Position numbers and translations under genes: made by a program. From sequence record PQ451753.1: a DNA stretch of 64,000 nucleotides, one strand, 5' to 3'. Below are positions 1-64,000 of the stretch, piece after piece. The notes under the pieces are model-generated. The model made no database searches. It saw nothing but the letters and a program-made list of their open reading frames with translations, and was not told where the DNA came from. Numbering within the stretch: position 1 is the stretch's first letter; the number at the start of each line of letters is the position of its first letter.

Positions 1-18
1 CTTTGGAGGACAAGTCTT

Positions 19-1566
19 ATGCCAAGTTACTTTTTCGAAATACCTGACGTCGGGAGCACTATCCAAAAAGCGGTCACCGATAACGTCACTAAGAATGTTC
101 TTGCTAACATGGGTGTGCCAGAAGCCGACGTTATATACGAAGGTGCTGAGTATGCTGAGCAGTCCCAATCAGGTTCAACTGTTGGCGAGAAAAGAAAACA
201 ATCCTACGGTAGCTCTGACCGCATTGTAATATCCGTAGAAGAACAACGCGACCCGTTATCACGTATTGAACGTATGCCGGGCTATAACCTAGAGGTACCA
301 TTCTTCCATGACGTTAATCATGGAGTTAAGCTATCGCCATCTATGGTGAAGTATGACGTAAACATCACTGTACGTCGTCGTGCGCCATCTAAAGCGATTA
401 TCCAGAGTTGGTGTAATGAGATTCAGCGTAAGACCGATATGGGTCGTGATATGTTTGTCACACATGCTGACTTCTATTACCACATTCCAAACCCTGCATT
501 GAATCTGTTAAAGTCTTGTTACGAGACTCAGTACTGGGATGAACCTAAACCGCCTGTAACGCTACAAGGATACTTTAAGAAGTTCTTTACTAATAACGTA
601 ACTGTAACAAACGCATTAGGCGGTCAAGGCTCACGCTTTGCAGTCCGTGTGTCTGAGCAGCGCATTATTGGTATCTTCGATACAGAGGGTCCTAAAGAGC
701 GTAAGGGTGACAAGTTTACTGCATGGGAATGTGAGTTTACCTTTAAGTTCAATTACCATCGTCCTGAAGCTGTAGAAGCGGTATTCCCAATCATCTTAAA
801 CAACACCCTCATTGAACGAGAGTGGTGGTTAGATAACCTAGCGCCGGGTTTAGTGGATATTGAAGATGCAGGAATGGGTTCGTTTGTATCGGCAGGTGAA
901 CACATTGTAGCGCCGCCGTATCTACGTCTGCCTGTGTACATTCCAGAGTGTGATAAGCCGAATCTTAAAATCCCATCTGGCAATACAGGGGATGTTGAAA
1001 TCGGAGTTATTCATCTGGAGATGATGCCAAGTGATGATACGCCAAACTTACTCTTTAACCTAGGTGAATTAGGTAATGAGGTTACGTTGAGTGATTCGTT
1101 ACTTGAATACATCCGCGAGAGTTATAGTGAAGACCCTAACGGTGGTAACAGCATCATTAAGATTTATGTCTTTGAAAATGACCATGTGATTAAACCAGAG
1201 AAGATAGCAATCGATAGTGATTTGAATATCTACTATAACGGTGTGATTATCGTTAACCGAATCTACCGTGTTATCATCGTAATGGAATTAGACTGGTCTA
1301 TCATTACCGATGCAGGTTTTGATCACTTACGTCAATATCCAGACTTGGTAGAGACGATTAACAAAGAGTTTAGACCTCTAGTTAATGAGCAATACCCAAT
1401 CGATAAAGAACGTGACACTATCCCACCTGCCCACCTAGATAAAATCGTTAAGGAAATGGGTCAGTATGACGAACTAGCACACGGTCATTACGGAGTCGCG
1501 CCGAGACTACGTGGTATGATTACAGTGCACAATAACAGCATCATCGCTTACAGGAGAGCATTATGA
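19..1566 (+). CDS. Virion structural protein (position of phiKZ gp98-like neck/head-tail genes)
   Basis: 515-aa ORF with GGAGG RBS, first of an overlapping operon ending in a baseplate-hub-like gene; synteny upstream of DnaB/capsid recalled from phiKZ-like phages. Confidence 0.45.
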   Translation: MPSYFFEIPDVGSTIQKAVTDNVTKNVLANMGVPEADVIYEGAEYAEQSQSGSTVGEKRKQSYGSSDRIVISVEEQRDPLSRIERMPGYNLEVPFFHDVNHGVKLSPSMVKYDVNITVRRRAPSKAIIQSWCNEIQRKTDMGRDMFVTHADFYYHIPNPALNLLKSCYETQYWDEPKPPVTLQGYFKKFFTNNVTVTNALGGQGSRFAVRVSEQRIIGIFDTEGPKERKGDKFTAWECEFTFKFNYHRPEAVEAVFPIILNNTLIEREWWLDNLAPGLVDIEDAGMGSFVSAGEHIVAPPYLRLPVYIPECDKPNLKIPSGNTGDVEIGVIHLEMMPSDDTPNLLFNLGELGNEVTLSDSLLEYIRESYSEDPNGGNSIIKIYVFENDHVIKPEKIAIDSDLNIYYNGVIIVNRIYRVIIVMELDWSIITDAGFDHLRQYPDLVETINKEFRPLVNEQYPIDKERDTIPPAHLDKIVKEMGQYDELAHGHYGVAPRLRGMITVHNNSIIAYRRAL

Positions 1567-2966
1567 GTATCGGTGGTAAAAAACGTAAGGTGGCTGAATC
1601 GGTAGCAGAAACAATCAATGAAGGTTGGAAGCAGAATCCGCATAACCCACTTAATACCGATGGTGTGGTTGAGAACGCCCCTGTGGTCACCAAAGTGCAA
1701 GAACGCCGTAGTGTGGTAGATAGTGAGTATACACCTATCACGCACCTTATCTTGCATTCTAGCGGCGATATGTGGACAGTCGACTACTATCGTCAGTTGA
1801 TTGGTTTAGATGACATGCTCCGCCCATTGTCATTTGATGTCGATGTGGCAGAACAGAACTACGAACTCATCAAAGGGTTTAAGTTACGTGTTGATGATCC
1901 ATTAAGTACCGAGCAAGATACTGAGACGAAAGAATTCACAGTTACAGGTTCAGGTGCAATCACTCATGGCGTCGTTCCAAACACAGGCGATATGTTCGTT
2001 GCCGATATCGGTAATGGGAAGTCTGGTCTATTGTCAATTACTAGCTCAGAGAAAGCAAGTTATACGAAAGACGCAGCTTACATAGTCCGTTGGGTGTTAG
2101 TGAGTGAAATGGATGACGAGAAGTGGGCGAATGAATTAGCACGCAAAGTCTCCAAGACGCTCCACTATGTAGATGAGTTAGCGGAGATGTACGACACTCC
2201 GTTTATGACAGAGTCTGCATTTAACACATACGTAAGTCTAGCGCGTCAGGATGAGCGTTTGATTGAATACTTTAAAGATCTCTTTTGGTCTAAAGAAGTA
2301 CACTCAATTCGAATGGCTGAACAGGACGATAAGATTTACGATGGCTTCCATGCACATTTCTGTCGTGACTTAGGGCTGACTGATGTACGCCGTCCAATCA
2401 AAACGTATGGACTTGGTCGATTAGATGAAGAAGACATTAGTACGTTGTGGGATTTGTTCGATGAGATGGATACCTACCGCATGCCGATGTTACATCGTGA
2501 CTTTGTACTTAACATGACTAAGTCAATGCCGGGCGTTCACGTAATGCGTACCATCGCATGGTCACCGTTTACATGGGCGTTAGTTCCAGAAGGCGTGATT
2601 GATGATATCGATGGTGATATAGAATTCAGAGATGGGTTACTACAACCAGAAGTAGTCTCTAACGGTAAAGGGCCTACAATGCTCCCTGAGGCATTAAGAA
2701 AGCGCTTTAACCTTGCAGATAAACCATTGTACAATTTAGTAACGTTCAAGCCGTATGTGCTTTCTACAGCGTTTTACGATGGTAACCGTTCAGAGATGAA
2801 TATCTTAGAACAGATGTTACATCGTGCTTTATGTAATGAAACAGTACCGCCAGAAGTGGTGGATGTGTTAACACGTGAGCTGTTTACGGAACCGAGGTTG
2901 TCCATTTATTATTACACACCTTTAATTCTTGTGTTAATCCATTACTGTAAACGTGGAGGCGTTTAA
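1563..2966 (+). CDS. Virion structural protein (phiKZ gp99-like, probable neck/connector)
   Basis: 467 aa; VDYYRQL and GVVPNTGDMFVADIGNG beta-barrel-type motifs typical of this jumbo-phage family; ATGA overlap with upstream gene. Confidence 0.5.
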   Translation: MSIGGKKRKVAESVAETINEGWKQNPHNPLNTDGVVENAPVVTKVQERRSVVDSEYTPITHLILHSSGDMWTVDYYRQLIGLDDMLRPLSFDVDVAEQNYELIKGFKLRVDDPLSTEQDTETKEFTVTGSGAITHGVVPNTGDMFVADIGNGKSGLLSITSSEKASYTKDAAYIVRWVLVSEMDDEKWANELARKVSKTLHYVDELAEMYDTPFMTESAFNTYVSLARQDERLIEYFKDLFWSKEVHSIRMAEQDDKIYDGFHAHFCRDLGLTDVRRPIKTYGLGRLDEEDISTLWDLFDEMDTYRMPMLHRDFVLNMTKSMPGVHVMRTIAWSPFTWALVPEGVIDDIDGDIEFRDGLLQPEVVSNGKGPTMLPEALRKRFNLADKPLYNLVTFKPYVLSTAFYDGNRSEMNILEQMLHRALCNETVPPEVVDVLTRELFTEPRLSIYYYTPLILVLIHYCKRGGV

Positions 2967-3553
2967 TGTCGAAAGTTAAATACGTTCCTAAGTTAAAAGA
3001 CCAATCACCTGCATACAAGTTGTTCCACTGGCCTTACATGTGGATGTATGCAGAGAACGAAGACTTCGATGAAAACGATACGGAGTTCTTTGGTCGAATG
3101 ACTACAGGGAATCAGGAGATTGATATAGCGTTAGCAACGGTTAACAGCGAGCGTTATATCACTACTGCTAAAGCGGCGGAATTGGCAGGGCGTGGTGTAG
3201 CCATGTATTTAAACAACCCTAAAGATTCCATTGCAATTTACAATCTGATTTGTGAACACTTACATAAGTGGCATGAACACTTAAGTCGTCCGGGTTCGTT
3301 CGGTCGATTCCGTGACGTTCCTCTAGAGGGATTGAAAGAGTTCAACTCGTTAGCACGTAACTTAGCGGTCGTTGGTCGTCGACATGGTCTAGTTGAAAAG
3401 ATGGACCCGTATGAAGAGAACCGACGTCGCCGTGCTATCACTTTGGGATATGTACCAGTACTTGACTTAAAGAGTATGGTTCACTCTGACCAAGTGTATA
3501 ACGAGATAGCTGCAATGTGTCGTCGCAATCGTAAAGAGAAGAGTACACGATAA
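2966..3553 (+). CDS. Conserved jumbo-phage hypothetical protein
   Basis: 195-aa ORF translationally coupled within structural operon. Confidence 0.55.
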   Translation: MSKVKYVPKLKDQSPAYKLFHWPYMWMYAENEDFDENDTEFFGRMTTGNQEIDIALATVNSERYITTAKAAELAGRGVAMYLNNPKDSIAIYNLICEHLHKWHEHLSRPGSFGRFRDVPLEGLKEFNSLARNLAVVGRRHGLVEKMDPYEENRRRRAITLGYVPVLDLKSMVHSDQVYNEIAAMCRRNRKEKSTR

Positions 3554-4872
3554 TGGCTATTGATGGATTTGATCTGGTGTTAAGGCAGCAGATAGAAGAA
3601 TGTACGGGTCTACCTCAGACCCGCTTTGATGTTGAGATTAGTATCGGGTCATATGTCATCAACCCAATGGCTGTGGTCGCATTTACTCAACGTCAGGCAT
3701 ACATGGAGAATATGTTCGAAGAATGTATGTTAAGTGTTGCCATGCAGCCCTCAGAGTATTCTGAGGGTGTGTTAGTGGGTCATGAAGATATTACAGTCAA
3801 GTTGATTGAACGTCCTTATGATGGCGGTAAGCCACACGTTAAGATGTACCGTGGTATTTTAGTTGGCGTGAAAGATGAACAGATGGAAGCTAACCGAGCT
3901 GACATTACAGAGACAGGATTGCAAGATGCGATGTCTATCTCTATCATTACATTCCAGTTAATCTCAGAAGCGGCATATGACTTACGCCTACGTGAGGTGG
4001 CGGGTGGTCAAACTATCTTCGCTAATGCCGCATCGCATGACGTATTGAGATACTTCTTAGTGAAGACTCGTTTGTATGATCGTTACAGCAACAAAGAGAG
4101 CGTTGCATCGATTAACATAGACGAGTTAAAGTCAGACCGTGTATTCCGTGAAATTAAACTACCAGAGGGAACACCGTATCTGGCAATTCCAGATTACTTG
4201 CAAGATAACTACGGCATCTTCCCACAAGGCATGGGTTGCTTCTTAAAGAACCAATCTTGGTATGTCTTTGCACCATACGGACTATCTAAGTCTGCGATGG
4301 ATGTTAGACGTCTTGTGTTGTTTAATGCACCGTCAGCGCGTAACCGTTCCCTTGAAAGAAACTTTAAGGTAGATGGTAAAACAATCACGGTAATTGCAAC
4401 GGGTATGTCTAGACACAATAAGACATCCGACTCTGATGCACTAAATGGTGGTACTGGTGTGCGTTACGCATCGCTGAGTTCAATTGATGGAGCAGTATCT
4501 ACCGCAGACCCATCAGAAGACCCACTGAGAACGCCTCAGGACTACATGACGGAGTATCGCTCCAGTAACTATGCAAGTCCTTATAATAAAACAACAACCG
4601 CCAAGGAGCGCTTTACAGACAACCCGTTAAAGGCAGCGTCTGAATTAGCGGCACGTGGTGGGGAAGTAATGACGGTCACATGGGAGAACGGTATCCTCGA
4701 TCCGTTGATTCCCGGAATGCCTGTCAAGTTCTATTATGGTAAAGCTGGTAAAGTTGAGATGCGTGAGGGGACATTAATCAGTGCAGAGAGATTTTCAACC
4801 ATCCCTCTGTCGGGTATTATTGAACCAAGACATCAGTCGATGGTGCAGTTAACTATCTGGTTAAAACGTTAA
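3553..4872 (+). CDS. Baseplate hub-like virion protein (phiKZ gp101-like)
   Basis: 439 aa; IPDYLQDNYGIF/GMGCF motif and C-terminal WENG..PLIPGMPVKF beta-barrel resembling hub proteins; synteny. Confidence 0.5.
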   Translation: MAIDGFDLVLRQQIEECTGLPQTRFDVEISIGSYVINPMAVVAFTQRQAYMENMFEECMLSVAMQPSEYSEGVLVGHEDITVKLIERPYDGGKPHVKMYRGILVGVKDEQMEANRADITETGLQDAMSISIITFQLISEAAYDLRLREVAGGQTIFANAASHDVLRYFLVKTRLYDRYSNKESVASINIDELKSDRVFREIKLPEGTPYLAIPDYLQDNYGIFPQGMGCFLKNQSWYVFAPYGLSKSAMDVRRLVLFNAPSARNRSLERNFKVDGKTITVIATGMSRHNKTSDSDALNGGTGVRYASLSSIDGAVSTADPSEDPLRTPQDYMTEYRSSNYASPYNKTTTAKERFTDNPLKAASELAARGGEVMTVTWENGILDPLIPGMPVKFYYGKAGKVEMREGTLISAERFSTIPLSGIIEPRHQSMVQLTIWLKR

Positions 4873-4932
4873 TGGTATTTTTTCAGTAGTTGGTATATGG
4901 TCTGAACGAATAGAACCAACAAGGGTATTGAA

Positions 4933-5763
4933 ATGGCTAAGAAAAAGCAATCGGTCGTACTAACAGAACTTGATTTAAACATGTTCAGTGAGCAGCTACG
5001 TGATAGCATCAATATGTACTTACCAGAAGAGTCACAACTGACTGGTAAAGAAATCATTGCAGTTGGTCCGGGTCAGAAACTGTTAGAAGTACGTACTCCA
5101 AATCCTGAATTGGGTGAGGCTGGCGTATACAACCCTGAGCTTATCGATGAGTTCCAGCATGACTACATCAAGCTTACTGATAAAGACCAGATTAAGCACG
5201 TGTGCGGTTACATCACATTCGCTAAGATTCTTCGTAGTGCATTGTCTACATTTAGTTGGCAGTTCATTGAATGGGTATTGGTTAACTACGGCCCTGCGTT
5301 TAACGAAGGTGAGTTACAACTAGGTGAAGAGCTAACTGAAGACTTCGTCTTAGATAACTCAGGTAAGGAAGGCGTTATTGGTCTACGTCGTGAATTCTTA
5401 ACTCGTTGGGTTGAGAAAGGCATCGTCTGTAAAGGTGATGTAGCAATTCGCGATGAACTGCGACCAACTGATGAAGAAGATAAGAAACGTACTAAGCTTC
5501 CAATTAACTACCCGATGTTAATTGTAGGTCAGGTGATCTTCTTTAACCAGACAGTTCCTACTCCGTACATGACGATTGGTCGTGCACATCAGGACGATGA
5601 GTTGGCTCCTGTATCTGTTGGTGCAATCATCTATGAAAGCTTAGGTCTTGCAGAAGTAGAGCAACGTGGTCCTGAAGCAACGTTTACCTACGGCGGTAAG
5701 CACTACCATGCTGACCCACTAGGCGTGCGTGAATTGGAACACGTCAGTACAAAACACCATTAA
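4933..5763 (+). CDS. Hypothetical protein
   Basis: 276-aa ORF, RBS AAGGG, host-like codon use. Confidence 0.6.
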   Translation: MAKKKQSVVLTELDLNMFSEQLRDSINMYLPEESQLTGKEIIAVGPGQKLLEVRTPNPELGEAGVYNPELIDEFQHDYIKLTDKDQIKHVCGYITFAKILRSALSTFSWQFIEWVLVNYGPAFNEGELQLGEELTEDFVLDNSGKEGVIGLRREFLTRWVEKGIVCKGDVAIRDELRPTDEEDKKRTKLPINYPMLIVGQVIFFNQTVPTPYMTIGRAHQDDELAPVSVGAIIYESLGLAEVEQRGPEATFTYGGKHYHADPLGVRELEHVSTKHH

Positions 5764-5884
5764 TTATTAATCAAAGTCACTATATTATGTAGAGGATGTT
5801 CTACGATTGACGTGACTTGGAATTCTCTTAGGTTTGCCACACTTAAGAGAATCTTCCTTTTATTATCTTAATAGATGTAAATAG

Positions 5885-5918
5885 CAGTATGGGGGAAATC
5901 CCCATACTGTTCTTTTTT
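5885..5918 (+). terminator. Intrinsic terminator
   Basis: CAGTATGGGG/CCCCATACTG 10-bp stem followed by T tract. Confidence 0.85.
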
Positions 5919-5956
5919 GTGTCTGTACGTTTTGTGTACAGTAAAAAATTTTACAG

Positions 5957-5967
5957 ATATATATCAT
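5957..5967 (+). promoter_or_regulatory. Phage early promoter core ATATATATCAT (copy 1 of 8)
   Basis: Exact 11-mer recurs at 8 intergenic sites upstream of + strand genes; resembles phiKZ early TATATTAC motif. Confidence 0.75.
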
Positions 5968-6007
5968 GTAAGTGGAATTCCAATCAAAACTTTATATGGA
6001 GCTAATA

Positions 6008-6466
6008 ATGAAAGACGAAGTGGTTAAAAGAACTTATCCCGAACGTGAACTGACAGTCTCTGATATGGTACGTATTATGTCTGTACTGCAATCTTCAGAA
6101 CTAACCCTACCTGCAATGCTAACAATGACTATTGTTAACGAGAACGCCTCAGCGCGCTTCCCTATGGTGTATGCGGGTGAGATTGAATGTGTCTACTGTT
6201 CAATCGCTGCAAACAAAGAACATGTGTTAAACACGGTAATCTCAGCATTACCCGAAGATGTTAATACGTGGTCGTACTCGGCAATCTCACGTCACTTGCG
6301 TATCCTTGCTAAGAAAGGTTTCCTTAACCGTCAGCGTGACGGTCGATACGTAGGTTACGGTATGAACGATAAAGGTGTTGAACTGTTAGTTAAATTGTTC
6401 GGCCCTCAAATGGAACTAAGTCCAAAGAAAAAGAAATCAGCAAAATCTAAGAAAGAGGAGAAATAA
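6008..6466 (+). CDS. ArsR/SmtB-like winged-helix DNA-binding protein
   Basis: SYSAISRHLRILAKKGFLNRQRDGRYVGY matches ArsR recognition helix plus wing; start at ATG after GGAG RBS; Lys-rich tail. Confidence 0.7.
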   Translation: MKDEVVKRTYPERELTVSDMVRIMSVLQSSELTLPAMLTMTIVNENASARFPMVYAGEIECVYCSIAANKEHVLNTVISALPEDVNTWSYSAISRHLRILAKKGFLNRQRDGRYVGYGMNDKGVELLVKLFGPQMELSPKKKKSAKSKKEEK

Positions 6467-6467
6467 G

Positions 6468-6908
6468 ATGCTATATTCAGTTAAAGGTGATACTCTATCT
6501 AAAACTACAAACGGTGAAACATTCCACATGCCAGTTAACTTCCTAGCTAATCTGGCAGACACACAAGTTACTGGTGATTATGTTTTACTAGGTGGTGTGC
6601 CAATTGAGAATGTAACTTTAGTTAAATATGAAGAGCGTTGTGCAGAACAAGAAACTTACAACGCCTTTGCAAAGCAAGTTGCCGACAAGCAACGTGTGGT
6701 AAACGAACATGTAATTATCGAAGGTTGCAATGACCTAGACGCTTCTGTCTGTCAGTTGTTTGCAGACCAATGTGTAATCCTGCTAGCGCGTATGCGTGTG
6801 GTCTTAAATGACCGTCGTGCATCTGAATCGGTTAAGTCAGCGAAGATAGATGATTTATACATTGAACTTCGTAATGCAGCTAGTAATTGCAAAGCAATGA
6901 TCAAGTAA
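6468..6908 (+). CDS. Hypothetical early protein
   Basis: 146 aa, GAGGAG RBS. Confidence 0.6.
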   Translation: MLYSVKGDTLSKTTNGETFHMPVNFLANLADTQVTGDYVLLGGVPIENVTLVKYEERCAEQETYNAFAKQVADKQRVVNEHVIIEGCNDLDASVCQLFADQCVILLARMRVVLNDRRASESVKSAKIDDLYIELRNAASNCKAMIK

Positions 6909-6935
6909 TACCAATCTTTTTAATGGGAGCTAATA

Positions 6936-7490
6936 ATGAAATATGTACGCGGTTATGTGGAACGTCAACACGGTCCATTCTTGGCAAAGGAAAAGTTCGA
7001 AGGTTTCGCTAAAGAAGTATTTGAACATGAAGACCATTACATCATTCAAGGTGTACGTCTAGAGAAGAAGCAAGTGGAACATGTAGCTGAGGTATCAGTG
7101 AAAGAAGAGTCACTTGACATGCCAGTGATTATGGGTGTGGTTAAGCGTAAGCGCGGTCGTAAGGCTAAGCAGAAGGAAGTAGTGAAAGATGAATACGTAG
7201 AACGTTTCGATTTCATTATGGGGAAATGGTCGTTAGTGTTAGCAGAAGCATTAAAGGATGCAAAACGTTACAAGCGTATTGTATCTAATGAATTGCTTAC
7301 TAGACACGAAGATACATTGAATGACATCAAAGAGTCAATGCGATTTGCAGTAGTGGCAGAGAGTGATACACAGAAGTACATCTGTTGTGAACGTCTGTTC
7401 AGCTTATTCGTAAGTACAATCTACGATGTTGATAAGTCACCAACGGAAAAGCAACTGATTAAAGAGTTCTCTAAGACCTTCGGGTCTTAG
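6936..7490 (+). CDS. Hypothetical early protein
   Basis: 184 aa, GGGAG RBS, basic KRKRGRK patch. Confidence 0.6.
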   Translation: MKYVRGYVERQHGPFLAKEKFEGFAKEVFEHEDHYIIQGVRLEKKQVEHVAEVSVKEESLDMPVIMGVVKRKRGRKAKQKEVVKDEYVERFDFIMGKWSLVLAEALKDAKRYKRIVSNELLTRHEDTLNDIKESMRFAVVAESDTQKYICCERLFSLFVSTIYDVDKSPTEKQLIKEFSKTFGS

Positions 7491-7500
7491 TGGACATAGG

Positions 7501-7551
7501 GCATAAGCAGGTAGTGGATTTCTCCACTACCTGTATGCTTTCTTTTTTTTT
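7501..7551. terminator. Terminator between convergent genes
   Basis: CAGGTAGTGGA/TCCACTACCTG stem plus long T tract between 7490 (+) and dnaB (-) stops. Confidence 0.8.
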
Positions 7552-7556
7552 GTGTT

Positions 7557-9083
7557 TTACATGTCATCAAAGCCAAACAGATCGTCTGTTTCGCCTGCTA
7601 AGGCACCTGCGTTAACGGACTTAAGACTTAGGTCAACATCTAAATCATAGTCCCACGGAAGGATGCCTGTGTCGTTAAATGGCAATACACGGTAACGGTG
7701 TGCCATTGGTGTATCTACTAGAGTACGGTGTTTGCCACGTTGAACTTCCAAGAATGATTTCTCACCCATTTCAGTAATACCAAAGTAAAGCTCGCCATCT
7801 GCTTCATTATCCACTGTTGTACAACCATCGTAGAATCCTTTGCCCGGTAGGTTACGTACATACTTAGCAGGGTCAATAGCTTTAAGCTCTTTTGCTTTAG
7901 GTGATAACTGGTGTGGTGCAAGTACCGCACACTTACGTGGAGAAGTGATGTTACGAACAATACGGTAAAGCTCACGAATGTCAGAACCAGTTGCACCCGT
8001 ACCTAAGCCATTACGGTTAATTGTGCCAAGGTAGTCAGGTCGCAGAACAACAACATGGTAGCCTAACGATTCGTAGTAAGCAAAACGTTCACGTAACATA
8101 GCAGGAGTAAAGTCTGAGTTGATGTGTCGTTCAAACTTATATGTCCAACCACGTTCAGCAAGTTTCTGACAAACATATTTAGTTGCTGTCTTAGGATCGA
8201 TATCTTTAACGTTAGCAGGTTTCTTTTCGAAGTGGTCATGGATAGCTTTATATGCAATCGGCATGTTTACTTCTAGTTCGTTCTCAAACGACAAGTCAAG
8301 CATCAGAGGCTTCTTACCCTCAGGTACAAACATGTCAGGATCGTTGAACAAACCAAGACTTAAGAATGTCATTAATGAGAACAACGTTTTAGCATTGTGT
8401 GGAAGTGCAGGCATAAGCCATAGTTCACCCGGAACAATACCATCGTTCACACCCATCATGCGGTTGATACCTTTCCAACCAGTCTTAAGCGTAGCACCCG
8501 CTAATTGCTTCTTGGTGTTCTCAAAGATGTTCTCCATTTCATCTGGAGTGTCAGTACCAACAGATGCAACTAGTGTGGAACTTTTACCGTCAAGAGAGTT
8601 ACGTGTAACTCGCGCTAACTCGTCTGATAATTTGGCAGCAATGTCTTTAAGGTTTGCATCGCCATCGTGGTTGATACTATAGGAGGCTGTAGATATGAGC
8701 TTTCTTAGCTCTGAGCCGTTAATATAATGTTGCAAATGTGAGATGTTCGAAGAGATAGCATTCTTGATTTCATTATCATTTTCATACTTAACGTCGAACG
8801 CCTCTTTGACACTTTCGTAGAAATGTGTGTCTAGTGAGCAATACACGCGTATCTTTTGTAAGACAGTGTGATGGTCAAATTCTAGGTCGCCATTTGCCAA
8901 ATCAATAACAAGAGTCTTAACTCCAGTTATCGCAGCGTGGCCGTCCCCATCTGAAACGAAGTCAGGTGTGCGGATGTGTGTTGCTGTTTTCTTGATTAGG
9001 TTAGCGTAACTACCTTGCTCTCCAAGTTTCTTTTCAAGGAGTAACAAAGTAAGGCAGTTAACTAGTGCGATTTTCTCTTCCAT
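7557..9083 (-). CDS. dnaB: Replicative DnaB-like helicase (phiKZ gp118-like)
   Basis: KTGWKGIN, Walker A variant ALPHNAKT, SFEN catalytic Glu, Walker B DYLG, HQLS, RGKHR arginine finger; divergent from capsid operon as in phiKZ. Confidence 0.9.
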   Translation of the reverse strand: MEEKIALVNCLTLLLLEKKLGEQGSYANLIKKTATHIRTPDFVSDGDGHAAITGVKTLVIDLANGDLEFDHHTVLQKIRVYCSLDTHFYESVKEAFDVKYENDNEIKNAISSNISHLQHYINGSELRKLISTASYSINHDGDANLKDIAAKLSDELARVTRNSLDGKSSTLVASVGTDTPDEMENIFENTKKQLAGATLKTGWKGINRMMGVNDGIVPGELWLMPALPHNAKTLFSLMTFLSLGLFNDPDMFVPEGKKPLMLDLSFENELEVNMPIAYKAIHDHFEKKPANVKDIDPKTATKYVCQKLAERGWTYKFERHINSDFTPAMLRERFAYYESLGYHVVVLRPDYLGTINRNGLGTGATGSDIRELYRIVRNITSPRKCAVLAPHQLSPKAKELKAIDPAKYVRNLPGKGFYDGCTTVDNEADGELYFGITEMGEKSFLEVQRGKHRTLVDTPMAHRYRVLPFNDTGILPWDYDLDVDLSLKSVNAGALAGETDDLFGFDDM

Positions 9084-9112
9084 TATCTCAACCTATTTAG
9101 GGAATGCTTTAT

Positions 9113-9676
9113 ATGTCTAAATTACTATTCGTTCCAGCATGGCTTGCAGAGGACTTATCTGAAAGTGGCCAATCGCTAGAAACGTTAAAGGATGGGTTTA
9201 ATTCTGCTATAGTATCGAACATTGACGTAATTAATTATCATAAATCCCAATGGCAATTTTTTAAATTACTGGCTGGTAAAGAATATTCTGCGGATTGCAT
9301 GTATTCTATGTACCAGAATGTGTTCATGCATCAACTTCCAGATATGCCGGAAATTGAACTGTTTCTAAAACAGGACGATTCAAAGGCTATTATCTGGGAT
9401 GATATGGCAGCAGGTTCTGGCACACAGGACCGTTTACGTTTCCGAATCAAGCCAAGCCTTGACGGTACAGTGATCTATATTATAGGGGAAAATGTAGATC
9501 AAGGTCACCCATGCGAAACAGTGTGCGCAGAACCGTACGCAATTGTTTGTAGCATACTAAAGGAACAACACAACGGTGTTCGCATCGAAGGCAGAGGTCT
9601 AGATAAATCCGCTGTGTTTCGTGAGTCCCCATTCCTCGCCCAATTGTATGTAAATTTAAACAAGTCATTTTGTTGA
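9113..9676 (+). CDS. Conserved protein between helicase and capsid (phiKZ gp119-like position)
   Basis: ~187 aa, AGGGA RBS; synteny. Confidence 0.55.
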   Translation: MSKLLFVPAWLAEDLSESGQSLETLKDGFNSAIVSNIDVINYHKSQWQFFKLLAGKEYSADCMYSMYQNVFMHQLPDMPEIELFLKQDDSKAIIWDDMAAGSGTQDRLRFRIKPSLDGTVIYIIGENVDQGHPCETVCAEPYAIVCSILKEQHNGVRIEGRGLDKSAVFRESPFLAQLYVNLNKSFC

Positions 9677-9739
9677 GGCGTCGCTAGCAACGCTTAAACA
9701 TGTACACAAATACTTAATTAAGTAGAAAGGAAGACCGTA

Positions 9740-12007
9740 ATGGCAAAACTAACTAAATTCACGCAGAGCCCTGCGGCTCAGCTGTTTAATCAAATCGGCA
9801 GCAACCTGATTGAAACTACTCGTGGTGACGTAGCGGATAAAAAGGCAGTTGGCTCAATCGTTGGTCTTGAAGGCTACAATGATGCTCCAGCGCACAACTC
9901 TCGTCTACAAACTGAAAGCCGCGTTGTTGACAAAATCAAGAGCACTATCGCACAAAATGGTGCTAAGTTCGGCATCGCTGCTGAAGAGTTCAGCGAAGCT
10001 CAGCTAGAAGCTGGTGCAATCGTACTAATGGCTTCAGGTGATGCACAAGCATACGCACGTGCAGCAATGACTGAAAGCTATCCTGCGCTTGAAAGCGGTG
10101 ATATCGAAGGTCCTGCAATCAACACTGGTGTTGGTGGTGTTATGGACTACGGTATGACTCCAGTTGCTCTAGAATACTTCACAGAGCAATCGCTAGACAA
10201 GCACATGGCGGCATCTTTCCGTTTCAACATGCAAGCGGCTCGTCAAGACCACTTCTCTGAAACAATCATGCCTACAATCGTAGCTGACCCGACTGAAGCT
10301 GGTCTTCTGATCGAAATCAAGAAAACGATGGTACACCGCGCGGTTCGTCACGCTATTAAAGACGAAGACAACCGTCCATACAACCGTCGTAACATCCTAG
10401 ATGGTGCTACTGACCACACTGTACTTGAAGACCAAGCAATTGCAGTTGTTCCTTACCGTCTTGCTGATGGTTCAAACGCTGACGAGTTCATCTCGGAAGA
10501 CTTGTACCAACCACGCGAAAAAGAAGTTGGCGATTACTCAGTACCTACTGCGCCTCTAGCGTTCAACAAACGCCACAACCTACTTCGCCTATCTGCGCAC
10601 CCTGGTCTAGTTACTTCTGGCGTTCTTGACGAATCAGATGAGCTAAACGGTCGCGTTGAGCTTGGTGAGCTATTCTTCACAGTTGGTAAGAAAGGCGGCA
10701 AAGCTGAAGACCTTCAGCTACTACGCATTAAGACTGCTAACCGTGCTCGTAGCACATTCAACAAGTCTCAAGAAGGTGACGGCATGGAAATGTCGCTTAA
10801 CTTCACTGGTTCAACGTTCACGCTTTCTGGCGACACAGTTGACGTAGACAACGCTAAAATCCTTGCAGCTGATGCTCTAGGTAGCAACGACTACAAACTG
10901 AACTTCACCGTTGATGTTAAGAACTCTCTAAACCTACAAACTGGTGTAGAGAAACCAATGGTTTCTGAAGTTGAAATCATCGGTCTACAAGACGAAGATG
11001 GCGACAAAGTAGGTCACGAGTCTGGTAAAGGTAAAGTTATCGTTGACGATATCGAAATCAAACCAGTAGGCTACACTTACCTAGCTACTCGTTCTAACGC
11101 TAACCGTCGTACTAAGGGTCTTCTAATTGACTCTGTAGTTGAGCGTGAGCGTTACAAAATCCAACTTGGTTCTCCATTGACTTCTCGTAAGCCAATCGGT
11201 CGTGAAGACAACAGCCAAGCTATCGAAGACCTGATCACTGCTGCACGTGTTCGTAACTCGAACCAATGTGTAACTAAGATTCTGAACGTAACAGAAGTTC
11301 TACGTGAAACTGTTAAGTCTATCGGTAAAGGTAACCAGTACGAAGTTCCTTCAATTGAAGGTGTTGGTCGTCACTACGTGCGCCCATGGTACGACGAAGC
11401 GAACATCAACGTTAACAACCTTGTGTCTACTCTAGACTCAAAAGACGTTGACGAAAACTTGACAGCGGTAATCCTAGGCATTATCCGTGAGCAAGTAGTT
11501 CGTGCAATCCAAGAGTCTCGTTTCCAACCTGCTCTTGAAATGCTGTCTGGCTACACCATGACTAAGCCACAAGTGATCATCGGTACTGACGTTGTTATCG
11601 CTAACTGGATTGAGCGTACTGCTGACAAGCGTACTCTTGGCGACCAGTTCAAGTACGAAGTTGTTACAACTAACGACAACCGTTGGCACGGTCGTATCCA
11701 GTGGTTCTTCAAAGTTGGCGAAGGCGAAGGTGGTCTAAACCCACTGAACTTCGGTAACCACATCTGGGTACCTGAGCTAATCACAGACACTAACCTAACT
11801 CGTAACGAAGGTACTGCGAACGAAGTAACAGTTCAACCTCGTAACACTCACATCGTTAACTGCCCAATCACTGGTGTTGTAAACGTTGAAGGTATCCACG
11901 AGTTGATTAACAGCCGTACTCCACAGGCATCTGTTGTTCTTGGACAACTGACTACTGGTGGCGACGACGCTGTTGTTGGTGACCTGATTCCTGATGCAGA
12001 AGCTTAA
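9740..12007 (+). CDS. Major capsid protein (phiKZ gp120-like)
   Basis: 755 aa; N+AARQD.F.E, IGTD, LNPLNFGN, NEVTVQPR..H motifs; S/A/G-x-E propeptide sites; very strong codon bias; strong downstream terminator. Confidence 0.92.
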   Translation: MAKLTKFTQSPAAQLFNQIGSNLIETTRGDVADKKAVGSIVGLEGYNDAPAHNSRLQTESRVVDKIKSTIAQNGAKFGIAAEEFSEAQLEAGAIVLMASGDAQAYARAAMTESYPALESGDIEGPAINTGVGGVMDYGMTPVALEYFTEQSLDKHMAASFRFNMQAARQDHFSETIMPTIVADPTEAGLLIEIKKTMVHRAVRHAIKDEDNRPYNRRNILDGATDHTVLEDQAIAVVPYRLADGSNADEFISEDLYQPREKEVGDYSVPTAPLAFNKRHNLLRLSAHPGLVTSGVLDESDELNGRVELGELFFTVGKKGGKAEDLQLLRIKTANRARSTFNKSQEGDGMEMSLNFTGSTFTLSGDTVDVDNAKILAADALGSNDYKLNFTVDVKNSLNLQTGVEKPMVSEVEIIGLQDEDGDKVGHESGKGKVIVDDIEIKPVGYTYLATRSNANRRTKGLLIDSVVERERYKIQLGSPLTSRKPIGREDNSQAIEDLITAARVRNSNQCVTKILNVTEVLRETVKSIGKGNQYEVPSIEGVGRHYVRPWYDEANINVNNLVSTLDSKDVDENLTAVILGIIREQVVRAIQESRFQPALEMLSGYTMTKPQVIIGTDVVIANWIERTADKRTLGDQFKYEVVTTNDNRWHGRIQWFFKVGEGEGGLNPLNFGNHIWVPELITDTNLTRNEGTANEVTVQPRNTHIVNCPITGVVNVEGIHELINSRTPQASVVLGQLTTGGDDAVVGDLIPDAEA

Positions 12008-12065
12008 TTATTAGGCTGAGTCAGTGTAATAAATAATATCAAGTATTAAATTACTGATAGAAATA

Positions 12066-12098
12066 GCGGAGAGGGCTTCGGCCCTCCCCGCTTTTTTT
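12066..12098 (+). terminator. Intrinsic terminator (cUUCGg loop)
   Basis: GCGGAGAGGGC-TTCG-GCCCTCCCCGC followed by T7. Confidence 0.85.
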
Positions 12099-12227
12099 GT
12101 GTCTTTATATAGAGGGATTTAGACCAGTCTTTTTTTACGCTCAGACGTATGTTTTGTATTATCATCTATGCAGATACCATTCAAAAACATCACGGATATA
12201 TTTTATCTATGTGGAGGTTGACCAAAG

Positions 12228-13295
12228 ATGATAAAACGTTTCGACGTAGAGCCGGAATCTTGTGACCCACATTCTCTTAGATTGCAGTTATCTACCAAGT
12301 TAGGGTTTGCTAACAATACTGGTAAGACAATAACCGTAATTCGTAGAGATGGTAGTGTGGACATAATTCCGCCAACTCTGTCGACATTAGGCGATCGTGG
12401 TCAGTTTGAAGTGATGTATAGTGTGAATGCAAGTCCGGCAGTATTGCAAGACATGCTAACATCTGGATACCTGTCAACCACAGAGCGCAAGATATACACA
12501 GAGTTAAAGAAACATGGTACCAACCTAGGCGGTCAACATGCATTGAAGTACACCGTACCTGCGGTGGAGCTTGTCGATATGGAAGGCGTCTATCTGGAGT
12601 CGCTTGATTTGGTAATTACGATGAGAACTCGTGACAATTTACCGAAGCATCCATATTCTGCATCGACAGGCATGGCAATGATTTCAGGTGACATGATAGA
12701 CGATGTATTTACATTCCGTCTAGCGATGGTAAATAAATTCAACACAGTGGGAGAGCTGTTTGTAAAGATATGTGGCACTACGGTTAAGATACCTAGGGTA
12801 GTTTCGGAAACATTACCTGATGGGATTTATGTATCACATGGAGTTGGTAAAGATGTAAAGATGCGACACTTCGCGTTCACGGATGAAGACATACCTTTCA
12901 CAATGTACAACACAGAGCGTGAGGCTGAACTGTATGGAGGTGAACTAACCTCCGCTATGGAGAAGCTAAATAAGCGCGAACGTGAATTTGATGAGAAGGT
13001 AAGGGCATGGGAAGTAGAGAAGCGAGACTTAATTGCTGAACGTGACCGACAATTACATCTAGCCGACGTAGATAAACAAATGCTTACTCACGTACTTAAT
13101 GAACAGGAGAGAAAACTTGAAAACATAAAGAAACGTGAAGAACACGAAATTAAGCTACAAGAAACAACTACAAAAAGCCGTGCAGATGAACAAGCCACGG
13201 TGCGGAAGAATACTACAGAATGGCTTAAGGTAGTACCGCACATCCTTGGCACTGTTACACTAGCGGCAGCAATGTACAACGGTGGGTCCAAATAA
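12228..13295 (+). CDS. Conserved hypothetical with coiled coil and C-terminal hydrophobic segment
   Basis: 355 aa; heptad-rich EKLNKREREFDEK region; usual slot between capsid and RNAP beta genes. Confidence 0.6.
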   Translation: MIKRFDVEPESCDPHSLRLQLSTKLGFANNTGKTITVIRRDGSVDIIPPTLSTLGDRGQFEVMYSVNASPAVLQDMLTSGYLSTTERKIYTELKKHGTNLGGQHALKYTVPAVELVDMEGVYLESLDLVITMRTRDNLPKHPYSASTGMAMISGDMIDDVFTFRLAMVNKFNTVGELFVKICGTTVKIPRVVSETLPDGIYVSHGVGKDVKMRHFAFTDEDIPFTMYNTEREAELYGGELTSAMEKLNKREREFDEKVRAWEVEKRDLIAERDRQLHLADVDKQMLTHVLNEQERKLENIKKREEHEIKLQETTTKSRADEQATVRKNTTEWLKVVPHILGTVTLAAAMYNGGSK

Positions 13296-14974
13296 TGTTT
13301 AAAGACGCATTCGACTTGATTTACAATAAGCAAGGCGACGAAGAGCGCATTCCGAAAATTAATCCGTTGATTGGTGAAGGTGTCGCATATCGACAAATGG
13401 TTGACCTCCATCTAACCATTCACCAACAGCTGTGCACTTTGTTGCGAAAGGATCGGGAGCCAGACTTACCTGAAGGGTTTGATTACATTGGCTATGAGAT
13501 TCTTACACCTGAAGAGGAGTATGAAGAACGTGGTCGTCGTAAAAACAAACAGTCGAATCGTGCAGGGAGTGCATCAGAAGGATTCCAATATCTACCAACT
13601 GATACCTACTATGTTCGGTTTAGCTTTAAAAATGGCGACAGTGTTATTGAACGTAACATGCAAATCCCATTCTTACGCCGTGGTGGTCTAATGCAGATAG
13701 TTGGCACTAAGTACGCCATCTCTCCAGTAATTAAGACACGCGGTGTTTCAACTACACCAAAAGGTTTCTTTGTATCATTCGATTCAAACCAAGTTAACTT
13801 CGAACGTAAATCACGTAGTTTCCTTGTGAACGGTACACCTCGTCACTACTATCTTCCTATATCGAACGACTTGCATCGATTTAAGAAGAAGGGTAGCAAA
13901 GCATTCAATCCACCATTGGTAGGTTGGTCATTTGCTAAATGGGGCGTAGTAGAAACGTTTAAGCGATACCTTGGCATTGACGTTGAGTTCTATTCTGATG
14001 ACGATTATCGTCTTCGTGAGTTGGACACAGAAGAGTATGCAGTGTGTCGTGCACCATTACCATACAAAGGTGAAACTCATACACAGTTTGCGGTTGTGCT
14101 TAAGAAAGCTGACCTGACCAAACATGCTGAGATATTCATCGGTACGTTGTTCTACATCTCAACATTCTACGGTAACCGTATTAATGTAGAAGTGATGGAC
14201 AACATAACGTTATGGCGTATTCTCCTTGGCTATTCTGTTCATGGTGAAGGTGAGTACAATGATCCTAAGCATCTCTTCATGATTAACAAGCACTTGACAG
14301 AGACGGTTGAGAAATACCTTGACCCAATCTTCCAAGCGCAGTTGCTTCAAGAAGGTTTAGAGTTCGACGACATCTATGAATTCTTCTTCTATATAGTAGA
14401 CCTATATACGAAATCGGGAAATCGTATTTCAGGTTCACTGGCAAACACTTGGGGTCGTTATCTAACTTGTGCAGAATACGTACTGGTTGGAATCCGACAC
14501 AACATCCGTAAGTGTATGTGGGAGCTGAAAGATGCTGCTAAGAACACCTTAACGGGAGAGTCTGGACTACCAGTCTCAAAACGTAGAACAGAAAGTATCA
14601 TCAACCGTAAGATTTCAGCAGACATTCTGACGAACATCTCAACGGGACACGGTGAAGTTGCGCCAATGCAGGTTACGTCCGACAACATGCTAATCGGTGT
14701 TACATCTCGTGCAATTGATGAAACAGATGCTAAGAAGACGTCAGGCTCAGGTAAGAAAGTGGTAGACCTGAATGACCCAACTAAGCATATCCATGCATCG
14801 TGGATTGAAGTAGGTTCTGTGGCAAACCTTCCAAAGTCAGCTCCGTTTGGCTTGGCTGTGTTGAACCCTTATCTTCAAGTCAATCAATGGGGTAAGATTA
14901 CCCGTAAGGATAGCAACCGTAAAGTACTGGATGCTACTCAAGCGGACTTACGTCAGAAAGGTCATGTCGTTTAA
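13295..14974 (+). CDS. Non-virion RNA polymerase beta subunit, N-terminal half (phiKZ gp123-like)
   Basis: 559 aa; IPFLRRGG..IVGTKYAISPV motif, H.SW.EVGS..NLPKS.P.G...NPY C-terminal motif; synteny after capsid gene. Confidence 0.82.
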   Translation: MFKDAFDLIYNKQGDEERIPKINPLIGEGVAYRQMVDLHLTIHQQLCTLLRKDREPDLPEGFDYIGYEILTPEEEYEERGRRKNKQSNRAGSASEGFQYLPTDTYYVRFSFKNGDSVIERNMQIPFLRRGGLMQIVGTKYAISPVIKTRGVSTTPKGFFVSFDSNQVNFERKSRSFLVNGTPRHYYLPISNDLHRFKKKGSKAFNPPLVGWSFAKWGVVETFKRYLGIDVEFYSDDDYRLRELDTEEYAVCRAPLPYKGETHTQFAVVLKKADLTKHAEIFIGTLFYISTFYGNRINVEVMDNITLWRILLGYSVHGEGEYNDPKHLFMINKHLTETVEKYLDPIFQAQLLQEGLEFDDIYEFFFYIVDLYTKSGNRISGSLANTWGRYLTCAEYVLVGIRHNIRKCMWELKDAAKNTLTGESGLPVSKRRTESIINRKISADILTNISTGHGEVAPMQVTSDNMLIGVTSRAIDETDAKKTSGSGKKVVDLNDPTKHIHASWIEVGSVANLPKSAPFGLAVLNPYLQVNQWGKITRKDSNRKVLDATQADLRQKGHVV

Positions 14975-14996
14975 GAACGATTGAAAAGACCATTAA

Positions 14997-15007
14997 ATAT
15001 ATATCAT
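14997..15007 (+). promoter_or_regulatory. Early promoter core (copy 2)
   Basis: ATATATATCAT upstream of 15060 ORF. Confidence 0.7.
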
Positions 15008-15059
15008 TAATTTGATATCACGCACCAATTTAATATTTACATCTATCTAGGAGATAATC

Positions 15060-16916
15060 ATGTCTAACCTTATTGACTCACGTGACCTTAAAGAAGCACT
15101 AGCAATGGCGTGCAACTTTTTGGATGACACAAATGACCGCATCGAAGAAGATGTTGCCGACATTGTGTTAGCCAATGATGGTCGTAACCGTGATATGGAG
15201 GATTTCGCTAAGAATTTTGAAACCGCCATTACTTACATCGACTTATACAGTCGTGAGAAAAAGCGTAGTTCTGTATTCGACAGTGATCGTGAAATGGAAG
15301 CTGCGGTTGGCAAAGCGTTAACGTTGGCAGTGGCTGCATTTGTTGCTAGTGATAAGAGCCTCAGTGATAGCTTGAATGATCGTGATTACGAAGACATCAT
15401 GGACAATGCTGAGAAGCTTGAGAAGATGGAAGATGCGCTTGAAGAATTAGAGCGTGAGGTTGAAGACCGTGGACGTCGTGGTCGACGTGACCGTGATGAC
15501 CGTGGTCGTGGTCGTGACCGTGGTCGCAGCAGTAGCCGTCGTAGTAGCAGTCGCCGTGACCGTGAAACAGGTCGTAGTAGCACCCGCACAGATTACCGTC
15601 GTAGTCGTAGCGATGATCGTGATGATCGTGATGAGGGACGTCGTTCTCGTCGTTCTCGTGACGATGAGCGCCGTAGTAGTCGTGGTGGTAACTACGGTCG
15701 TAAAGACCCATCTAAGCGCGAGACGCGTGAAGAAACTGGAGCTGAAGAAACTATGAATGTAGATCCAAGTGAAGTTCTTATCCGCGTACCTCGCCGTGTT
15801 CCTGTGAAGGAGTCTATTGTTAAACCAGACGCACTTCCAAATGAAGTAGCTAGTCGTGTGTACAACCCAACTACTCATGGTACTTACGCAATTGCAGGTG
15901 ATACTGGTGTGTACCGTGCAGTACTATCCCATGAAGAGGAAGATGAAGTGGAAAACTACGAAGCGCATGAACTGAATCGCTCTCTAGTTAGTCATGACCG
16001 TAAAGGTGAGCGTATTGTACCGCTTGCAGATTTCCGTGGTGTTAAAGACCCATCTGATGACACTCCTGTCGAAGGTGAGCCACCTCGTGAACCTACAATC
16101 ATTTACGGTGAGCGCATTAGCTGCGTATCAACAGGTGAACGTGTACCGACACATGTACTAACTGGTGTACTGAACGATGAAGCAGAGTACCAAGTAGTAA
16201 ACATGAATAAGTACATTCCGTTGACTGCACTATCTAGTGTTGTTGATTCAGTGAATGATGAAATTGGTGACCTTCCATCGTTGAAGCGTTTCAATGACTT
16301 CTACAACTGGATTACTAAGGCACAAGAGAAGAAAGAAGATCTAACGTCTCGTAATGACCGCTTTGCAATGCTTGGCTGTCTGAACGAAATGGCTTCTCGT
16401 CTAACTACTCTAGCTAACAACCTGTTCAGCATTGTATCTAATATTCCGGGTATGGATAACATCCTTGAAGATTGGCCAAGTGCTCAGGCATGGTTGCTTA
16501 ACCCAGAGCAAGCTGATGTGTACTCTGCATGGCAAGAACTGGAAGCATCTTACCTACGTCACAACTTCGCAGTACTATCTGAAGAAGAAGTAAACGAAGC
16601 AGTGAAGAAAGGTGAGCTTACTCAACCAGATGTTGAAGGTAAAGACATTAAGAATCTATGGATTCGTGCTAAACAATTCGTCGTCCTAGTTGACGGTGAC
16701 ATTTCTGGTACAGTTCAAATGTCTGACCCTACGCTTCCAGCTAAGGTTGATTACGAACTAACCCCAGACTTCCATACTGCATGTATGAATCTGGTACAGT
16801 ACCGTAACCGTAACCTGTCAATGGCAGACATCATTCTTATTGATGCAGTTGGTTCGCAATACAGCGTACTAGCTAATAAGAATCAGGTTCCAGTAATCAA
16901 AGTACGTTTACTTTAA
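15060..16916 (+). CDS. Conserved protein with central Arg/Asp/Ser low-complexity region
   Basis: 618 aa; GGAG RBS; ~85-aa RD/RS/RG repeat tract between two ordered-looking domains. Confidence 0.75.
   Translation: MSNLIDSRDLKEALAMACNFLDDTNDRIEEDVADIVLANDGRNRDMEDFAKNFETAITYIDLYSREKKRSSVFDSDREMEAAVGKALTLAVAAFVASDKSLSDSLNDRDYEDIMDNAEKLEKMEDALEELEREVEDRGRRGRRDRDDRGRGRDRGRSSSRRSSSRRDRETGRSSTRTDYRRSRSDDRDDRDEGRRSRRSRDDERRSSRGGNYGRKDPSKRETREETGAEETMNVDPSEVLIRVPRRVPVKESIVKPDALPNEVASRVYNPTTHGTYAIAGDTGVYRAVLSHEEEDEVENYEAHELNRSLVSHDRKGERIVPLADFRGVKDPSDDTPVEGEPPREPTIIYGERISCVSTGERVPTHVLTGVLNDEAEYQVVNMNKYIPLTALSSVVDSVNDEIGDLPSLKRFNDFYNWITKAQEKKEDLTSRNDRFAMLGCLNEMASRLTTLANNLFSIVSNIPGMDNILEDWPSAQAWLLNPEQADVYSAWQELEASYLRHNFAVLSEEEVNEAVKKGELTQPDVEGKDIKNLWIRAKQFVVLVDGDISGTVQMSDPTLPAKVDYELTPDFHTACMNLVQYRNRNLSMADIILIDAVGSQYSVLANKNQVPVIKVRLL
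15470..15700 (+). repeat. Low-complexity coding repeat (CGT/GAC/GGT/AGT-rich)
   Basis: Encodes DRGRRGRRDRDDRGRGRDRGRSSSRRSSSRRDRE...; source of spurious overlapping ORFs. Confidence 0.8.
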
Positions 16917-16929
16917 TCGAAATAGATAG

Positions 16930-16970
16930 CAGGTAGGGATTCGTCCCTACCTGTACTATTCTTCTTTTTT
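16930..16970 (+). terminator. Intrinsic terminator
   Basis: CAGGTAGGGA-TTCG-TCCCTACCTG then T-rich tract. Confidence 0.75.
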
Positions 16971-16988
16971 TGGAGATAATAAAAACAA

Positions 16989-17774
16989 ATGGCTAACATC
17001 AATAACCTAGATATCCAAGCTGCACGCCTAATGGCTGCTATTCGTTCCACAGCACCGTTCTCAGTACACATGTTTGAGAATAACACAATTGGGTTAGTAA
17101 GCGGAGAATCAGAACGTCAGAACTATACAATGCTTAAACAGAGCAATGATGGTTCGTTATCTAGGTCAGGTATCTACTACGGTAAACTTACCGACGCACA
17201 CTACTTATCTAAAGTGGCACCACTACTGTTCAATGGCTACTACATTAAGGAGGAAGGCGTATACGCTGAATTTGAAAGTGGTAGTTCACTTATCTTAGAT
17301 TTTAAAGACATACTGAAGAAGTTGAAACGCGTACCAAATGGTTACTCCTCAGGTATGATGCTCAACGCAATGTACAACAAGTATGGTAAGCAAGCATCTA
17401 ATCTATCTGAAATCATTTATGAGTACCGTAGTCAAATGACATTGAATGGCGTGTACATCCGTGATGGCGGCATTGTGTTTAACGATCAGATGCATACCGC
17501 TGTACATGATTTAACTGGCGATGAACATACAGAACAAACCGTCCTAGAGTCCGTAGAAGCCACCGGATGTCTCAAGAATCCTAGAGACTACCAATGGCTC
17601 GTAGACGAGTTTATTAATAACCAATACATTATGTCAGATGAACAAAAGAAACACCTTACACGAGCAATGAATGCGATTATGTACATCATTCGTAGTGGTC
17701 TAACCGTAGAGAGTGGCGACATCGTCAACATTCACGGTCATAGACTGCCGACGAATATTTTCTTAACGGCATAA
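16989..17774 (+). CDS. Hypothetical protein
   Basis: 261 aa, GGAG RBS. Confidence 0.6.
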   Translation: MANINNLDIQAARLMAAIRSTAPFSVHMFENNTIGLVSGESERQNYTMLKQSNDGSLSRSGIYYGKLTDAHYLSKVAPLLFNGYYIKEEGVYAEFESGSSLILDFKDILKKLKRVPNGYSSGMMLNAMYNKYGKQASNLSEIIYEYRSQMTLNGVYIRDGGIVFNDQMHTAVHDLTGDEHTEQTVLESVEATGCLKNPRDYQWLVDEFINNQYIMSDEQKKHLTRAMNAIMYIIRSGLTVESGDIVNIHGHRLPTNIFLTA

Positions 17775-17775
17775 T

Positions 17776-17812
17776 AGAGAGAGGGCTTTCGCCCTCCCTC
17801 TTATTTTTTTTT
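17776..17812. terminator. Terminator between convergent genes
   Basis: AGAGAGAGGGC-TTTC-GCCCTCCCTCT plus T tract. Confidence 0.8.
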
Positions 17813-17816
17813 GTGT

Positions 17817-20573
17817 TTACAAGTTGCTTAGGTCAACATCTTCGTCTTCTTCAACTTCTGTATCCGCATCAGCATCCGCGTCCGCATCAACATCTGCATC
17901 CATATCGGTGTCATCGCCACCCATATCGAAGTCAGCATCGCCGCCAGTATCTGCATCGAAGTCCATGTCATCACCTCCCATGTCTCCGTCCATACCGCCT
18001 TCATCGTCGAAGCCGCCGTCTCCGCCAAACTCGTCTCCGCCCATTTCACCATCTTCACCACCGAAGCCACCATCCATGCCTTCTTCCTCAGGCATTTCAA
18101 TGTTACGCTTAACGGTTTCAAGACGTGTCTTAGAACGTTTCAGTGCTTGTAATAGGAATGTAGATACGTTAACAGTATCATCACCCATCGACTTAACGAA
18201 GTCTTGACGTTTTTCAGTATCGTCTAGCATTTCAATTAAGTCAGGCATTACGCCATTCTTACGGAACCAGTTACGGCGTAGGTAGTTAGCAACCATTGCC
18301 TTACATGCACGGATGTCTTTATCAAAGCCTGCTTCCATCAAGAAGTCTTCGTCAACGAATGCTTCTACAATTTCTTCAATCGCTTTAGACTCAACATCAT
18401 AAGCATCCATTTGTGATGCTAGTAGTGACATGTCTGGTGGCGGTAGACTCACATCAAAGTTATTAACGAACTCATTTAGATGGTGTCCTAGTTCACCCTC
18501 TTTAAGTTTAGACTCACCTTGTTCGTAGTGTGCAACAATCTCTTCAGCAATCTGCGTCATTAGTACGCCTGAGGAAATGATGTATGTACGACAGAAGTGT
18601 GTAATAAGAGGAGCGAACTTCTCTTGACGTTGACAAGTTTGCTTAGTAGCAATCAAGTCTTTAGAGAGTACTTGTGTAGCAAACTCAATTGAGCCCGGTG
18701 ACATGATTAGGTCAGGGTCAACACCAAAGCCACGGTAGTTACGTTTCGCTAGGTCTTCATCGACATCACGATCAGGAACTTTGTAGTCAGGTGTGTTATC
18801 TGAAACACTAATCTTAGTTGATGGGTAGTAATCATTACCTTCAATGTTAAATGAGATACCTGCGTTCGTAAAGTACGCTTCCATATCGTCAATAGAACCA
18901 GTAAATGGAATACGTCCACCATAACCTTGCATGATACGATGTTGTGCATCATCAATGGTTTTCTCAGGCTCGCGGTCTTCAGCAGCTAGTTCGATTGTGT
19001 ACTGCATGTTACGTGTTGCGTTCAATACAGACGACTGTAAAGTAGCGAACATGATAGCAGCACGACCTGCGGTAATAACCTTGTTCTTATCTGTTAAAGA
19101 ACGACCAATACCACTGTCAGTGTAATCGAATGCGAAGTACGTCATCTGCTCGGCAGGAACATAAAGAATTTGTGTCTGCTTCTTAGCTAATGAGCGTGCC
19201 ATCATAATACGGTACACTTCTTGAGGACGTGTAATCGTAACAGACTCACCGTATACTCCGTTTGCTAGTGCATTCTTAAGTTTACGGTCAACCAAGTCAG
19301 CGTAACAGTCAGTAAGTTTAGCTAACGTCCACTTCTCTTGGTCAGACTTACCAAAGCCTAAACCTTCAGCCGCATCTTTCATCAACTGAGAAGTAGCGTC
19401 ACCGCTAATCCATGTCCAAGCCTGAGTGGTGTTCATCAAGTCATGACGGTTAACTGGGTTACCTAACTTATCTAGAAGAACTAGATAACCAACGTGCATC
19501 TTTAAGTCACCCGGAACGTGTACAGGGATAACTGACTCAGACGGTAAGTGTTGTACTAATGGATGGCCAACGTTTGGACGTTTAGCAAATGTAGAGTTTG
19601 GTAGCTCTTCAATTGGACGAACTCCGTATGGACTATCTGAGTAAATAGAGTTATCGAACTTAGATAAATTATCGCCAGTTGATGTCTCTTTACCACGTAC
19701 AACGTTCTCTTCATTGATATTGCGGTCAACGTGTCCCTCAGATGCAACGCTGTCTTTAAAGACCTTCTCGGCTGCATTCCATCCGGTATTATATGTGGAT
19801 GAAAGCTCCTTGCGCGTTAACGCTCTTTTGACTTGAGGGATTTTTAAGATGTCAATGTTGTCAGTTAGGTGAACATCGCCGTACTTTTCAGCGTGCTCTT
19901 CAACACCGATAGTGATTCGAGCATTCTCAGCAGTCAGTGGTTTAGACTCTTTCAGCAAACTCTCCAAACCGATGTTTGTAGATTCTGACGGGTCTTCTGT
20001 ACTGCCTAAGATGTTGCGGTATCCGAACTTATCCTTGAGTTTCTCTTGGAGTTGTTCTTTTGCAACGCCTTCGCGCCCTGAGTTGATTAACGCATCAACC
20101 GAGCTTTCTGGAATAATCGCTACAGGGTATGAACCTGTTTTAAACATGACATCGTAGAGGATGTCATACAAGTAACTAGGTAGCTTATATTCATCGTTAA
20201 AGTGGTCTGCAACAATTCGAATTAGGTTGTTACGTAATTCGAAAGGCAAGTCACCTACACAATCGTATACCAAGGTTGTTGTGATTAAGTCTTTACTTGA
20301 TAAGATACTGGAGATAGCCACTTGTGCAACCATCTCTAAATCAGACAAGACTTCAAATGCGTTGTCCGCATCTTTAGAACGCTGGATGGTGTCACGCATC
20401 AGCGGTTGTAACTCGTGCTGTGTTGGTAAGTTAGTGACGCTTTCGTCACTTGAACGTTTACCTTTTGGAGTCACGAGTTTTGACATGATCGATTCAACTG
20501 TTGTATCGCGTTTAAACACTGAAGAGTGTATCTTCGACGTAATCAGTGATCGACTATTACGGCTACTTTCCAT
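17817..20573 (-). CDS. Portal protein (phiKZ gp129-like)
   Basis: ~918 aa; GSYPVAIIPESSVD.LIN, HLPSESVIPVHVPG...HVGY.VLLD..GNP, YFAFDY...GIG.SL motifs; long acidic Gly/Asp tail; GAGGA RBS before ATG 20573. Confidence 0.85.
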   Translation of the reverse strand: MESSRNSRSLITSKIHSSVFKRDTTVESIMSKLVTPKGKRSSDESVTNLPTQHELQPLMRDTIQRSKDADNAFEVLSDLEMVAQVAISSILSSKDLITTTLVYDCVGDLPFELRNNLIRIVADHFNDEYKLPSYLYDILYDVMFKTGSYPVAIIPESSVDALINSGREGVAKEQLQEKLKDKFGYRNILGSTEDPSESTNIGLESLLKESKPLTAENARITIGVEEHAEKYGDVHLTDNIDILKIPQVKRALTRKELSSTYNTGWNAAEKVFKDSVASEGHVDRNINEENVVRGKETSTGDNLSKFDNSIYSDSPYGVRPIEELPNSTFAKRPNVGHPLVQHLPSESVIPVHVPGDLKMHVGYLVLLDKLGNPVNRHDLMNTTQAWTWISGDATSQLMKDAAEGLGFGKSDQEKWTLAKLTDCYADLVDRKLKNALANGVYGESVTITRPQEVYRIMMARSLAKKQTQILYVPAEQMTYFAFDYTDSGIGRSLTDKNKVITAGRAAIMFATLQSSVLNATRNMQYTIELAAEDREPEKTIDDAQHRIMQGYGGRIPFTGSIDDMEAYFTNAGISFNIEGNDYYPSTKISVSDNTPDYKVPDRDVDEDLAKRNYRGFGVDPDLIMSPGSIEFATQVLSKDLIATKQTCQRQEKFAPLITHFCRTYIISSGVLMTQIAEEIVAHYEQGESKLKEGELGHHLNEFVNNFDVSLPPPDMSLLASQMDAYDVESKAIEEIVEAFVDEDFLMEAGFDKDIRACKAMVANYLRRNWFRKNGVMPDLIEMLDDTEKRQDFVKSMGDDTVNVSTFLLQALKRSKTRLETVKRNIEMPEEEGMDGGFGGEDGEMGGDEFGGDGGFDDEGGMDGDMGGDDMDFDADTGGDADFDMGGDDTDMDADVDADADADADTEVEEDEDVDLSNL

Positions 20574-20599
20574 TACCAAGTTTCCTCGTGGTGAGTCTC

Positions 20600-22714
20600 A
20601 TGAATTATTCATTATACAAAATATTTCTAAACAGTACGATTGAGCTTGCTCGAACTATGGTCATTAAAGTTGATTGTTTCGGACAAGCAATGAATCGTAA
20701 ATTGACCGATTACGGTCATGAAGTTCCTGATGACCGCCGTGAGTGGCGGTACTACAAACATCTGGCAGGGATGTATCATCATCTTGATGAAGACATCATG
20801 ATTACATCTCTGGATGATTCGACGGAGATTATCTTTAACCGTGAAAATTTAAAGCGTCATAAGAAGACACGTTCGGTATATCTTTACAACAGGAAGTATC
20901 CTGACGCACTTAAAGAGATGTACCCTGAACAAACCGTCCTTATTAACGGTATCTTAAGACCTGTTGATATAGACACCGCTATTGAATCTCCAGACGGTAC
21001 GGTATTAACTTACAATCAGGATTTGATTGAAAAGCAAGAGTATCGACTGATTCCTGAGATTGAGCAGTTTGTTCGTGGCTTCTTACACAGATTACAGATG
21101 GAGAGTCTTCTCGAATCTGAAGATATGTATGCGGTTGACTTGGCGAGTAAGCTATATGCGTTCCTCCCAGTCCGTTTGCTAGACATTCGAAACAAATACG
21201 TTCGTAGTTCTCAAACGCACACGTTTCATATCATGGCGTTCCTTGCGAGTAATCAACGACTTGATGAATTCGCTCCGTATCTTACGTACGACCAGATGCT
21301 GTTCTTGTATCGCAACATTTTATACATTGAACAACACACTGGAATGCAACATACGTTTGATATCCTCGTCGAAAACTTATTAACATCACGTAACCTCCCT
21401 ATCTATGACTACACGCTACGTCAGCGTGACATGGACTTAGAGAATGGTGAGTTACAACCTTACCCAATCTTTGTTAAGAACCAGTTGAACCTAAGAACAG
21501 GTTTATCATCCCGTGACTTGAATGAATGGGAGATTGGTGACATCCTCTTTAAGGAAGTCCCACTGGCGTCTGATAACCAAGGTAGTTATGAAGAGTATTT
21601 GGTTGAGACAGAGAAGTCGACCTCACGTAGTTCAATCTCTAACCTCCCGACTAAGCTGTTGGAAGTGTCTGCGATTGACCCAGAGGACGTTGACCCTATT
21701 AAACTGATTGATGTATTAATCAACGAATGGATGCATCAGGCAGCTACGGGTATGTATTCTACTCAGATGGAAATCATTAACCCTCTGAATGGTGACACTA
21801 TCCGTCTTGACCCTAAAGGAATGTTCCTGCTATATATCTACTCGCACGCTGCGGGCTTTCATGGTGTTGAGATGAAAGAGATACCAATGTTCATCGCCAA
21901 GCAGGTGATTCGTAAACGTTGGATTGATGAGTCTGAATACTTGAAGATTGTAGAGCACGATCATTTCAACGGATGGGATGATGAAATTGAGTTCTTTACC
22001 AATACACATCCAGTTCAGTTTGTTGAAGCGTTAACACCTGAAGAGTTCCTAGAGCAAGCGCTTGAACTACTCAAACGTCAACGTGTTCGACATCAATACG
22101 CTTTCCAAGCACATCGTAGTACGAACCGTACAGGTCGTCGTGCTATGTACCATTACAACTACATCGATGCTTTCTGTGATTTTAAAGAAGAGTTCATTCA
22201 GGACTTTAATGACTTCTTTATGTATATCGCACTAGATAAAGAGAAGATGTCTGCGGATGCTTGGAAAGACTTAGCCATGCAAGCTTTAGATAAAGCAACA
22301 ATGTTTGGCTCAATGAACCGTATCAGTTTGAAAGAGATTCAAGCAGCTATGGTTCGACTCTTCCGACGCTTAAGTAGTTACACTGTCCAATTCATCGAAG
22401 AGATTGTTGGTGGTGAGGCTACGGTTGCAGACCCACTCTGTGCTATCTTAGGTGATACATTCGAGGAAGGTGAGGGTGATGGACATACTCGTGACATGAC
22501 AACTACCGTAGAGAATGTGGATATATTCTCATTTGGTAGTGCTGACGCTACTAGACCCGTTTCTACTATCGTCAAAGCTGAGTTGATTGAAGATCGTTCA
22601 TTCGATATCTATCTTCACGTTAAGGCTACTGCGGACGAGATGGCTGAAGTACACTTCAATGCTACAAGACCTTCTACGAGCGTGCGTGCCTATACCGTGG
22701 AGGAGTTGCAGTAA
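20600..22714 (+). CDS. Virion structural protein, probable baseplate component
   Basis: ~704 aa; WRYYKHLAG.YH, ITSLD, HTFHI..FLAS, LSSYTVQF motifs; divergent from portal as in phiKZ-like phages. Confidence 0.65.
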   Translation: MNYSLYKIFLNSTIELARTMVIKVDCFGQAMNRKLTDYGHEVPDDRREWRYYKHLAGMYHHLDEDIMITSLDDSTEIIFNRENLKRHKKTRSVYLYNRKYPDALKEMYPEQTVLINGILRPVDIDTAIESPDGTVLTYNQDLIEKQEYRLIPEIEQFVRGFLHRLQMESLLESEDMYAVDLASKLYAFLPVRLLDIRNKYVRSSQTHTFHIMAFLASNQRLDEFAPYLTYDQMLFLYRNILYIEQHTGMQHTFDILVENLLTSRNLPIYDYTLRQRDMDLENGELQPYPIFVKNQLNLRTGLSSRDLNEWEIGDILFKEVPLASDNQGSYEEYLVETEKSTSRSSISNLPTKLLEVSAIDPEDVDPIKLIDVLINEWMHQAATGMYSTQMEIINPLNGDTIRLDPKGMFLLYIYSHAAGFHGVEMKEIPMFIAKQVIRKRWIDESEYLKIVEHDHFNGWDDEIEFFTNTHPVQFVEALTPEEFLEQALELLKRQRVRHQYAFQAHRSTNRTGRRAMYHYNYIDAFCDFKEEFIQDFNDFFMYIALDKEKMSADAWKDLAMQALDKATMFGSMNRISLKEIQAAMVRLFRRLSSYTVQFIEEIVGGEATVADPLCAILGDTFEEGEGDGHTRDMTTTVENVDIFSFGSADATRPVSTIVKAELIEDRSFDIYLHVKATADEMAEVHFNATRPSTSVRAYTVEELQ

Positions 22715-22786
22715 ATTATTAACTAATAGGTGGAATCCTATGACGACGGTTAGTACTTCAACTTAATTAAGATCAACGAGGCAAAC

Positions 22787-23275
22787 ATGATTAGACAAGA
22801 CATGTCCTTGCCGCCTGAAGAATTTCTCCTTAGCGTAATTAATCAAAAATACGGTAAGAACTTCACGTTCAATGACTTTTATTTCGGTGAGCGAGATGAT
22901 GTAGACAAGTATGGTTGTGAGAGCATGATTTACATGCATGCAAATCCAAATGGTCCTTACACAGGTTCCATCCGTGCCTTCTACAATCGCATCCAATTGG
23001 ATGAGTTTCTTGAGAAACAATTCTTAACAGTCGGTTGGCGTGAGTTTTTTGACACAGACGATTTATTAGGCGAGGTTCTGGAGCAGCTAGGTATCAACCT
23101 TGGGCGGGGTGATATTATCAGTGACATTATTGATCCTGATGCCCAGACTGCAACAATTCGAATTTCAAACCGATCCATTGCATACCGTGGTCATATCCCG
23201 GTATTGTTTATGGGTCATCCGGATTCATTGTCGAGTCGCGTACAGTCTACTGTACTAAATGGCTTTTCAACATAA
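22787..23275 (+). CDS. Tail-fibre-like paralogue family member (short form)
   Basis: FYNRIQL, SIAYRG, TVLNGF motifs shared with 28463, 29133, 40086-44150 ORFs. Confidence 0.6.
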   Translation: MIRQDMSLPPEEFLLSVINQKYGKNFTFNDFYFGERDDVDKYGCESMIYMHANPNGPYTGSIRAFYNRIQLDEFLEKQFLTVGWREFFDTDDLLGEVLEQLGINLGRGDIISDIIDPDAQTATIRISNRSIAYRGHIPVLFMGHPDSLSSRVQSTVLNGFST

Positions 23276-23293
23276 ATTTATTAGAGGTGTGCT

Positions 23294-24244
23294 GTGAGTA
23301 CTGAAACCAAAGCATATGACGGTAAACACGTAACAAACGCGTTAGCAGGTCTTTCCCTGCAAACAACTTTGCTTATGGGTCTACCGATGGAGTTTAAACA
23401 AAAGTCAACGCTCAATGAGCATTTGGCTATTAACCGTGAGATTATTCCAAACGAAGATTCTCGTCCGGTTATGAAATACCTGTGTCTAGGTAACGGTGGT
23501 CACGTAGTTTCGGCTGAAGACAATCTGGCTACCCCAATCCCTATTGAACACCAACCTACTGATGCTGCTCCTTACAACATCATTCCATTGGTTATGCGTC
23601 CTATTGACAAAGACCTAAGTGATGAGTTACGTGAGAACTACGCATTACGTAAGCAAGTGGAATATAGCGGACGTCGCTATTGGGCATACTACTTGAAACG
23701 TCTAGACTGGCGTGGTATCCGTGTTAAGGAATACTACACTAAAGTTCGTGACGGTATTAAAACAGTTTCTGATTTTGAATACTCAGATAAGAACCTGTTC
23801 CCAACTGCGCCAGAAATGCCGGACTACAACTACGAAGTTACCGATCAGGTTACTCCTAACGATGGTGATTACGTGCACTCATCTGCGTCTACTCGTATTG
23901 AGCTAAACGAATTTGATGTACAAGAACTACTTAATGTAGCGCAAATCATCTACGGTGACCCACGTAAAGCTGTGGTTTCAGAGTTCTGTTTGACGTCAGG
24001 TGTTGACACTATCGCTACTGGCGAAAGTGCTGTAGGCTCACCATTCCAGTACATGGAGTGCATGGGCACACAAATCAGCATCTTCTTGACAACATTCACT
24101 AACATGGCATACCAAAATAAAGGCGTGGCATATACACTAGATGTGGGTAACACAGAACCTATGGTTCTTGCACCGGGACAAATCCCTAACCAAACAGGCG
24201 TTGCTTCTGAAGCTGTACCTGCTATTGGTAACACATTAGTGTAA
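23294..24244 (+). CDS. Virion structural protein (phiKZ gp139-like)
   Basis: 316 aa; STLNE...YLCLGNGGH, LVMRP..DL, YWAYYLKRL, D.G.TEP motifs; precedes RuvC. Confidence 0.65.
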   Translation: MSTETKAYDGKHVTNALAGLSLQTTLLMGLPMEFKQKSTLNEHLAINREIIPNEDSRPVMKYLCLGNGGHVVSAEDNLATPIPIEHQPTDAAPYNIIPLVMRPIDKDLSDELRENYALRKQVEYSGRRYWAYYLKRLDWRGIRVKEYYTKVRDGIKTVSDFEYSDKNLFPTAPEMPDYNYEVTDQVTPNDGDYVHSSASTRIELNEFDVQELLNVAQIIYGDPRKAVVSEFCLTSGVDTIATGESAVGSPFQYMECMGTQISIFLTTFTNMAYQNKGVAYTLDVGNTEPMVLAPGQIPNQTGVASEAVPAIGNTLV

Positions 24245-24254
24245 GGAGTTGTGT

Positions 24255-24905
24255 ATGGAGTTCCCACCGGAAGCTGGTCCTGATATCATTCGATTGATAG
24301 GTCTTGACCCCGGCACGGATACTCTAGGTGCTGCTGTCATGGATGTAAACATGGATACCTACGAACCGTTAATTGTGTTCGGAGAAACCAATCATGCATC
24401 TAAGGCTGCAAAAGACTACACTTGGAAACAAGAGATTCGAGGTGGGCGTGATGTCCGCCTCGAAATGCACCGGAGATATTTGTCCGAACTGTTTGATTAT
24501 ACTGCGCCTGTGGCAGTAGCGGCAGAATCACCGTTCCTTAAGTTTGGCCGAGTGACTTCATTTGAAGCATTGGTTGAATGCTACGCTGTGTTGAGAGATA
24601 CGTTATGGGATTACAGCCCTAGTATGTATCTAAGACGCATCGACCCAATTACTGCTAAGAACTATGTAGGTGTCAGTCATATTGGTACTGACAAGGATGA
24701 TGTACGTAAGGCAGTGATTGCACTTTATAAAGATAAGTGTGCCGAGGGTGTGAACATTGAAGACTTTGATGAACACACAATCGATGCTATTGCGGTGACA
24801 CATTGTCTACTACAGAAGTACTTACTTAATGTAGAGATTGCATCAAGTAAGAAGAAAAAGAAACGTGGCGGTAAGCGCCGACGTAAGAAAGGTAAAAAAG
24901 GGTAA
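24255..24905 (+). CDS. ruvC: RuvC-like Holliday junction resolvase
   Basis: IGLDPG (Asp), AAESPF (Glu), DEHTIDAIAV (Asp pair); Lys/Arg-rich C-terminus. Confidence 0.85.
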   Translation: MEFPPEAGPDIIRLIGLDPGTDTLGAAVMDVNMDTYEPLIVFGETNHASKAAKDYTWKQEIRGGRDVRLEMHRRYLSELFDYTAPVAVAAESPFLKFGRVTSFEALVECYAVLRDTLWDYSPSMYLRRIDPITAKNYVGVSHIGTDKDDVRKAVIALYKDKCAEGVNIEDFDEHTIDAIAVTHCLLQKYLLNVEIASSKKKKKRGGKRRRKKGKKG

Positions 24906-24910
24906 AGGTT

Positions 24911-25426
24911 ATGAACATTGGTTCTATTTTGAAAGCGGCAGGACGTGGCGTCTTGAAAGAAGTCCCCTTAGGTGGGTTAGTTCTTGATGTGGTGGAAGCT
25001 GCCATTGGTGAAGATTTTGACCGTGATAAGACCACAGGTCTTGATGTGGAGCGTGCGATTGAAAAGCTCTCTCCTGACCACAAGGTTAAAATCCTAACTA
25101 AGCAACTGGATTCAACAGCGCGTGCTATTGAGTCACGTACTGAACTGAAGAAGAAGATGGAAGAAGATGGCCCGCAGTCTCGTGCTCGTGCTAAGATTGC
25201 AATGTTGATTGCAGTTGTAATTCTTGTACTGTCTTGTGGCTTTGGTTTGATGTTAGGTCATGCTTACATCTATCAAGGTATCATGCCGTCATTAGAAGCG
25301 TTGGTAGTGGTGTTTGGTTTACCAGTCATTGCACTATTGACATTCTTCGGTGTTGATACAAAAGCCTTCCAAGGTATTATCGTGGATATCATTTCACGTG
25401 GCCTTATCAAAGGTAAAATCAAATAA
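24911..25426 (+). CDS. Holin-like membrane protein
   Basis: Amphipathic N-terminus, coiled coil, two C-terminal TM helices, basic C-tail. Confidence 0.5.
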   Translation: MNIGSILKAAGRGVLKEVPLGGLVLDVVEAAIGEDFDRDKTTGLDVERAIEKLSPDHKVKILTKQLDSTARAIESRTELKKKMEEDGPQSRARAKIAMLIAVVILVLSCGFGLMLGHAYIYQGIMPSLEALVVVFGLPVIALLTFFGVDTKAFQGIIVDIISRGLIKGKIK

Positions 25427-25434
25427 GGCGAGTG

Positions 25435-25468
25435 TATGGGTGGCTTCGGCCATCCATATCTTTTTTTG
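25435..25468 (+). terminator. Intrinsic terminator (cUUCGg)
   Basis: TATGGGTGGC-TTCG-GCCATCCATA plus T tract. Confidence 0.8.
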
Positions 25469-25522
25469 TCTTTTATTACAGGTGGCTGTATTCTTTGTAG
25501 AATTAATCCCTTGGGTAGTACA

Positions 25523-26032
25523 ATGAAACATAAAAGAATATCTGATACAGTAATCAACGTCACTGGGTTGTACTGTAATCTAAAGTATCCTGACCAGATG
25601 CTACAGTGGAGTTTAAAAGGGCAGTTCTTTCGTAAAGCACTATGTTGGTATTTAGAGAATCGTTTTACTGCAAGAATGCGTGCGATGTCAAAAGAGACAC
25701 GTAGACTGAGTATGTTACAATGTGGTGTTGAGTACATCATGAAGGATATTCCTGTACGTAGTCGTAATGATCCAACTCAAATAGTGAGAGTGACACTTAA
25801 CTCGCTCTTTAACCATATTGAAATATTTTTACGTAATCCCGGTTTAGAGTACTTGAATAAAGAACCTTTGGTGTTCAACACGCCGTTAGATATGCCAAGT
25901 GATCACCCTTACACATTCGTACTACTTAAACCCAAAAAAGAAAACCGAATCAAAACTGACCCATACGCTTTCCGTTTTATGGGTGAGAAACATTACCGCT
26001 TAGCATTACGTCAGGGAGGCGATGATGAATAA
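25523..26032 (+). CDS. Hypothetical protein
   Basis: Likely start MKHKR downstream of terminator. Confidence 0.55.
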   Translation: MKHKRISDTVINVTGLYCNLKYPDQMLQWSLKGQFFRKALCWYLENRFTARMRAMSKETRRLSMLQCGVEYIMKDIPVRSRNDPTQIVRVTLNSLFNHIEIFLRNPGLEYLNKEPLVFNTPLDMPSDHPYTFVLLKPKKENRIKTDPYAFRFMGEKHYRLALRQGGDDE

Positions 26033-26462
26033 CGTTCCAGTACATGGTGTAAACATAGACCAACTCTCAGAGGCTGTAGGAATCAGTACAGTGCGTTTAT
26101 ATGGGATGATGGGGGATATGTTCAAGTCTACCCGTTTAGACCCGTGTGTGGGTGTTACGCGCATCGGTAATAGCATCGTCTTCTTCTTTAGTGCTGCAAC
26201 TGAGCACTACGGCTACAATAACTTCAATGAAGAGTTGTTGAAGAAGATACGTTTTGCTGAAACGCACTTCATCTGTGGTGGAGAAGCAATCTTCCTAGCA
26301 TCGCGTAATGAGATTTACGAGTATGGTGAAGAGACGGATAAGTTAGTTGACCTAGAGACACTTAAGGGTCATCTAGAACGTGGTGAAGGGATACTGACTG
26401 CGCACGACTTAATCCCATTGACAATGGACTTAATCAATGACGACATACGAACAATGCCCTAG
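26022..26462 (+). CDS. Hypothetical protein
   Basis: 146 aa, GGAGG RBS. Confidence 0.55.
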   Translation: MMNNVPVHGVNIDQLSEAVGISTVRLYGMMGDMFKSTRLDPCVGVTRIGNSIVFFFSAATEHYGYNNFNEELLKKIRFAETHFICGGEAIFLASRNEIYEYGEETDKLVDLETLKGHLERGEGILTAHDLIPLTMDLINDDIRTMP

Positions 26463-26790
26463 AGATATTAAAGCGTTGGCAAAGCACCACGGTGTGATCA
26501 TTACGCAACTTTCTCAGGAGATATCTAAGGAAATGCGGCTGTGTAACAAAATGATGTGTATGGACGAGGTCATCACTATGGGGACCTTCTCAGACCCAGA
26601 GTTACGCACCGCTATCTTTTATCACGAACTGGCACATATTGAAATGGGTTTAACCAGAGCCTGTACTTATGAAGAGGAACGTGAGGTGTGGCGTGTCGCA
26701 TTTAAGAACATGCGTCGTTTAGGTTTCCTACCACCTTACTCCATTCTAAAACAATGTATCAAACAACTTTATGAGTACCGCAATGACTAA
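26437..26790 (+). CDS. ImmA/IrrE-like HExxH zinc metallopeptidase
   Basis: IFYHELAHIEM plus downstream EEREVW (third ligand Glu). Confidence 0.65.
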   Translation: MTTYEQCPRDIKALAKHHGVIITQLSQEISKEMRLCNKMMCMDEVITMGTFSDPELRTAIFYHELAHIEMGLTRACTYEEEREVWRVAFKNMRRLGFLPPYSILKQCIKQLYEYRND

Positions 26791-27427
26791 TCTAAACCTG
26801 CCTAAGTGGACAAAGGAAACTCCACAAACTTTCAAATGCTACCTATCGGAAAAAGCTTTCACTGGCATCAATAATGACCTACGTTGGTATTTCAACCGTT
26901 GGGTTATGACAACTGACATATTCTCGATGTGGATGGCAACGCCTATGGAGGTTACGCGCGATGCTATCTATGATAGCTGTGTTCGTGTAGCTACCGATAA
27001 CTTCTGGAACATTCTACATTGTAATAAGTCAGACCTAGCTAAAAAGATTGGCTTACCTATCCTTACTGCACACTCTTTAGATTATGCAGGGGTTGGTCAC
27101 ATCTTAGCAAAACATCTGATGGATGCCATTCGTCGCGGCGACATCGTTGTACAGGTGAAGTATAAGTACCGTATTGGTAAATTTATCTTCTTACCTGAAA
27201 TTCAGTTGGCACAACGTGGCTACCCTACGCGACTAGATCAAAACCTAGGACGTGCAGTTAAAGTAACCCGTGCTTTTCATAACATCAAAGATACGGCTAG
27301 CCGAACGGCGTTTAAAGACCTTATCTATAAACATCGCGACTACTACTACGGCCCGTTTACCTTGGCTGACGAGGAACGTGAGTACGTAGTACCGAAGTAC
27401 GCGATTGAGTTTTCGGAGAAGAAATGA
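26771..27427 (+). CDS. Hypothetical protein
   Basis: 218 aa, overlapping operon. Confidence 0.55.
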   Translation: MSTAMTNLNLPKWTKETPQTFKCYLSEKAFTGINNDLRWYFNRWVMTTDIFSMWMATPMEVTRDAIYDSCVRVATDNFWNILHCNKSDLAKKIGLPILTAHSLDYAGVGHILAKHLMDAIRRGDIVVQVKYKYRIGKFIFLPEIQLAQRGYPTRLDQNLGRAVKVTRAFHNIKDTASRTAFKDLIYKHRDYYYGPFTLADEEREYVVPKYAIEFSEKK

Positions 27428-27897
27428 GTAGAATAATTGAAATCCGTAATCACTATCTTGCTAAATGGCCAAAGCTTAAGGAGTTCGTTGATGAACGTCC
27501 GGGCACTATCTGTTTAGGTATTCAGGTAGAAGAGGATATTGAAGCAGTCATGCTGTTAGGCAATGGTCGTATCTATCACATCCATGTTAAAGAGGAATCT
27601 CGACGTGGTGGGTTTGGTACGGAGTTAGTTGACTACGCAACACGTAACTACTCTAACGGTGAGAAGATGCGTGCTGTTGTAGAGCCTAACAATACTGCTG
27701 CGGTAATGATGTTCATGAAGTGTGAGTTTGGTGTGGTAGGTAAAGACGTTACATGGGGTGATAACCGTTATGTAATGGAGCATGGCATGCAATGGGAATT
27801 CAAAGGTGTTGACCCACTGGTTGAAATGAAAGCTGAGTTTGAGGACATGGCTGACCATTTGTATGTTGTAGAAGCGGCACCTATCCGAATTAAGTAA
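27424..27897 (+). CDS. GNAT-family acetyltransferase
   Basis: IHVKEESRRGGFGTELV acetyl-CoA motif A; VEPNNTAA motif B. Confidence 0.8.
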   Translation: MSRIIEIRNHYLAKWPKLKEFVDERPGTICLGIQVEEDIEAVMLLGNGRIYHIHVKEESRRGGFGTELVDYATRNYSNGEKMRAVVEPNNTAAVMMFMKCEFGVVGKDVTWGDNRYVMEHGMQWEFKGVDPLVEMKAEFEDMADHLYVVEAAPIRIK

Positions 27898-27914
27898 TCT
27901 AACAGTAAAAAACT

Positions 27915-27971
27915 TTTCAGATATATATCATTCTAATGACATAAACTGATTAAGAATTTAATGGGAGCTTA
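27915..27971 (+). repeat. 57-bp promoter+RBS cassette, copy A (contains early promoter copy 3)
   Basis: Identical to 52773-52829 by direct comparison. Confidence 0.95.
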
Positions 27972-27973
27972 TT

Positions 27974-28195
27974 ATGGAACTTACAACTCGTCTAGAACAA
28001 ATCGTTGAAGCAATGGTAGAAGCAGCAGAACAATCAATCATCCATCCAGAGATGGTTAACGAAATCAAACAGCTGCGTACTAACGGTTTCAATACACGTG
28101 ACCTATTCGGTGTACGTGCACACGAATTCGTAAATAACAACTTTGAATCACTACCACTAGAAACACGTGTTATCTGGTTCAATAGTTTAGCCTAA
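27974..28195 (+). CDS. Small early protein in single-gene cassette
   Basis: 73 aa between early promoter cassette and terminator. Confidence 0.7.
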   Translation: MELTTRLEQIVEAMVEAAEQSIIHPEMVNEIKQLRTNGFNTRDLFGVRAHEFVNNNFESLPLETRVIWFNSLA

Positions 28196-28221
28196 CCACT
28201 GCTGGCGTTGCTACGCCCTTT

Positions 28222-28250
28222 GAGGAGTCTTCGGACTCCTCTTTTTTTTT
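28222..28250 (+). terminator. Intrinsic terminator (cUUCGg)
   Basis: GAGGAGTC-TTCG-GACTCCTC followed by T9. Confidence 0.9.
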
Positions 28251-28462
28251 GTCTCTCCATTTATTTTTTTGCCTTAAACTGATCTTATTATATGCTGAAG
28301 TAAGTCGGCGACGATTTTAGATTTCGACTCTAAAAAAGTTTTTTCGGAGGGAGAAGCCTTGTTTTCCAAGGTTCTTCTAATTTAATCGAACGGTTACTCA
28401 AACTGTTCATATGTAGAAACGTCTACATAAACCCTGAACTTTAACACAAAAGGATACTTATC

Positions 28463-29044
28463 ATGGCATATGTTCTTGACATGACTAAGGCGCACAAACA
28501 AAGCTTCATCGAACTGGTGAACTCTGATAACGCCGCAACTATTCAAACGCCTCTTACTCTGGCAGCTGTTCTTATCAAGAACGAGCGCGTTGTAGACAAA
28601 GCAGGCGAAGGTATTGACCGTGGTTTCGCGGTTACACTTGAAAACGCTGCTTACGCTCCTGATACTGTAGAAGTATTCTGGAACAAAGTTGAACTAGCTG
28701 ACGTTATGGAGATGATCATCTCTGACGAAGGCGCGAACGACTTCGACTGGTACGCACCTGATACATGGGATGCTGAAACTTCTCCTGCTCAAGCAATTGC
28801 TGCTTTCAAAGCTGCTGCTACCCGTGCTGGCATCGACCCTGCTGCAACAATGGAAAACATTGGTGTAACTCGTCGTTTTGACAACACTGAAAACCGTTAC
28901 TTCCTTGACTTCACTCTGACGTCAATGGTTTTCGACGGCACTGTAACCTTCCGTATGCCACGTCACTTCTCTGAAGAAGTAACCGTGACTAAACTGAACG
29001 GTTTCGCATACAGCCCAATCCAAGCGGCTGACGTAGTATACTAA
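28463..29044 (+). CDS. Tail-fibre-like/virion paralogue
   Basis: MAYVLDMTK start, FWNKVEL, TKLNGF; high-expression codon bias. Confidence 0.55.
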   Translation: MAYVLDMTKAHKQSFIELVNSDNAATIQTPLTLAAVLIKNERVVDKAGEGIDRGFAVTLENAAYAPDTVEVFWNKVELADVMEMIISDEGANDFDWYAPDTWDAETSPAQAIAAFKAAATRAGIDPAATMENIGVTRRFDNTENRYFLDFTLTSMVFDGTVTFRMPRHFSEEVTVTKLNGFAYSPIQAADVVY

Positions 29045-29132
29045 TCTCTGATTGGTAACGCTTCCCTATAGGGTGGTTAACGCCGCCCTATAAACCTTGA
29101 ATTCAAAGAACTCCGAAATAAGGATAAACATC

Positions 29133-29663
29133 ATGGCATATGTTACTGACATGACTAAACGCCCAGTAGAAATGCTTCTGGGTCTTATCAACGCCGACAA
29201 CAACCTAGGTCTGGTTGAAAGTGACGTTGAAATTCTGGCACCACAAACGCAAGCAGCGGATGCGGAAGGCCGTAACACTAACGTTCAAATCGACCTTGAA
29301 GTTCTTCCATCAGAAGTTCAAGACGACTTCGTAACGTTCGAATACGAGCGTATCGACCTTGCTGCACTATTCGGTGACATTGCACCAGAATTCCGCGAAG
29401 TTGACGTTCCTCTGAACGAAAACGGCGTACCTGCTGATTCAGCAGTATTCTGGCCAGAAGTACAACGTAAGTTTGGCGTTGCAATGAACGATGCTGACTT
29501 TGAGTACGCTCTTAAGTCTGCGGGCATCATTACTATCAGCGCTAAAGCTGGTAACCTTGCGTACATCGGTTCATTCGACATCGCTGTACAAAGCTCTCTT
29601 GAGACTCGTGTTGCGACTACCGTTCTTAACGGTTTCGAAGCACCAGCTGCTCCAGCTGAGTAA
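29133..29663 (+). CDS. Tail-fibre-like/virion paralogue
   Basis: MAYVTDMTK start, LINADN, RNTNV, YERIDL, LAYIG, TVLNGF. Confidence 0.65.
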   Translation: MAYVTDMTKRPVEMLLGLINADNNLGLVESDVEILAPQTQAADAEGRNTNVQIDLEVLPSEVQDDFVTFEYERIDLAALFGDIAPEFREVDVPLNENGVPADSAVFWPEVQRKFGVAMNDADFEYALKSAGIITISAKAGNLAYIGSFDIAVQSSLETRVATTVLNGFEAPAAPAE

Positions 29664-29685
29664 TACGACTAACCGTCGTCCAAGT

Positions 29686-29720
29686 GAGGAGGTGGCTTCG
29701 GCCATCTCCTTATCTTTTTT
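29686..29720 (+). terminator. Intrinsic terminator (cUUCGg)
   Basis: GGAGGTGGC-TTCG-GCCATCTCC plus T tract. Confidence 0.8.
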
Positions 29721-29799
29721 TGTCATCATAAATTCTGGTTAATATTTACGCGCTTTGCATTAGATATGTAGGATATAAAACTAAACAAAGGAGTCTTAC

Positions 29800-30612
29800 G
29801 TGAAAGGTGAATTTACTCCGGCTCAGGTTCGTGTTATTGATGCGCTAGTAACATTAATGCCTGAACACCGGATTATGTTGAGTCCGTCTAAGAGTAACGT
29901 CGCAATACTCTGGCCTAAAAATCAATCTGCAATCGATGTTTACGAGATAAACTTTGATGCTGCGGAAAACGTAATCATTCGCGAGCCTGACAAGCTTGGG
30001 AAACTACTTCGACGTGTTAGTCGTCAAGTGGAACAGAAAGCCGTTCATGTTTCATTTAAGGACTACCGTGTCGTAGATACATCTCATATTAACAAGTTGC
30101 ATTCTCTGTTATCAGGGACATACAGCCAGTCTGAGGTGTCTGACGTCTTGGGTGATAGTGCTCCTATTATACATGGTGTCTTGGCATTGCCGAGTAACTT
30201 TGTATTGGTGCAGGATTTTAACAAGACTGTGAGTGAGGGTACGTTCGATCCTGAATTGGGAATGAAGTACCTTAAAGATAAGATGGAAGTTGAAGCAGAC
30301 GCAAAACTGTGGGAGTTGGAGGGGTATCGTTTATATCGTTCACTTATGACCATTGATGGTTACCATAATGCTTTCGGAAGTAAGATGGTAAATACCAGTA
30401 GTAATGTGATAGACCCTGCGGTCTTGATTGCAAACTGCGCTACGGTATGGATAGGTGTGCTAAGTGATATGGTCTACTTAGAGATTGAAGAAGATCGTCA
30501 TCGTGACATCATCGCAACCTCGGAAGGGAAAGTAGAACCGTGCTTAGTAGGTATTCCACGTGAATACTATGAGCGAATGCTCACCATTATTAACACTTAT
30601 ATTGAATTCTAA
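29800..30612 (+). CDS. Hypothetical protein
   Basis: 270 aa, AAGGAG RBS, GTG start. Confidence 0.6.
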   Translation: MKGEFTPAQVRVIDALVTLMPEHRIMLSPSKSNVAILWPKNQSAIDVYEINFDAAENVIIREPDKLGKLLRRVSRQVEQKAVHVSFKDYRVVDTSHINKLHSLLSGTYSQSEVSDVLGDSAPIIHGVLALPSNFVLVQDFNKTVSEGTFDPELGMKYLKDKMEVEADAKLWELEGYRLYRSLMTIDGYHNAFGSKMVNTSSNVIDPAVLIANCATVWIGVLSDMVYLEIEEDRHRDIIATSEGKVEPCLVGIPREYYERMLTIINTYIEF

Positions 30613-30737
30613 TTATTACTTTCAATAAGTGTTTCCCATATGCGGATGGCTCCTGACGTTGTTAGGAGGATAGGGAGCCAAACAAAACTCTTTATTAGTC
30701 AGATAAAAAATAGAGGCTAGACTTAACCCAATAATAA

Positions 30738-30748
30738 ATATATATCAT
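30738..30748 (+). promoter_or_regulatory. Early promoter core (copy 4)
   Basis: ATATATATCAT then CTATGTGA. Confidence 0.7.
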
Positions 30749-30820
30749 CTATGTGAACTAAACATGATGAAACATTTGGGTGTGCTATATGACTGTATCT
30801 AGGTAAAGGTTGTTAGATAC

Positions 30821-32188
30821 TTGACTTTAAAGATACTTACTCACGCCTTGCGTGGTGAGGAGAAGCATATGTTAGTTATAAACGAAGGAAACTTAAATAT
30901 CTTTGGTAGTGGTATTTCAGTGAGGCAAGTAGTTGAGCGCTACGAGTCTACGTTAATTGATTTACCGAAGGATACCATTAAGAGCTTGTTGCGTAATGGG
31001 GATTTGACTCGTGAGTTCATGCTGAGAAGTTGGATTCATGCAAACCCTGAAGATGTCGAACAGATGGGCATTGATTTGATGCCTAGAAATGAGCTATGGG
31101 CGATTACTAAGAACCCTAAGCTCGCACGCTTAGCGCTGAAACATCGAGAGGTTGTAGAGGCTCTAGGCTCACACACCCTAGGTCGTGCATTCGACCACAT
31201 CACTCTACCTGAAGCTGATGAGTATGACGTACAATTACATGAAGTGATTGGCAACCCTACGGTTTCAGTAGAAGTTAAACGTTCATTGATACAGAAAGCC
31301 TTTCAGTCAGGCGAGCTACCAATTAAGGATGTTGATGCACTGCGTAAGTACGTACATGCAGATGTCACAATTGAGCTCGTCCGTCAGTTAGAGCAAATCA
31401 ATTACCCAGAACGTCTGATTGATCCATCTCTGTTAGAAAGACCAGCCATGCGCCGCTATAATGATTTAAGCAGCCGTCTGATGCTAGTCTTGTGTGGGTG
31501 CTTTGACGTTGAGTTAGTAGAACGTATGTTAGAAACAGACCTGTCGCAATTGTCAGCTGTTGAATACTGCGTATGGTTTAAAGGACCAACTACGAATACT
31601 CAAACAGAAGAGCTGTTGCATAAATTTGGTGATAAACCTGCTACGGTGAAATACCTAGCGGCGAAAGGTCACTTTGATGATGCAACATTGAATGAGATGA
31701 TCAAACGTATTAACAAGTACGGGGACGGGTCAGATATGGTTTCTCTTTATGAGAATAGCCATTTAACGAATGGGCAGCAGAAGACTGTACATAAACAAGT
31801 ATCGCCTTGTGTACCACTTGGCTCAGTGCGTCGTCGACTATTCGATAGTTACATCGTAAATGCTACCAAAACGGAGCTGGATGATTTCTGTCAGACTTGG
31901 TATCACGACCCCGCAATGATGTTTATGATTACATCGCCTCGCGCATTTAAACGCGCAGGTTTGCATTGCATTAGCCGTATCGACCCCGATGGTGTAACTG
32001 CATTTGACATCATCACTAAATGTAGTGGTGAAGAATTTACCGAACACGAAGCAGGTATATTAATGTCGCAGGTACTGGCATCACATGACGATGACTTAGT
32101 GACTCGTTTCATATTGATGGTTGGTATACCTACGAAGATTAAGCATGATCTAGTTCGTTGTATTGGAGATTCACGTCGTGCAGCGTAG
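30821..32188 (+). CDS. Hypothetical helical-repeat-like protein
   Basis: 455 aa, Leu-rich short helices; exact start uncertain. Confidence 0.5.
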   Translation: MTLKILTHALRGEEKHMLVINEGNLNIFGSGISVRQVVERYESTLIDLPKDTIKSLLRNGDLTREFMLRSWIHANPEDVEQMGIDLMPRNELWAITKNPKLARLALKHREVVEALGSHTLGRAFDHITLPEADEYDVQLHEVIGNPTVSVEVKRSLIQKAFQSGELPIKDVDALRKYVHADVTIELVRQLEQINYPERLIDPSLLERPAMRRYNDLSSRLMLVLCGCFDVELVERMLETDLSQLSAVEYCVWFKGPTTNTQTEELLHKFGDKPATVKYLAAKGHFDDATLNEMIKRINKYGDGSDMVSLYENSHLTNGQQKTVHKQVSPCVPLGSVRRRLFDSYIVNATKTELDDFCQTWYHDPAMMFMITSPRAFKRAGLHCISRIDPDGVTAFDIITKCSGEEFTEHEAGILMSQVLASHDDDLVTRFILMVGIPTKIKHDLVRCIGDSRRAA

Positions 32189-32208
32189 TTGCCATACGAC
32201 AGGATAAT

Positions 32209-32248
32209 GAGGGTAGCATGGGCTGCCCTCAGTCCTATTTTTTTTTTG
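32209..32248 (+). terminator. Intrinsic terminator
   Basis: GAGGGTAGC/GCTGCCCTC stem plus T tract. Confidence 0.7.
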
Positions 32249-32292
32249 TCTCGTGAAAGAATTGGCCAAAATACTACTGAAAAATATTTCAG

Positions 32293-32303
32293 ATATATAT
32301 CAT
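32293..32303 (+). promoter_or_regulatory. Early promoter core (copy 5)
   Basis: TTTCAG-ATATATATCAT-TTTAGTGA. Confidence 0.75.
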
Positions 32304-32371
32304 TTTAGTGAAGAAAACGAGATAAATCTTTTCTTCATTAGTCAACTATCAAAACTTTATAGGAGCTTAAC

Positions 32372-32902
32372 ATGACTAACTACGTATCAACTTTAAACCA
32401 ACTGGTTAACGAACTTACTGAAGACGGTATTGATGGTCAAATGTACGATTTACAAAACGTAATGAATGACCCTAAGAAAGCTGAAGCACTTGTTGAATTA
32501 GCTAAAGCAATCGATAAGCAGAATGACCTAGTTCAGGATGCGCAACAAGAATTAGGCGATACTGTCATTGTCCAACTTGGTAATGAGTCCGATACAAATG
32601 GTGCGACTCTAGCCAAAGGTGAGATTATCAAAATCACACTTAGTACGTTGAACCAACCACTGTATTGTATCGCTACACCAAAAGGCATTGCATTTGCCGA
32701 GAAGTGTCGCGGTAATCTGAATATCTTCTACAGCACACACTGCATGCCAGTGAGCTACGCAGACTGGATTTCCAATAACTGGGACATCCAAGTAGAAGAA
32801 CACGCTGACGCAATAGCGAACAGCGAAGTACTTAAAGACAACATTAAGTCATCTGACGTAATGTGTAATGCTATCAAGGAGGCTGTAAGTCTCCAAGACT
32901 AA
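32372..32902 (+). CDS. Hypothetical early protein
   Basis: 176 aa, AGGAG RBS. Confidence 0.65.
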   Translation: MTNYVSTLNQLVNELTEDGIDGQMYDLQNVMNDPKKAEALVELAKAIDKQNDLVQDAQQELGDTVIVQLGNESDTNGATLAKGEIIKITLSTLNQPLYCIATPKGIAFAEKCRGNLNIFYSTHCMPVSYADWISNNWDIQVEEHADAIANSEVLKDNIKSSDVMCNAIKEAVSLQD

Positions 32903-32948
32903 ATAATAAATAGGAGGTGGGTATCGCCCACCTCCATGGAGACTAAAA

Positions 32949-33185
32949 ATGAACAATGTAAATTCAATCGCTAAAACCAACGTCATCAAAATCATTAAAG
33001 AAGCAAAATGCCGTTACGAGAATGATGAGCTAGGCATGGTAGTTTTCCTTGAAGAACGTGCACGTGAATGTGTAAACCGCGCCAATACGTACTCAGATGC
33101 ATTAATCAAAAAGCTAAATCTATTAATCGCACGTGAACTTGTTCGTGTACGCGAACGTCTACTTGAAGTAACACTAAGTCTATAA
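32949..33185 (+). CDS. Hypothetical early protein
   Basis: 78 aa, GGAG RBS. Confidence 0.6.
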   Translation: MNNVNSIAKTNVIKIIKEAKCRYENDELGMVVFLEERARECVNRANTYSDALIKKLNLLIARELVRVRERLLEVTLSL

Positions 33186-33198
33186 GAAGGAAATTACC

Positions 33199-33828
33199 AT
33201 GACTATGCCAATCACAAAAGAAACAATCGAAAAACTATACTACCGTTGGTGGTTAGAAATCTGTAAATCAGTTGCACCTGAACAACGTAACCGCATTCGC
33301 TGTGCAGTATCAATCATTGAAGCATATCGCTCTGACTTCATGCACTCACTACTTACCCGCATTCACGAAACCGATTCTGCTAAAGAAGGTTACGATGCTA
33401 AAGAGTGGGAGTTCCGCATGAAAGCAAGTTTGGAACGTGCTATGTCAAACGACAAGAAGCGTGTAGCTGCATTAGCAAAACGTTGCCCTAATCTATTAAT
33501 CAGCATCGCTGGCGTTATCAATGGCGTACGTCGCGCTACAGATATCCGCAATGCATTCAGCACTATCCTACTACTTGATGTTGTAGACAATACAACAATC
33601 GGTATGTTAGATAAAGTTGAATTAGAAAACGTTCGCTTCATCCAACAAAGCAAATCTATCTACTTACCATTACGTGAGCCAGAAGTATACTCAGTAATTA
33701 AAGAAGTAGAAAAACTACTTGCTTCAAACGCAGTACTAAACAGCCGTATCTCGAAAGAGTACGAAAAGCGCCAAAAGTTATTATCCTCTGTACTTGGTAT
33801 TCAAGTCGAAGTTGAGGAAGTAGCTTAA
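33199..33828 (+). CDS. Hypothetical early protein
   Basis: 209 aa, AAGGA RBS. Confidence 0.6.
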   Translation: MTMPITKETIEKLYYRWWLEICKSVAPEQRNRIRCAVSIIEAYRSDFMHSLLTRIHETDSAKEGYDAKEWEFRMKASLERAMSNDKKRVAALAKRCPNLLISIAGVINGVRRATDIRNAFSTILLLDVVDNTTIGMLDKVELENVRFIQQSKSIYLPLREPEVYSVIKEVEKLLASNAVLNSRISKEYEKRQKLLSSVLGIQVEVEEVA

Positions 33829-33890
33829 TGGGGCGGACAATATATGTAGTAGATAATTAAAGAAGAAGTCAGTAGTATGACTTCTTTTTT

Positions 33891-34613
33891 TTGTCTTTAT
33901 TTTTTCACGGTCGTACGAATGGTCTGTACAGAAAGGTATGTGGGGTGATTATGATAGGTGATGTAGAATTTACATTCGCTTTGGTTGGTTCAAGAGAAGC
34001 CTCTGTAGAGCACTGTGAGGTGTTAGAAGAAGCATCCGTAGAGTTAATGATGTTAGGTGGTAAAGGGGCTTCTGGTGGCGCTCCGGGGCCAGACCATGCA
34101 TTAACGAATGCTATTCTTAGAATGATGACAGATACAGGGTTGCCTGGGTGGAACTTTGGTTCTATTCATCTTCCGTGGGATGGATTCAACGATTTGCGTA
34201 AAGGTGATATTGGTGGGGCTTGTATTATTAATGACGAGTCCTACATTCGTAAATTAGCGGAAACAATAGGACGTATTGCGCGAGGTGGGTTCTTCGGTTT
34301 AGGTCGAGGTGGTCGTAGTCTACACTCACGTAATCCGTATCAGGTGTTGGGGTATAACTTAATCAATCCTGTCAATGTGGTGATCACTTCTGCACCATTC
34401 AATAACAGAGGTAAAGTAACTGGTGGGACAGGTACAGCGTGTGCAATAGCTACTGCGATGGAAATCCCTGTAATTAACTTACAGAAACCGCATGGGTTTG
34501 AGCAACTAGAATCGCTACTGGAAGGATTAAAGAATCCGCCTACTGGATGGAAAGGGAAGTTACGTATTACGCGTGATGAGCCTACAAAAGTACAATTCAT
34601 TGGAGAAGAATAA
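33891..34613 (+). CDS. SLOG/DprA-like Rossmann-fold protein
   Basis: ALVGSR, SGGAPGPD, LPWDGFN, RNPYQVLG, GGTGTA..IA...IPVINL; start uncertain (likely MIGDV). Confidence 0.75.
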   Translation: MSLFFHGRTNGLYRKVCGVIMIGDVEFTFALVGSREASVEHCEVLEEASVELMMLGGKGASGGAPGPDHALTNAILRMMTDTGLPGWNFGSIHLPWDGFNDLRKGDIGGACIINDESYIRKLAETIGRIARGGFFGLGRGGRSLHSRNPYQVLGYNLINPVNVVITSAPFNNRGKVTGGTGTACAIATAMEIPVINLQKPHGFEQLESLLEGLKNPPTGWKGKLRITRDEPTKVQFIGEE

Positions 34614-34918
34614 TGTCAGTTGAAAAATCATATAACGTCGACGTCTCTGAACGTTACGAAGAAGGGGCTGTTGTAATGTACAATGGTTCTGACCAATCAT
34701 TAAAGAACCATGCTTGGGGTTTGGTGTATGCAGACGGTCAATCTACTTCATACGGCTGGTGTCCGGTTACCGATACAGAAATGGTTGAGCTATCTAATCC
34801 GGAATATCTAACGTCTCCTGAAGGTATTACTTATCAAGGTTCGCATTACATCCCTGAACTGAAGAAGAACGGCAAGGTGGTTAGAATTCGTCGTACTACA
34901 ACTGTGGAGGTTCTATAA
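34613..34918 (+). CDS. Hypothetical protein
   Basis: 101 aa, coupled to neighbours. Confidence 0.55.
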   Translation: MSVEKSYNVDVSERYEEGAVVMYNGSDQSLKNHAWGLVYADGQSTSYGWCPVTDTEMVELSNPEYLTSPEGITYQGSHYIPELKKNGKVVRIRRTTTVEVL

Positions 34919-35973
34919 TGGCTGTAGTGCAACGTGGTTTGGTTGAAGAGCTAGATAACATCTTTGGTCAGTATCGTGACAAACGCGTCACAGTGTTTCA
35001 TTCTGGTGGGTTAGATTCGAACATTATCCTTGCGGGTCTTTATTTTGCAGGTGCGGATGTTAATGCGGTATCAATCCGTGCTAAGGTGTTGGCGTCGGCA
35101 GTTATTGAAGAACGCACACGTAAGTTATTTATCGAACGTTTAAAAGAATCAAACAAGGGTAAAGGTTCCATTACTTCTGAGACTATTACTTTCGACGGTA
35201 GTCTACAAGGTATTCATCGCAACCGTTTCTCGCAAATGGCTATCTGGTTAAACATGTTGCCGATTGTTTCTCGTGAGAATGACGATGCTGTTATTCTCGG
35301 TTATGTCATGTCTGACCAAGGTAACACGATGATTGATTACCTCAAGAAGACATGGCGTACGCATGCGGCATACCTTAAGTGGGGTGCGAAGTTACCTTCA
35401 CTAGATTTCCCAGTAACGCGCTTTGCTAAACCTGAGCTGATCAAATACTTACAGCATAAGTGTAAAGAGGTGGGTGTGAATGAAAACATCGTTCACATTC
35501 ATTGGTTCTGTGAGTTACAGCTAGGTTCTATCATGAATCGTTGTGGTGACCGTTGTGAAAGTTGTAAACGTGCCAAGAACGAGAACCTCTTTGATTGGGA
35601 TATCGCAACCAACGTCCGTAGAGTATTTCGTACGCGTCTAGAACTAATGGAGTTCTTAGAGTTAGACCGCGACAATGAATCACTCCGTATGAAGAAGAAC
35701 AAAGACGGTAGTGTCGAAACATATATCGTAAATAAAAATACGGACAAGCAACGTTTGGTTTATACAACCAGAAAATTGGATGCGTGTTATTACACACATC
35801 CAGAAGAAATTTCCATGCCTAAGAAATCGTCACCATATGATCATTTCGAACATGCTGCCACAGACTGGTTCCCTGAACCTTCATTCTTCCCTGAGTATTA
35901 TTTGGAGTTAGATGAAGATATCAAAGCCAGAGAAGTAATGGAGAAAGAAACCCATGAGCTCGCAGAATCCTAA
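34918..35973 (+). CDS. QueC-like PP-loop ATPase with Zn site and C-terminal extension
   Basis: HSGGLDS PP-loop; WFCE...CGDRCESC Cys cluster. Confidence 0.75.
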   Translation: MAVVQRGLVEELDNIFGQYRDKRVTVFHSGGLDSNIILAGLYFAGADVNAVSIRAKVLASAVIEERTRKLFIERLKESNKGKGSITSETITFDGSLQGIHRNRFSQMAIWLNMLPIVSRENDDAVILGYVMSDQGNTMIDYLKKTWRTHAAYLKWGAKLPSLDFPVTRFAKPELIKYLQHKCKEVGVNENIVHIHWFCELQLGSIMNRCGDRCESCKRAKNENLFDWDIATNVRRVFRTRLELMEFLELDRDNESLRMKKNKDGSVETYIVNKNTDKQRLVYTTRKLDACYYTHPEEISMPKKSSPYDHFEHAATDWFPEPSFFPEYYLELDEDIKAREVMEKETHELAES

Positions 35974-36466
35974 GTATGTTGAAGAAGTTGCTATCTTCTC
36001 AGAAGAAGGTAAGCTACTAAGTAAACAAGTTAAACCTATCGATGAACAAACCCTCAACTTTCTAAAACAGATTGCGCCAGATAACATTGGTGAGTGGTCG
36101 GGCATCCTCATCGGTCGTCAACACGCACAGTTTAGTGGTATTAACGATAGACTCCTCACTACATTGGTAGAGGCGGCTGCTGCGGGTAAAGATACCGTGT
36201 TGATAATGCCAAGATGTCATGGTAGAAGAACTATGGAACGTGCAGTTGAAAAGGCGCGCGGTATTACTATCGGTCATGATGCTGATATGAAGAGACGGGT
36301 ACAACGTATTCTATCTACCACATTAAGTATTGACCCAATACCTGACCCGTGTAGTGAATACTTTGAAGGTGAGGAATTTGAAAATCGCCACACTTTAAAG
36401 GTGGAAGCAAATCGTAAGGTTGGTGGTAAACATGCACAACCGTTTTGGCGCAATGGTCGTTGGTAA
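35954..36466 (+). CDS. Hypothetical protein
   Basis: 170 aa; C-terminal GKHAQPFWRNGRW. Confidence 0.55.
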   Translation: MSSQNPKYVEEVAIFSEEGKLLSKQVKPIDEQTLNFLKQIAPDNIGEWSGILIGRQHAQFSGINDRLLTTLVEAAAAGKDTVLIMPRCHGRRTMERAVEKARGITIGHDADMKRRVQRILSTTLSIDPIPDPCSEYFEGEEFENRHTLKVEANRKVGGKHAQPFWRNGRW

Positions 36467-36645
36467 TTAGTATGGAAGGTCGTAAGGTAGGAACTACTAA
36501 AGTTAATGTCGGGGCATACGGTACGGTTGAAATGACAGTGGTGTCTGTTATTGATCCAGAAGCGACTATGCCTAAAAGTCTTCCTAGGGATAAGAGTAGG
36601 CGTGGTAAACACGCCAAACCTTGGTATAAAAGAGAGAGATGGTAA
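36445..36645 (+). CDS. Small hypothetical protein
   Basis: <=66 aa; C-terminal GKHAKPWYKRERW; start may be MEGRK. Confidence 0.45.
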   Translation: MAQWSLVISMEGRKVGTTKVNVGAYGTVEMTVVSVIDPEATMPKSLPRDKSRRGKHAKPWYKRERW

Positions 36646-36830
36646 TGAAAGGTTCAAACGTTTATACGTTAAAAACATTAAAAGATGCAGAGTTCTCAAC
36701 AGTTAACCGTAACAATCAGTGGGTTCCTGCACGACCTATTGGTCTATCTGGAATACGTCATCGTCTACATATGGCGTGGTTGGCATTCACAGGTCAATGT
36801 GACCTAATCAGATGGCCTGAGGGTCAATAA
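36639..36830 (+). CDS. Small conserved phage protein
   Basis: WVPARP...RL..AW..FTG..D..W motif recalled from many phages. Confidence 0.6.
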   Translation: MVMKGSNVYTLKTLKDAEFSTVNRNNQWVPARPIGLSGIRHRLHMAWLAFTGQCDLIRWPEGQ

Positions 36831-36858
36831 CAACAACTGACTATAATAAGGATAAACA

Positions 36859-37290
36859 ATGTCAGGTACAGATGTATTTATATCGTTACTTACAACGCAG
36901 TTATTCGTATTCGGAATTTACCGATTCACCCAATGGCTTAGTCGACCACTAACCCGTGATGAATACGAACTGTGGTCATCGGTTGCATTACAGCGTCTTT
37001 ACTACGAGCGTTTGAAAAAGCAGTTCAATCGTTTCCGTGCACAAATCCCTCAGATTGATTCAATCATAGAGCGTGATGAAGAATACTTAGCTATCGCAGA
37101 ACTGGCAGGTGGTAAGCGAAGTAAACATAACCTAGCAATAGGTGCACACTACCTTGATTGTAATGAGCCGTTACATCAATGGGCGGTACTTAACATGGAT
37201 ATCTTACCCAATGAAGTACTGTCTGAGATATACAAAATCTCTCGCGATTTAGATCGTGAGTTTGCAGAAAACATAGTTTATAACGTCTAG
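36859..37290 (+). CDS. Membrane-anchored hypothetical protein
   Basis: N-terminal hydrophobic helix. Confidence 0.55.
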   Translation: MSGTDVFISLLTTQLFVFGIYRFTQWLSRPLTRDEYELWSSVALQRLYYERLKKQFNRFRAQIPQIDSIIERDEEYLAIAELAGGKRSKHNLAIGAHYLDCNEPLHQWAVLNMDILPNEVLSEIYKISRDLDREFAENIVYNV

Positions 37291-37298
37291 GAAAGATA

Positions 37299-37667
37299 AT
37301 GACCTTAGTTGATATAATTGGTGAGAAACGTCGACATCAACAAATTGTAAATGATGCCGATAAGAAAATCGTACAACAAGCAATAAAGCTTGGCGTCCGC
37401 AATACGAACATCGATACAGTGTACGAGTTAGTTGAGTATCATTGGAAGATGGTCGGCAACAAAGTACTGATAAACTGGAAAGAAGAAGATGAAGAATTCC
37501 AAGAACTTGATATGTGTATTACTGAGTACACTAACGACGGCCCTATTTTCATCTTCAGTGTTTGGGATTGTAATATCGCAGGTAATATAGGCGAAGACGC
37601 AATCGTGTTATTAAACGGACGTAACTTAATTGGTGAGCTAAATGAGCAATCCCGTATTAAGCGTTGA
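37299..37667 (+). CDS. Hypothetical protein
   Basis: 122 aa. Confidence 0.55.
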   Translation: MTLVDIIGEKRRHQQIVNDADKKIVQQAIKLGVRNTNIDTVYELVEYHWKMVGNKVLINWKEEDEEFQELDMCITEYTNDGPIFIFSVWDCNIAGNIGEDAIVLLNGRNLIGELNEQSRIKR

Positions 37668-37899
37668 GCTTGCGCGTGAAGCACTTAAGCATGGCGGCGT
37701 GGTCTATTGTAACGATACAAAAGAAAACAACCGTGTAGTTATGCTAAAAGAAGAAACAACGATATGGACACCTGAAGAGGGCGACGAACCTGCGTTTAAC
37801 TTTACGCTGTATCAGAAGCCCTTCAAGCTGACTGTTAGAGCGCGAGATATCGGTCGCTTTACGTATCGTGAAAATGTTCACTATAGTGGGCCTAGTTAA
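37642..37899 (+). CDS. Hypothetical protein
   Basis: 85 aa. Confidence 0.5.
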   Translation: MSNPVLSVELAREALKHGGVVYCNDTKENNRVVMLKEETTIWTPEEGDEPAFNFTLYQKPFKLTVRARDIGRFTYRENVHYSGPS

Positions 37900-37912
37900 T
37901 ACTGCACGGATT

Positions 37913-37941
37913 GGAGAGCTTCGGCTCTCCTCTCTTTTTTA
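37913..37941 (+). terminator. Intrinsic terminator (cUUCGg)
   Basis: GGAGAGC-TTCG-GCTCTCC plus T tract. Confidence 0.8.
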
Positions 37942-37967
37942 TTTGCCTACAGTTAAATAAAATTAAA

Positions 37968-37978
37968 ATATATATCAT
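37968..37978 (+). promoter_or_regulatory. Early promoter core (copy 6)
   Basis: ATATATATCAT-ATAAGTGA. Confidence 0.75.
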
Positions 37979-38038
37979 ATAAGTGAAATCGCGTGCACAC
38001 ACGCAACAGATTTAATCACTTAATTGGGAGATAATAAA

Positions 38039-38749
38039 ATGAAATACATTAACTTAAGCGGCTACCCTTTACGTAACGAAGACGGTATTGTTATTCCAGT
38101 AACTGGACACGCAAAGGTTCGTGAGGTAGAAATCAACGGCGATGTCGAGTTAACCTACGAGGGACATGTTGCGCCAGAAGAAGGTACTATCGTCATTCTA
38201 CCACCTGAGGCCGATGAGTACAGTGCTACACCACCTAACGCACACGCGCTGCCTGACGAAATGACATGGGATGCGAAAGGCCGTGTGTTTGACTGCGTAC
38301 TTGATGTCTATCTTGATTATGAAACCTCAGAAGAAGAACTGGATAGAATGGAAGAAGCGTTGGATAATACGATTGCAAATGCACCACAGTTCCAAATATG
38401 GCCAGAGTTAAAAACTGTATACGGTGGATTCCCAACTATTAATTGTGGGGTAGAAAAAGATACGGACTTTGCCAGTCGTGTAATGGATGACTGTATACGT
38501 GATATCGGTACGGCCTACCGTCGTGCAGATGATCGCTTAGAAGAACTATCCTACATCTACGGTAAGTCTTTCACAGATTACGCGCATGTTCGTGATGCGT
38601 TCAAAACGAATCTATCAACAGAGAAGTTAGTTAATGCTGTTGTTGATTCAACATACGTCGATAAATTCTTTTACAATTTCTTTGGCATCAGTGGTCGTAT
38701 GCCACAGCCTAAGAACAAATTCCAAGCAAAAGTTAATAAGGAACAATAA
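38039..38749 (+). CDS. Hypothetical early protein
   Basis: GGGAG RBS, start MKYINL. Confidence 0.6.
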   Translation: MKYINLSGYPLRNEDGIVIPVTGHAKVREVEINGDVELTYEGHVAPEEGTIVILPPEADEYSATPPNAHALPDEMTWDAKGRVFDCVLDVYLDYETSEEELDRMEEALDNTIANAPQFQIWPELKTVYGGFPTINCGVEKDTDFASRVMDDCIRDIGTAYRRADDRLEELSYIYGKSFTDYAHVRDAFKTNLSTEKLVNAVVDSTYVDKFFYNFFGISGRMPQPKNKFQAKVNKEQ

Positions 38750-39159
38750 TGGATCAGTACGAATTACCTAACGCAAGCGACTTTGAAGTATTTGGTCATA
38801 ACGTCGAGGGTGGTCGTTTTGACATCTTTAAAATTGTAGACATCGACCGTAAGGCGTGTTACCTATTTAAGGGCTCGTCAACAACGGACTACGCTAATCG
38901 CTGTGATAATCACTACCTACAAGAAATCTCATTGACTATTACGGACGATGAATTCTTAACTGCAAAGACGCGTATGCGTTATGCATTACCACCTACGTTA
39001 ACCACACCACATCCGTTTGTAGATTGTGACAACTTCTACGTACGAAACATTCTCGCTACATTACTTATGGCGGCTAAGAATGATGATGATGGATTAGATA
39101 ACCTCTTAGAGCCGGAACGTAAACCGTTGTCAGACCTAGGGCTAGATTTAGATATTTAA
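38749..39159 (+). CDS. Hypothetical protein
   Basis: 136 aa. Confidence 0.55.
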   Translation: MDQYELPNASDFEVFGHNVEGGRFDIFKIVDIDRKACYLFKGSSTTDYANRCDNHYLQEISLTITDDEFLTAKTRMRYALPPTLTTPHPFVDCDNFYVRNILATLLMAAKNDDDGLDNLLEPERKPLSDLGLDLDI

Positions 39160-39183
39160 TCTATTCTATGTCTAATCAAACCA

Positions 39184-39573
39184 ATGCCAGCGGAGGCTCC
39201 TATGTATCAGTACTATTTATATCTAGTAATCGGTTTTATCGTTGTTGTAGGCTATTTATGTGTAGCAACACCGACAGTAGAATGGTTACGTCTACACTTA
39301 CATCGTCAGAAACAAGACGTGTTAGTAAATGAGGGAGAAGCGTTAGATCTAATCGAACGTTTCGGTTATACACTTCACGAGAAGATGACGCCCTCACCGT
39401 TTAGCACAAACCCAACTCCTGTGTTAACGGTATATACTGATTCATTAGGCAGAACTGTATTGCACAAAGTCCGTTGGATGGAGGTGCATTACTACTACGT
39501 TAACCAACACTGGCTTACTATGTTAGATAAAGTATGGCCAGTAGGTGACGAGGAGCCTACCAACGAAACGTAA
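39184..39573 (+). CDS. Membrane-anchored hypothetical protein
   Basis: N-terminal TM helix YLYLVIGFIVVVGYLCV. Confidence 0.55.
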   Translation: MPAEAPMYQYYLYLVIGFIVVVGYLCVATPTVEWLRLHLHRQKQDVLVNEGEALDLIERFGYTLHEKMTPSPFSTNPTPVLTVYTDSLGRTVLHKVRWMEVHYYYVNQHWLTMLDKVWPVGDEEPTNET

Positions 39574-39583
39574 GGAGGTTGCT

Positions 39584-39928
39584 ATGGCAATCCGAACTAT
39601 CGCGCAAGGCTTACTGAATGACATCCAAGAAGTTTCTTTTGAAGATGGAGTTCAAGTCATTACCGTACGATTTGATAACGGTATTGATGTAAGTCAAACA
39701 TGGAAATGGTCTACTCTAGTGGATGCGGACGGGAACGAAACCTGTGCGCATGATGTGATGTGGAAATACATCTCAGCATTAGGGCCAGACGCTTGTTTTG
39801 AAATGTTAGGTAAGATGGCTAAGCTTGTCGATGGCGCATCGGTTACCCCATTTGATGGAGCCGCATTTGACACCAATGGTGGTACGATGGCTGAAGACCT
39901 TCCGGTTAAACATCCTGAAGAAGTATAA
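39584..39928 (+). CDS. Stand-alone paralogue of the N-terminal domain of the Nudix protein at 51282
   Basis: AGGAGG RBS; FEDGVQ, DADGN, GPDACF..L.K...LVDG align to Nudix N-terminus. Confidence 0.7.
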   Translation: MAIRTIAQGLLNDIQEVSFEDGVQVITVRFDNGIDVSQTWKWSTLVDADGNETCAHDVMWKYISALGPDACFEMLGKMAKLVDGASVTPFDGAAFDTNGGTMAEDLPVKHPEEV

Positions 39929-39966
39929 TAGAAGAGAGGGCTTCGGCTCTCTCTCTTCTTTTTTTG
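39929..39966 (+). terminator. Intrinsic terminator (cUUCGg)
   Basis: AGAAGAGAGGGC-TTCG-GCTCTCTCTCTTCT plus T tract. Confidence 0.8.
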
Positions 39967-40085
39967 TTGTGAGAAATAAAAAGAAGACAACCATCCCCAT
40001 GAAACGGAGGATCGTTAATAAGCACAAGGGTTCAGAGTCCATAATATGGGTATATTTATAAGCATGCCTATAAAGGATTCAACAC

Positions 40086-40907
40086 ATGGCCATTACTACA
40101 AACTTTAATCAGACGCCAGAAGAATTAATTCTGGAGTTGTTTAATGCTGATAATGGTACCGCGTTTACGTCACAAGAGTTAGACATCCTAGACGGTCATA
40201 AAGACTTACTAGGTGGTCGCCGTAGTGTTACTGCTAAAATTTTAGACCTAAGTTTGGTCGACGCAGATATCCCTTACGCAACTTTAACTTTTCAACCAAT
40301 CGTGATACCAGAGCAGTTCTCACAAATCGAATTAGAGATTCGTGAGATAGACTGTTTCGATGAGAACCATGTTGTTCAGTATGACAAGATTATGGCTGAG
40401 ATAACCCGACGCTATAAAATCTTAGTTGATGATGTTAACTTTGGGATTAGACAAGACGGTGGTGTCTATTACTTTTATGCCACTGAGGCTAACCGTGCCT
40501 ATACTGGTGAAGTCCCAATCGCGTTAACGTTATCGTTCTGGACACGTGTACCGAATCGAGAACTAAGAGGGTTCTATGCTAAAGAACCACTGGAATGGGC
40601 AATCGAAGACCAATCTGTGTCTGCTTTCGAAATGCCTGAAGACGGATTAGATGTTCAACGAGTTACATGGCATCAAAACTTCACAGAGATTCGTAACCTG
40701 TTAGAGGTTAAGGATGGACGTTTAGTTTACCCTGACCAATTGAACGCTTACCTAGAGCAATACGGTATCCCACCTATTCCGGCAGATGCGCCAGTGGTAA
40801 ACCGCATTGTCCGTAATCCAGACGAGAATAGTAAATATTCTCACATCCTTAAAACCACGGGACTCTCGAACAAAGAGACCCATTACCTACATTATTACGG
40901 AGCATAA
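40086..40907 (+). CDS. Tail-fibre-like paralogue (N-domain plus C-module)
   Basis: LFNADNG, RAYTG, ELRGF, QNFT. Confidence 0.6.
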   Translation: MAITTNFNQTPEELILELFNADNGTAFTSQELDILDGHKDLLGGRRSVTAKILDLSLVDADIPYATLTFQPIVIPEQFSQIELEIREIDCFDENHVVQYDKIMAEITRRYKILVDDVNFGIRQDGGVYYFYATEANRAYTGEVPIALTLSFWTRVPNRELRGFYAKEPLEWAIEDQSVSAFEMPEDGLDVQRVTWHQNFTEIRNLLEVKDGRLVYPDQLNAYLEQYGIPPIPADAPVVNRIVRNPDENSKYSHILKTTGLSNKETHYLHYYGA

Positions 40908-40910
40908 TGC

Positions 40911-41777
40911 ATGAATGCTGTACTTTTCTATCAGCCGCAGATGATCATTGATGCGGTAAACGCGGCGAACGGACTATCGCTAAAGAACACTGACGTAATG
41001 TTGTCAGTATCCACTAACCAAGACAACAGCTGGTTGGTTGAGCAAGGTCATGGTAATACGGTAGTACGTGTTGTTGCGACTAAAGAAGGTGACTTCGAAG
41101 GTGAAACCCTGATTGCTTATGACCGTGTTGACTTAAACATGATTAAGAACATGGTAGGTGGCTTCCTAGGTATTCCACAATCTGTGACTACTGTTCACCA
41201 AGCGCTGCCATACTTCTCATCTCGCTACGGTATTGTCTTCCACGCAGAAGACATCGAAGACGGTCCGGTTGTATGGACTGAAGGTGTTGGTGCTCAGTTC
41301 CAACTGAAAGCTGCATCAACGTCTTTGATTTACCATGGTGAAGTAACGTTCATCTCAACTATTCTACCAGAAGAGTTGGCGAACATCATCGTAGATACAG
41401 ACCTTCCTGAGTACCCAGTATTCACACACGCGTCTGACAAGTACTACGGTGAAGCGTTAGTTTACGGTGTTAACTTCTCTAACGAACAAGAGCAGTTGTC
41501 AGCTATGACAGTTGAGAACTACGACCCTGCGGCACTTCAATTAATCTTGAATGCTAACACGTCTATCTCTTGGACGATTGAAGATAACCCAGACGCAGTT
41601 GGCTGTCTATTCAATTCACAAATCACGTACAACGGTTTGAACACAGGTGTTGAAATTGCTAACACAAGCTTCAAGTACCTAATGGTTGTTGAATTGCGTA
41701 ACGATTCGAATGTTGTTGAAGGTTCACTATTGATCCACTACAACGATTACTCGAACGAAGACTCACTTCCACTTTAA
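40911..41777 (+). CDS. Tail-fibre-like paralogue (N-domain plus C-module)
   Basis: VNAANG, GNTVV, YDRVDL, LIYHG; C-module YGVNFS...YNGLN...LLIHYN. Confidence 0.65.
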   Translation: MNAVLFYQPQMIIDAVNAANGLSLKNTDVMLSVSTNQDNSWLVEQGHGNTVVRVVATKEGDFEGETLIAYDRVDLNMIKNMVGGFLGIPQSVTTVHQALPYFSSRYGIVFHAEDIEDGPVVWTEGVGAQFQLKAASTSLIYHGEVTFISTILPEELANIIVDTDLPEYPVFTHASDKYYGEALVYGVNFSNEQEQLSAMTVENYDPAALQLILNANTSISWTIEDNPDAVGCLFNSQITYNGLNTGVEIANTSFKYLMVVELRNDSNVVEGSLLIHYNDYSNEDSLPL

Positions 41778-41801
41778 TTCTGAGCAGTACAAGGTAGAGA
41801 T

Positions 41802-42122
41802 ATGTTAGTACAAGAAACACACCTAAACTACATTCAAAATGTTGACTTCATGGAGGTTCGTCCTATAATGGTTGACATTGCCGAAGGCAAGCGTCCTGTA
41901 GAAGACCTTGTTGATTTCCTTTCACGTGTGACTTCTGACCAATGGTCATCTGAAGCAGGTGAAGTGAGCCTTAAGGGCGCTGAGCTAGTATACTTCGGTA
42001 TGAACAAGCGTTCTTTCCCAACTATGCCAACTTTCAATGAAGTTATGATCATCAAACTTTCTGATGAAAACACCATTAAGTTCGCAGGTAAGAAACTTTA
42101 CTTGATGGTAGGCCGCAAGTAA
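41802..42122 (+). CDS. Stand-alone C-terminal module of tail-fibre-like family
   Basis: NVDF...W...LVYFGMN...MIIKL...G..LY aligns with C-terminus of 40911. Confidence 0.55.
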   Translation: MLVQETHLNYIQNVDFMEVRPIMVDIAEGKRPVEDLVDFLSRVTSDQWSSEAGEVSLKGAELVYFGMNKRSFPTMPTFNEVMIIKLSDENTIKFAGKKLYLMVGRK

Positions 42123-42141
42123 TTCATCGTCAGGAGGTATT

Positions 42142-43122
42142 ATGATTCTATTCAAATCACCAAATCCACTTGACGACATCGCTACCATTATCCGCAACGC
42201 AAACCCGGAGACAGCTTCGGGTATCAACGGTAACAACATTGCCATTGATAACGTAAAAGCCATCAATCCTGAAGAGAACGATGGTTATAACACTGAATGT
42301 GAAGTGCGAATGGTGGGTATCGATACGGCAGTTGGTCTGATGCGTGTACGTTTTAATCGTATCACGTTATCTGAAATCATGCCTGAGTCATCTGGTACAA
42401 AAGTACGTGTTGAGATTCCAACGAAGCTGAATAAGTACATGGCGTACCCTGACTTCGCTGACCGCATGAGTAAGGCATTTGGCACCATGCTACAGGTTGA
42501 AGGTATTTACAAAGACTTTACTAACACCAACTCGGTTGCAGTAAGTAAAGGTAAAACCGCAGCAGCAAGTATTGCAGTTAACCCTGAATCGCTACGTTAC
42601 ACACCAGAGACATTCTCTTTTGAAGTGTTCGGTCTGGGTATCGCATTAAGCATTGTAGTGACTACACCGGGTTGTGTGCCGTTCCGCGATAAGAACGACA
42701 ATCCTAAGTATGAGCATGCTTACTGGGATGACATTCCATATATTGATGCTGAAGCTAAGCGATCTGCTATCATGTCACTTGGCGCGTTAGATTTCACGTC
42801 AGTATGGGGTACCGACCCAACCAACGTAATCGTCGCAGGTGATAGCGAAGCGGGTGAGCGTACTTGGAAGTTTACACCGGATGCATTTGAGAAGATTAAC
42901 TTAATCTTGTCAACCAACGGACTTCCACCACTGCCACGTCCAGACTTCTCAAGTTGGGGTCGTAACGGTACAAATGCTGCGCAAACACCAAACTGGGATG
43001 TGACTAACTATCACGTCTATATCAGTTACAATTACTTGGATTACGATTACAAAGAGATTGCTAACCTCCACCCGGAGCATGCATTCCATCGTGACAATCT
43101 AATCCTACCATACCGTACTTAA
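42142..43122 (+). CDS. Tail-fibre-like paralogue, variable tip
   Basis: YNT, RFNRITL, SLRYTP, DFTSVWG, GLPPLP; close paralogue of 43134. Confidence 0.65.
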   Translation: MILFKSPNPLDDIATIIRNANPETASGINGNNIAIDNVKAINPEENDGYNTECEVRMVGIDTAVGLMRVRFNRITLSEIMPESSGTKVRVEIPTKLNKYMAYPDFADRMSKAFGTMLQVEGIYKDFTNTNSVAVSKGKTAAASIAVNPESLRYTPETFSFEVFGLGIALSIVVTTPGCVPFRDKNDNPKYEHAYWDDIPYIDAEAKRSAIMSLGALDFTSVWGTDPTNVIVAGDSEAGERTWKFTPDAFEKINLILSTNGLPPLPRPDFSSWGRNGTNAAQTPNWDVTNYHVYISYNYLDYDYKEIANLHPEHAFHRDNLILPYRT

Positions 43123-43133
43123 GGAGGTTCGCT

Positions 43134-44150
43134 ATGTTGTTCTTTAAAAATGCGGACCCTCTAGAGGAGATCGCAGGTATTATCCGTGACGCTAACCCTG
43201 TGCTAGCTGACAGAATCAATAAAGACAATGTCATTATTGATAAAATTGAAGTGATTAAGCCAGAAGATAATGACGGTTTTAACACACAAGGTATGGTTCG
43301 TCTGTTGGGTGATCTTAACGACGTTGTTGGTGTGGTTACCATCCGTTGGAATCGATTAAACCTACGTAACATGATTCCTTGGAACATGCTGCATGTAGAA
43401 GCACCTTCAGAAAAAGGTTATGTTCGTTTGAACAACCTTGAGAATGTGTTCTCTAAAGGTTTGGGTACTAAGATGGAATCAAGTGGTCGTTACAAAGACT
43501 ACAACTATCCTAGTGCGCGCGCGCAAGCAAAAGGTTCTACGTTAGAGTACCGTGTACGTCCATTAGCTGAATCACTGCGTTACACTCCGGATGAGTTCTC
43601 ATTTAAGATTTACTGTCTGGGTAGTGCGTTAGACTTTGCAATCACGGATGTGGCCTGTCTACCATTTTACCAAGATGATGGTCGTCTGAAAATCACTCAC
43701 CCACAAAAAGGTTACTGGGACCCGACACCACGCATGCCTGGCGACACGTGGAAAGATGCAGCAGTTACTTTAGGTAACATCGACTTTACGTCGGTATGGG
43801 GTGAAGACCCTAGAACTGTTATCATTGAACACGGTGAGGAAGGTAAACCACGTTACAAGTTTGAAGCAGTAGCATTTACTAAGATGAATGCTTTGTTAGC
43901 AGCTTACGGTCTACCGCCGTTACCTAACCCGTACTTTGATGGTTATGATTACCGTTATGCGCATTGGCGTGACCGCGGTTACCGCTACTTCGCCACACCA
44001 CGCCCTGATGTGTTAACACACTCATTACGTATTCAACGTAGTAAAGTTGACTGGGATTACGAAACAATCTCTGGATTAGTGTATCCATACGCTCACGGTT
44101 ACTGGGCATACACCGAAGAGAACTGGTACTTCTGTTACTCAATCAAATAA
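43134..44150 (+). CDS. Tail-fibre-like paralogue, variable tip
   Basis: FNT, RWNRLNL, SLRYTP, DFTSVWG, GLPPLP; aromatic-rich C-terminus. Confidence 0.65.
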   Translation: MLFFKNADPLEEIAGIIRDANPVLADRINKDNVIIDKIEVIKPEDNDGFNTQGMVRLLGDLNDVVGVVTIRWNRLNLRNMIPWNMLHVEAPSEKGYVRLNNLENVFSKGLGTKMESSGRYKDYNYPSARAQAKGSTLEYRVRPLAESLRYTPDEFSFKIYCLGSALDFAITDVACLPFYQDDGRLKITHPQKGYWDPTPRMPGDTWKDAAVTLGNIDFTSVWGEDPRTVIIEHGEEGKPRYKFEAVAFTKMNALLAAYGLPPLPNPYFDGYDYRYAHWRDRGYRYFATPRPDVLTHSLRIQRSKVDWDYETISGLVYPYAHGYWAYTEENWYFCYSIK

Positions 44151-44159
44151 ACATAATTA

Positions 44160-44189
44160 AGAGAGAGGGCTTCGGCTCTCTCTCTTTTA
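44160..44189 (+). terminator. Intrinsic terminator (cUUCGg)
   Basis: GAGAGAGGGC-TTCG-GCTCTCTCTC plus TTTT. Confidence 0.8.
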
Positions 44190-44215
44190 TGTCTCACCGT
44201 ACTGTATTTAAATAT

Positions 44216-44362
44216 GCGAGTCACTATTATATAGTACACCAACCGTTTGCTGATAATGTTTAGACGGCTTATCAGCGTTTTAGTGACGTAGCAGAGATAA
44301 AAAGGTCGCTCTCGTATTCTACTGCCAGACAACGAGGGACTCTGTTGCGTCACATCTTTTTT
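44216..44362 (+). promoter_or_regulatory. Structured 5' leader with mutually exclusive stems (candidate attenuator)
   Basis: 44283-44296/44340-44353 14-bp stem plus U tract; alternative 44220-44226/44281-44287; hairpin 44249-44275. Confidence 0.45.
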
Positions 44363-44383
44363 CTATTTGTTAAGGAAAAGACA

Positions 44384-44653
44384 ATGGACAAACAAACACT
44401 AGCAAACTGGCTTACTGGACCAATTACAAACAAAGAACTAAATACACTTGTTCTGGAGATGGGAATGAAGATGCGTCAGCCAGAAACATGTAGCGCGTTG
44501 GACACACTCCGTGAATTAGAGTTCCGTAAACACGACCATGATGGCGATACTGCATTACCAATGTCATACACTCGTAAAGACGGTACTATCCAAGATAATG
44601 AAGTTGCCTTCATGTATCCTAACCGTATGGAATTAGTTTCAATCCGCAATTAA
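44384..44653 (+). CDS. Small hypothetical protein (89 aa)
   Basis: AAGGA RBS, start MDKQT, high-expression codons. Confidence 0.65.
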   Translation: MDKQTLANWLTGPITNKELNTLVLEMGMKMRQPETCSALDTLRELEFRKHDHDGDTALPMSYTRKDGTIQDNEVAFMYPNRMELVSIRN

Positions 44654-44657
44654 TAAT

Positions 44658-44810
44658 TATCTAGCTCAGGGTTACGTCGGGCCTACGTTTATTGATTACT
44701 ATCTACGTGCTACATGGGAATCTTGTGAGTAGAGGCTTACTAGATTCTTCGGCATTGGCCATGTGGAAGAGTATAACAATAACTGCCCCAGATGCCTCGA
44801 CTGGCTAGGT
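44658..44810 (+). ncRNA. Candidate structured RNA / structured 3' UTR
   Basis: ORF-free; closing stem 44658-44669/44800-44810, nested stems 44712-44764. Confidence 0.4.
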
Positions 44811-44826
44811 AGATCCATACGCAACT

Positions 44827-44855
44827 TAGGGAGCTTCGGCTCCCTCTTTTTTTTT
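44827..44855 (+). terminator. Intrinsic terminator (cUUCGg)
   Basis: AGGGAGC-TTCG-GCTCCCT plus T10. Confidence 0.85.
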
Positions 44856-44916
44856 GTGCCTTAAAAAATACTGATATAGTTATGTTTTGTATTATTAACA
44901 AACTGGAGATAGAACA

Positions 44917-45378
44917 ATGAGTTTACTACGTAAAGGAATCGTACTTGCACTGAAGCAGAAGATGGTGAAGTTACGTGCCAACCCGTCTAATTTAATCATG
45001 CTTTGTGTTCAAGAGAAGCTTGCAAATGAAGGGTATCTTGCAACGGCACACAGTGGTCTACTTGCAGTGGTGGTATCGGGCGATGATAAACCTGTATTGA
45101 ATGTCTTCGAACTGAAAGATTTCCCTGCACTAAATCATGAACTGTTCAGCCTGACTACAGAAGTGCGTAAGTATGCAGGACGTGGTGGTCAGAACTGGAG
45201 TGAGTATGGTGCTCGTGAAAAGACAATCGTTGATGTCCCTAACTACATCCCTACTCGTGATGAAGTGACTAAGTTTGGTTATAAGCATCTGACCAACGAA
45301 GGTAATGCTGAAGGGAAGAAGTACAACAACGAAAGCGTAGTGCAAGCTGTTTACGATAAAGTCATCGCCGCACTATAA
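44917..45378 (+). CDS. Hypothetical protein
   Basis: 153 aa, GGAG RBS. Confidence 0.6.
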   Translation: MSLLRKGIVLALKQKMVKLRANPSNLIMLCVQEKLANEGYLATAHSGLLAVVVSGDDKPVLNVFELKDFPALNHELFSLTTEVRKYAGRGGQNWSEYGAREKTIVDVPNYIPTRDEVTKFGYKHLTNEGNAEGKKYNNESVVQAVYDKVIAAL

Positions 45379-45397
45379 TAATGTCTGGGAGGTAGCC

Positions 45398-45901
45398 ATG
45401 GATAGTATTCCAGATGGAATGCATGCGCCACTACTTATCTTGGTATTGATATCACTGGTACTTCTTAACACTGCTGTTGCTCATATGTGGAGGAAAGCAC
45501 GAAATGCTTATCATGAGTACGTGTTGTGGAAGTGTCAGAATGAAATCTTACGCGATAAGTTAGAGAACAAACGTCTACGTAGAATGTTCTATCAGCGTCG
45601 GCTAATGTACGGACGTGCATATGGTACTAAATGTTCTATTGACCCTGAACATCTAGTTGAAGGTCAAATCGTTTATACGTATCGTACAGACCGTCCTTTT
45701 TACGTTACATCCTTAGGTGGACGTTACGGGTTAAACTGTTCAGCGTCGATGGTATGTTATCGTAACCTATTCGACACAGACGATGCTGAAGCAGAGACGT
45801 TGTGGCATCTAGAAGAGTCGATATTCCTGAAACAGTTTTATACTTACGGTGAGAATATCAATGAGTACAACGAACAACAAATCAGATCACTGGCCAACTA
45901 A
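45398..45901 (+). CDS. Membrane-anchored protein with DUF1653-like SH3-type domain
   Basis: N-terminal TM; G..Y.V......MVCYRNL....LW..E..FL..F pattern. Confidence 0.5.
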   Translation: MDSIPDGMHAPLLILVLISLVLLNTAVAHMWRKARNAYHEYVLWKCQNEILRDKLENKRLRRMFYQRRLMYGRAYGTKCSIDPEHLVEGQIVYTYRTDRPFYVTSLGGRYGLNCSASMVCYRNLFDTDDAEAETLWHLEESIFLKQFYTYGENINEYNEQQIRSLAN

Positions 45902-46460
45902 TCCTACATGGCATCCAGACTTTGCACCTTCATACACGCCTAAGGAAATGATTAACTTAGGTATCTTTGAAGGGATTTACACTCATGCAATAGATGGGAT
46001 TCCTAAGGATTGGTTAGACAGCCCTAAAGTGTTACAACGCGGTGGTGTTCCTGACCCATCGTTAAATCAATACGGCGTGAAATCTCGTCAGTCGCTTAAA
46101 GAGTGGGAAGATAAAGGATGGACTACGGAGCATTCTCCATTAGGTTGGTGGCAATGGTTCTGTCTCTACTTCCTTGGTCGACGCATTCCCGGTGAGGATG
46201 AGAAACAAATAGAACGTTGGCGCGGGTTCATTGCAAGACATCAGGCGCAAGTAACTAAAGCTTGTCGTTTAGATGACCCTGAATGTCACCCTAGACAACG
46301 TCAAGGACTTTTGCAGTGGGGTTGGGACTCTACTACTAAGTTTACGCCTAAGCAGCGTGACGATAATCTCAAACGCGTTGCTAAGGCAGCTGGTTGTCAA
46401 ATCGGCGAGGCTCCGGCAGTGGAGCATTTTGTAGGTAAGCCTAAGTCTTTAGGTTGGTAA
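45849..46460 (+). CDS. Trp-rich conserved uncharacterised protein
   Basis: TPKEM..LGIFEG, YGVKS.QSL.EW, GWWQWFC.Y..GRR, RQRQGLLQW. Confidence 0.6.
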   Translation: MRISMSTTNNKSDHWPTNPTWHPDFAPSYTPKEMINLGIFEGIYTHAIDGIPKDWLDSPKVLQRGGVPDPSLNQYGVKSRQSLKEWEDKGWTTEHSPLGWWQWFCLYFLGRRIPGEDEKQIERWRGFIARHQAQVTKACRLDDPECHPRQRQGLLQWGWDSTTKFTPKQRDDNLKRVAKAAGCQIGEAPAVEHFVGKPKSLGW

Positions 46461-46485
46461 GTAAATAAGAAAGAGTAAATAAAGA

Positions 46486-47841
46486 ATGAAACAGTATCTA
46501 AACGTAGCAGAAGACATCATCGGTAATGGCATTGAACAAGAAAACCGTACTGGTGTCAATACGCTATCCGTCTTTGGCCGTGACCTACGAGTTGACCTAC
46601 TCGACGGCTTTCCAGCACCAACCACTAAGAAAGGTTATTTCAAAGGTGCTAAGGTTGAACTAACTTGGATGCTAAAAGGTTTGACCAACCTTGAGTTTCT
46701 ACATCAACATGGTGTTAAGTTCTGGGACCAATGGGCTATTAAAGGTGAGCATAAAGTTCTTAAGCCGTTAGGTGAACTTAAGACGGCTGCAATGTTGTCG
46801 GGTAAGTCTGTCAATGAAGACCTGTACAATGCAGGTGATATCGAAGCGCTTGAAGCTGAACTTGGTATGGAGGTTGCCGATTTAGTTGATGACCGTTACG
46901 TTGAAATCCCACCTACCTATGAATACGTACTAGAAGCAGTATGTGAATCATTCGGCTTAGGTAAAGAAGAAGCTGAGAAGAAGATGATGGAAGTGTTCCA
47001 TACACATCGTCCTCTTCATAGTGGATTTGGTATTACTAAGCAAGAAGTAGCAGACGCTAATGCACGTGCAATGAAGCTACCTGAAAAGGTTCGTATCAAA
47101 ACATGTGAAGTGGGTGACTTGGGTCCAGTGTACGGTCAGATGATCCGTAACTTCCCTAACTCAGATGGTACTACAACTGACCAACTACAAACACTGATTG
47201 ATGGTTTGCTAAACAACCCACTATCAAGACGTCACCTAGTTGACCTGTGGTGTCCTGAGATGCTTCCTGACGAGACTAAGTCTCCTCAAGAGAACGTTGC
47301 CTTGGGTAAACAAGCATTGGCTCCGTGTCACATGCTGTGGACGTTTAAAGTACTGAAAGCGAAAGAAGAAGATCGCCGTAAGTATCTAGACCTTAACTAC
47401 AAACAGTTCCGACTTGACCATCTGAAAGACTTGGTTGAAGAAGAGATGCGTGTTAAAGGTGGTTCGTTGTCGCCTGAGCAAGAATACGATGTTCTACTTA
47501 AGCATGTTCCTGAGTATCGTCTAAACCTACATACTCAGCTTCGCAGTAATGATTGGCCAGCTGGCAACCCAGTAAACTTCATGTTCTACGCACTACTGTG
47601 TGAACTAACAGCTTACCAGACTGGTTTCATTCCGGGTGAATTGTGGCTAACCGCTACAGATGCACATGTTTACGTCGACCAGATTGAAGGTATTAAAGAA
47701 CAACTGACACGTGAACCTTATCCACTTCCACGTTTACGTATTAAAGCTAAACGTGCAAACCTTTGGGACTACGAGCCAGAAGACTTCGTGTTGGAAGGTT
47801 ATCAATGTCATGACACAATCAAATTCGCGGTGGCAAAATAA
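46486..47841 (+). CDS. thyA: Thymidylate synthase with two insertions
   Basis: PTTK, ELTWML, WDQWA, LGPVYG, SRRHLV, LAPCH catalytic Cys, RSND, HVY. Confidence 0.93.
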   Translation: MKQYLNVAEDIIGNGIEQENRTGVNTLSVFGRDLRVDLLDGFPAPTTKKGYFKGAKVELTWMLKGLTNLEFLHQHGVKFWDQWAIKGEHKVLKPLGELKTAAMLSGKSVNEDLYNAGDIEALEAELGMEVADLVDDRYVEIPPTYEYVLEAVCESFGLGKEEAEKKMMEVFHTHRPLHSGFGITKQEVADANARAMKLPEKVRIKTCEVGDLGPVYGQMIRNFPNSDGTTTDQLQTLIDGLLNNPLSRRHLVDLWCPEMLPDETKSPQENVALGKQALAPCHMLWTFKVLKAKEEDRRKYLDLNYKQFRLDHLKDLVEEEMRVKGGSLSPEQEYDVLLKHVPEYRLNLHTQLRSNDWPAGNPVNFMFYALLCELTAYQTGFIPGELWLTATDAHVYVDQIEGIKEQLTREPYPLPRLRIKAKRANLWDYEPEDFVLEGYQCHDTIKFAVAK

Positions 47842-48275
47842 TGCGTAAATATCCATACGAGACATATGTTGACAAAGATGGCAACTGGACAGTGTTCTTA
47901 GACAACCGTGTCTTAACACTAAAAGACAATAAACTTAAGTCACACAAAGGTGTGGTTGATGTAACTGACCTTGAGCGTTGTACGCCTCTTGCTATCATCC
48001 ACCGTCTTTTCGGCAGTGGTACTTGGTTTGACTTATCGCGTGTAGCGTTGCCTGAGGGCGATTACTACACTACGATGTTTAATACGTTGTACTTGATGAC
48101 ACGTGATAAGTCATTCGTGGTTGGTGAAGAAAGCGATCGTGGCAATCCACTATTTGGCTCATTTGTTCATGACTTCTTCACTTATTACTCGACACTGATG
48201 ATGATGACAGATTCGTATAAAGCGAACAAGTCTGAAGTGGTGGGTGTAATTGAAATGCTACTAAAAGAAAAGTAA
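47841..48275 (+). CDS. Hypothetical protein
   Basis: 144 aa. Confidence 0.55.
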   Translation: MRKYPYETYVDKDGNWTVFLDNRVLTLKDNKLKSHKGVVDVTDLERCTPLAIIHRLFGSGTWFDLSRVALPEGDYYTTMFNTLYLMTRDKSFVVGEESDRGNPLFGSFVHDFFTYYSTLMMMTDSYKANKSEVVGVIEMLLKEK

Positions 48276-48324
48276 TCTAAGTGGTAGGGATTCGTCCCTA
48301 CCCTTTTATGCAGGGACTATTAAG

Positions 48325-48612
48325 ATGAAGTTATTCAGACTGAACAACGGTAGTTGGACTGATGATGTCTTACCACTGTGTCATTTTGAAACTGTAAGGG
48401 ATGTTAATGATGACGACTTTAAGGCTGAGCCTAAAGAAGACATCCCTAAAGGAACACGCCTAGAAGATGCTAAGGTGTTCTTGAACTGTTATGGTACTTA
48501 TGTCTCGTGTCGATACAAAGGTAAACATTACAATGTAAAGGCAGCCTTTGTTAAAGTAATCCCATCTAAGGAAGGCGAGGCGTTAGTCCAAGAGAAGATG
48601 CGACTATCATGA
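48325..48612 (+). CDS. Small beta-rich hypothetical protein
   Basis: 95 aa. Confidence 0.55.
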   Translation: MKLFRLNNGSWTDDVLPLCHFETVRDVNDDDFKAEPKEDIPKGTRLEDAKVFLNCYGTYVSCRYKGKHYNVKAAFVKVIPSKEGEALVQEKMRLS

Positions 48613-48740
48613 AAGACTTTATGGCATTAATTTACATATTCAGATATCAAATAGGAGCATCTTACTTTAAAGACCCCCCTGCTTTGTATTAGACAAGGTA
48701 TCTTTTCAGCAACTTTTTTATACAAGGAACAAATAACAAA

Positions 48741-49520
48741 ATGCAATTCTTTACTCTTGGTTTAAAAATCCCATCGGGCGAACGCTCAGTTGAAATCAAA
48801 ACACAACTTACCTGCGATTCATTAGGGGTTGTGATTACTGAAGACATGGTCAAAGACTACGACCTAGAGAAGCGACACGAACTGTATGCTAACCTAATCA
48901 GTAGTTTAGCACATCTATACCATTCTGCGGGTGTGATGAACAACACGCTTGTAGAGCAACTACAGTCCATTCTAGACACGATTAAAGAAGCGGGCGCACC
49001 ACTGTTTCCAGAGAACGAAGGTCTAAGTAATGAATGGGAAGCATACTACGCATCAAGTGATGATAAACTAGGTATTGACTTCTTCATTAATGAAGTTGAT
49101 GAACACGGTGTTCCAAAAGATGCTGACTTACCTGACGGTTACTTAGTAGCACGATACTCCATTGATGACTTTGATATGGTTCCGGTGGCAGTTGAACTTA
49201 AGAAGTACATGCATCTTAATGATCGTGCCAAAGCATACGGTCAACTGTTTGACTTACTTCGCGAACATTCTCCTGAAAAAGAAGAGCGTGATGCATGGTT
49301 CAAACAACTGGAACGCATCTTCCAGAACGATGAACATCGAATCGTTAAGAACACTTACTGGTCTCGTCACTTTAAGAGTGGTGAGCATAGTGTAGAAGTA
49401 ACGTTCCGTCCACTTCATGACCTAGCCGACCTTTGTGAATTTGAAGGCGTGTGTGGTCTAAACATAATGGCGAATGATGAAAAGTCATTCCTACGTGTAG
49501 AGGAGTTACCGGATGCATGA
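48741..49520 (+). CDS. Hypothetical protein
   Basis: 259 aa, AAGGA RBS. Confidence 0.6.
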   Translation: MQFFTLGLKIPSGERSVEIKTQLTCDSLGVVITEDMVKDYDLEKRHELYANLISSLAHLYHSAGVMNNTLVEQLQSILDTIKEAGAPLFPENEGLSNEWEAYYASSDDKLGIDFFINEVDEHGVPKDADLPDGYLVARYSIDDFDMVPVAVELKKYMHLNDRAKAYGQLFDLLREHSPEKEERDAWFKQLERIFQNDEHRIVKNTYWSRHFKSGEHSVEVTFRPLHDLADLCEFEGVCGLNIMANDEKSFLRVEELPDA

Positions 49521-50334
49521 AACACCTAAAGTAACCGAACTAGGTATTACACACGTAACTGAATCAAAACCTAACATCCGTTTGTTGATAGCGCAAACAT
49601 TTGCCAATGCCGCACATCTGGCGATCGACCACCGTCGTAAATACACAGGTGAGCCGTACATCACACACCCTGCGGACGTAGTAAGTATTCTAGAGCGTCA
49701 TGGTATTATCGATACAGTGACGTTAGAAGCAGCGTGGCTACACGATGTGGTTGAAGATACTAAGATTACCGAAGATGTTATCTTAACGCTGTTTGGTATT
49801 GACACACATTACGTAGTTAAAACGGTTACGATGGAAGAACATCCTGCTGAAGTTGACCGCGCAGCACGTATGTCATTAGAGCGTGCACGTTGGAGAGCAG
49901 GCGACCACCGTGTTAAGAACCTGAAGTGTGCGGACTTAATCAGTAACGGTCGCTCTATCGTTGAACACGATCCAACCTTTGCTATCATCTTTATGAATGA
50001 AGCACGTCTAGCATTATCTGACTTACTGGGTGCTAAACCGTCACTTCATGCTGAACTTAAGAAGATGGTCGATGACTACTTCGATAACATGTTGGCCGAA
50101 CGCATTGGTGCTAAGTATTATCGTACTAAGATTATCAATGATACGGCTGGTGTGTATATGGGTGCAAAAGCTAAAGGTTCGCATTTACGTATCCGTATTC
50201 GTAAGCCGTGGGATAAGACCACCTCTCAATTAGGTGACCTATTCCCTAGCGATACACCGATTACTCTAACTCCAGAGTGTAAGGTGTATATCGGTGAAAC
50301 CTACCATCCTGAACTAAACGTGGAGCTCTGTTAA
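49513..50334 (+). CDS. RelA/SpoT (Mesh1-like) HD-domain hydrolase with C-terminal extension
   Basis: AH....RRKYTGEPYITHP, AAWLHDVVEDT, LKCADLISN. Confidence 0.85.
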   Translation: MHETPKVTELGITHVTESKPNIRLLIAQTFANAAHLAIDHRRKYTGEPYITHPADVVSILERHGIIDTVTLEAAWLHDVVEDTKITEDVILTLFGIDTHYVVKTVTMEEHPAEVDRAARMSLERARWRAGDHRVKNLKCADLISNGRSIVEHDPTFAIIFMNEARLALSDLLGAKPSLHAELKKMVDDYFDNMLAERIGAKYYRTKIINDTAGVYMGAKAKGSHLRIRIRKPWDKTTSQLGDLFPSDTPITLTPECKVYIGETYHPELNVELC

Positions 50335-50720
50335 TGGCATTACTGTTTAGACAACACGTCCCTAACTTCATGAGTGGTGTAGAAAGCAAAGAGGTCGAGT
50401 ATATTGACTTAGCTCAAATCAAAGAGTTCAGTCACATTAAGAACCTGATGGCAGACCCTGACTTCCTTGAGCTGACTAAGACCGAACTCCGCACACCGTT
50501 TGATGATCGCGGTGACTTCTTAATCAGTGCATTCTTTAAAGACAGACATATCGTTGTTGGTTATATACGTGCCAATAATAAAGACGAGATGAAACAGCTA
50601 AAGATTGTGCAGGAAGGTATGGAACTTCGTGACTGGGAAGATGCTAAAGCAGAATTAGACCGTCGTCGTGATGACTTAATGCCTCGATTTAAAAACAACT
50701 GGATGAAAGAAAATGGCTAA
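50334..50720 (+). CDS. Hypothetical protein
   Basis: 128 aa. Confidence 0.55.
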   Translation: MALLFRQHVPNFMSGVESKEVEYIDLAQIKEFSHIKNLMADPDFLELTKTELRTPFDDRGDFLISAFFKDRHIVVGYIRANNKDEMKQLKIVQEGMELRDWEDAKAELDRRRDDLMPRFKNNWMKENG

Positions 50721-50961
50721 CGAATACATCGTAACCGAACACAATGTAACTCCGGGTACATGTCGCGTATTGGCACAAATGAAGCTGTCGGCAATGCCAG
50801 GACGTGACCAAGGTCCGACCTATCGAATTTTCAAACAGGCAGGTGTATCTAACTTTGAACTCCGTGAAGAATTCAAAGAAGGTACTACATTCACTGTAAA
50901 AGGTGGGTGTCCGGTTATTGGTTCTAAGGTGTTTGACACGTTAACGGTTAAACCTGTGTAG
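50713..50961 (+). CDS. Hypothetical protein
   Basis: 82 aa. Confidence 0.55.
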   Translation: MANEYIVTEHNVTPGTCRVLAQMKLSAMPGRDQGPTYRIFKQAGVSNFELREEFKEGTTFTVKGGCPVIGSKVFDTLTVKPV

Positions 50962-50994
50962 CGGTTATAGTGTGAACCAACATAAGGAGGCAAT

Positions 50995-51285
50995 ATGTAC
51001 AATCTAAATGGTGAGTTTGCTAGAATTACGGAAGTTCGCACTAAAACCTTTTCTGAAGAAGACGGTAGTGCAGTAGTGCGCGTGATGGCGAGAGTCGGTA
51101 AATACAAACTACTGCTGTTATGGGATTCCACAGTCAGCGTGAAAGACATCTTGAAACATTTCAAAGAAGGTAAAGAAGTGCTGATTGATAAAGGGAAACC
51201 TTGTGATGAAGACGGCAACATCTTACCACACTACCATTGGCGTGTGGTTAAGACATTGTCGGATGTAAGCGGGGCTAATAAGTGA
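50995..51285 (+). CDS. Hypothetical protein
   Basis: 96 aa, AAGGAGG RBS. Confidence 0.6.
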   Translation: MYNLNGEFARITEVRTKTFSEEDGSAVVRVMARVGKYKLLLLWDSTVSVKDILKHFKEGKEVLIDKGKPCDEDGNILPHYHWRVVKTLSDVSGANK

Positions 51286-52181
51286 AAGAACTAGGTAATT
51301 TAGTTAAGATATGTCAGGACGACTTTGATGATGGGGTTCAAGAGCTGGTACTGAAGTTCAGCAGTGGTCACACCATCACACAGAGACGTGTATGGCCCGA
51401 TGTGAAGTATCGTGACAATGATGGTAACGATAGTCTACATGAAGTGGTTTACTACTCTGACGAGTTTAGAGAGCTTGAGAAAGCAAACCCGGATGCAGCG
51501 TTTGCACTTATCTGTAAGTGTAGTCGTTTGATAGAAGGGCCTGACTTAAAACCACAATCTGTAGCGGTGGAAGACTTTGTTGGTGGTCAAGTAGAGATTC
51601 GTGATCAACGTGTCTTACATGAACACTGGTTCCAAGTAATTCAGATGAGCTGTCGCCATTCCCTATGGGAAGGCGGTTGGTCTGAATACAAAGACCATAC
51701 ATTTGTGAAGGGTCGCGAAGGCGTTGCGTGCGTACTCTACGATAAAGACAGTGATACGATTGTCCTTATTGAAGAGTTCCGTATTGGTGCCGTCTATGAA
51801 GACAGTCCGTGGATGGTGGGGATACCTACAGGCGGGTTGGAAGAAGGCGAAGACCCAATGGATGGCGCACGTCGTGAATGTGAAGAAGAGGCAGGGTTAA
51901 AACCTTACTACATGGAACACATGTTGACTTACAAACAGTCACCGGGTTTCACTACACATACACAGCATTTATTCTACGGGTTAGTGGATGCAAGTCAAGC
52001 ACCAACTAAAGTTCAAGGTCTGGACTCAGAGGGTGAAGACATTCGTGTTGAGGTAATCCCTGCGCATGAAGTCCGCTATATGTTAGGTAAGAACGAGTTT
52101 AAGAATGGTACAGCCATTACTGCACTCCAACAGTTCCTACTGTTCCATTACGAATCAGCACGCAGTGTTGTAGAAGCTTAA
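51282..52181 (+). CDS. Nudix hydrolase, ADP-ribose pyrophosphatase (NudF)-like, with extra N-terminal domain
   Basis: Nudix box GGLEEGEDPMDGARRECEEEAG; VLIEEFRIGA, SPGF, EGEDI motifs. Confidence 0.88.
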   Translation: MKELGNLVKICQDDFDDGVQELVLKFSSGHTITQRRVWPDVKYRDNDGNDSLHEVVYYSDEFRELEKANPDAAFALICKCSRLIEGPDLKPQSVAVEDFVGGQVEIRDQRVLHEHWFQVIQMSCRHSLWEGGWSEYKDHTFVKGREGVACVLYDKDSDTIVLIEEFRIGAVYEDSPWMVGIPTGGLEEGEDPMDGARRECEEEAGLKPYYMEHMLTYKQSPGFTTHTQHLFYGLVDASQAPTKVQGLDSEGEDIRVEVIPAHEVRYMLGKNEFKNGTAITALQQFLLFHYESARSVVEA

Positions 52182-52184
52182 GAG

Positions 52185-52220
52185 ATGGCGAGCTTCGGCT
52201 CGCTGTCTTTTATTTTTTTA
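52185..52220 (+). terminator. Intrinsic terminator (cUUCGg)
   Basis: GATGGCGAGC-TTCG-GCTCGCTGTC plus T tract. Confidence 0.8.
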
Positions 52221-52261
52221 TGCCGACAGTGATATAATGAAAACTAACTAAGGAGAATACA

Positions 52262-52768
52262 ATGATTGGCATGATTGTTGCGCATGATACATTAAATGCA
52301 ATTGGTAACGACAACAAATTACTTTGGAAGAGTAAAGAAGACTTAGAACACTTTAAGGAAACAACGATGGGTGGTGTATTACTCTTTGGTCGTGAAACTG
52401 CTGAGTCGATTGGACGACCATTGCCGGGACGTGAGTGTCTCGTGTTGTCTAAAGACTTTAACTACCATTTGGAAGGCTTCACAACGCTGACACCTGAATC
52501 AATAGACCGTCAGTGGCTAGAGAGTATCTCAAGCGGTAAAGACCTGTGGATATGTGGCGGTGGTGCGGTATATGAACAATGTTTAGATCTGGTTGATAAG
52601 GTAGTGGTGTCATTGTTCCATACTGAAGTTGAAGCGGCAGATGCATACTTCCCACAGTACCGTGGTTGGCTAGAACAGCAACGTGTTAACAATACAGAAC
52701 CGTACAAGCAGTTCGCACCTACTGAGGAATGTCCTATTGCAGTCAGTGTGTTTGAATACGTAGCATAA
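52262..52768 (+). CDS. folA: Dihydrofolate reductase
   Basis: MIVA, AIGNDNKLLW..EDL.HFK..T.G, GRET..S.GRPLPGR, ICGGGAVY, ADAYFP. Confidence 0.93.
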   Translation: MIGMIVAHDTLNAIGNDNKLLWKSKEDLEHFKETTMGGVLLFGRETAESIGRPLPGRECLVLSKDFNYHLEGFTTLTPESIDRQWLESISSGKDLWICGGGAVYEQCLDLVDKVVVSLFHTEVEAADAYFPQYRGWLEQQRVNNTEPYKQFAPTEECPIAVSVFEYVA

Positions 52769-52772
52769 ATTC

Positions 52773-52829
52773 TTTCAGATATATATCATTCTAATGACAT
52801 AAACTGATTAAGAATTTAATGGGAGCTTA
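52773..52829 (+). repeat. 57-bp promoter+RBS cassette, copy B (contains early promoter copy 7)
   Basis: Identical to 27915-27971. Confidence 0.95.
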
Positions 52830-52831
52830 AC

Positions 52832-53308
52832 ATGACTAAACCTGTAACTATTGAAGAAGCAAAAGAAGAAGTACGTAAAATCTCCGAACGTGTGTGGAAT
52901 GAGGTAACTAATGAACCTGATTTGTCAGGCGATGCGATGGACATCAATGCGCGTTTTCAAGAGATGATGATGGAGCTCATGGTGGGTGCAGCTTATGCTG
53001 AAATAGACGGCGATAAATTAAAGTCGTTGAATATCTCGTTAGTGGTAGGTATTTCTGAAGATACACGTTTCAAAGATTACTTAACCGATCGTTTCTCAAC
53101 GCTACTTCATTGTTATAAGGATAAGATTGTAGCAATCAAATCGTCCATCGTATCAGGTACAGTAATCACATTCAATGTGAATGGTAAACATGTTAAGTTC
53201 GCCATCGATATGTTTGCCGGATACATCTCGCAGTTAATCTACTTAGGTGGTTCTGAAACAATCAGTCAAGTAGAACTTAACATCAATGCTGAACTAGGCA
53301 TTCAATAA
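52832..53308 (+). CDS. Hypothetical early protein
   Basis: 158 aa behind duplicated cassette. Confidence 0.65.
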   Translation: MTKPVTIEEAKEEVRKISERVWNEVTNEPDLSGDAMDINARFQEMMMELMVGAAYAEIDGDKLKSLNISLVVGISEDTRFKDYLTDRFSTLLHCYKDKIVAIKSSIVSGTVITFNVNGKHVKFAIDMFAGYISQLIYLGGSETISQVELNINAELGIQ

Positions 53309-53393
53309 TTAACCAAGACCGTATCATTTCGATACGTAACTTTAATAGTTCGGGGAACATGTGTTCCCCACTTTATCTAGGAGATAATAAACC

Positions 53394-54029
53394 ATGGCTA
53401 AGAAACAAAACAAGAAAGCTGCACGTAAGAAGAAGCCACAAAACCCAACAATGCGTCGCGAAGATTACGGGATTACCGTGGCATGTGAAAAGGTACTAAA
53501 CGAAATGTACCTATCGTTCTCTTCTGTACATTCGGCTATCCAACGTCATGGAATGGACCAACTGAACCGTCTAGTAAAGAACACCGAAAGGAAGAAAGTA
53601 GGTGGTTTCTTTACTAAAGGTAAAGACGATTTAACCATAGCTCGTGAAGCACTTATGGGTGACTTGTCAGAGACTGTACGTAAATGGAATTACTGGGTCG
53701 GTGTGTTCACTGACGACGGTGATGAAATTGCATGTGAGATTATGGCGGGTTACATTGAAGATGTTGTCATGGGCGACCTCACTAACATTATGCCTGAACT
53801 TGTGGCAGAAGTGTTGCGTGATGAGGTAGACGGTAAACCAATCGTTAATGCAGATAACATGAAAGGATGGGCATGGATTGCAACCCCATCTAATCAATTA
53901 GACTTTGCGGGTGATGATGAATTCACTACTCGTACCTTTATCGAGAATTTCGATATCTTAAACCAAGACCTTCGCGCTGAGACAGAAAGTCTCCACCGCG
54001 TTAAATACATTGAAAAGCAGGCAGCGTAA
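53394..54029 (+). CDS. Hypothetical protein, paralogue of 63429
   Basis: YWVGVF, GWAWIATP motifs. Confidence 0.6.
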   Translation: MAKKQNKKAARKKKPQNPTMRREDYGITVACEKVLNEMYLSFSSVHSAIQRHGMDQLNRLVKNTERKKVGGFFTKGKDDLTIAREALMGDLSETVRKWNYWVGVFTDDGDEIACEIMAGYIEDVVMGDLTNIMPELVAEVLRDEVDGKPIVNADNMKGWAWIATPSNQLDFAGDDEFTTRTFIENFDILNQDLRAETESLHRVKYIEKQAA

Positions 54030-54286
54030 TGACATATATAATCTATGGCTTCTTACTCGTCATCTGGGGCGAGGGATTTAAAATGTTCTTTTTAGAAGAC
54101 TTTAAACGTACTTGGGAATTTACTAAAGAATCGTCAGCGTGGACAGATCGCGGTTTAGGCGTATTCTTACTCCTTGCAATGTTAGCCTACCCGATTGTAT
54201 TCGTTGTGGTAGTAATTGGCGCATTGCTATTAGGCGGACACGGTACATTCGTTGAGGGCTGTAAGAAAGTATGGGGTACGAAGTAA
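54029..54286 (+). CDS. Small membrane protein
   Basis: Two hydrophobic segments. Confidence 0.55.
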   Translation: MTYIIYGFLLVIWGEGFKMFFLEDFKRTWEFTKESSAWTDRGLGVFLLLAMLAYPIVFVVVVIGALLLGGHGTFVEGCKKVWGTK

Positions 54287-54600
54287 AACGTCTTAGACGA
54301 GGGTCATTCCTCGTCTACTTTACCTATCTAGAAGGTAGGAACGGACCGCGTGTGGATTTCATTAAATACCACATTCGTAGTAATAAGAAGAACAATGCAC
54401 ATCGTTTCTTTCGTGGGAAGTTTGAAGACATTATTAAGAAGTATGTCAAGGAAGAACAACCTGCATTAGGTAAACGACACAAATGCATTATTCGTGTATT
54501 CGAAACAGAGGAAGCTGTTCACGTCAGTGGTTTCCCAATTCAACATCCGGCTGACCCTTGGCCGCCAGAACAACTAATTAAATTCCGCACAATTTATTAA
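54271..54600 (+). CDS. Hypothetical basic protein
   Basis: 109 aa. Confidence 0.5.
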   Translation: MGYEVKRLRRGSFLVYFTYLEGRNGPRVDFIKYHIRSNKKNNAHRFFRGKFEDIIKKYVKEEQPALGKRHKCIIRVFETEEAVHVSGFPIQHPADPWPPEQLIKFRTIY

Positions 54601-54610
54601 GGAGATAATA

Positions 54611-55153
54611 ATGGCACATTGGACACGCATGGCTTTCCGTGCAACGATTGAAGATGCACCTAAACACGTACGTACGATGTTAGAGATGCTATCACGAGGT
54701 GAGTGCGAAGCTGCGGTAGCTTATCGTGAAGAGAACAAACAACTATTCAAGAGTGCGTTCTTTGACGGGCGACGTTGGGACAACTTCTTGAATGGTAATC
54801 CGGGTATCTATTCGGAGTGGGATCGCCGTGAGAAGGTAATTAGTGCGGATGAGAAAACGTACAAACTGGATGTGGCTTGGACGCAACGTTCTGCCACAGC
54901 GGATATGATTGAATTCATTCGTTGGCTAAAAGAATGGATTGTAGAAGAAGAAACTGTTATCGGTCTTGCAGTATGCGATCTTACCGATGACATGTTCCGC
55001 AAGTATTGGGTCGAGTCGGACTTACCAGCGTCTGGCGTCGTTAATCTAGATTACTGGATTGATGATGAAGATGCCGACGACCTTTATGAATTGGCAGAAA
55101 ATAAACCAGAACCTGTAGCGCAACCTGCTTACGGCTTTTACATTGGAGGATAA
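54611..55153 (+). CDS. Hypothetical protein
   Basis: 180 aa, GGAG RBS. Confidence 0.6.
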   Translation: MAHWTRMAFRATIEDAPKHVRTMLEMLSRGECEAAVAYREENKQLFKSAFFDGRRWDNFLNGNPGIYSEWDRREKVISADEKTYKLDVAWTQRSATADMIEFIRWLKEWIVEEETVIGLAVCDLTDDMFRKYWVESDLPASGVVNLDYWIDDEDADDLYELAENKPEPVAQPAYGFYIGG

Positions 55154-55156
55154 GAA

Positions 55157-55474
55157 ATGCTTGAATTAGGTATGGACGAAATCACTGTAGTTTGTGAACA
55201 ACATCCAAACGGTGAAATGGATATCACTTTTACACCAGTTTCAGAGAACGCGGCAGAGTGTCTTAACGTCGCAATGGATTTGAAAGGGATGAAATCTGTT
55301 GAGGGTATGGTTAATTGGTTAATCATGACGGCGGCAGAAGAAGTTAATGAGAAGTACCCTGACAGTCTTGAAGGTAAAGGTCGTGGCGCTTCTAATGAAC
55401 AAATAGAAATGTTCGCATCCAGTGCAATTGTTAACCGCGTCAATGAAATCCTCTCAGACGTTAAGGAGCAGTAA
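55157..55474 (+). CDS. Hypothetical protein
   Basis: 105 aa, GGAGG RBS. Confidence 0.55.
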   Translation: MLELGMDEITVVCEQHPNGEMDITFTPVSENAAECLNVAMDLKGMKSVEGMVNWLIMTAAEEVNEKYPDSLEGKGRGASNEQIEMFASSAIVNRVNEILSDVKEQ

Positions 55475-55536
55475 TATGTTGAAAATAAATACGTGTCTGT
55501 ATTGTTACGATAAGCTAACGGCTTGGTGTCCGAAGT

Positions 55537-56331
55537 GTGGGAAAGGTTATGGCGAGCAATGATCCATTTGTAATTGAAGCGGAAGTACGCATTCAACGTT
55601 ACGGGACTATTGAAAAGGTTAAAGCGCTAGTTACTAAAGAAGCTAATGACCTTATCAAAGAAAATCCAGACTACGTGTTTGGACAAACTAACCGTAAGTA
55701 CGAACTCTTCATTGTAAGTCGTCCTGAAGACCACTATGGTAGACCACATTACAACGGTAAGGTCTGTGCTTTAGTAGACTCACGCGATATACCTAACCAT
55801 GCTCGGATTATGATGCGTAATGAACCGAAGAAGTTAGAAACGGTTGAAGATGTTATTCGTGCCCGTTCACATATCGGTCGTCAGTTACACTCGCGTGAAG
55901 CTGAAGTTGAAGCACTTAAAGCTAAAGACCTAGAGTTAGCTGAACAGGTAGCTAAAATGGCAAGTGGTGCAGGTCGTCCAATATCCGATGTAGATGGCGT
56001 AGTCGCTATCGAAAAGGGTGTGCCTAATTACGCAACGTTCCGCACCGAATACTTCAAAGATGGCCATGCTGCACTATCCGTTATCAATGAAAACGGTTGG
56101 GATTTAGTTAGTATGAGACGTCTCTATGACCATCATGACTGGCTAATGTGTATCACTATTGAATTACCAAGTAGTCTTGCTGGACATACGGTGGAGGAAC
56201 AACTTGAAACGTTCCGTAAGGAATTTGAAGAAGCGTGTGACGCTTTCGCAGCTTTGTATGATGGGTTGGATTTACATCGCTGTTGGCAAACACTTAATCT
56301 AGGGTTCGAACCAAAAGACCCGTTTAAATAG
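55537..56331 (+). CDS. Hypothetical protein with short coiled coil
   Basis: 264 aa; start uncertain. Confidence 0.55.
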   Translation: MGKVMASNDPFVIEAEVRIQRYGTIEKVKALVTKEANDLIKENPDYVFGQTNRKYELFIVSRPEDHYGRPHYNGKVCALVDSRDIPNHARIMMRNEPKKLETVEDVIRARSHIGRQLHSREAEVEALKAKDLELAEQVAKMASGAGRPISDVDGVVAIEKGVPNYATFRTEYFKDGHAALSVINENGWDLVSMRRLYDHHDWLMCITIELPSSLAGHTVEEQLETFRKEFEEACDAFAALYDGLDLHRCWQTLNLGFEPKDPFK

Positions 56332-56342
56332 GAGACATTAAA

Positions 56343-56702
56343 GTGTCGAATGAAGTTAAAGTACTTGAATTCAATAATTACAAAGAAAATGGTCACGATG
56401 AATGCGATGCGTCAGAGCATCTTGGCGTACTTGTAATTGAAGAAGTTTTAAAGCATCTCATGTTAGGAGTTGTTGACAGCTACGATATGAAAACTACCAT
56501 GCGATTATTGGAAGTTAAGTTATCAGAGTTACGTGCTAAGCTTGGCGGTGATCGTATTGTCCTTAAGCTTCAATATGATGATGCCGTATTTACTGCGACA
56601 AATAGTAAACTTGGACCATTGTGCGATATAACGCCTATTAAAGATGGTTATAACGCCATTATCGTCAATAACAATATGACTATTATTAACCTACAACGTT
56701 AA
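56343..56702 (+). CDS. Hypothetical protein
   Basis: 119 aa, AGGAG RBS. Confidence 0.55.
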   Translation: MSNEVKVLEFNNYKENGHDECDASEHLGVLVIEEVLKHLMLGVVDSYDMKTTMRLLEVKLSELRAKLGGDRIVLKLQYDDAVFTATNSKLGPLCDITPIKDGYNAIIVNNNMTIINLQR

Positions 56703-56815
56703 TGTCAGAAGTGACAATAAAATACTTATAACGTATATAGATGGTTTAGCCCGCACCAAAAACATAAGAGATGTTGAAGCGGGTTCTGTAAACACATATA
56801 TAAGGAAAGCATACC

Positions 56816-57844
56816 ATGTCTAAACTTACACAAATGACAAAAGAAGATCTACTTAACCTACGTAAAGATGCTACAACTGGCGTAACGATTAAGAATATAA
56901 AGTTGATGAACGATCAGCCAATCGCTACTGTGTATAACGATGTTGTTAAGGCAATTAGCGATATGTTGTTAGAATCCATGAACAACAAGTTAACTGACGA
57001 GCAGTACGTTAACGTTATGCAGTACGTATTAAAACAAATGAGTAGAATGTGTGACGATGCAAGGTTCGAAAGAAGTACGGTAAAGGAATTCATTAAGTAC
57101 GTGTTCTTTGTATACAACATCATTTCACGTACCACCTACCACAATTCAGCATGTCGCGATTTCTGTCGCTCCCATGGTTTCCCTTACTACACGATTAAAC
57201 AAAACCGTGTATTACAAGACATGTTCAGTAATTCATACGAGGCAATGGTCTACAAGATTGCAAATACGGACTGCGATAAATACCCACACGTTTTATATTT
57301 ATCCAGTGCTACATTTTACACATCTAAAGGCTTAGGTAGTATTAATGCCTATACATTCCTCGGTAAGCTGACGGTCAGAGATACTGAATCACTGCGTGAC
57401 GCTGTTGAACTTACACTTAATGAAGGCAGTATAAAAGAGATGATTGGTTATGGTTATCAAATGTCAGATACTGAGTATAAATCGCTACCTAGACGTGTGT
57501 TTAGTAATGAAGTTCGTAAGTACCGAAGTGCCGCAGTACTTATTCATAGACTTGGTGAGCGTGGTAAGATGTCTACTGAATACGTAGATGTTGACGGTCT
57601 GGTTGACCTAATAGCGTTTCTCAATAAATCTGGTACTTTCGATCCAACTGATCGTTGCAGCCGTCAACTTAGAGAGTTATACTTATCCTCCCATGACCAT
57701 CTAATTGAAAAGCGACCAGAACTAGATAAAGGTTTAGACCGTGTCGTATTCTACAATGATTGGTTAAACCACCTTACTAAACACAAGTTGTATGAAAAGC
57801 GTAATCTGCGTGAAGATTTCATTCAGTTCGTTGACAACTACTAA
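56816..57844 (+). CDS. Hypothetical protein
   Basis: 342 aa, AAGGA RBS. Confidence 0.6.
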   Translation: MSKLTQMTKEDLLNLRKDATTGVTIKNIKLMNDQPIATVYNDVVKAISDMLLESMNNKLTDEQYVNVMQYVLKQMSRMCDDARFERSTVKEFIKYVFFVYNIISRTTYHNSACRDFCRSHGFPYYTIKQNRVLQDMFSNSYEAMVYKIANTDCDKYPHVLYLSSATFYTSKGLGSINAYTFLGKLTVRDTESLRDAVELTLNEGSIKEMIGYGYQMSDTEYKSLPRRVFSNEVRKYRSAAVLIHRLGERGKMSTEYVDVDGLVDLIAFLNKSGTFDPTDRCSRQLRELYLSSHDHLIEKRPELDKGLDRVVFYNDWLNHLTKHKLYEKRNLREDFIQFVDNY

Positions 57845-57849
57845 TAACC

Positions 57850-57880
57850 CGGAGGGACGTTAAGTCCCTCCTTATTTTTT
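57850..57880 (+). terminator. Intrinsic terminator
   Basis: GGAGGGAC/GTCCCTCC stem plus T tract. Confidence 0.75.
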
Positions 57881-57894
57881 ATTTGGAGCAAATC

Positions 57895-59199
57895 ATGAAA
57901 CTACTTAAAGCAACATTCAATCGTCTAAACCTTACTCAGTCGCCTGTACGTCATCCGATGACTGCTGACTTTAACGCGGAAGTATTCCAATGTCTAAGTG
58001 AAATGCCGTTACGTGAACTTGTTCACGATAGTCATGGTGATATTAGCGAGCTTGTATCTCAGCTTGAGACCGATGGTGTCTTTACATACCGTTATGGTAC
58101 AATGGAGCCTGCCGCGATTCCAGGTATTGAATTGGGTGAGGTGCATACGTTCGAATTCCTCGTCGAGTTAGAGTCACGTGCGGTATATACACAACGTAAC
58201 ACGCTGATGGTAGTACGTGGTTATGTTGAAGGGTTACCTAACTCGTCTGAAGCGAAATACCACATTGTGTCAACGATGTCATACCGTAAGGATGCTAACG
58301 TTACTGACGTGTATATTGTTAACAACACTCTATTCTGCTTAGAAGAGTCGGTTGACGCGCGAACTCTGCGTACTCGTGACGGTGTGGCGACATACGAGAC
58401 TCAGCTTGATACTATTGACCTCGACGATACGGTAGTGGTTGATATGCGTGCCTCGTTCCTCGCAGGTATGCAGATGTTCGACAATATGGAAGTAAGTCGC
58501 AGTTATTACTTAGCGCGTATGGTAAATGCAATCATTCAGTGTGAAATCAATAATCCAGCCGACGACATCTTCGGGTTAGAAGCCAGACACGGTATGGTGG
58601 CTGACCAACTGAACTTCCCTAACATGTTGTTCAACCCATTCGTTAACGAACTACGTAATCTAGGCGATAAGATGCACCGCACTATGTGTCTTGATGATAC
58701 AACGTTACGTCAGTTATTCGGCGACGCAGTCGAAGCGGAATCTAAAGACCTTATTAAGATTCGTCCGGTCGCAAGTGCTTGGGATAATTCATTCGAGTCT
58801 CTGGCGGCTTACACCATCATGCAATACCTTCATGGTCATGTTGCAAGTTTAGGTGTTCAAACCTTAGAGCTGGAGATTGATGAAGATGGACCAGTTCAGC
58901 CTAAGTACACTGCCCTTAAGGATTTGGACAAAGGTGTGCACACTTATGCAGACATTACTAATGTTGCAGAAAGTATTCACGAGCAGTTCGATTGTCAGGG
59001 ACATCAAGTAACCGCATTTATCGACTTTAACGTAAATGGCGTCTCTACTGTAGAGGTGTCTGTAGATGGTGGCGAGGAACGTATCTTTGAATACGCAAGC
59101 TTTGCATCTAGTTACTGCAACCCATTGGTAACTCATGACGATAGTTTGCAAGGCGAGCTAGCTGCTATGTATAAAACAATTCGTGACGTAATCGCGTAA
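57895..59199 (+). CDS. Probable divergent copy of a Chimalliviridae core-block protein (possibly PicA/Imp1, phiKZ gp69 family)
   Basis: Motif order KLLKA.F..., IPG....F.FLVE...VRGY, YLARM, W....ESLAA, VSVDG....YASF..YCNPLVT resembles that family from memory only. Confidence 0.35.
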   Translation: MKLLKATFNRLNLTQSPVRHPMTADFNAEVFQCLSEMPLRELVHDSHGDISELVSQLETDGVFTYRYGTMEPAAIPGIELGEVHTFEFLVELESRAVYTQRNTLMVVRGYVEGLPNSSEAKYHIVSTMSYRKDANVTDVYIVNNTLFCLEESVDARTLRTRDGVATYETQLDTIDLDDTVVVDMRASFLAGMQMFDNMEVSRSYYLARMVNAIIQCEINNPADDIFGLEARHGMVADQLNFPNMLFNPFVNELRNLGDKMHRTMCLDDTTLRQLFGDAVEAESKDLIKIRPVASAWDNSFESLAAYTIMQYLHGHVASLGVQTLELEIDEDGPVQPKYTALKDLDKGVHTYADITNVAESIHEQFDCQGHQVTAFIDFNVNGVSTVEVSVDGGEERIFEYASFASSYCNPLVTHDDSLQGELAAMYKTIRDVIA

Positions 59200-59216
59200 T
59201 AACGGAGATAATAAGA

Positions 59217-59888
59217 ATGACAACTGTACTATTTACTAAAGACCATGTTTACTGCGATACGCAAGTTACCCGCTGCAATGACGTAGCTAGCTTAGACTGC
59301 ATCAAGTTCTTCCCACTGTCAGATGGGTCTATCGCATATGGTGCAGGTTCCCTTAGCGAGATAGTTGCCTCTGTAGCTATGTATGAAGGTGTCGATAGAA
59401 AATTACCTATCGAGCAATATATTGGTGGTGGTGGCACCACTCTTGTTATTGTTAAGCCTGACGGGTTTATTGAACGCTTTAAACCAAAACGTGAATCTAA
59501 ACGTACGAGCGACGGTATGGGTGGTTCAAAGCAACGCCACCCTATGTTGTTCTGGAAAGGATCAGATCCTTTCGTTTGTATCGGGAGTGGTAGGCCACAC
59601 GTGGATGCGCATTACACTTATGTTAACCACAACCCAAAACAAGCAATGATGAATGCCGCTAAGCGCGACACTGGAACAGGCGACCGCATGTTCAAGCTAC
59701 CACGTCGTTGGAAGGAAGGCGAATCCGTTGATATCGAGTTTTACGATGGATTTACACGTGCAGGAAAATACAGAAAACCAATCACTATCAACTTGAAATT
59801 CCCTAAAGATGCTAACTGGGTTTATGATGTACTAACTGGTCAACGTGACCTTTACCCTATCAATCTTAAAGAAATAATCGGAGCGTAA
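59217..59888 (+). CDS. Ntn-hydrolase, HslV/proteasome beta-like threonine protease
   Basis: N-terminal MTT nucleophile, D-T-Q-V-T, IGSG, A...D..TG motifs. Confidence 0.7.
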   Translation: MTTVLFTKDHVYCDTQVTRCNDVASLDCIKFFPLSDGSIAYGAGSLSEIVASVAMYEGVDRKLPIEQYIGGGGTTLVIVKPDGFIERFKPKRESKRTSDGMGGSKQRHPMLFWKGSDPFVCIGSGRPHVDAHYTYVNHNPKQAMMNAAKRDTGTGDRMFKLPRRWKEGESVDIEFYDGFTRAGKYRKPITINLKFPKDANWVYDVLTGQRDLYPINLKEIIGA

Positions 59889-59889
59889 T

Positions 59890-60729
59890 ATGTTTGACTA
59901 CCAACCAACTCAAATCAAAACGCCATGGAAGCAAATAAACGAGTTACTTAGTGGTGATGGATTTAATCCAATTGGTCTTTGGTTACTTCCTGTGATTAAC
60001 CATGAGCAGGTGTATGACTTCTATGCACATCTGATTGCATCACAAGCACACTTACTGGATGTATCAGAGCATCCTCGTCGTAACGATGACTTGAAATATA
60101 CTATCTGTTATATGGATGCGGCATCGCAATATGCAGCCGCTATGGATGCGAATGTGGCACAGTACATATCTGAGCGTACTGGTAAACCTGTGGGGGGTTT
60201 ACCCGTTGATGTCATTAACTACAATGAAGAAGTGTTTGGTGAACGTGACATTCGTTTCATTAACTGGCGATTGTCTCGCTCAAACTCGCTAGATGTTGCC
60301 ATCCGTGGTATTGGCGATGGGTTGTTAAACGGTGGGTGCGATATGCGTATCTGTATCGTCGACCGTGTTGGTTTAGAAGACTATCACACTGAGACAGTTA
60401 TTCGAATGTTACGTGAAATACGTCACTGGGCAGCTCAGAATCAAGTACTGGTATTAATGAGTGCGCCTATTGACCACCGTTACTTCCGCTATGAGACGGA
60501 ATTAGATAAACCGTTCATTGACCGCTTTGATGATAAACGTATGGATAAACTTTACCTACATAAGGGTATGTCGTTACAAGCAGACGGTGAGTTACTGATT
60601 GGTCACAATGACGAAGAGCAAGAGTTAGTAATTCGTCGTGGTAAGTCGCGCGGTGACTCTCGCCCCTATGGTGAAGAGGTACGTTTTGATTCGTTAGTAG
60701 GAGAGTTTCCTGAATGGGATGTAATGTAG
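59890..60729 (+). CDS. Degenerate paralogue of the DnaB ATPase domain (no N-domain, Walker A lost)
   Basis: KTPWKQIN, LWLLP, IVDRVG, ADGELLIG, IRRGKSR align with dnaB at 7557-9083. Confidence 0.8.
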   Translation: MFDYQPTQIKTPWKQINELLSGDGFNPIGLWLLPVINHEQVYDFYAHLIASQAHLLDVSEHPRRNDDLKYTICYMDAASQYAAAMDANVAQYISERTGKPVGGLPVDVINYNEEVFGERDIRFINWRLSRSNSLDVAIRGIGDGLLNGGCDMRICIVDRVGLEDYHTETVIRMLREIRHWAAQNQVLVLMSAPIDHRYFRYETELDKPFIDRFDDKRMDKLYLHKGMSLQADGELLIGHNDEEQELVIRRGKSRGDSRPYGEEVRFDSLVGEFPEWDVM

Positions 60730-60911
60730 ATAAGTTTGAACTGATACTTGGCATCGAGCGTAAGCCTGAAGACAGTACTATGTTGCATGTGCAAGTGGCA
60801 AAGCAACGTACAAAAGGTCCAAGGGTTAAAATCGTGAACGGTCACGCAATCGTGGTAAGAGATGAAGGAGTGTATGATGAGTCGAGAGATTCTTCTGGAA
60901 GCGGTGCATGA
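60714..60911 (+). CDS. Small protein resembling DnaB/RecA-fold C-terminal strands
   Basis: VDKFELILGIER...LHVQVAKQRTKGP resembles DAD.II.L.R...AELIIAKQRNGP. Confidence 0.4.
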   Translation: MGCNVDKFELILGIERKPEDSTMLHVQVAKQRTKGPRVKIVNGHAIVVRDEGVYDESRDSSGSGA

Positions 60912-61395
60912 CTACCAAGGTAATTCAACAGGCGTGTACTTTAACGGATGTGTGTTTGACTTTGACCAAAAGCGCATGCAGGGTCTAATGGGGAAATTGG
61001 AATACTTTAACCAACATAGTGTTTCGATACAGTTCTGTGAGAGGTATCTGCGTGTCGGGGTAACTGCACACATGGCGGTTCCGTTAGACTGGCCAATTGC
61101 TGCACCAGTTTATTGGCTAGACGCAGGTAAGCACGTCAGTATTGTTGAAAATGCGGGTGCTAGTATACGTCACTCTAAACATGTTGAGAATGGATACGAC
61201 TTACTCATTGGCTTTATTCATGTACTTAGCTTTGACGGTAGGGAACTTATCAAAGCATCATCACGTGATGAAGATACGGATGATCCTATTATAAATCTTA
61301 GTAAATACACACACCAGTTATATGGCTTACTGGTTGAATATTTTAGTGGGCAAAAAATAAAGAATAAGGAATCTGAAGATGAATCCAGCAATTAA
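60862..61395 (+). CDS. Hypothetical protein
   Basis: <=177 aa; start probably MMSRE. Confidence 0.55.
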   Translation: MKECMMSREILLEAVHDYQGNSTGVYFNGCVFDFDQKRMQGLMGKLEYFNQHSVSIQFCERYLRVGVTAHMAVPLDWPIAAPVYWLDAGKHVSIVENAGASIRHSKHVENGYDLLIGFIHVLSFDGRELIKASSRDEDTDDPIINLSKYTHQLYGLLVEYFSGQKIKNKESEDESSN

Positions 61396-61885
61396 TAAAG
61401 CGTCTAAACGCATAGAGTTACCAGAAGACTTTAAACAGTCGTTAGCATCTATGCCACATATCCGAGTTATTGGTCGTGGTAATAGCGGTCGCAGCTTACT
61501 GTCGCACGCTATCGCAGATTGGTTGATTGCAGGCCATGGTTTCGTGAACAACGTGTATATTGAAGACACTATGGGTAAAGAAGCATATGCCATGTTTAAC
61601 GAATCAAATAATTACGACTTCGTATTGTTTGACAGTAACATGTTGCGCAACTTCGACTACAACAAAACAAAACGCTCAGTATGTTGCGAGACGCTATCGG
61701 TTGGCGTAAACACTGTGAACTGGCCTGCCACAGTAGCTGAGTTTGAAACACTATTGGCAGTTAAACTGGTACCGGGTTCAGTGTTCGTGTTTAACGATCA
61801 TCATAACTCAGAGATTCATGTCTGGTATCGTGGCTGTGAGCAGGGGCGTTCACACTTTACTTTCAAGAATCCGTTCGTAGCATAA
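61379..61885 (+). CDS. Protein with degenerate P-loop
   Basis: HIRVIGRGNSGRS (Lys replaced by Arg). Confidence 0.45.
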   Translation: MNPAINKASKRIELPEDFKQSLASMPHIRVIGRGNSGRSLLSHAIADWLIAGHGFVNNVYIEDTMGKEAYAMFNESNNYDFVLFDSNMLRNFDYNKTKRSVCCETLSVGVNTVNWPATVAEFETLLAVKLVPGSVFVFNDHHNSEIHVWYRGCEQGRSHFTFKNPFVA

Positions 61886-61931
61886 CAACATAAGGGGTAG
61901 TTCGCTACCCCCTCTTTAATTGGGAGATAAC

Positions 61932-62561
61932 ATGTACACATTTGAAACAGAACAACAATTTATGAATGACCTGCGCGACCTTATGGGTGAGACAGGTTCT
62001 TACGATACCGCGATTAAGTTTAACGGAGAACGTGAAGATAAAATCCCTAAAATACTTGAGATGATTAACTCAGGTGGTTTCTACGACGCTGAAATCAGAC
62101 GCATTACAGAAACATTAACCAAAGAACGCCCACAGACGATTCGTGTACTACCTAACGAGTTCATGGTGTCTGGTACTAAGTCACACTACAAACCAAAGCT
62201 AGCTGCTTACAAAGAGCTTGATAATGAAGCTATTGCGCCATACTGGCAATACCGTGGAGAGTTCAATCATGAGATACGCCACCTTATCGTGAGTGTGCGT
62301 AGTTCAGATAACATTGAAACCAATTACCTGATTGAGAACCCAGAAGACATCCCAACCAATACCATCAATCACCGTATAGGTGTTAATGGACTACGCTGGC
62401 TATTCGATAACTTCCGTAATGTTCGTTCACTAACACGTGAAGACTTCTACCCTATCTATGAGAAACCTAAATCGCCCGCACTAATCTTTAAGGTGTCGCG
62501 TAGTAAGGGCTTCCCTAATACAGATAAGTTATTCAAACCTTACTTGATCGTGGTCAAGTAA
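61932..62561 (+). CDS. Hypothetical protein
   Basis: GGGAG RBS, start MYTFE. Confidence 0.6.
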   Translation: MYTFETEQQFMNDLRDLMGETGSYDTAIKFNGEREDKIPKILEMINSGGFYDAEIRRITETLTKERPQTIRVLPNEFMVSGTKSHYKPKLAAYKELDNEAIAPYWQYRGEFNHEIRHLIVSVRSSDNIETNYLIENPEDIPTNTINHRIGVNGLRWLFDNFRNVRSLTREDFYPIYEKPKSPALIFKVSRSKGFPNTDKLFKPYLIVVK

Positions 62562-62568
62562 TTTAAAG

Positions 62569-62579
62569 ATATATATCAT
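62569..62579 (+). promoter_or_regulatory. Early promoter core (copy 8)
   Basis: AG-ATATATATCAT-TCCAGTG. Confidence 0.65.
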
Positions 62580-62592
62580 TCCAGTGTATTAA

Positions 62593-62619
62593 GGAGAACT
62601 TCGGTTCTCCTATTTTTTT
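62593..62619 (+). terminator. Intrinsic terminator (cUUCGg)
   Basis: GGAGAAC-TTCG-GTTCTCC plus T tract. Confidence 0.8.
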
Positions 62620-62659
62620 ATTTGCTTAAATATGGTTTGTTAATAAAGGAATTAATAAG

Positions 62660-62863
62660 ATGAACATAAATACACTAAAGGCTAGTACAACAATACAACA
62701 CCTACGTAAGGGTGATAAATACACCGTACTTGCAGTGGGTAAAATGGAAGAGCGTGGTGGTAATTGGATTCCGTCTGTCACGTTTCGTAAAATCAACACC
62801 GATGAAGTGTACACACGTGCAGCTTCTCGTGTAGCCGTCAAGTTTAAAGTGGTGGAAGAATGA
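62660..62863 (+). CDS. DUF1653-like small protein
   Basis: IQHLRKGDKYTVL....VTFR....VYTR....KF pattern. Confidence 0.6.
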   Translation: MNINTLKASTTIQHLRKGDKYTVLAVGKMEERGGNWIPSVTFRKINTDEVYTRAASRVAVKFKVVEE

Positions 62864-63399
62864 AAGACTTAGCATTCTATCAGCGAGTTAATTTCACGCT
62901 AGCACAGTGGCAAGAGATTAGCACTATCTGGTATGAGCTCTTTGACAAACATAAAGAACTGATGCATGTTAACTTCAGCCACGTGCAGCCGGAGTACAAG
63001 GACGAGTTCTTCGAAGAATCTCAATTGGTTGATTTAAATGGTGAGGTGCTTACCGATCCAAATAAAGTGTATGGTGCCGAGAAGGTGGACTATCATACCG
63101 AAACTGACATCTCGGTTTACATTCAGATACATGAGTTTAAGCCATATAGAAGTGTACCATTCCGTTTATACCGACACATCACACCGTCGTATGAAGGTGA
63201 TGAAGAACCTGAGTTCCGTGTGTATAAAGTCCGTAGTCAGTTCTACTCAGTTGTTGCACTAGCATTATTAAAGGCTATTGCATGTCGCTGGCCGGGCAGT
63301 ATTGAAATGATGGATGAAGAAGACGAACTAGAGTTAGACTCTCACGTCTTAAACTACATTAATAAATTCGCAAAACAATTCGAAGTACAGGGCGCATAG
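62860..63399 (+). CDS. Hypothetical protein
   Basis: 179 aa. Confidence 0.55.
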   Translation: MKDLAFYQRVNFTLAQWQEISTIWYELFDKHKELMHVNFSHVQPEYKDEFFEESQLVDLNGEVLTDPNKVYGAEKVDYHTETDISVYIQIHEFKPYRSVPFRLYRHITPSYEGDEEPEFRVYKVRSQFYSVVALALLKAIACRWPGSIEMMDEEDELELDSHVLNYINKFAKQFEVQGA

Positions 63400-63428
63400 A
63401 CGCCCTCCTATTGGGAGATAGTAGTACC

Positions 63429-63953
63429 ATGAGTAAAGGTTTCACTAAGAAGCAAGTAGAGCAAGCAAAGAAAACTGCATTAAACAACATCATCTTTTAT
63501 GGGTCGTCTGCGGTACGCGGCGTTACCTTTGAAGGTTTTGACGTAATGGAACGTTTATTACGTCCTAAGAAATACGAGCAAGCAGTAGAAGAACTTAAAC
63601 ACGAGTTACGTACTGAGTATCGCCCTTATATGTTCTGGGTAGCAGTGTTCCGTGAGATAGATGATACGATTGAAATTGATACGTATCAGATTATCCATAA
63701 CGAGCTTACGGTACCTGAGATTGATTTGTGGCTAAACGACTACATCACTCAGTGTATCCATGAAAAGAGTCCTGAGACATGTCAGGGTTACGGTTGGGTT
63801 GGTACGCCGTGTATGTACTTCGACTTTGATGCAGAAGAAGAGAACCTCATCAAACGTTTTGAAGGTCAAGGTATCTACGACCAAGAGAAACGCCAATCTA
63901 TCATCCACCAATATACAGCAGAACAAATTGCTAAGATGAAAGGAAACTTGTAA
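63429..63953 (+). CDS. Hypothetical protein, paralogue of 53394
   Basis: FWVAVF, GYGWVGTP motifs. Confidence 0.6.
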   Translation: MSKGFTKKQVEQAKKTALNNIIFYGSSAVRGVTFEGFDVMERLLRPKKYEQAVEELKHELRTEYRPYMFWVAVFREIDDTIEIDTYQIIHNELTVPEIDLWLNDYITQCIHEKSPETCQGYGWVGTPCMYFDFDAEEENLIKRFEGQGIYDQEKRQSIIHQYTAEQIAKMKGNL

Positions 63954-64000
63954 TGGAAATAAAAGTCTGTCTAGGTGTACTGCATGAACCAAATACCTAC

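Follow-up and report, generated by a model that had tools for sequence, protein, structure and literature searches.

The DnaB-like replicative helicases of the chimalliviruses belong to a family (phrog_3213) that includes phiKZ gp118 and RAY gp315, and to our knowledge no loader has been described for them. Motor paralogues that do not bind nucleotide, such as the delta-prime subunit of clamp loaders and the Rad51 paralogues (Csm2-Psy3), serve as stator, cap or assembly mediator. Another core component of the Chimalliviridae is Imp1/PicA (phiKZ gp69, PhiPA3 gp63, 201phi2-1 gp125), the only known essential determinant of entry into the phage nucleus; it acts as an essential import licence with multiple interfaces (preprint 10.1101/2024.03.27.586873; review PMC12908238), and dominant missense alleles of imp1 exist in phiKZ (preprint 10.1101/2024.03.27.586873). 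Orphan HslV genes without HslU are also already known in phages (PMC7823757), and HslV-like peptidases of this kind, assigned to phrog_1040, are present in jumbo phages such as Salmonella phage pSal-SNUABM-04 (ORF1 and ORF116).

The locus described here belongs to Vibrio phage pVp-JHP1101, a nucleus-forming jumbo phage of the chimallivirus group, and lies in the window analysed, a stretch of 64,000 nucleotides from sequence record PQ451753.1. Its first four genes, 077 to 080, are annotated as hypothetical proteins and are referred to as g1 (57895..59199, 434 residues), g2 (59217..59888, 223 residues), g3 (59890..60729, 279 residues) and g4 (60714..60911, 65 residues). All are on the plus strand, as are the downstream genes g5 and g6 (genes 081 and 082, 60877..61885), which are coupled by overlaps, have no functional assignment and no paralogues in the phage genome. 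From g1 to g6 the genes are separated by gaps of 17 and 1 nt, followed by overlaps of 16, 35 and 17 nt. A terminator-like hairpin (57851..57871, plus strand; 8 pairs, 6 of them G-C, followed by a T-run) is located 23 nt 5' of g1 and is also kept in the relative L020 (compared loci are designated by L numbers), and a second one (61894..61911, plus strand) closes the coupled run. The ORF boundaries, the short gaps, the overlaps and the two hairpins agree with the original prediction of four ORFs at these coordinates in a coupled run between terminators; no promoter-like motif was found directly upstream of g1. To the left of the first hairpin, genes 075 (119 residues) and 076 (342 residues; together 56343..57844, plus strand) form the strain-variable left part of what is shown below to be a hotspot.

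Relatives of the import factor and the replicative helicase, and an HslV-like protein

In the PHROG profile search, g1 matched phrog_3141 (E 1.7e-30, residues 5-437), the family that also holds phiKZ gp69/Imp1 (E 2.7e-179) and gene 237 of the same phage (E 1.3e-109). Gene 237 is the sole paralogue of g1 among the 990 ORFs of the genome; the two were aligned by hhalign with a probability of 97.7% (E 1.4e-12, 346 columns) and by BLASTP in two colinear HSPs (E 3e-7 and 4e-7). When phiKZ gp69 was used as the query, it picked gene 237 and not g1. Gene 237 (200122-201690 in the genome) is the true Imp1/PicA orthologue: it lies beside chimallin (gene 228) in the canonical block, which also holds the gp67-like gene 235, has as neighbours a phrog_3209 (gp68-like) and a phrog_3520 (gp70-like) gene, and occupies the conserved gp67-gp68-gp69-gp70 position, with g1 located about 142 kb away. 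Judged from these relationships, the phage has a second gene for the import licensing factor of the nucleus, g1, which has diverged fast, in line with the earlier suggestion that it was a divergent copy of a core nucleus-block protein. No previous description of an Imp1/PicA paralogue was found in the literature searched. A homologue search with g1 gave 5 matches, and the least conserved segments of the protein are residues 41-60 and 161-260. The cargo-specific residues G88, R90, I226, H300 and R306 of Imp1 fall at variable columns of g1 (approx. 82, 84, 181, 245 and 251) in an alignment of ~24% identity, on which this mapping depends. Differences between the g1 alleles are found mainly at positions matched to known cargo-selectivity residues.

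The relationship of g3 is with the replicative helicase of the phage (gene 009, 7557..9083, minus strand; phrog_3213, Walker A ALPHNAKT), its presumed parent gene. The family profile of g3 aligned with that of seven chimallivirus DnaB-like helicases with an hhalign probability of 94.2% (E 1.2e-7, 226 columns), and the alignment extends from residue 8 to 257 of g3 and from 198 to 456 of the helicase, which comprises the full RecA-like motor domain. In a search of the phage genome with the g3 HMM, the helicase was the only match (E 1.2e-5). The N-terminal domain and the linker helix of the helicase are missing, so that g3 starts at approximately helicase residue 198. At the Walker-A position, V41 and Y42 stand in the place of K232 and T233 of the helicase encoded by pVp-JHP1101; K232 is invariant across the seven helicases, and none of the six members of the g3 family has a Lys or a Ser/Thr there. 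The H3 motif with its Gln sensor (PHQLS) is also lost: all the helicases compared have H391 and Q392, and only P193 of this motif remains in g3. Other elements were preserved: the Walker-B Asp (D158, invariant in the g3 family and aligned to D350 of the helicase DYL motif), the ADGE motif, and the arginine-finger motif, QRGKHR in the helicase, which is retained as RGKxR with R249, G251, K252 and R254 invariant in the g3 family. Without the Walker-A Lys/Thr and the H3 Gln, g3 is predicted to be unable to bind ATP or any nucleotide and could not act as a helicase, so the view of g3 as an ATPase-dead copy of the phage's own DnaB motor domain was sustained. Its descent from the phage's own helicase lineage is suggested by two observations, namely that this helicase gave the best g3 score among those compared and that LWL(M/L)P and ADGE signatures are shared; in a tree of motor domains, g3 was on a long branch and was not placed with any one helicase lineage. 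The AF2 models, built from alignments of 6 sequences each, were of poor quality, with pLDDT values of 52 (g3) and 42 (g1); that of g1 was not used, and that of g3, used for fold class only, gave KaiC, of the RecA/DnaB superfamily, as its top Foldseek matches (E ~1e-6).

The start of g4 overlaps the stop of g3 by 16 nt in every relative, and both genes were together in 7/7 contexts, always with this overlap; g3 and g4 are a translationally coupled pair. The g4 family comprises basic proteins of 57-65 residues with the motif AK.R....VK[IV]VNGH. The description of g4 as a short DnaB-C-like ORF was correct in that it is a real, conserved gene, but the likeness to the helicase was not significant: in hhalign comparisons with g3 and with helicases the aligned segment was always the RGKxR hairpin (E ~0.05-0.27, probability ~1%). 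The g4 profile had no match in PHROG, and its only matches in the PDB, designed Kelch-repeat proteins, were discarded as a chance resemblance between beta-hairpins.

As to g2, it matched phrog_1040, 'peptidase HslV family', with E 4.5e-31, and in six sequences down to 45% identity M1-T2-T3, D14, K30, G42-A43-G44, G123-S124-G125 and D151 are invariant; by inspection, residues of g2 appear to be equivalent to T1, D17, K33 and S124 of HslV. A comparison with E. coli HslV itself gave an hhalign probability of only 1.9% and no match with phmmer; there was no match in NCBIfam and no significant one in the PDB. The claim that g2 may be an HslV/proteasome-like Ntn protease is supported by the PHROG family, the N-terminal Thr and the invariant D14, K30, GAG and GSG residues. 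RAY gp116, placed in the 'HslVU family' in the literature, was rejected as a relative of g2; it is an unrelated HslU-like ATPase, and neither gp117 nor gp118, which lie next to it, belongs to phrog_1040.

The original prediction had also considered, by analogy with HslU-HslV, that the pseudo-ATPase g3, with g4, could be an adaptor that feeds substrates to a g2 protease ring. The spacing of 1 nt between g2 and g3 wherever g2 is present would agree with this idea, as would the N-terminal Thr and the 'HslV family' match of g2. Nevertheless, g3-g4 persist without g2 in L004, L005, L008 and L020, and g2 homologues occur without g3 or g4 in L012-L016; g2 homologues of 46-48% identity stand alone in unrelated marine phage contigs. 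Furthermore, g3 is RecA/DnaB-like and not an AAA+ unfoldase, it has no P-loop, no HslU-like gene was detected in the phage genome, and phage HslV genes that stand alone have precedents. Given that g2 is strain-variable and found by itself in unrelated phages, and given the fold of g3, the analogy is disfavoured and we consider it very improbable; the linkage data thus remove the attractive but wrong reading of a phage HslUV-like machine. The second gene would be better described as an orphan cassette encoding a putative N-terminal-Thr hydrolase, which only some of the strains carry, precisely at the junction of g1 and g3.

Allele exchange and selection at the locus

A comparison of the window with L020 revealed that the two genomes are near-identical in the flanks of the locus (dS 0.04-0.08), whereas their g1 alleles have 58% amino-acid identity and a saturated dS of 2.6, and g3 has a dS of 0.90 with 88-91% identity. 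Because a near-identical genome carries such a distant g1 allele, the sequences identify the locus as an allele-swapping recombination hotspot, which is a new finding. The presence of the genes also varies: L020 has neither 076 nor g2; L021 and phage pVa-21 likewise lack 076; pVa-21 also lacks 075, of which L020 has a divergent version; and g5 is missing in pVa-21 and L011. The first gene is not universal in the lineage either; in L010, where g3-g4 persist, g1 is missing and the homologue of gene 074 is directly followed by g2. The four genes had been proposed to form one system, and this was not supported by the neighbourhood comparison, in which only g3 and g4 were always together. From the sequence comparisons, g1, g3+g4 and g2 can be recognized as three separately inherited units.

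The distribution of these families is narrow. They occur in a single small clade, with 3 representatives in a set of 1.8 billion clusters and 5 matches for g1, and are accessory, not general machinery. In a tblastn search of 50,697 phage records with g1, g2 and g3, only pVp-JHP1101 and pVa-21 were found; scans of IMG/VR with g3 and with the g1 alignment gave no matches, and sequence searches of NCBIfam, PADLOC and the PDB gave no useful match for any of the four proteins.

It could be argued that g1 and g3, the only intragenomic paralogues of the two core genes for Imp1/PicA and the DnaB-like helicase, are functionless duplicates drifting towards loss, as their variable presence among strains and the loss of the catalytic motifs of g3 might indicate. 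This reading is refuted by the selection data, provided that the genes are expressed: dN/dS is 0.05-0.16 for g1-g3 (0.13-0.16 for g1 and 0.05-0.08 for g3) and 0.26-0.43 for g4, values that denote purifying selection on all four. The genes are retained in relatives with identities as low as 36-48%, the frames remain open with many invariant residues even at 36-41% identity, and the 16-nt overlap of g3 and g4 is kept in all loci. The copies are uninterrupted, under purifying selection and conserved in relatives; therefore, they are functional derivatives and not decaying duplicates, as had been anticipated from their intact frames.

One explanation for the turnover of alleles is competition between phages, in which g1 and g3-g4 would provide dominant-negative subunits that co-assemble with, and poison, the Imp1 machinery or the helicase rings of co-infecting relatives, the producer being insensitive; an arms race among close phages would drive such turnover. 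The exchange of old g1 alleles (saturated dS) between backbones with a flank dS of only 0.04-0.08 speaks for such competition. In agreement with it, divergence from L004 is greatest, among the genes compared, in g1, g3 and g4, and divergence from L009 and L010, which are without g1, is greatest in g3 and g4; in L009, g3 is 36% identical and the neighbouring genes are 71-92% identical. The dominant imp1 alleles of phiKZ give a precedent, and a g3 that keeps the interface and arginine-finger motifs and is predicted not to bind ATP corresponds to what a ring poison should look like. However, the helicases of pVp-JHP1101 and pVa-21 are at least 95% identical (in identity bands), so a poison could hardly tell self from rival, and strong purifying selection acts on every one of the allele lines. 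We regard competition of this kind as rather unlikely. The hotspot itself fits a conflict-type role without proving one.

The same variability has been considered in relation to host immunity. Strain-variable hotspots of gene presence and absence are typical of counter-defence loci, and the four genes lie in an accessory hotspot with presence/absence cassettes; the products could be anti-defence decoys, which would resemble the import factor and the helicase, stay in the cytoplasm and soak up host immune sensors of these conserved phage proteins, with alleles that track host defences. The retention of surface motifs in a g3 without catalytic function is also consistent with this possibility. 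Against it, the proteins are poor mimics in sequence (g1 is ~24% identical to Imp1 and g3 ~20% to the helicases), we are not aware of any host sensor directed at Imp1 or at the helicases of chimalliviruses, and none of the proteins matched a PADLOC model, a result that excludes only known defence components because the library consists of host defence-system proteins and not of anti-defence ones. A decoy role is improbable in our judgement.

A possible division of roles

The arrangement that we tentatively favour, which is plausible but far from assured, assigns separate roles to the three units. The product of g1 would be an auxiliary factor that adds to selectivity at the nuclear shell, in which the conserved N- and C-terminal core would retain the Imp1 fold and docking, and the variable central surface, which covers the positions where mutations of phiKZ Imp1 alter cargo choice, would license or deny the passage of strain-specific cargo. 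The g3-g4 pair would be a nucleotide-free stator or cap subunit that docks on the DnaB-like helicase through the preserved interface of the RecA domain, and could modulate ring assembly, loading or trafficking of the helicase; this role would resemble that of the P-loop-dead delta-prime in clamp loaders or of Rad51 paralogues in recombinase filaments. The g2 product would act independently of both. A tight complex between g1 and g3 is argued against by their alleles, which are not in lockstep (58% identity for g1 and 88-91% for g3 in L020), and by the absence of g1 in L010, where g3-g4 persist.

A more speculative version of these ideas, which we hold to be distinctly unlikely, is that g1 is a hypervariable 'import-selectivity cassette' whose alleles are maintained by conflict and decide what passes the shell, and that g3-g4 caps or poisons the rings of the DnaB-like helicase. 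The opponents in this conflict would be either relatives that infect the same cell or host proteins that try to enter the phage nucleus. If this version were true, it would mean that duplicated and disabled parts of the core machinery are a source of new weapons or controls in chimalliviruses.

Independently of which reading is correct, the g1 alleles, naturally swapped between near-isogenic phages, represent a ready-made experiment on import specificity. Likewise, the P-loop-less g3 suggests a regulator or a loader-like partner for the replicative helicases of chimalliviruses.

Comparison with the closest known proteins

With Imp1/PicA, g1 shares membership of phrog_3141, and with the orthologue encoded by the same phage it has in common a central block (VDTRSSF..G.Q) and a C-terminal block (G(V/I)(S/T)..E(V/I)S(V/I)DG...SFA....P.VT.D). 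It differs from this orthologue in its size (434 versus 522 residues), in the lack of the last ~60 residues and in a sequence identity of only ~24%. In contrast with Imp1/PicA, g1 is a second copy outside the chimallin block that is not universal, and whole divergent alleles of it are exchanged between near-identical genomes.

Similarly to the orphan HslV-like peptidases of jumbo phages, g2 has no HslU partner, matches the HslV family of PHROG and has an N-terminal Thr; it is set apart by its 223 residues with an insertion of ~40 residues, and by having no similarity to E. coli HslV that phmmer or hhalign could detect.

The full motor domain of the DnaB-like helicases aligns with g3, and both have the signatures LKTGW/IKTPW..IN, LWL(M/L)P, ADGE and RGK.R; unlike the helicases, g3 has neither the N-terminal domain and linker nor the Walker-A Lys/Thr and PHQ (H3) motif. 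Apart from belonging to the P-loop NTPase/RecA-like fold class, g3 is not related in sequence to delta-prime and the Rad51 paralogues, and the comparison refers to the way in which these proteins work: like delta-prime and Csm2-Psy3, g3 would be a motor paralogue in which nucleotide binding was lost while the fold and the trans-acting interface residues were kept.

Organization and genomic setting of the locus

The four ORFs studied in Vibrio phage pVp-JHP1101 (genes 077-080, here g1 to g4) comprise three units: an allele-diverse Imp1/PicA paralogue (g1), a helicase-motor paralogue that lacks the P-loop (g3) together with the mini-protein coupled to it (g4), and an orphan HslV-like cassette (g2). 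This phage of V. parahaemolyticus (PQ451753.1, 230,423 bp), of which the window covers bases 1-64000, is a chimallivirus whose gene content includes a nuclear shell protein and split RNA polymerases; the phage collection contains no close relative other than Vibrio phage pVa-21. The canonical block of chimallin, RNAP beta, SbcD and gp66/67/68/69/70-like genes lies at 190-210 kb, and the gene of its own DnaB-like helicase (gene 009; window 7557-9083, minus strand) adjoins the major capsid gene. Also in the window are tandem paralogues at 42142-43122 and 43134-44150 that match phrog_36635 (E 1e-163 and 2e-160) and, more weakly, a virion structural family, as well as a RelA/SpoT-type HD_4 'GTP pyrophosphokinase' gene (49513-50334) and a NUDIX 'ADP-ribose pyrophosphatase' gene (51282-52181) near DHFR and thymidylate synthase; these two may alter alarmone or nucleotide pools in the host.

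All four ORFs lie where they had been placed, g1 at 57895-59199, g2 at 59217-59888, g3 at 59890-60729 and g4 at 60714-60911. As proposed for a coupled run between terminators, they are packed with the next genes, 081 and 082 (g5 and g6), between a strong terminator-like hairpin 5' of g1 (57851-57871) and another 3' of g6 (61894-61911); g1-g2 and g2-g3 are separated by 17 and 1 nt, and g3/g4, g4/g5 and g5/g6 overlap by 16, 35 and 17 nt, respectively. The promoter-like recurrent motif AGATATATATCAT has no copy directly upstream of g1, therefore the g1-g6 run may be transcribed from farther upstream. A recurrent intergenic motif, A[GA]ATATATATCAT(TC), with no copy directly upstream of g1, occurs on the + strand at window 5955, 14995, 27919, 30736, 32291, 37966, 52777 and 62567; its 11 matches (up to 3 mismatches, 2.6 expected) were reached by no shuffle, and it probably serves one of the RNA polymerases of the phage as promoter. 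Purifying selection was confirmed by low dN/dS values (Nei-Gojobori; 0.05-0.43), i.e., 0.13-0.16 for g1, ~0.05 for g2, 0.05-0.08 for the closest g3 pairs and 0.26-0.43 for those of g4, a short gene with overlaps. All four are working genes, and that they are junk is scarcely credible.

The helicase-motor paralogue and its mini-protein

The g3 family is tiny: a search of 5.8 billion proteins gave 4 matches, and a set of 1.8 billion clusters contained 3 representatives. Its profile matched only the DnaB-like helicase in the phage genome (E 1.2e-5, two colinear segments), and against seven chimallivirus DnaB-like helicases it aligned along the full length of the motor domain, g3 residues 8-257 pairing with helicase 198-456 (probability 94.2%, E 1.2e-7, 226 columns). 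A weak AF2 model (pLDDT 52) gave KaiC, of the RecA/DnaB superfamily, as top Foldseek matches (E ~1e-6). The N-terminal domain and linker of the helicases are absent from the g3 family. In Walker A, K232 is invariant in the helicases and T233 is present in the phage's own, whereas g3 has V41/Y42 and no member has Lys or Ser/Thr; of the H3 motif PHQ (invariant H391 and Q392 in the helicases) one Pro is left. On the other hand, the Walker-B Asp (D350 in the helicases, D158 in g3), ADGE (present in the helicases; D232, E234 in g3) and the arginine-finger motif RGKxR (QRGKHR in the helicases; R249, G251, K252, R254) are invariant in the family. From these losses g3 is predicted to be unable to bind ATP itself, i.e., it would be a helicase motor domain blind to nucleotide, but it retains those residues whose action is in trans, on the adjacent subunit. 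The idea of an ATPase-dead copy of the phage's own DnaB motor domain is thus upheld by the whole-motor alignment and the missing Walker-A Lys/Thr. The best score of g3 is with this helicase, and LWL(M/L)P and ADGE signatures are common to g3 and the helicase's subclade; the tree did not recover the branching point of g3 among the helicases. Some g3 alleles (P0001, L011:743-1612; L020:8321-9190) carry a 10-residue insertion after residue ~79 and have 289 instead of 279 residues.

The g4 product (57-65 aa; invariant K30, R32, V38, K39 and V41-H44) is kept in all relatives, and its 16-nt overlap with the g3 stop is constant, suggesting that g3 and g4 are co-translated and probably form a complex. 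It had been described as DnaB-C-like; locally, it aligns best at the RGKxR hairpin, whether with the helicase, g3 or the seven-helicase alignment, and in no case significantly (E 0.05-0.27, probability ~1%), so that this likeness is a lead, not a finding.

A second Imp1/PicA in a recombination hotspot

g1 matches phrog_3141 (E 1.7e-30), the family of phiKZ gp69 (E 2.7e-179) and of gene 237 (522 aa, E 1.3e-109), the phage's own Imp1/PicA orthologue near chimallin. Alignment of g1 with gene 237 by hhalign gave a probability of 97.7% (E 1.4e-12, 346 columns, 24% identity) and BLASTP two colinear segments; therefore, the original prediction of a copy of a core nucleus-block protein was right. Gene 237 is the only g1 relative among the 990 ORFs of the genome, none being present among the other window ORFs. 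A profile of g1 and five relatives matched phiKZ gp69 weakly, and tblastn with phiKZ gp69 matched pVp-JHP1101 at 200353-201462 and not g1. No description of an Imp1/PicA paralogue was found in the literature searched. In g1, the first 20 residues and the stretch 300-420 are conserved, and variability peaks in segments 41-60 and 161-260. In a low-identity alignment, the phiKZ Imp1 residues whose mutation alters cargo choice (G88, R90, I226, H300 and R306) fall in variable g1 columns, which is only suggestive.

Contrary to what had been supposed, the four genes do not form one linked system. All are present in pVp-JHP1101 and pVa-21, and g1, g2 and part of g3 in a contig that stops inside g3 (L021), leaving g4 outside; g2 is missing from L004, L005, L008 and the near-identical 231-kb genome L020, g1 is missing from L010, and unrelated marine phage contigs (L012-L016) have g2 alone (46-48% identity). 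Only g3 and g4 are a constant pair; g2 moves on its own, as a cassette placed precisely between g1 and g3. L020, used as a natural near-isogenic comparison, is a whole phage contig within a bacterial genome assembly (GCA_054228985.1, contig JBSWZW010000002.1, 231,415 bp) and may be a jumbo phage that was carried over or came in as a contaminant. Its flanking genes are 98-100% identical to those of the window (dS 0.04-0.08), in contrast with g1 (58% identity, dS ~2.6), g3 (dS 0.90) and gene 075 (dS 0.77); the divergence therefore reflects an exchange of old alleles between backbones rather than fast local evolution. The g1 and g3 alleles do not vary in concert, which argues against a tight g1-g3 complex. 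That g1 and g3-g4 are poison subunits acting between phages is unlikely, and that these proteins are anti-defence decoys is less likely still. Gene 076 (56816-57844, 342 aa), a strain-specific insertion ending just 5' of the terminator that precedes g1, has no family match and is missing, together with g2, from L020, and also from L021 and pVa-21. Weakly related paralogues at 53394-54029 and 63411-63953 (phmmer E 9.4e-5) flank the variable region; the latter is followed immediately, just past the window end, by a short Peptidase_S80-like gene ('prohead core scaffolding protein').

The HslV-like cassette and comparison with known systems

The proposal that g2 is an HslV/proteasome-like Ntn protease is favoured by its match to phrog_1040, 'peptidase HslV family' (E 4.5e-31), and by an N-terminal M-T-T and D14, K30, GAG, GSG and D151, which stay invariant at identities as low as 45% and fit a putative N-terminal-Thr hydrolase; direct comparison with E. 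coli HslV, PDB and NCBIfam gave no decisive match. The pVp-JHP1101 genome has no HslU-like gene. An HslU-HslV analogy, with g3 as adaptor of g2, is very improbable, given the independent mobility of g2 and the helicase-motor-like fold of g3.

Our tentative joint reading is that g1 would contribute to selectivity at the nuclear shell as an auxiliary factor, that g3-g4 would bind the replicative helicase as a stator or cap free of nucleotide, and that g2 would work independently of both. Each component comes from a known family. Their arrangement, in which a further, hypervariable copy of Imp1/PicA lies in a hotspot next to a disabled helicase-motor copy, is undescribed in the literature searched. 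Orphan HslV genes without HslU have been reported from another jumbo phage (PMC7823757). In Erwinia phage RAY (region 86352-89163), the nucleus-located gp116, labelled 'HslVU family' in the literature, is, unlike g2, an HslU-like AAA+ protein (phrog_4339), and the two 179-aa genes that follow it are not phrog_1040; therefore, this case differs from that of g2. As for g3-g4, the putative stator or cap may be likened to clamp-loader delta-prime or to Rad51 paralogues.

Follow-up and report, generated by a model that had tools for sequence, protein, structure and literature searches.

Why would a nucleus-forming jumbo phage keep, in addition to its replicative helicase, a second gene that resembles the motor domain of that helicase and appears to have lost its catalytic residues? 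ORF79 (pVpJHP1101_079; 59890..60729, + strand) raises this question. It lies in the window analysed here, a stretch of 64 000 nt comprising bases 1-64000 of Vibrio phage pVp-JHP1101 (PQ451753.1; genome 230 kb), a phiKZ-like chimallivirus and jumbo phage whose host is V. parahaemolyticus. Only one close relative of this phage has been sequenced, Vibrio phage pVa-21, which is distantly placed among the phiKZ-like (nucleus-forming, chimallivirus) jumbo phages (PMC6472347). ORF79 is an intact gene for a protein of 279 aa, annotated in the record as 'hypothetical protein' and preceded by a ribosome-binding site (GGAG, 6 nt 5′ of the ATG). We read the product as a stand-alone and probably catalytically dead RecA-like core that originated from the C-terminal domain of a chimallivirus-type DnaB.

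The resident replicative helicase gene, dnaB (7557..9083, − strand; 508 aa), matches Pfam PF20307 'divergent DnaB-like ATPase' (divDNAB; E 3.8e-131) and phrog_3213, and its product is 96.8% identical to the helicase of pVa-21. The Walker A Lys, catalytic Glu, Walker B Asp, Gln sensor and finger stripe of the resident enzyme are all intact. Group 1 jumbo phages are defined by having a helicase of the PF20307 type (Iyer et al. 2021, PMC7824862).

Homology to the helicase motor domain

The relation between ORF79 and the helicase is detectable only by pairwise BLAST, by profile HMMs in a small database and by hhalign. BLASTP of ORF79 against the resident helicase, the alignment check proposed in the earlier note, returned two collinear segments, one at E 1e-5 (aa 9-38 against helicase 199-229) and one at E 0.024 (aa 230-254 against 427-453). 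An HMM of the seven-member ORF79 family was run on the 250 stop-to-stop ORFs of the window (at least 60 aa each) and found dnaB as its sole match (E 2e-7; next best 0.95). The reverse HMM, built from 36 helicases, selected ORF79 homologues only from 548 ORFs of related loci. With hhalign, ORF79 7-279 pairs with helicase 197-479 (probability 97.5%, E 5e-12, 240 columns), and a MAFFT alignment of 43 sequences is collinear across the entire RecA-like domain. Identity between ORF79 and the helicase is about 20%. Curated family models do not recruit ORF79: none of the seven family members has a Pfam match at E up to 10, and ORF79 has no NCBIfam match and no meaningful PHROG match. A PDB sequence search with the family profile found nothing. 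ORF79 and the RecA-like C-terminal domain of its own phage's helicase are truly homologous, though only very remotely.

Residues lost and kept

We tabulated the positions that are invariant or near-invariant in the 36 helicases and followed them through the seven members of the ORF79 family. Walker A, Walker B and the Q motif were fixed by aligning the helicase family to G. stearothermophilus DnaB; numbering below is that of the resident helicase unless stated otherwise. The earlier note had paired short motifs of the two proteins directly, and the alignment bears out KTGWKGIN with KTPWKQIN, LWLMPALPHNAKT with LWLLPVINHEQVY, DYLG with DRVG, HQL with API, EADGELYFG with QADGELLIG and VQRGKHR with IRRGKSR. 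For SFEN with YMDA the loss of the catalytic Glu stands, with S, A, K or Y in its place, while the register was about three residues off, E267 pairing with S79.

Both Walker A residues, invariant in the 36 helicases, are lost in all seven members: K232 is replaced by V/V/V/V/V/M/S and T233 by Y/Y/Y/Q/Q/A/Q. ORF79 has here a degenerate P-loop (residues 34-42, PVINHEQVY; 59989..60015, + strand) that pairs with helicase PALPHNAKT. The equivalent sequence varies among members (VINHEQVY, INREHVQ, IDRDVMA, WDKEASQ) and carries a basic-acidic pair, H/R/K and then E/D. The catalytic Glu, E267, is present in 36/36 helicases and lost in 6/7 family members (S/A/S/K/K/Y/E), Glu occurring only in the poorly aligned P0092, whose alignment is uncertain at this position; member P0001 has a 10-aa insertion exactly at the former catalytic-Glu loop. 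The gamma-phosphate sensor Q392, of the motif H-Q-L-S, is lost throughout (P in six of the seven, I in one), as are S394 and K398 in the loop after the sensor, a loop that by analogy with cellular DnaB presumably contacts single-stranded DNA. Also gone from all seven are E220, N273, Y351, P390 and D425.

The strongest match to the helicase is residues 9-35 (IKTPW..IN....G....GLWLLP; 59914..59994, + strand), which form the N-terminal hairpin, a short helix and the first core strand. T201, W203, N207, G215 and P225 of this region are kept in 7/7, among them the Trp and Asn that are specific to divDNAB; cellular DnaB has TGF..LD there. In the Walker B strand (residues 152-161, MRICIVDRVG; 60343..60372, + strand), the Asp (D350, Asp158 of ORF79) is kept in 6/7, with Pro in P0092, and the next invariant helicase residue, Tyr, is lost. 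R374 is kept in 6/7 and R377 in 7/7.

Towards the C-terminus, residues 230-254 (QADGELLIGH....ELVIRRGKSR; 60577..60651, + strand) form a beta-hairpin with an R-x-K-x-R stripe, the region of the trans-acting finger. D429 and E431 of EADGE are kept in 6/7, and G450, K451 and R453 in 7/7, the last two being K252 and R254 of ORF79, which are invariant across 43/43 aligned sequences. This basic stripe is the best-conserved element common to the ORF79 family and the helicases. Its first Arg, R449 (R250 of ORF79), is kept in 6/7 and is Tyr in P0091, so the assertion that the arginine finger is kept holds for K252 and R254 and needs qualifying for the first position. The Tyr in P0091 also speaks against a role for the protein as a partner of the helicase. 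Which stripe residue acts as the finger would follow from the Q-R in K-Q-R-N-G of cellular DnaB. Y464 is kept in 5/7.

ORF79 ends with residues 271-279 (GEFPEWDVM; 60700..60726, + strand), homologous to the helicase motif G-I-L-P-W-D, so that an LPWD C-terminal motif is common to both proteins; P476 and W477 are kept in 6/7 and D478 in 5/7. These codons also encode part of ORF80, and part of the C-terminal conservation is due to this dual coding. ORF79 has no counterpart of the acidic, aromatic-containing tail that makes up the final ~30 residues of the helicase.

At the other end, the alignment starts at helicase 197-199 and ORF79 has eight residues before it, so that the N-terminal domain and linker (~195 residues, the hexamer collar) are absent. 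The earlier note had recorded this absence correctly; its term 'primase-binding' was borrowed from cellular DnaB, and chimalliviruses are without an identified primase (PMC13648687). The core carries a net charge of −9 to −16 in six family members, as against a median of −3 for helicase cores, and this acidity argues against DNA binding. As judged from the aligned residues, the family as a whole has lost the residues of the ATP site that act in cis while retaining the face that would act in trans.

Predicted fold

An AlphaFold2 model of ORF79 from a mixed alignment that included helicases has pLDDT 89.6 and pTM 0.90. In the PDB this model is closest to T4 gp41, E. coli DnaB and the ATPase domain of G40P, and after them to Rad51 paralogues (PDB 9svx among them) and KaiC; Foldseek gives E 1e-9 to 1e-8 and TMq about 0.6 against DnaB-family helicases. 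Because that alignment contained helicases, AlphaFold2 was rerun with the seven family members alone. This model reached pTM 0.73 with the order of secondary structures unchanged, and again matched the RecA superfamily (Rad51 paralogues, KaiC, gp41, DnaB). In a viral structure library ORF79 is closest to a model made independently for the pVa-21 orthologue (TM 0.96) and then to three jumbo-phage helicases of 511-521 aa (TMq 0.72-0.74), with ordinary DnaB helicases ranking below these. Of the three, at least one, from Aeromonas phage LAh10, is of divDNAB type and is also matched by the resident DnaB. ORF79 is thus predicted to belong, by its fold, with the RecA-like C-terminal cores.

Family extent, selection and origin

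The family comprises seven distinct sequences, all intact, with identities down to 36% and 22%; two come from sequenced phages. A search of 5.8 billion proteins found four relatives of ORF79, and when 1.84 billion representatives were searched with a profile, P0091 and P0092 were the only further members. Two long repeat proteins from the latter search were spurious and were discarded. Scans of IMG/VR and JGI metagenome contigs yielded no ORF79 relatives, and tblastn against a phage collection matched only pVp-JHP1101 itself and pVa-21. The family is confined to marine Vibrio-type jumbo phages, whereas the helicase occurs in ~290 phage records. Found in a handful of related phages, ORF79 therefore cannot be a general chimallivirus helicase factor.

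Selection was measured by the Nei-Gojobori method for pairs with unsaturated dS. For ORF79, dN/dS is 0.059 between the window and the related locus L009, 0.107 between pVa-21 and L009, and 0.120 between loci L002 and L010. The earlier note had named a value near 1 as telling against its reading; the range of 0.06-0.12 indicates purifying selection. Between the window and pVa-21, ORF79 has dN 0.112 and a ratio of 0.078 with dS near saturation, and the helicase has dN 0.025, dS 0.54 and a ratio of 0.047. Across this pair of genomes the ORF79 protein has diverged ~4-6 times faster than dnaB (81% against 96.8% identity). The gene is clearly under purifying selection and shows no decay.

In a maximum-likelihood tree of the shared domain, the ORF79 family is monophyletic (100/100). 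Its stem, ~6 substitutions per site, joins a polytomy of chimallivirus helicases, with long-branch warnings. Phylogenetic dating of a duplication failed on this long stem into a polytomy. The Trp/Asn pair (Phe/Asp in cellular DnaB), the RGKxR hairpin and LPWD are common to both proteins and argue for descent from the chimallivirus type of helicase. The name 'paralogue of the resident DnaB' is apt only in the broad sense that BLASTP, hhalign and the HMM identify a motor-domain homologue in the same genome; the very long stem and the way it attaches leave duplication of the resident gene itself as one possible origin.

Gene neighbourhood

ORF79 sits in a co-directional run of genes of unknown function, ORF77-ORF82. 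A terminator-like hairpin (57851..57871, + strand; 8 bp, 6 GC, T-run) lies 5′ of ORF77 and probably marks the start of the unit, and another (61894..61911, + strand) lies 3′ of ORF82 and probably marks its end. A sigma-70 promoter scan gave fewer sites than shuffled sequences and is uninformative for a phage with RNA polymerases of its own. The unit lies ~3 kb upstream of the prohead protease block. ORF79 is ~50 kb from dnaB and apart from the replication genes, a placement that speaks against a partnership with the helicase.

Directly upstream is ORF78 (59217..59888, + strand; 223 aa, starting MTT), which resembles HslV-family (Ntn) peptidases. The assignment comes from phrog_1040 'peptidase HslV family' alone (E 4.5e-31), with no PDB or Pfam matches. 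A single nucleotide separates its stop codon from the ORF79 ATG, a coupling kept in pVa-21, in L009 and in the distant loci L005/L006, where ORF79 is 36% identical. The pairing is thus present in three lineages and is absent from one: the L002/L003/L010 lineage has ORF79 and ORF80 with no peptidase gene at the locus, and a homologue of ORF77 directly upstream. Distant homologues of ORF78 (46-48% identical) are followed instead by a gene of 136-144 aa and a DnaJ-domain gene, and there is no ORF79-like gene within 7.8-12.7 kb around them. The L002/L003/L010 lineage and these distant peptidase loci rule out the HslV-like peptidase as an obligate partner. In L009, moreover, ORF78 is 98% identical to that of pVa-21 and ORF79 is nearer that of the window, a mismatch from which we infer that recombination separated the histories of the two genes.

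The most constant neighbour is ORF80 (60714..60911, + strand; 65 aa, with a conserved VKIVNGH motif), whose start shares 16 nt with the end of ORF79 wherever a lineage has an ORF79 homologue. ORF80 also matched designed Kelch-repeat proteins in the PDB, but only by adding up repeat matches that were each below threshold, and we rejected the match.

What ORF79 may do

We regard it as very probable that ORF79 is a pseudo-ATPase, a dead homologue of the helicase motor domain that is under selection. Two readings would deny this. One, which we think very improbable, is that the protein is still an NTPase or a nucleotide-binding switch, relying on non-canonical residues. The Walker B Asp is retained in 6/7, and the P-loop of the parental helicase is itself unusual and poor in glycine (A-L-P-H-N-A-K-T). 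But the ORF79 loop has neither the Lys and Thr nor a conserved substitute for them, and it varies among members and includes an acidic residue. Neither the catalytic Glu nor the Gln sensor survives, and the Glu loop tolerates an indel. The other reading takes ORF79 for a functionless, decaying remnant of a duplicated helicase gene, as loss of all the catalytic residues in a very narrow family might suggest. It has next to nothing in its favour once set against seven distinct sequences, all intact, at identities down to 22-36%, dN/dS of 0.06-0.12, a confidently predicted fold, and a ribosome-binding site with conserved translational coupling. As a pseudo-ATPase, ORF79 would have no ATP binding, hydrolysis or threading of single-stranded DNA left to it, yet selection maintains the gene.

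In rings of the RecA fold and of AAA+ proteins, the ATP site lies between subunits, each P-loop face being apposed to the finger face of the adjacent subunit (DnaB, T7 gp4, RecA). There are precedents for dead subunits that retain the trans finger alone, E. coli clamp-loader delta-prime being one, and filaments are capped by Rad51 paralogues. Against this background, a non-catalytic partner of the helicase would be the most economical reading of what ORF79 has lost and retained, and the likeliest; that it acts in this way on the phage helicase we propose tentatively, as a possibility short of an even chance. ORF79 would work through protein contacts with its phage's own helicase, its finger face (the R250-K252-R254 hairpin and the EADGEL strand) docking on an exposed ATP-site face of a DnaB subunit, for example at the seam of an open helicase spiral, and it might serve as a cap, an aid to assembly or loading, or a brake of the ring. 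The pattern of losses and retentions makes plausible the regulatory or inhibitory hexamer subunit suggested in the earlier note. Lacking the N-terminal collar, linker helix and acidic tail, ORF79 cannot be a full subunit of the ring or recruit the partners of the tail. The conserved termini could also be retained for folding alone. A more specific version is unlikely as it stands: a pseudo-subunit of the RecA tier, spawned by the helicase, that caps or opens the DnaB ring of the phage through its Arg/Lys finger face, either as a loader or as a weapon against rival chimalliviruses.

Other functions can be weighed against the partner role. The helicase-derived fold may have been re-used outside replication, as a scaffold or ring with ORF80 and/or the HslV-like peptidase, which we consider rather unlikely. 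HslV is a six-fold ring protease that normally requires a hexameric cap, and the locus offers several hints in this direction: the 1-nt spacing behind the peptidase gene that recurs in pVa-21, L009 and L005/L006, the 16-nt overlap with ORF80 in all lineages, and the placing of the unit upstream of the prohead protease between terminator-like hairpins. An HslVU-family accessory protein of chimallivirus RAY is, besides, imported into the phage nucleus (10.1101/2023.02.24.529968). Set against these are the L002/L003/L010 loci, with ORF79 and ORF80 and no peptidase gene, the distant peptidase homologues (46-48%) with no ORF79-like gene in 7.8-12.7 kb, the recombination that split the two histories in L009, and a C-terminal tail that is inherited from the helicase rather than being a novel docking motif. 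It is quite unlikely, in turn, that ORF79 is a poison subunit directed at the helicase of a co-infecting jumbo phage or at host DnaB, for exclusion or host shut-off. A dead cis site with a live trans face is also expected of a dominant-negative subunit, the distribution is patchy and accessory, and the protein changes ~4-6 times faster than dnaB (81% vs 96.8% identity; dN 0.112 vs 0.025). The low dN/dS (0.06-0.12), however, carries no whole-gene arms-race signal, and the phage would need to protect its own helicase, which is of nearly identical type. The Trp/Asn hairpin, RGKxR and LPWD are specific to chimallivirus helicases and absent from cellular DnaB, which makes the host helicase an unlikely target.

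Significance

The divergent helicase is listed among the replication proteins of chimalliviruses, whose primase, clamp and clamp loader are unidentified (PMC13648687), and no loader for that helicase is described in PMC7824862. Nor did the literature searched mention any helicase paralogue that is catalytically dead. The ORF79 family is a genuine, new family of pseudo-ATPases with a known helicase as its source, and a dead copy of the helicase motor that is kept by selection is a candidate accessory factor for the replication of nucleus-forming jumbo phages. If the helicase-partner reading is true, ORF79 would add a hexameric helicase to the few motors that are regulated by their own pseudo-enzyme paralogues (Rad51 paralogues, clamp-loader delta-prime); in the more specific and unlikely version in which it is a loader, it would fill, in this phage lineage, a role so far missing in nucleus-forming phages. 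The weight of the finding is limited by the narrow distribution of the family, seven sequences with two in sequenced phages.

Comparison with known systems

The closest known system is PF20307 divDNAB, with whose RecA-like core ORF79 is collinear over its full length. Common to both are the Walker B Asp, the K-T-x-W..N hairpin, the G-x-LWL-x-P strand, the EADGE strand, the R-G-K-x-R hairpin and L/F-P-W-D. Unlike divDNAB, ORF79 has no N-terminal helical domain, linker or acidic C-terminal tail, its Walker A Lys/Thr, catalytic Glu, Gln sensor and the loop after the sensor are replaced, and it is more acidic. The DnaB-family helicases (E. coli and G. stearothermophilus DnaB, T4 gp41, SPP1 G40P, T7 gp4) provide the best structural matches to the ORF79 model, but those proteins work as hexameric translocases, with complete ATP sites and with loops that bind DNA, and are 10-16% identical to ORF79.

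Two sets of non-catalytic motor relatives invite comparison. The Rad51 paralogues (XRCC2, XRCC3, RAD51C/D complexes) are likewise paralogues of a RecA-fold motor, some with degenerate or dispensable ATP sites, and they bind or cap the active polymer; they are eukaryotic, however, and act on a filament rather than a ring, and their likeness to ORF79 is an analogy with no specific sequence relation. Clamp-loader delta-prime (HolB) has lost nucleotide binding and kept the trans-acting arginine that it donates to the ATP site of its neighbour, but it has the AAA+ rather than the RecA fold and is a permanent, stoichiometric subunit of a known complex, whereas ORF79 is known here from sequence and a model. 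The loaders and inhibitors that act on the C-terminal tier of DnaB (lambda P, DnaC, DciA, SPP1 G39P) do not derive from the helicase they act on and have no relation to ORF79 in sequence or fold; what they do, holding, opening or blocking the ring, is what we propose ORF79 might do. An HslU-type activator was also considered and was rejected, since the predicted fold is RecA/DnaB-like and not AAA+, and pairing with hslV is not obligate, each gene occurring alone in related contigs. ORF79 departs from DnaB in model score, Walker A, catalytic Glu, sensor and N-terminal domain, and should therefore be filed not as a DnaB but as a new small helicase-derived family.

Gene neighbourhood of ORF79

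The ATPase-dead helicase homologue ORF79 (59890-60729, +) directly follows ORF78 (59217-59888, +), a gene for an HslV-family (Ntn-hydrolase) peptidase-like protein (phrog_1040, E 4.5e-31) that begins Met-Thr-Thr at its N terminus and gave no match in Pfam or the PDB. The adjacent peptidase and ORF79-homologue genes of the related locus L009 (73-1612), compared with L008 and with window positions 59217-60729, form a recombination mosaic. In L009 the peptidase shares 98% identity with that of the close relative pVa-21 and 78% with the window's, whereas the ORF79 homologue after it shares 90% with the window's and 82% with that of pVa-21.

Homologues of ORF78 at 46-48% identity are found in marine metagenome contigs, where the genes that come after are a small one and one encoding a DnaJ domain. 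For phage RAY, a related accessory protein has been reported to be nuclear (10.1101/2023.02.24.529968).

In the lineage lacking the peptidase, the ORF79 homologue has ORF77 (57895-59199, +, in the window; 434 aa, phrog_3141) as its neighbour on the upstream side. A second place in pVa-21 matches ORF77 by tblastn, which suggests a paralogue there.

On the other side lies ORF80 (60714-60911, +), 65 aa with a conserved V-K-I-V-N-G-H motif, whose 16-nt overlap with the 3′ end of ORF79 is present in every lineage. The final five ORF79 codons are therefore dual-coding, and their apparent conservation is inflated.

Chimallivirus gene fragments and the helicase tail

The record of the T4-like Aeromonas phage AP1 (MT713136.1, 219140-224604) contains three consecutive ORFs that are pieces of genes of the chimallivirus type: the PhiKZ major capsid gene, the divergent family B polymerase gene and the gene for divDNAB, the Pfam family of the resident helicase. 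One of the three is annotated 'virion structural protein'. They are flanked on each side by a segment that carries the annotation ribonucleotide reductase beta subunit, and the region has the appearance of a chimeric assembly or an unusual recombinant.

At its C terminus the resident helicase has an acidic tail containing aromatic residues (7557-7650, -), loosely conserved across the helicase family and absent from ORF79. T7 gp4 and SSB proteins carry partner-binding tails, which the helicase tail recalls.
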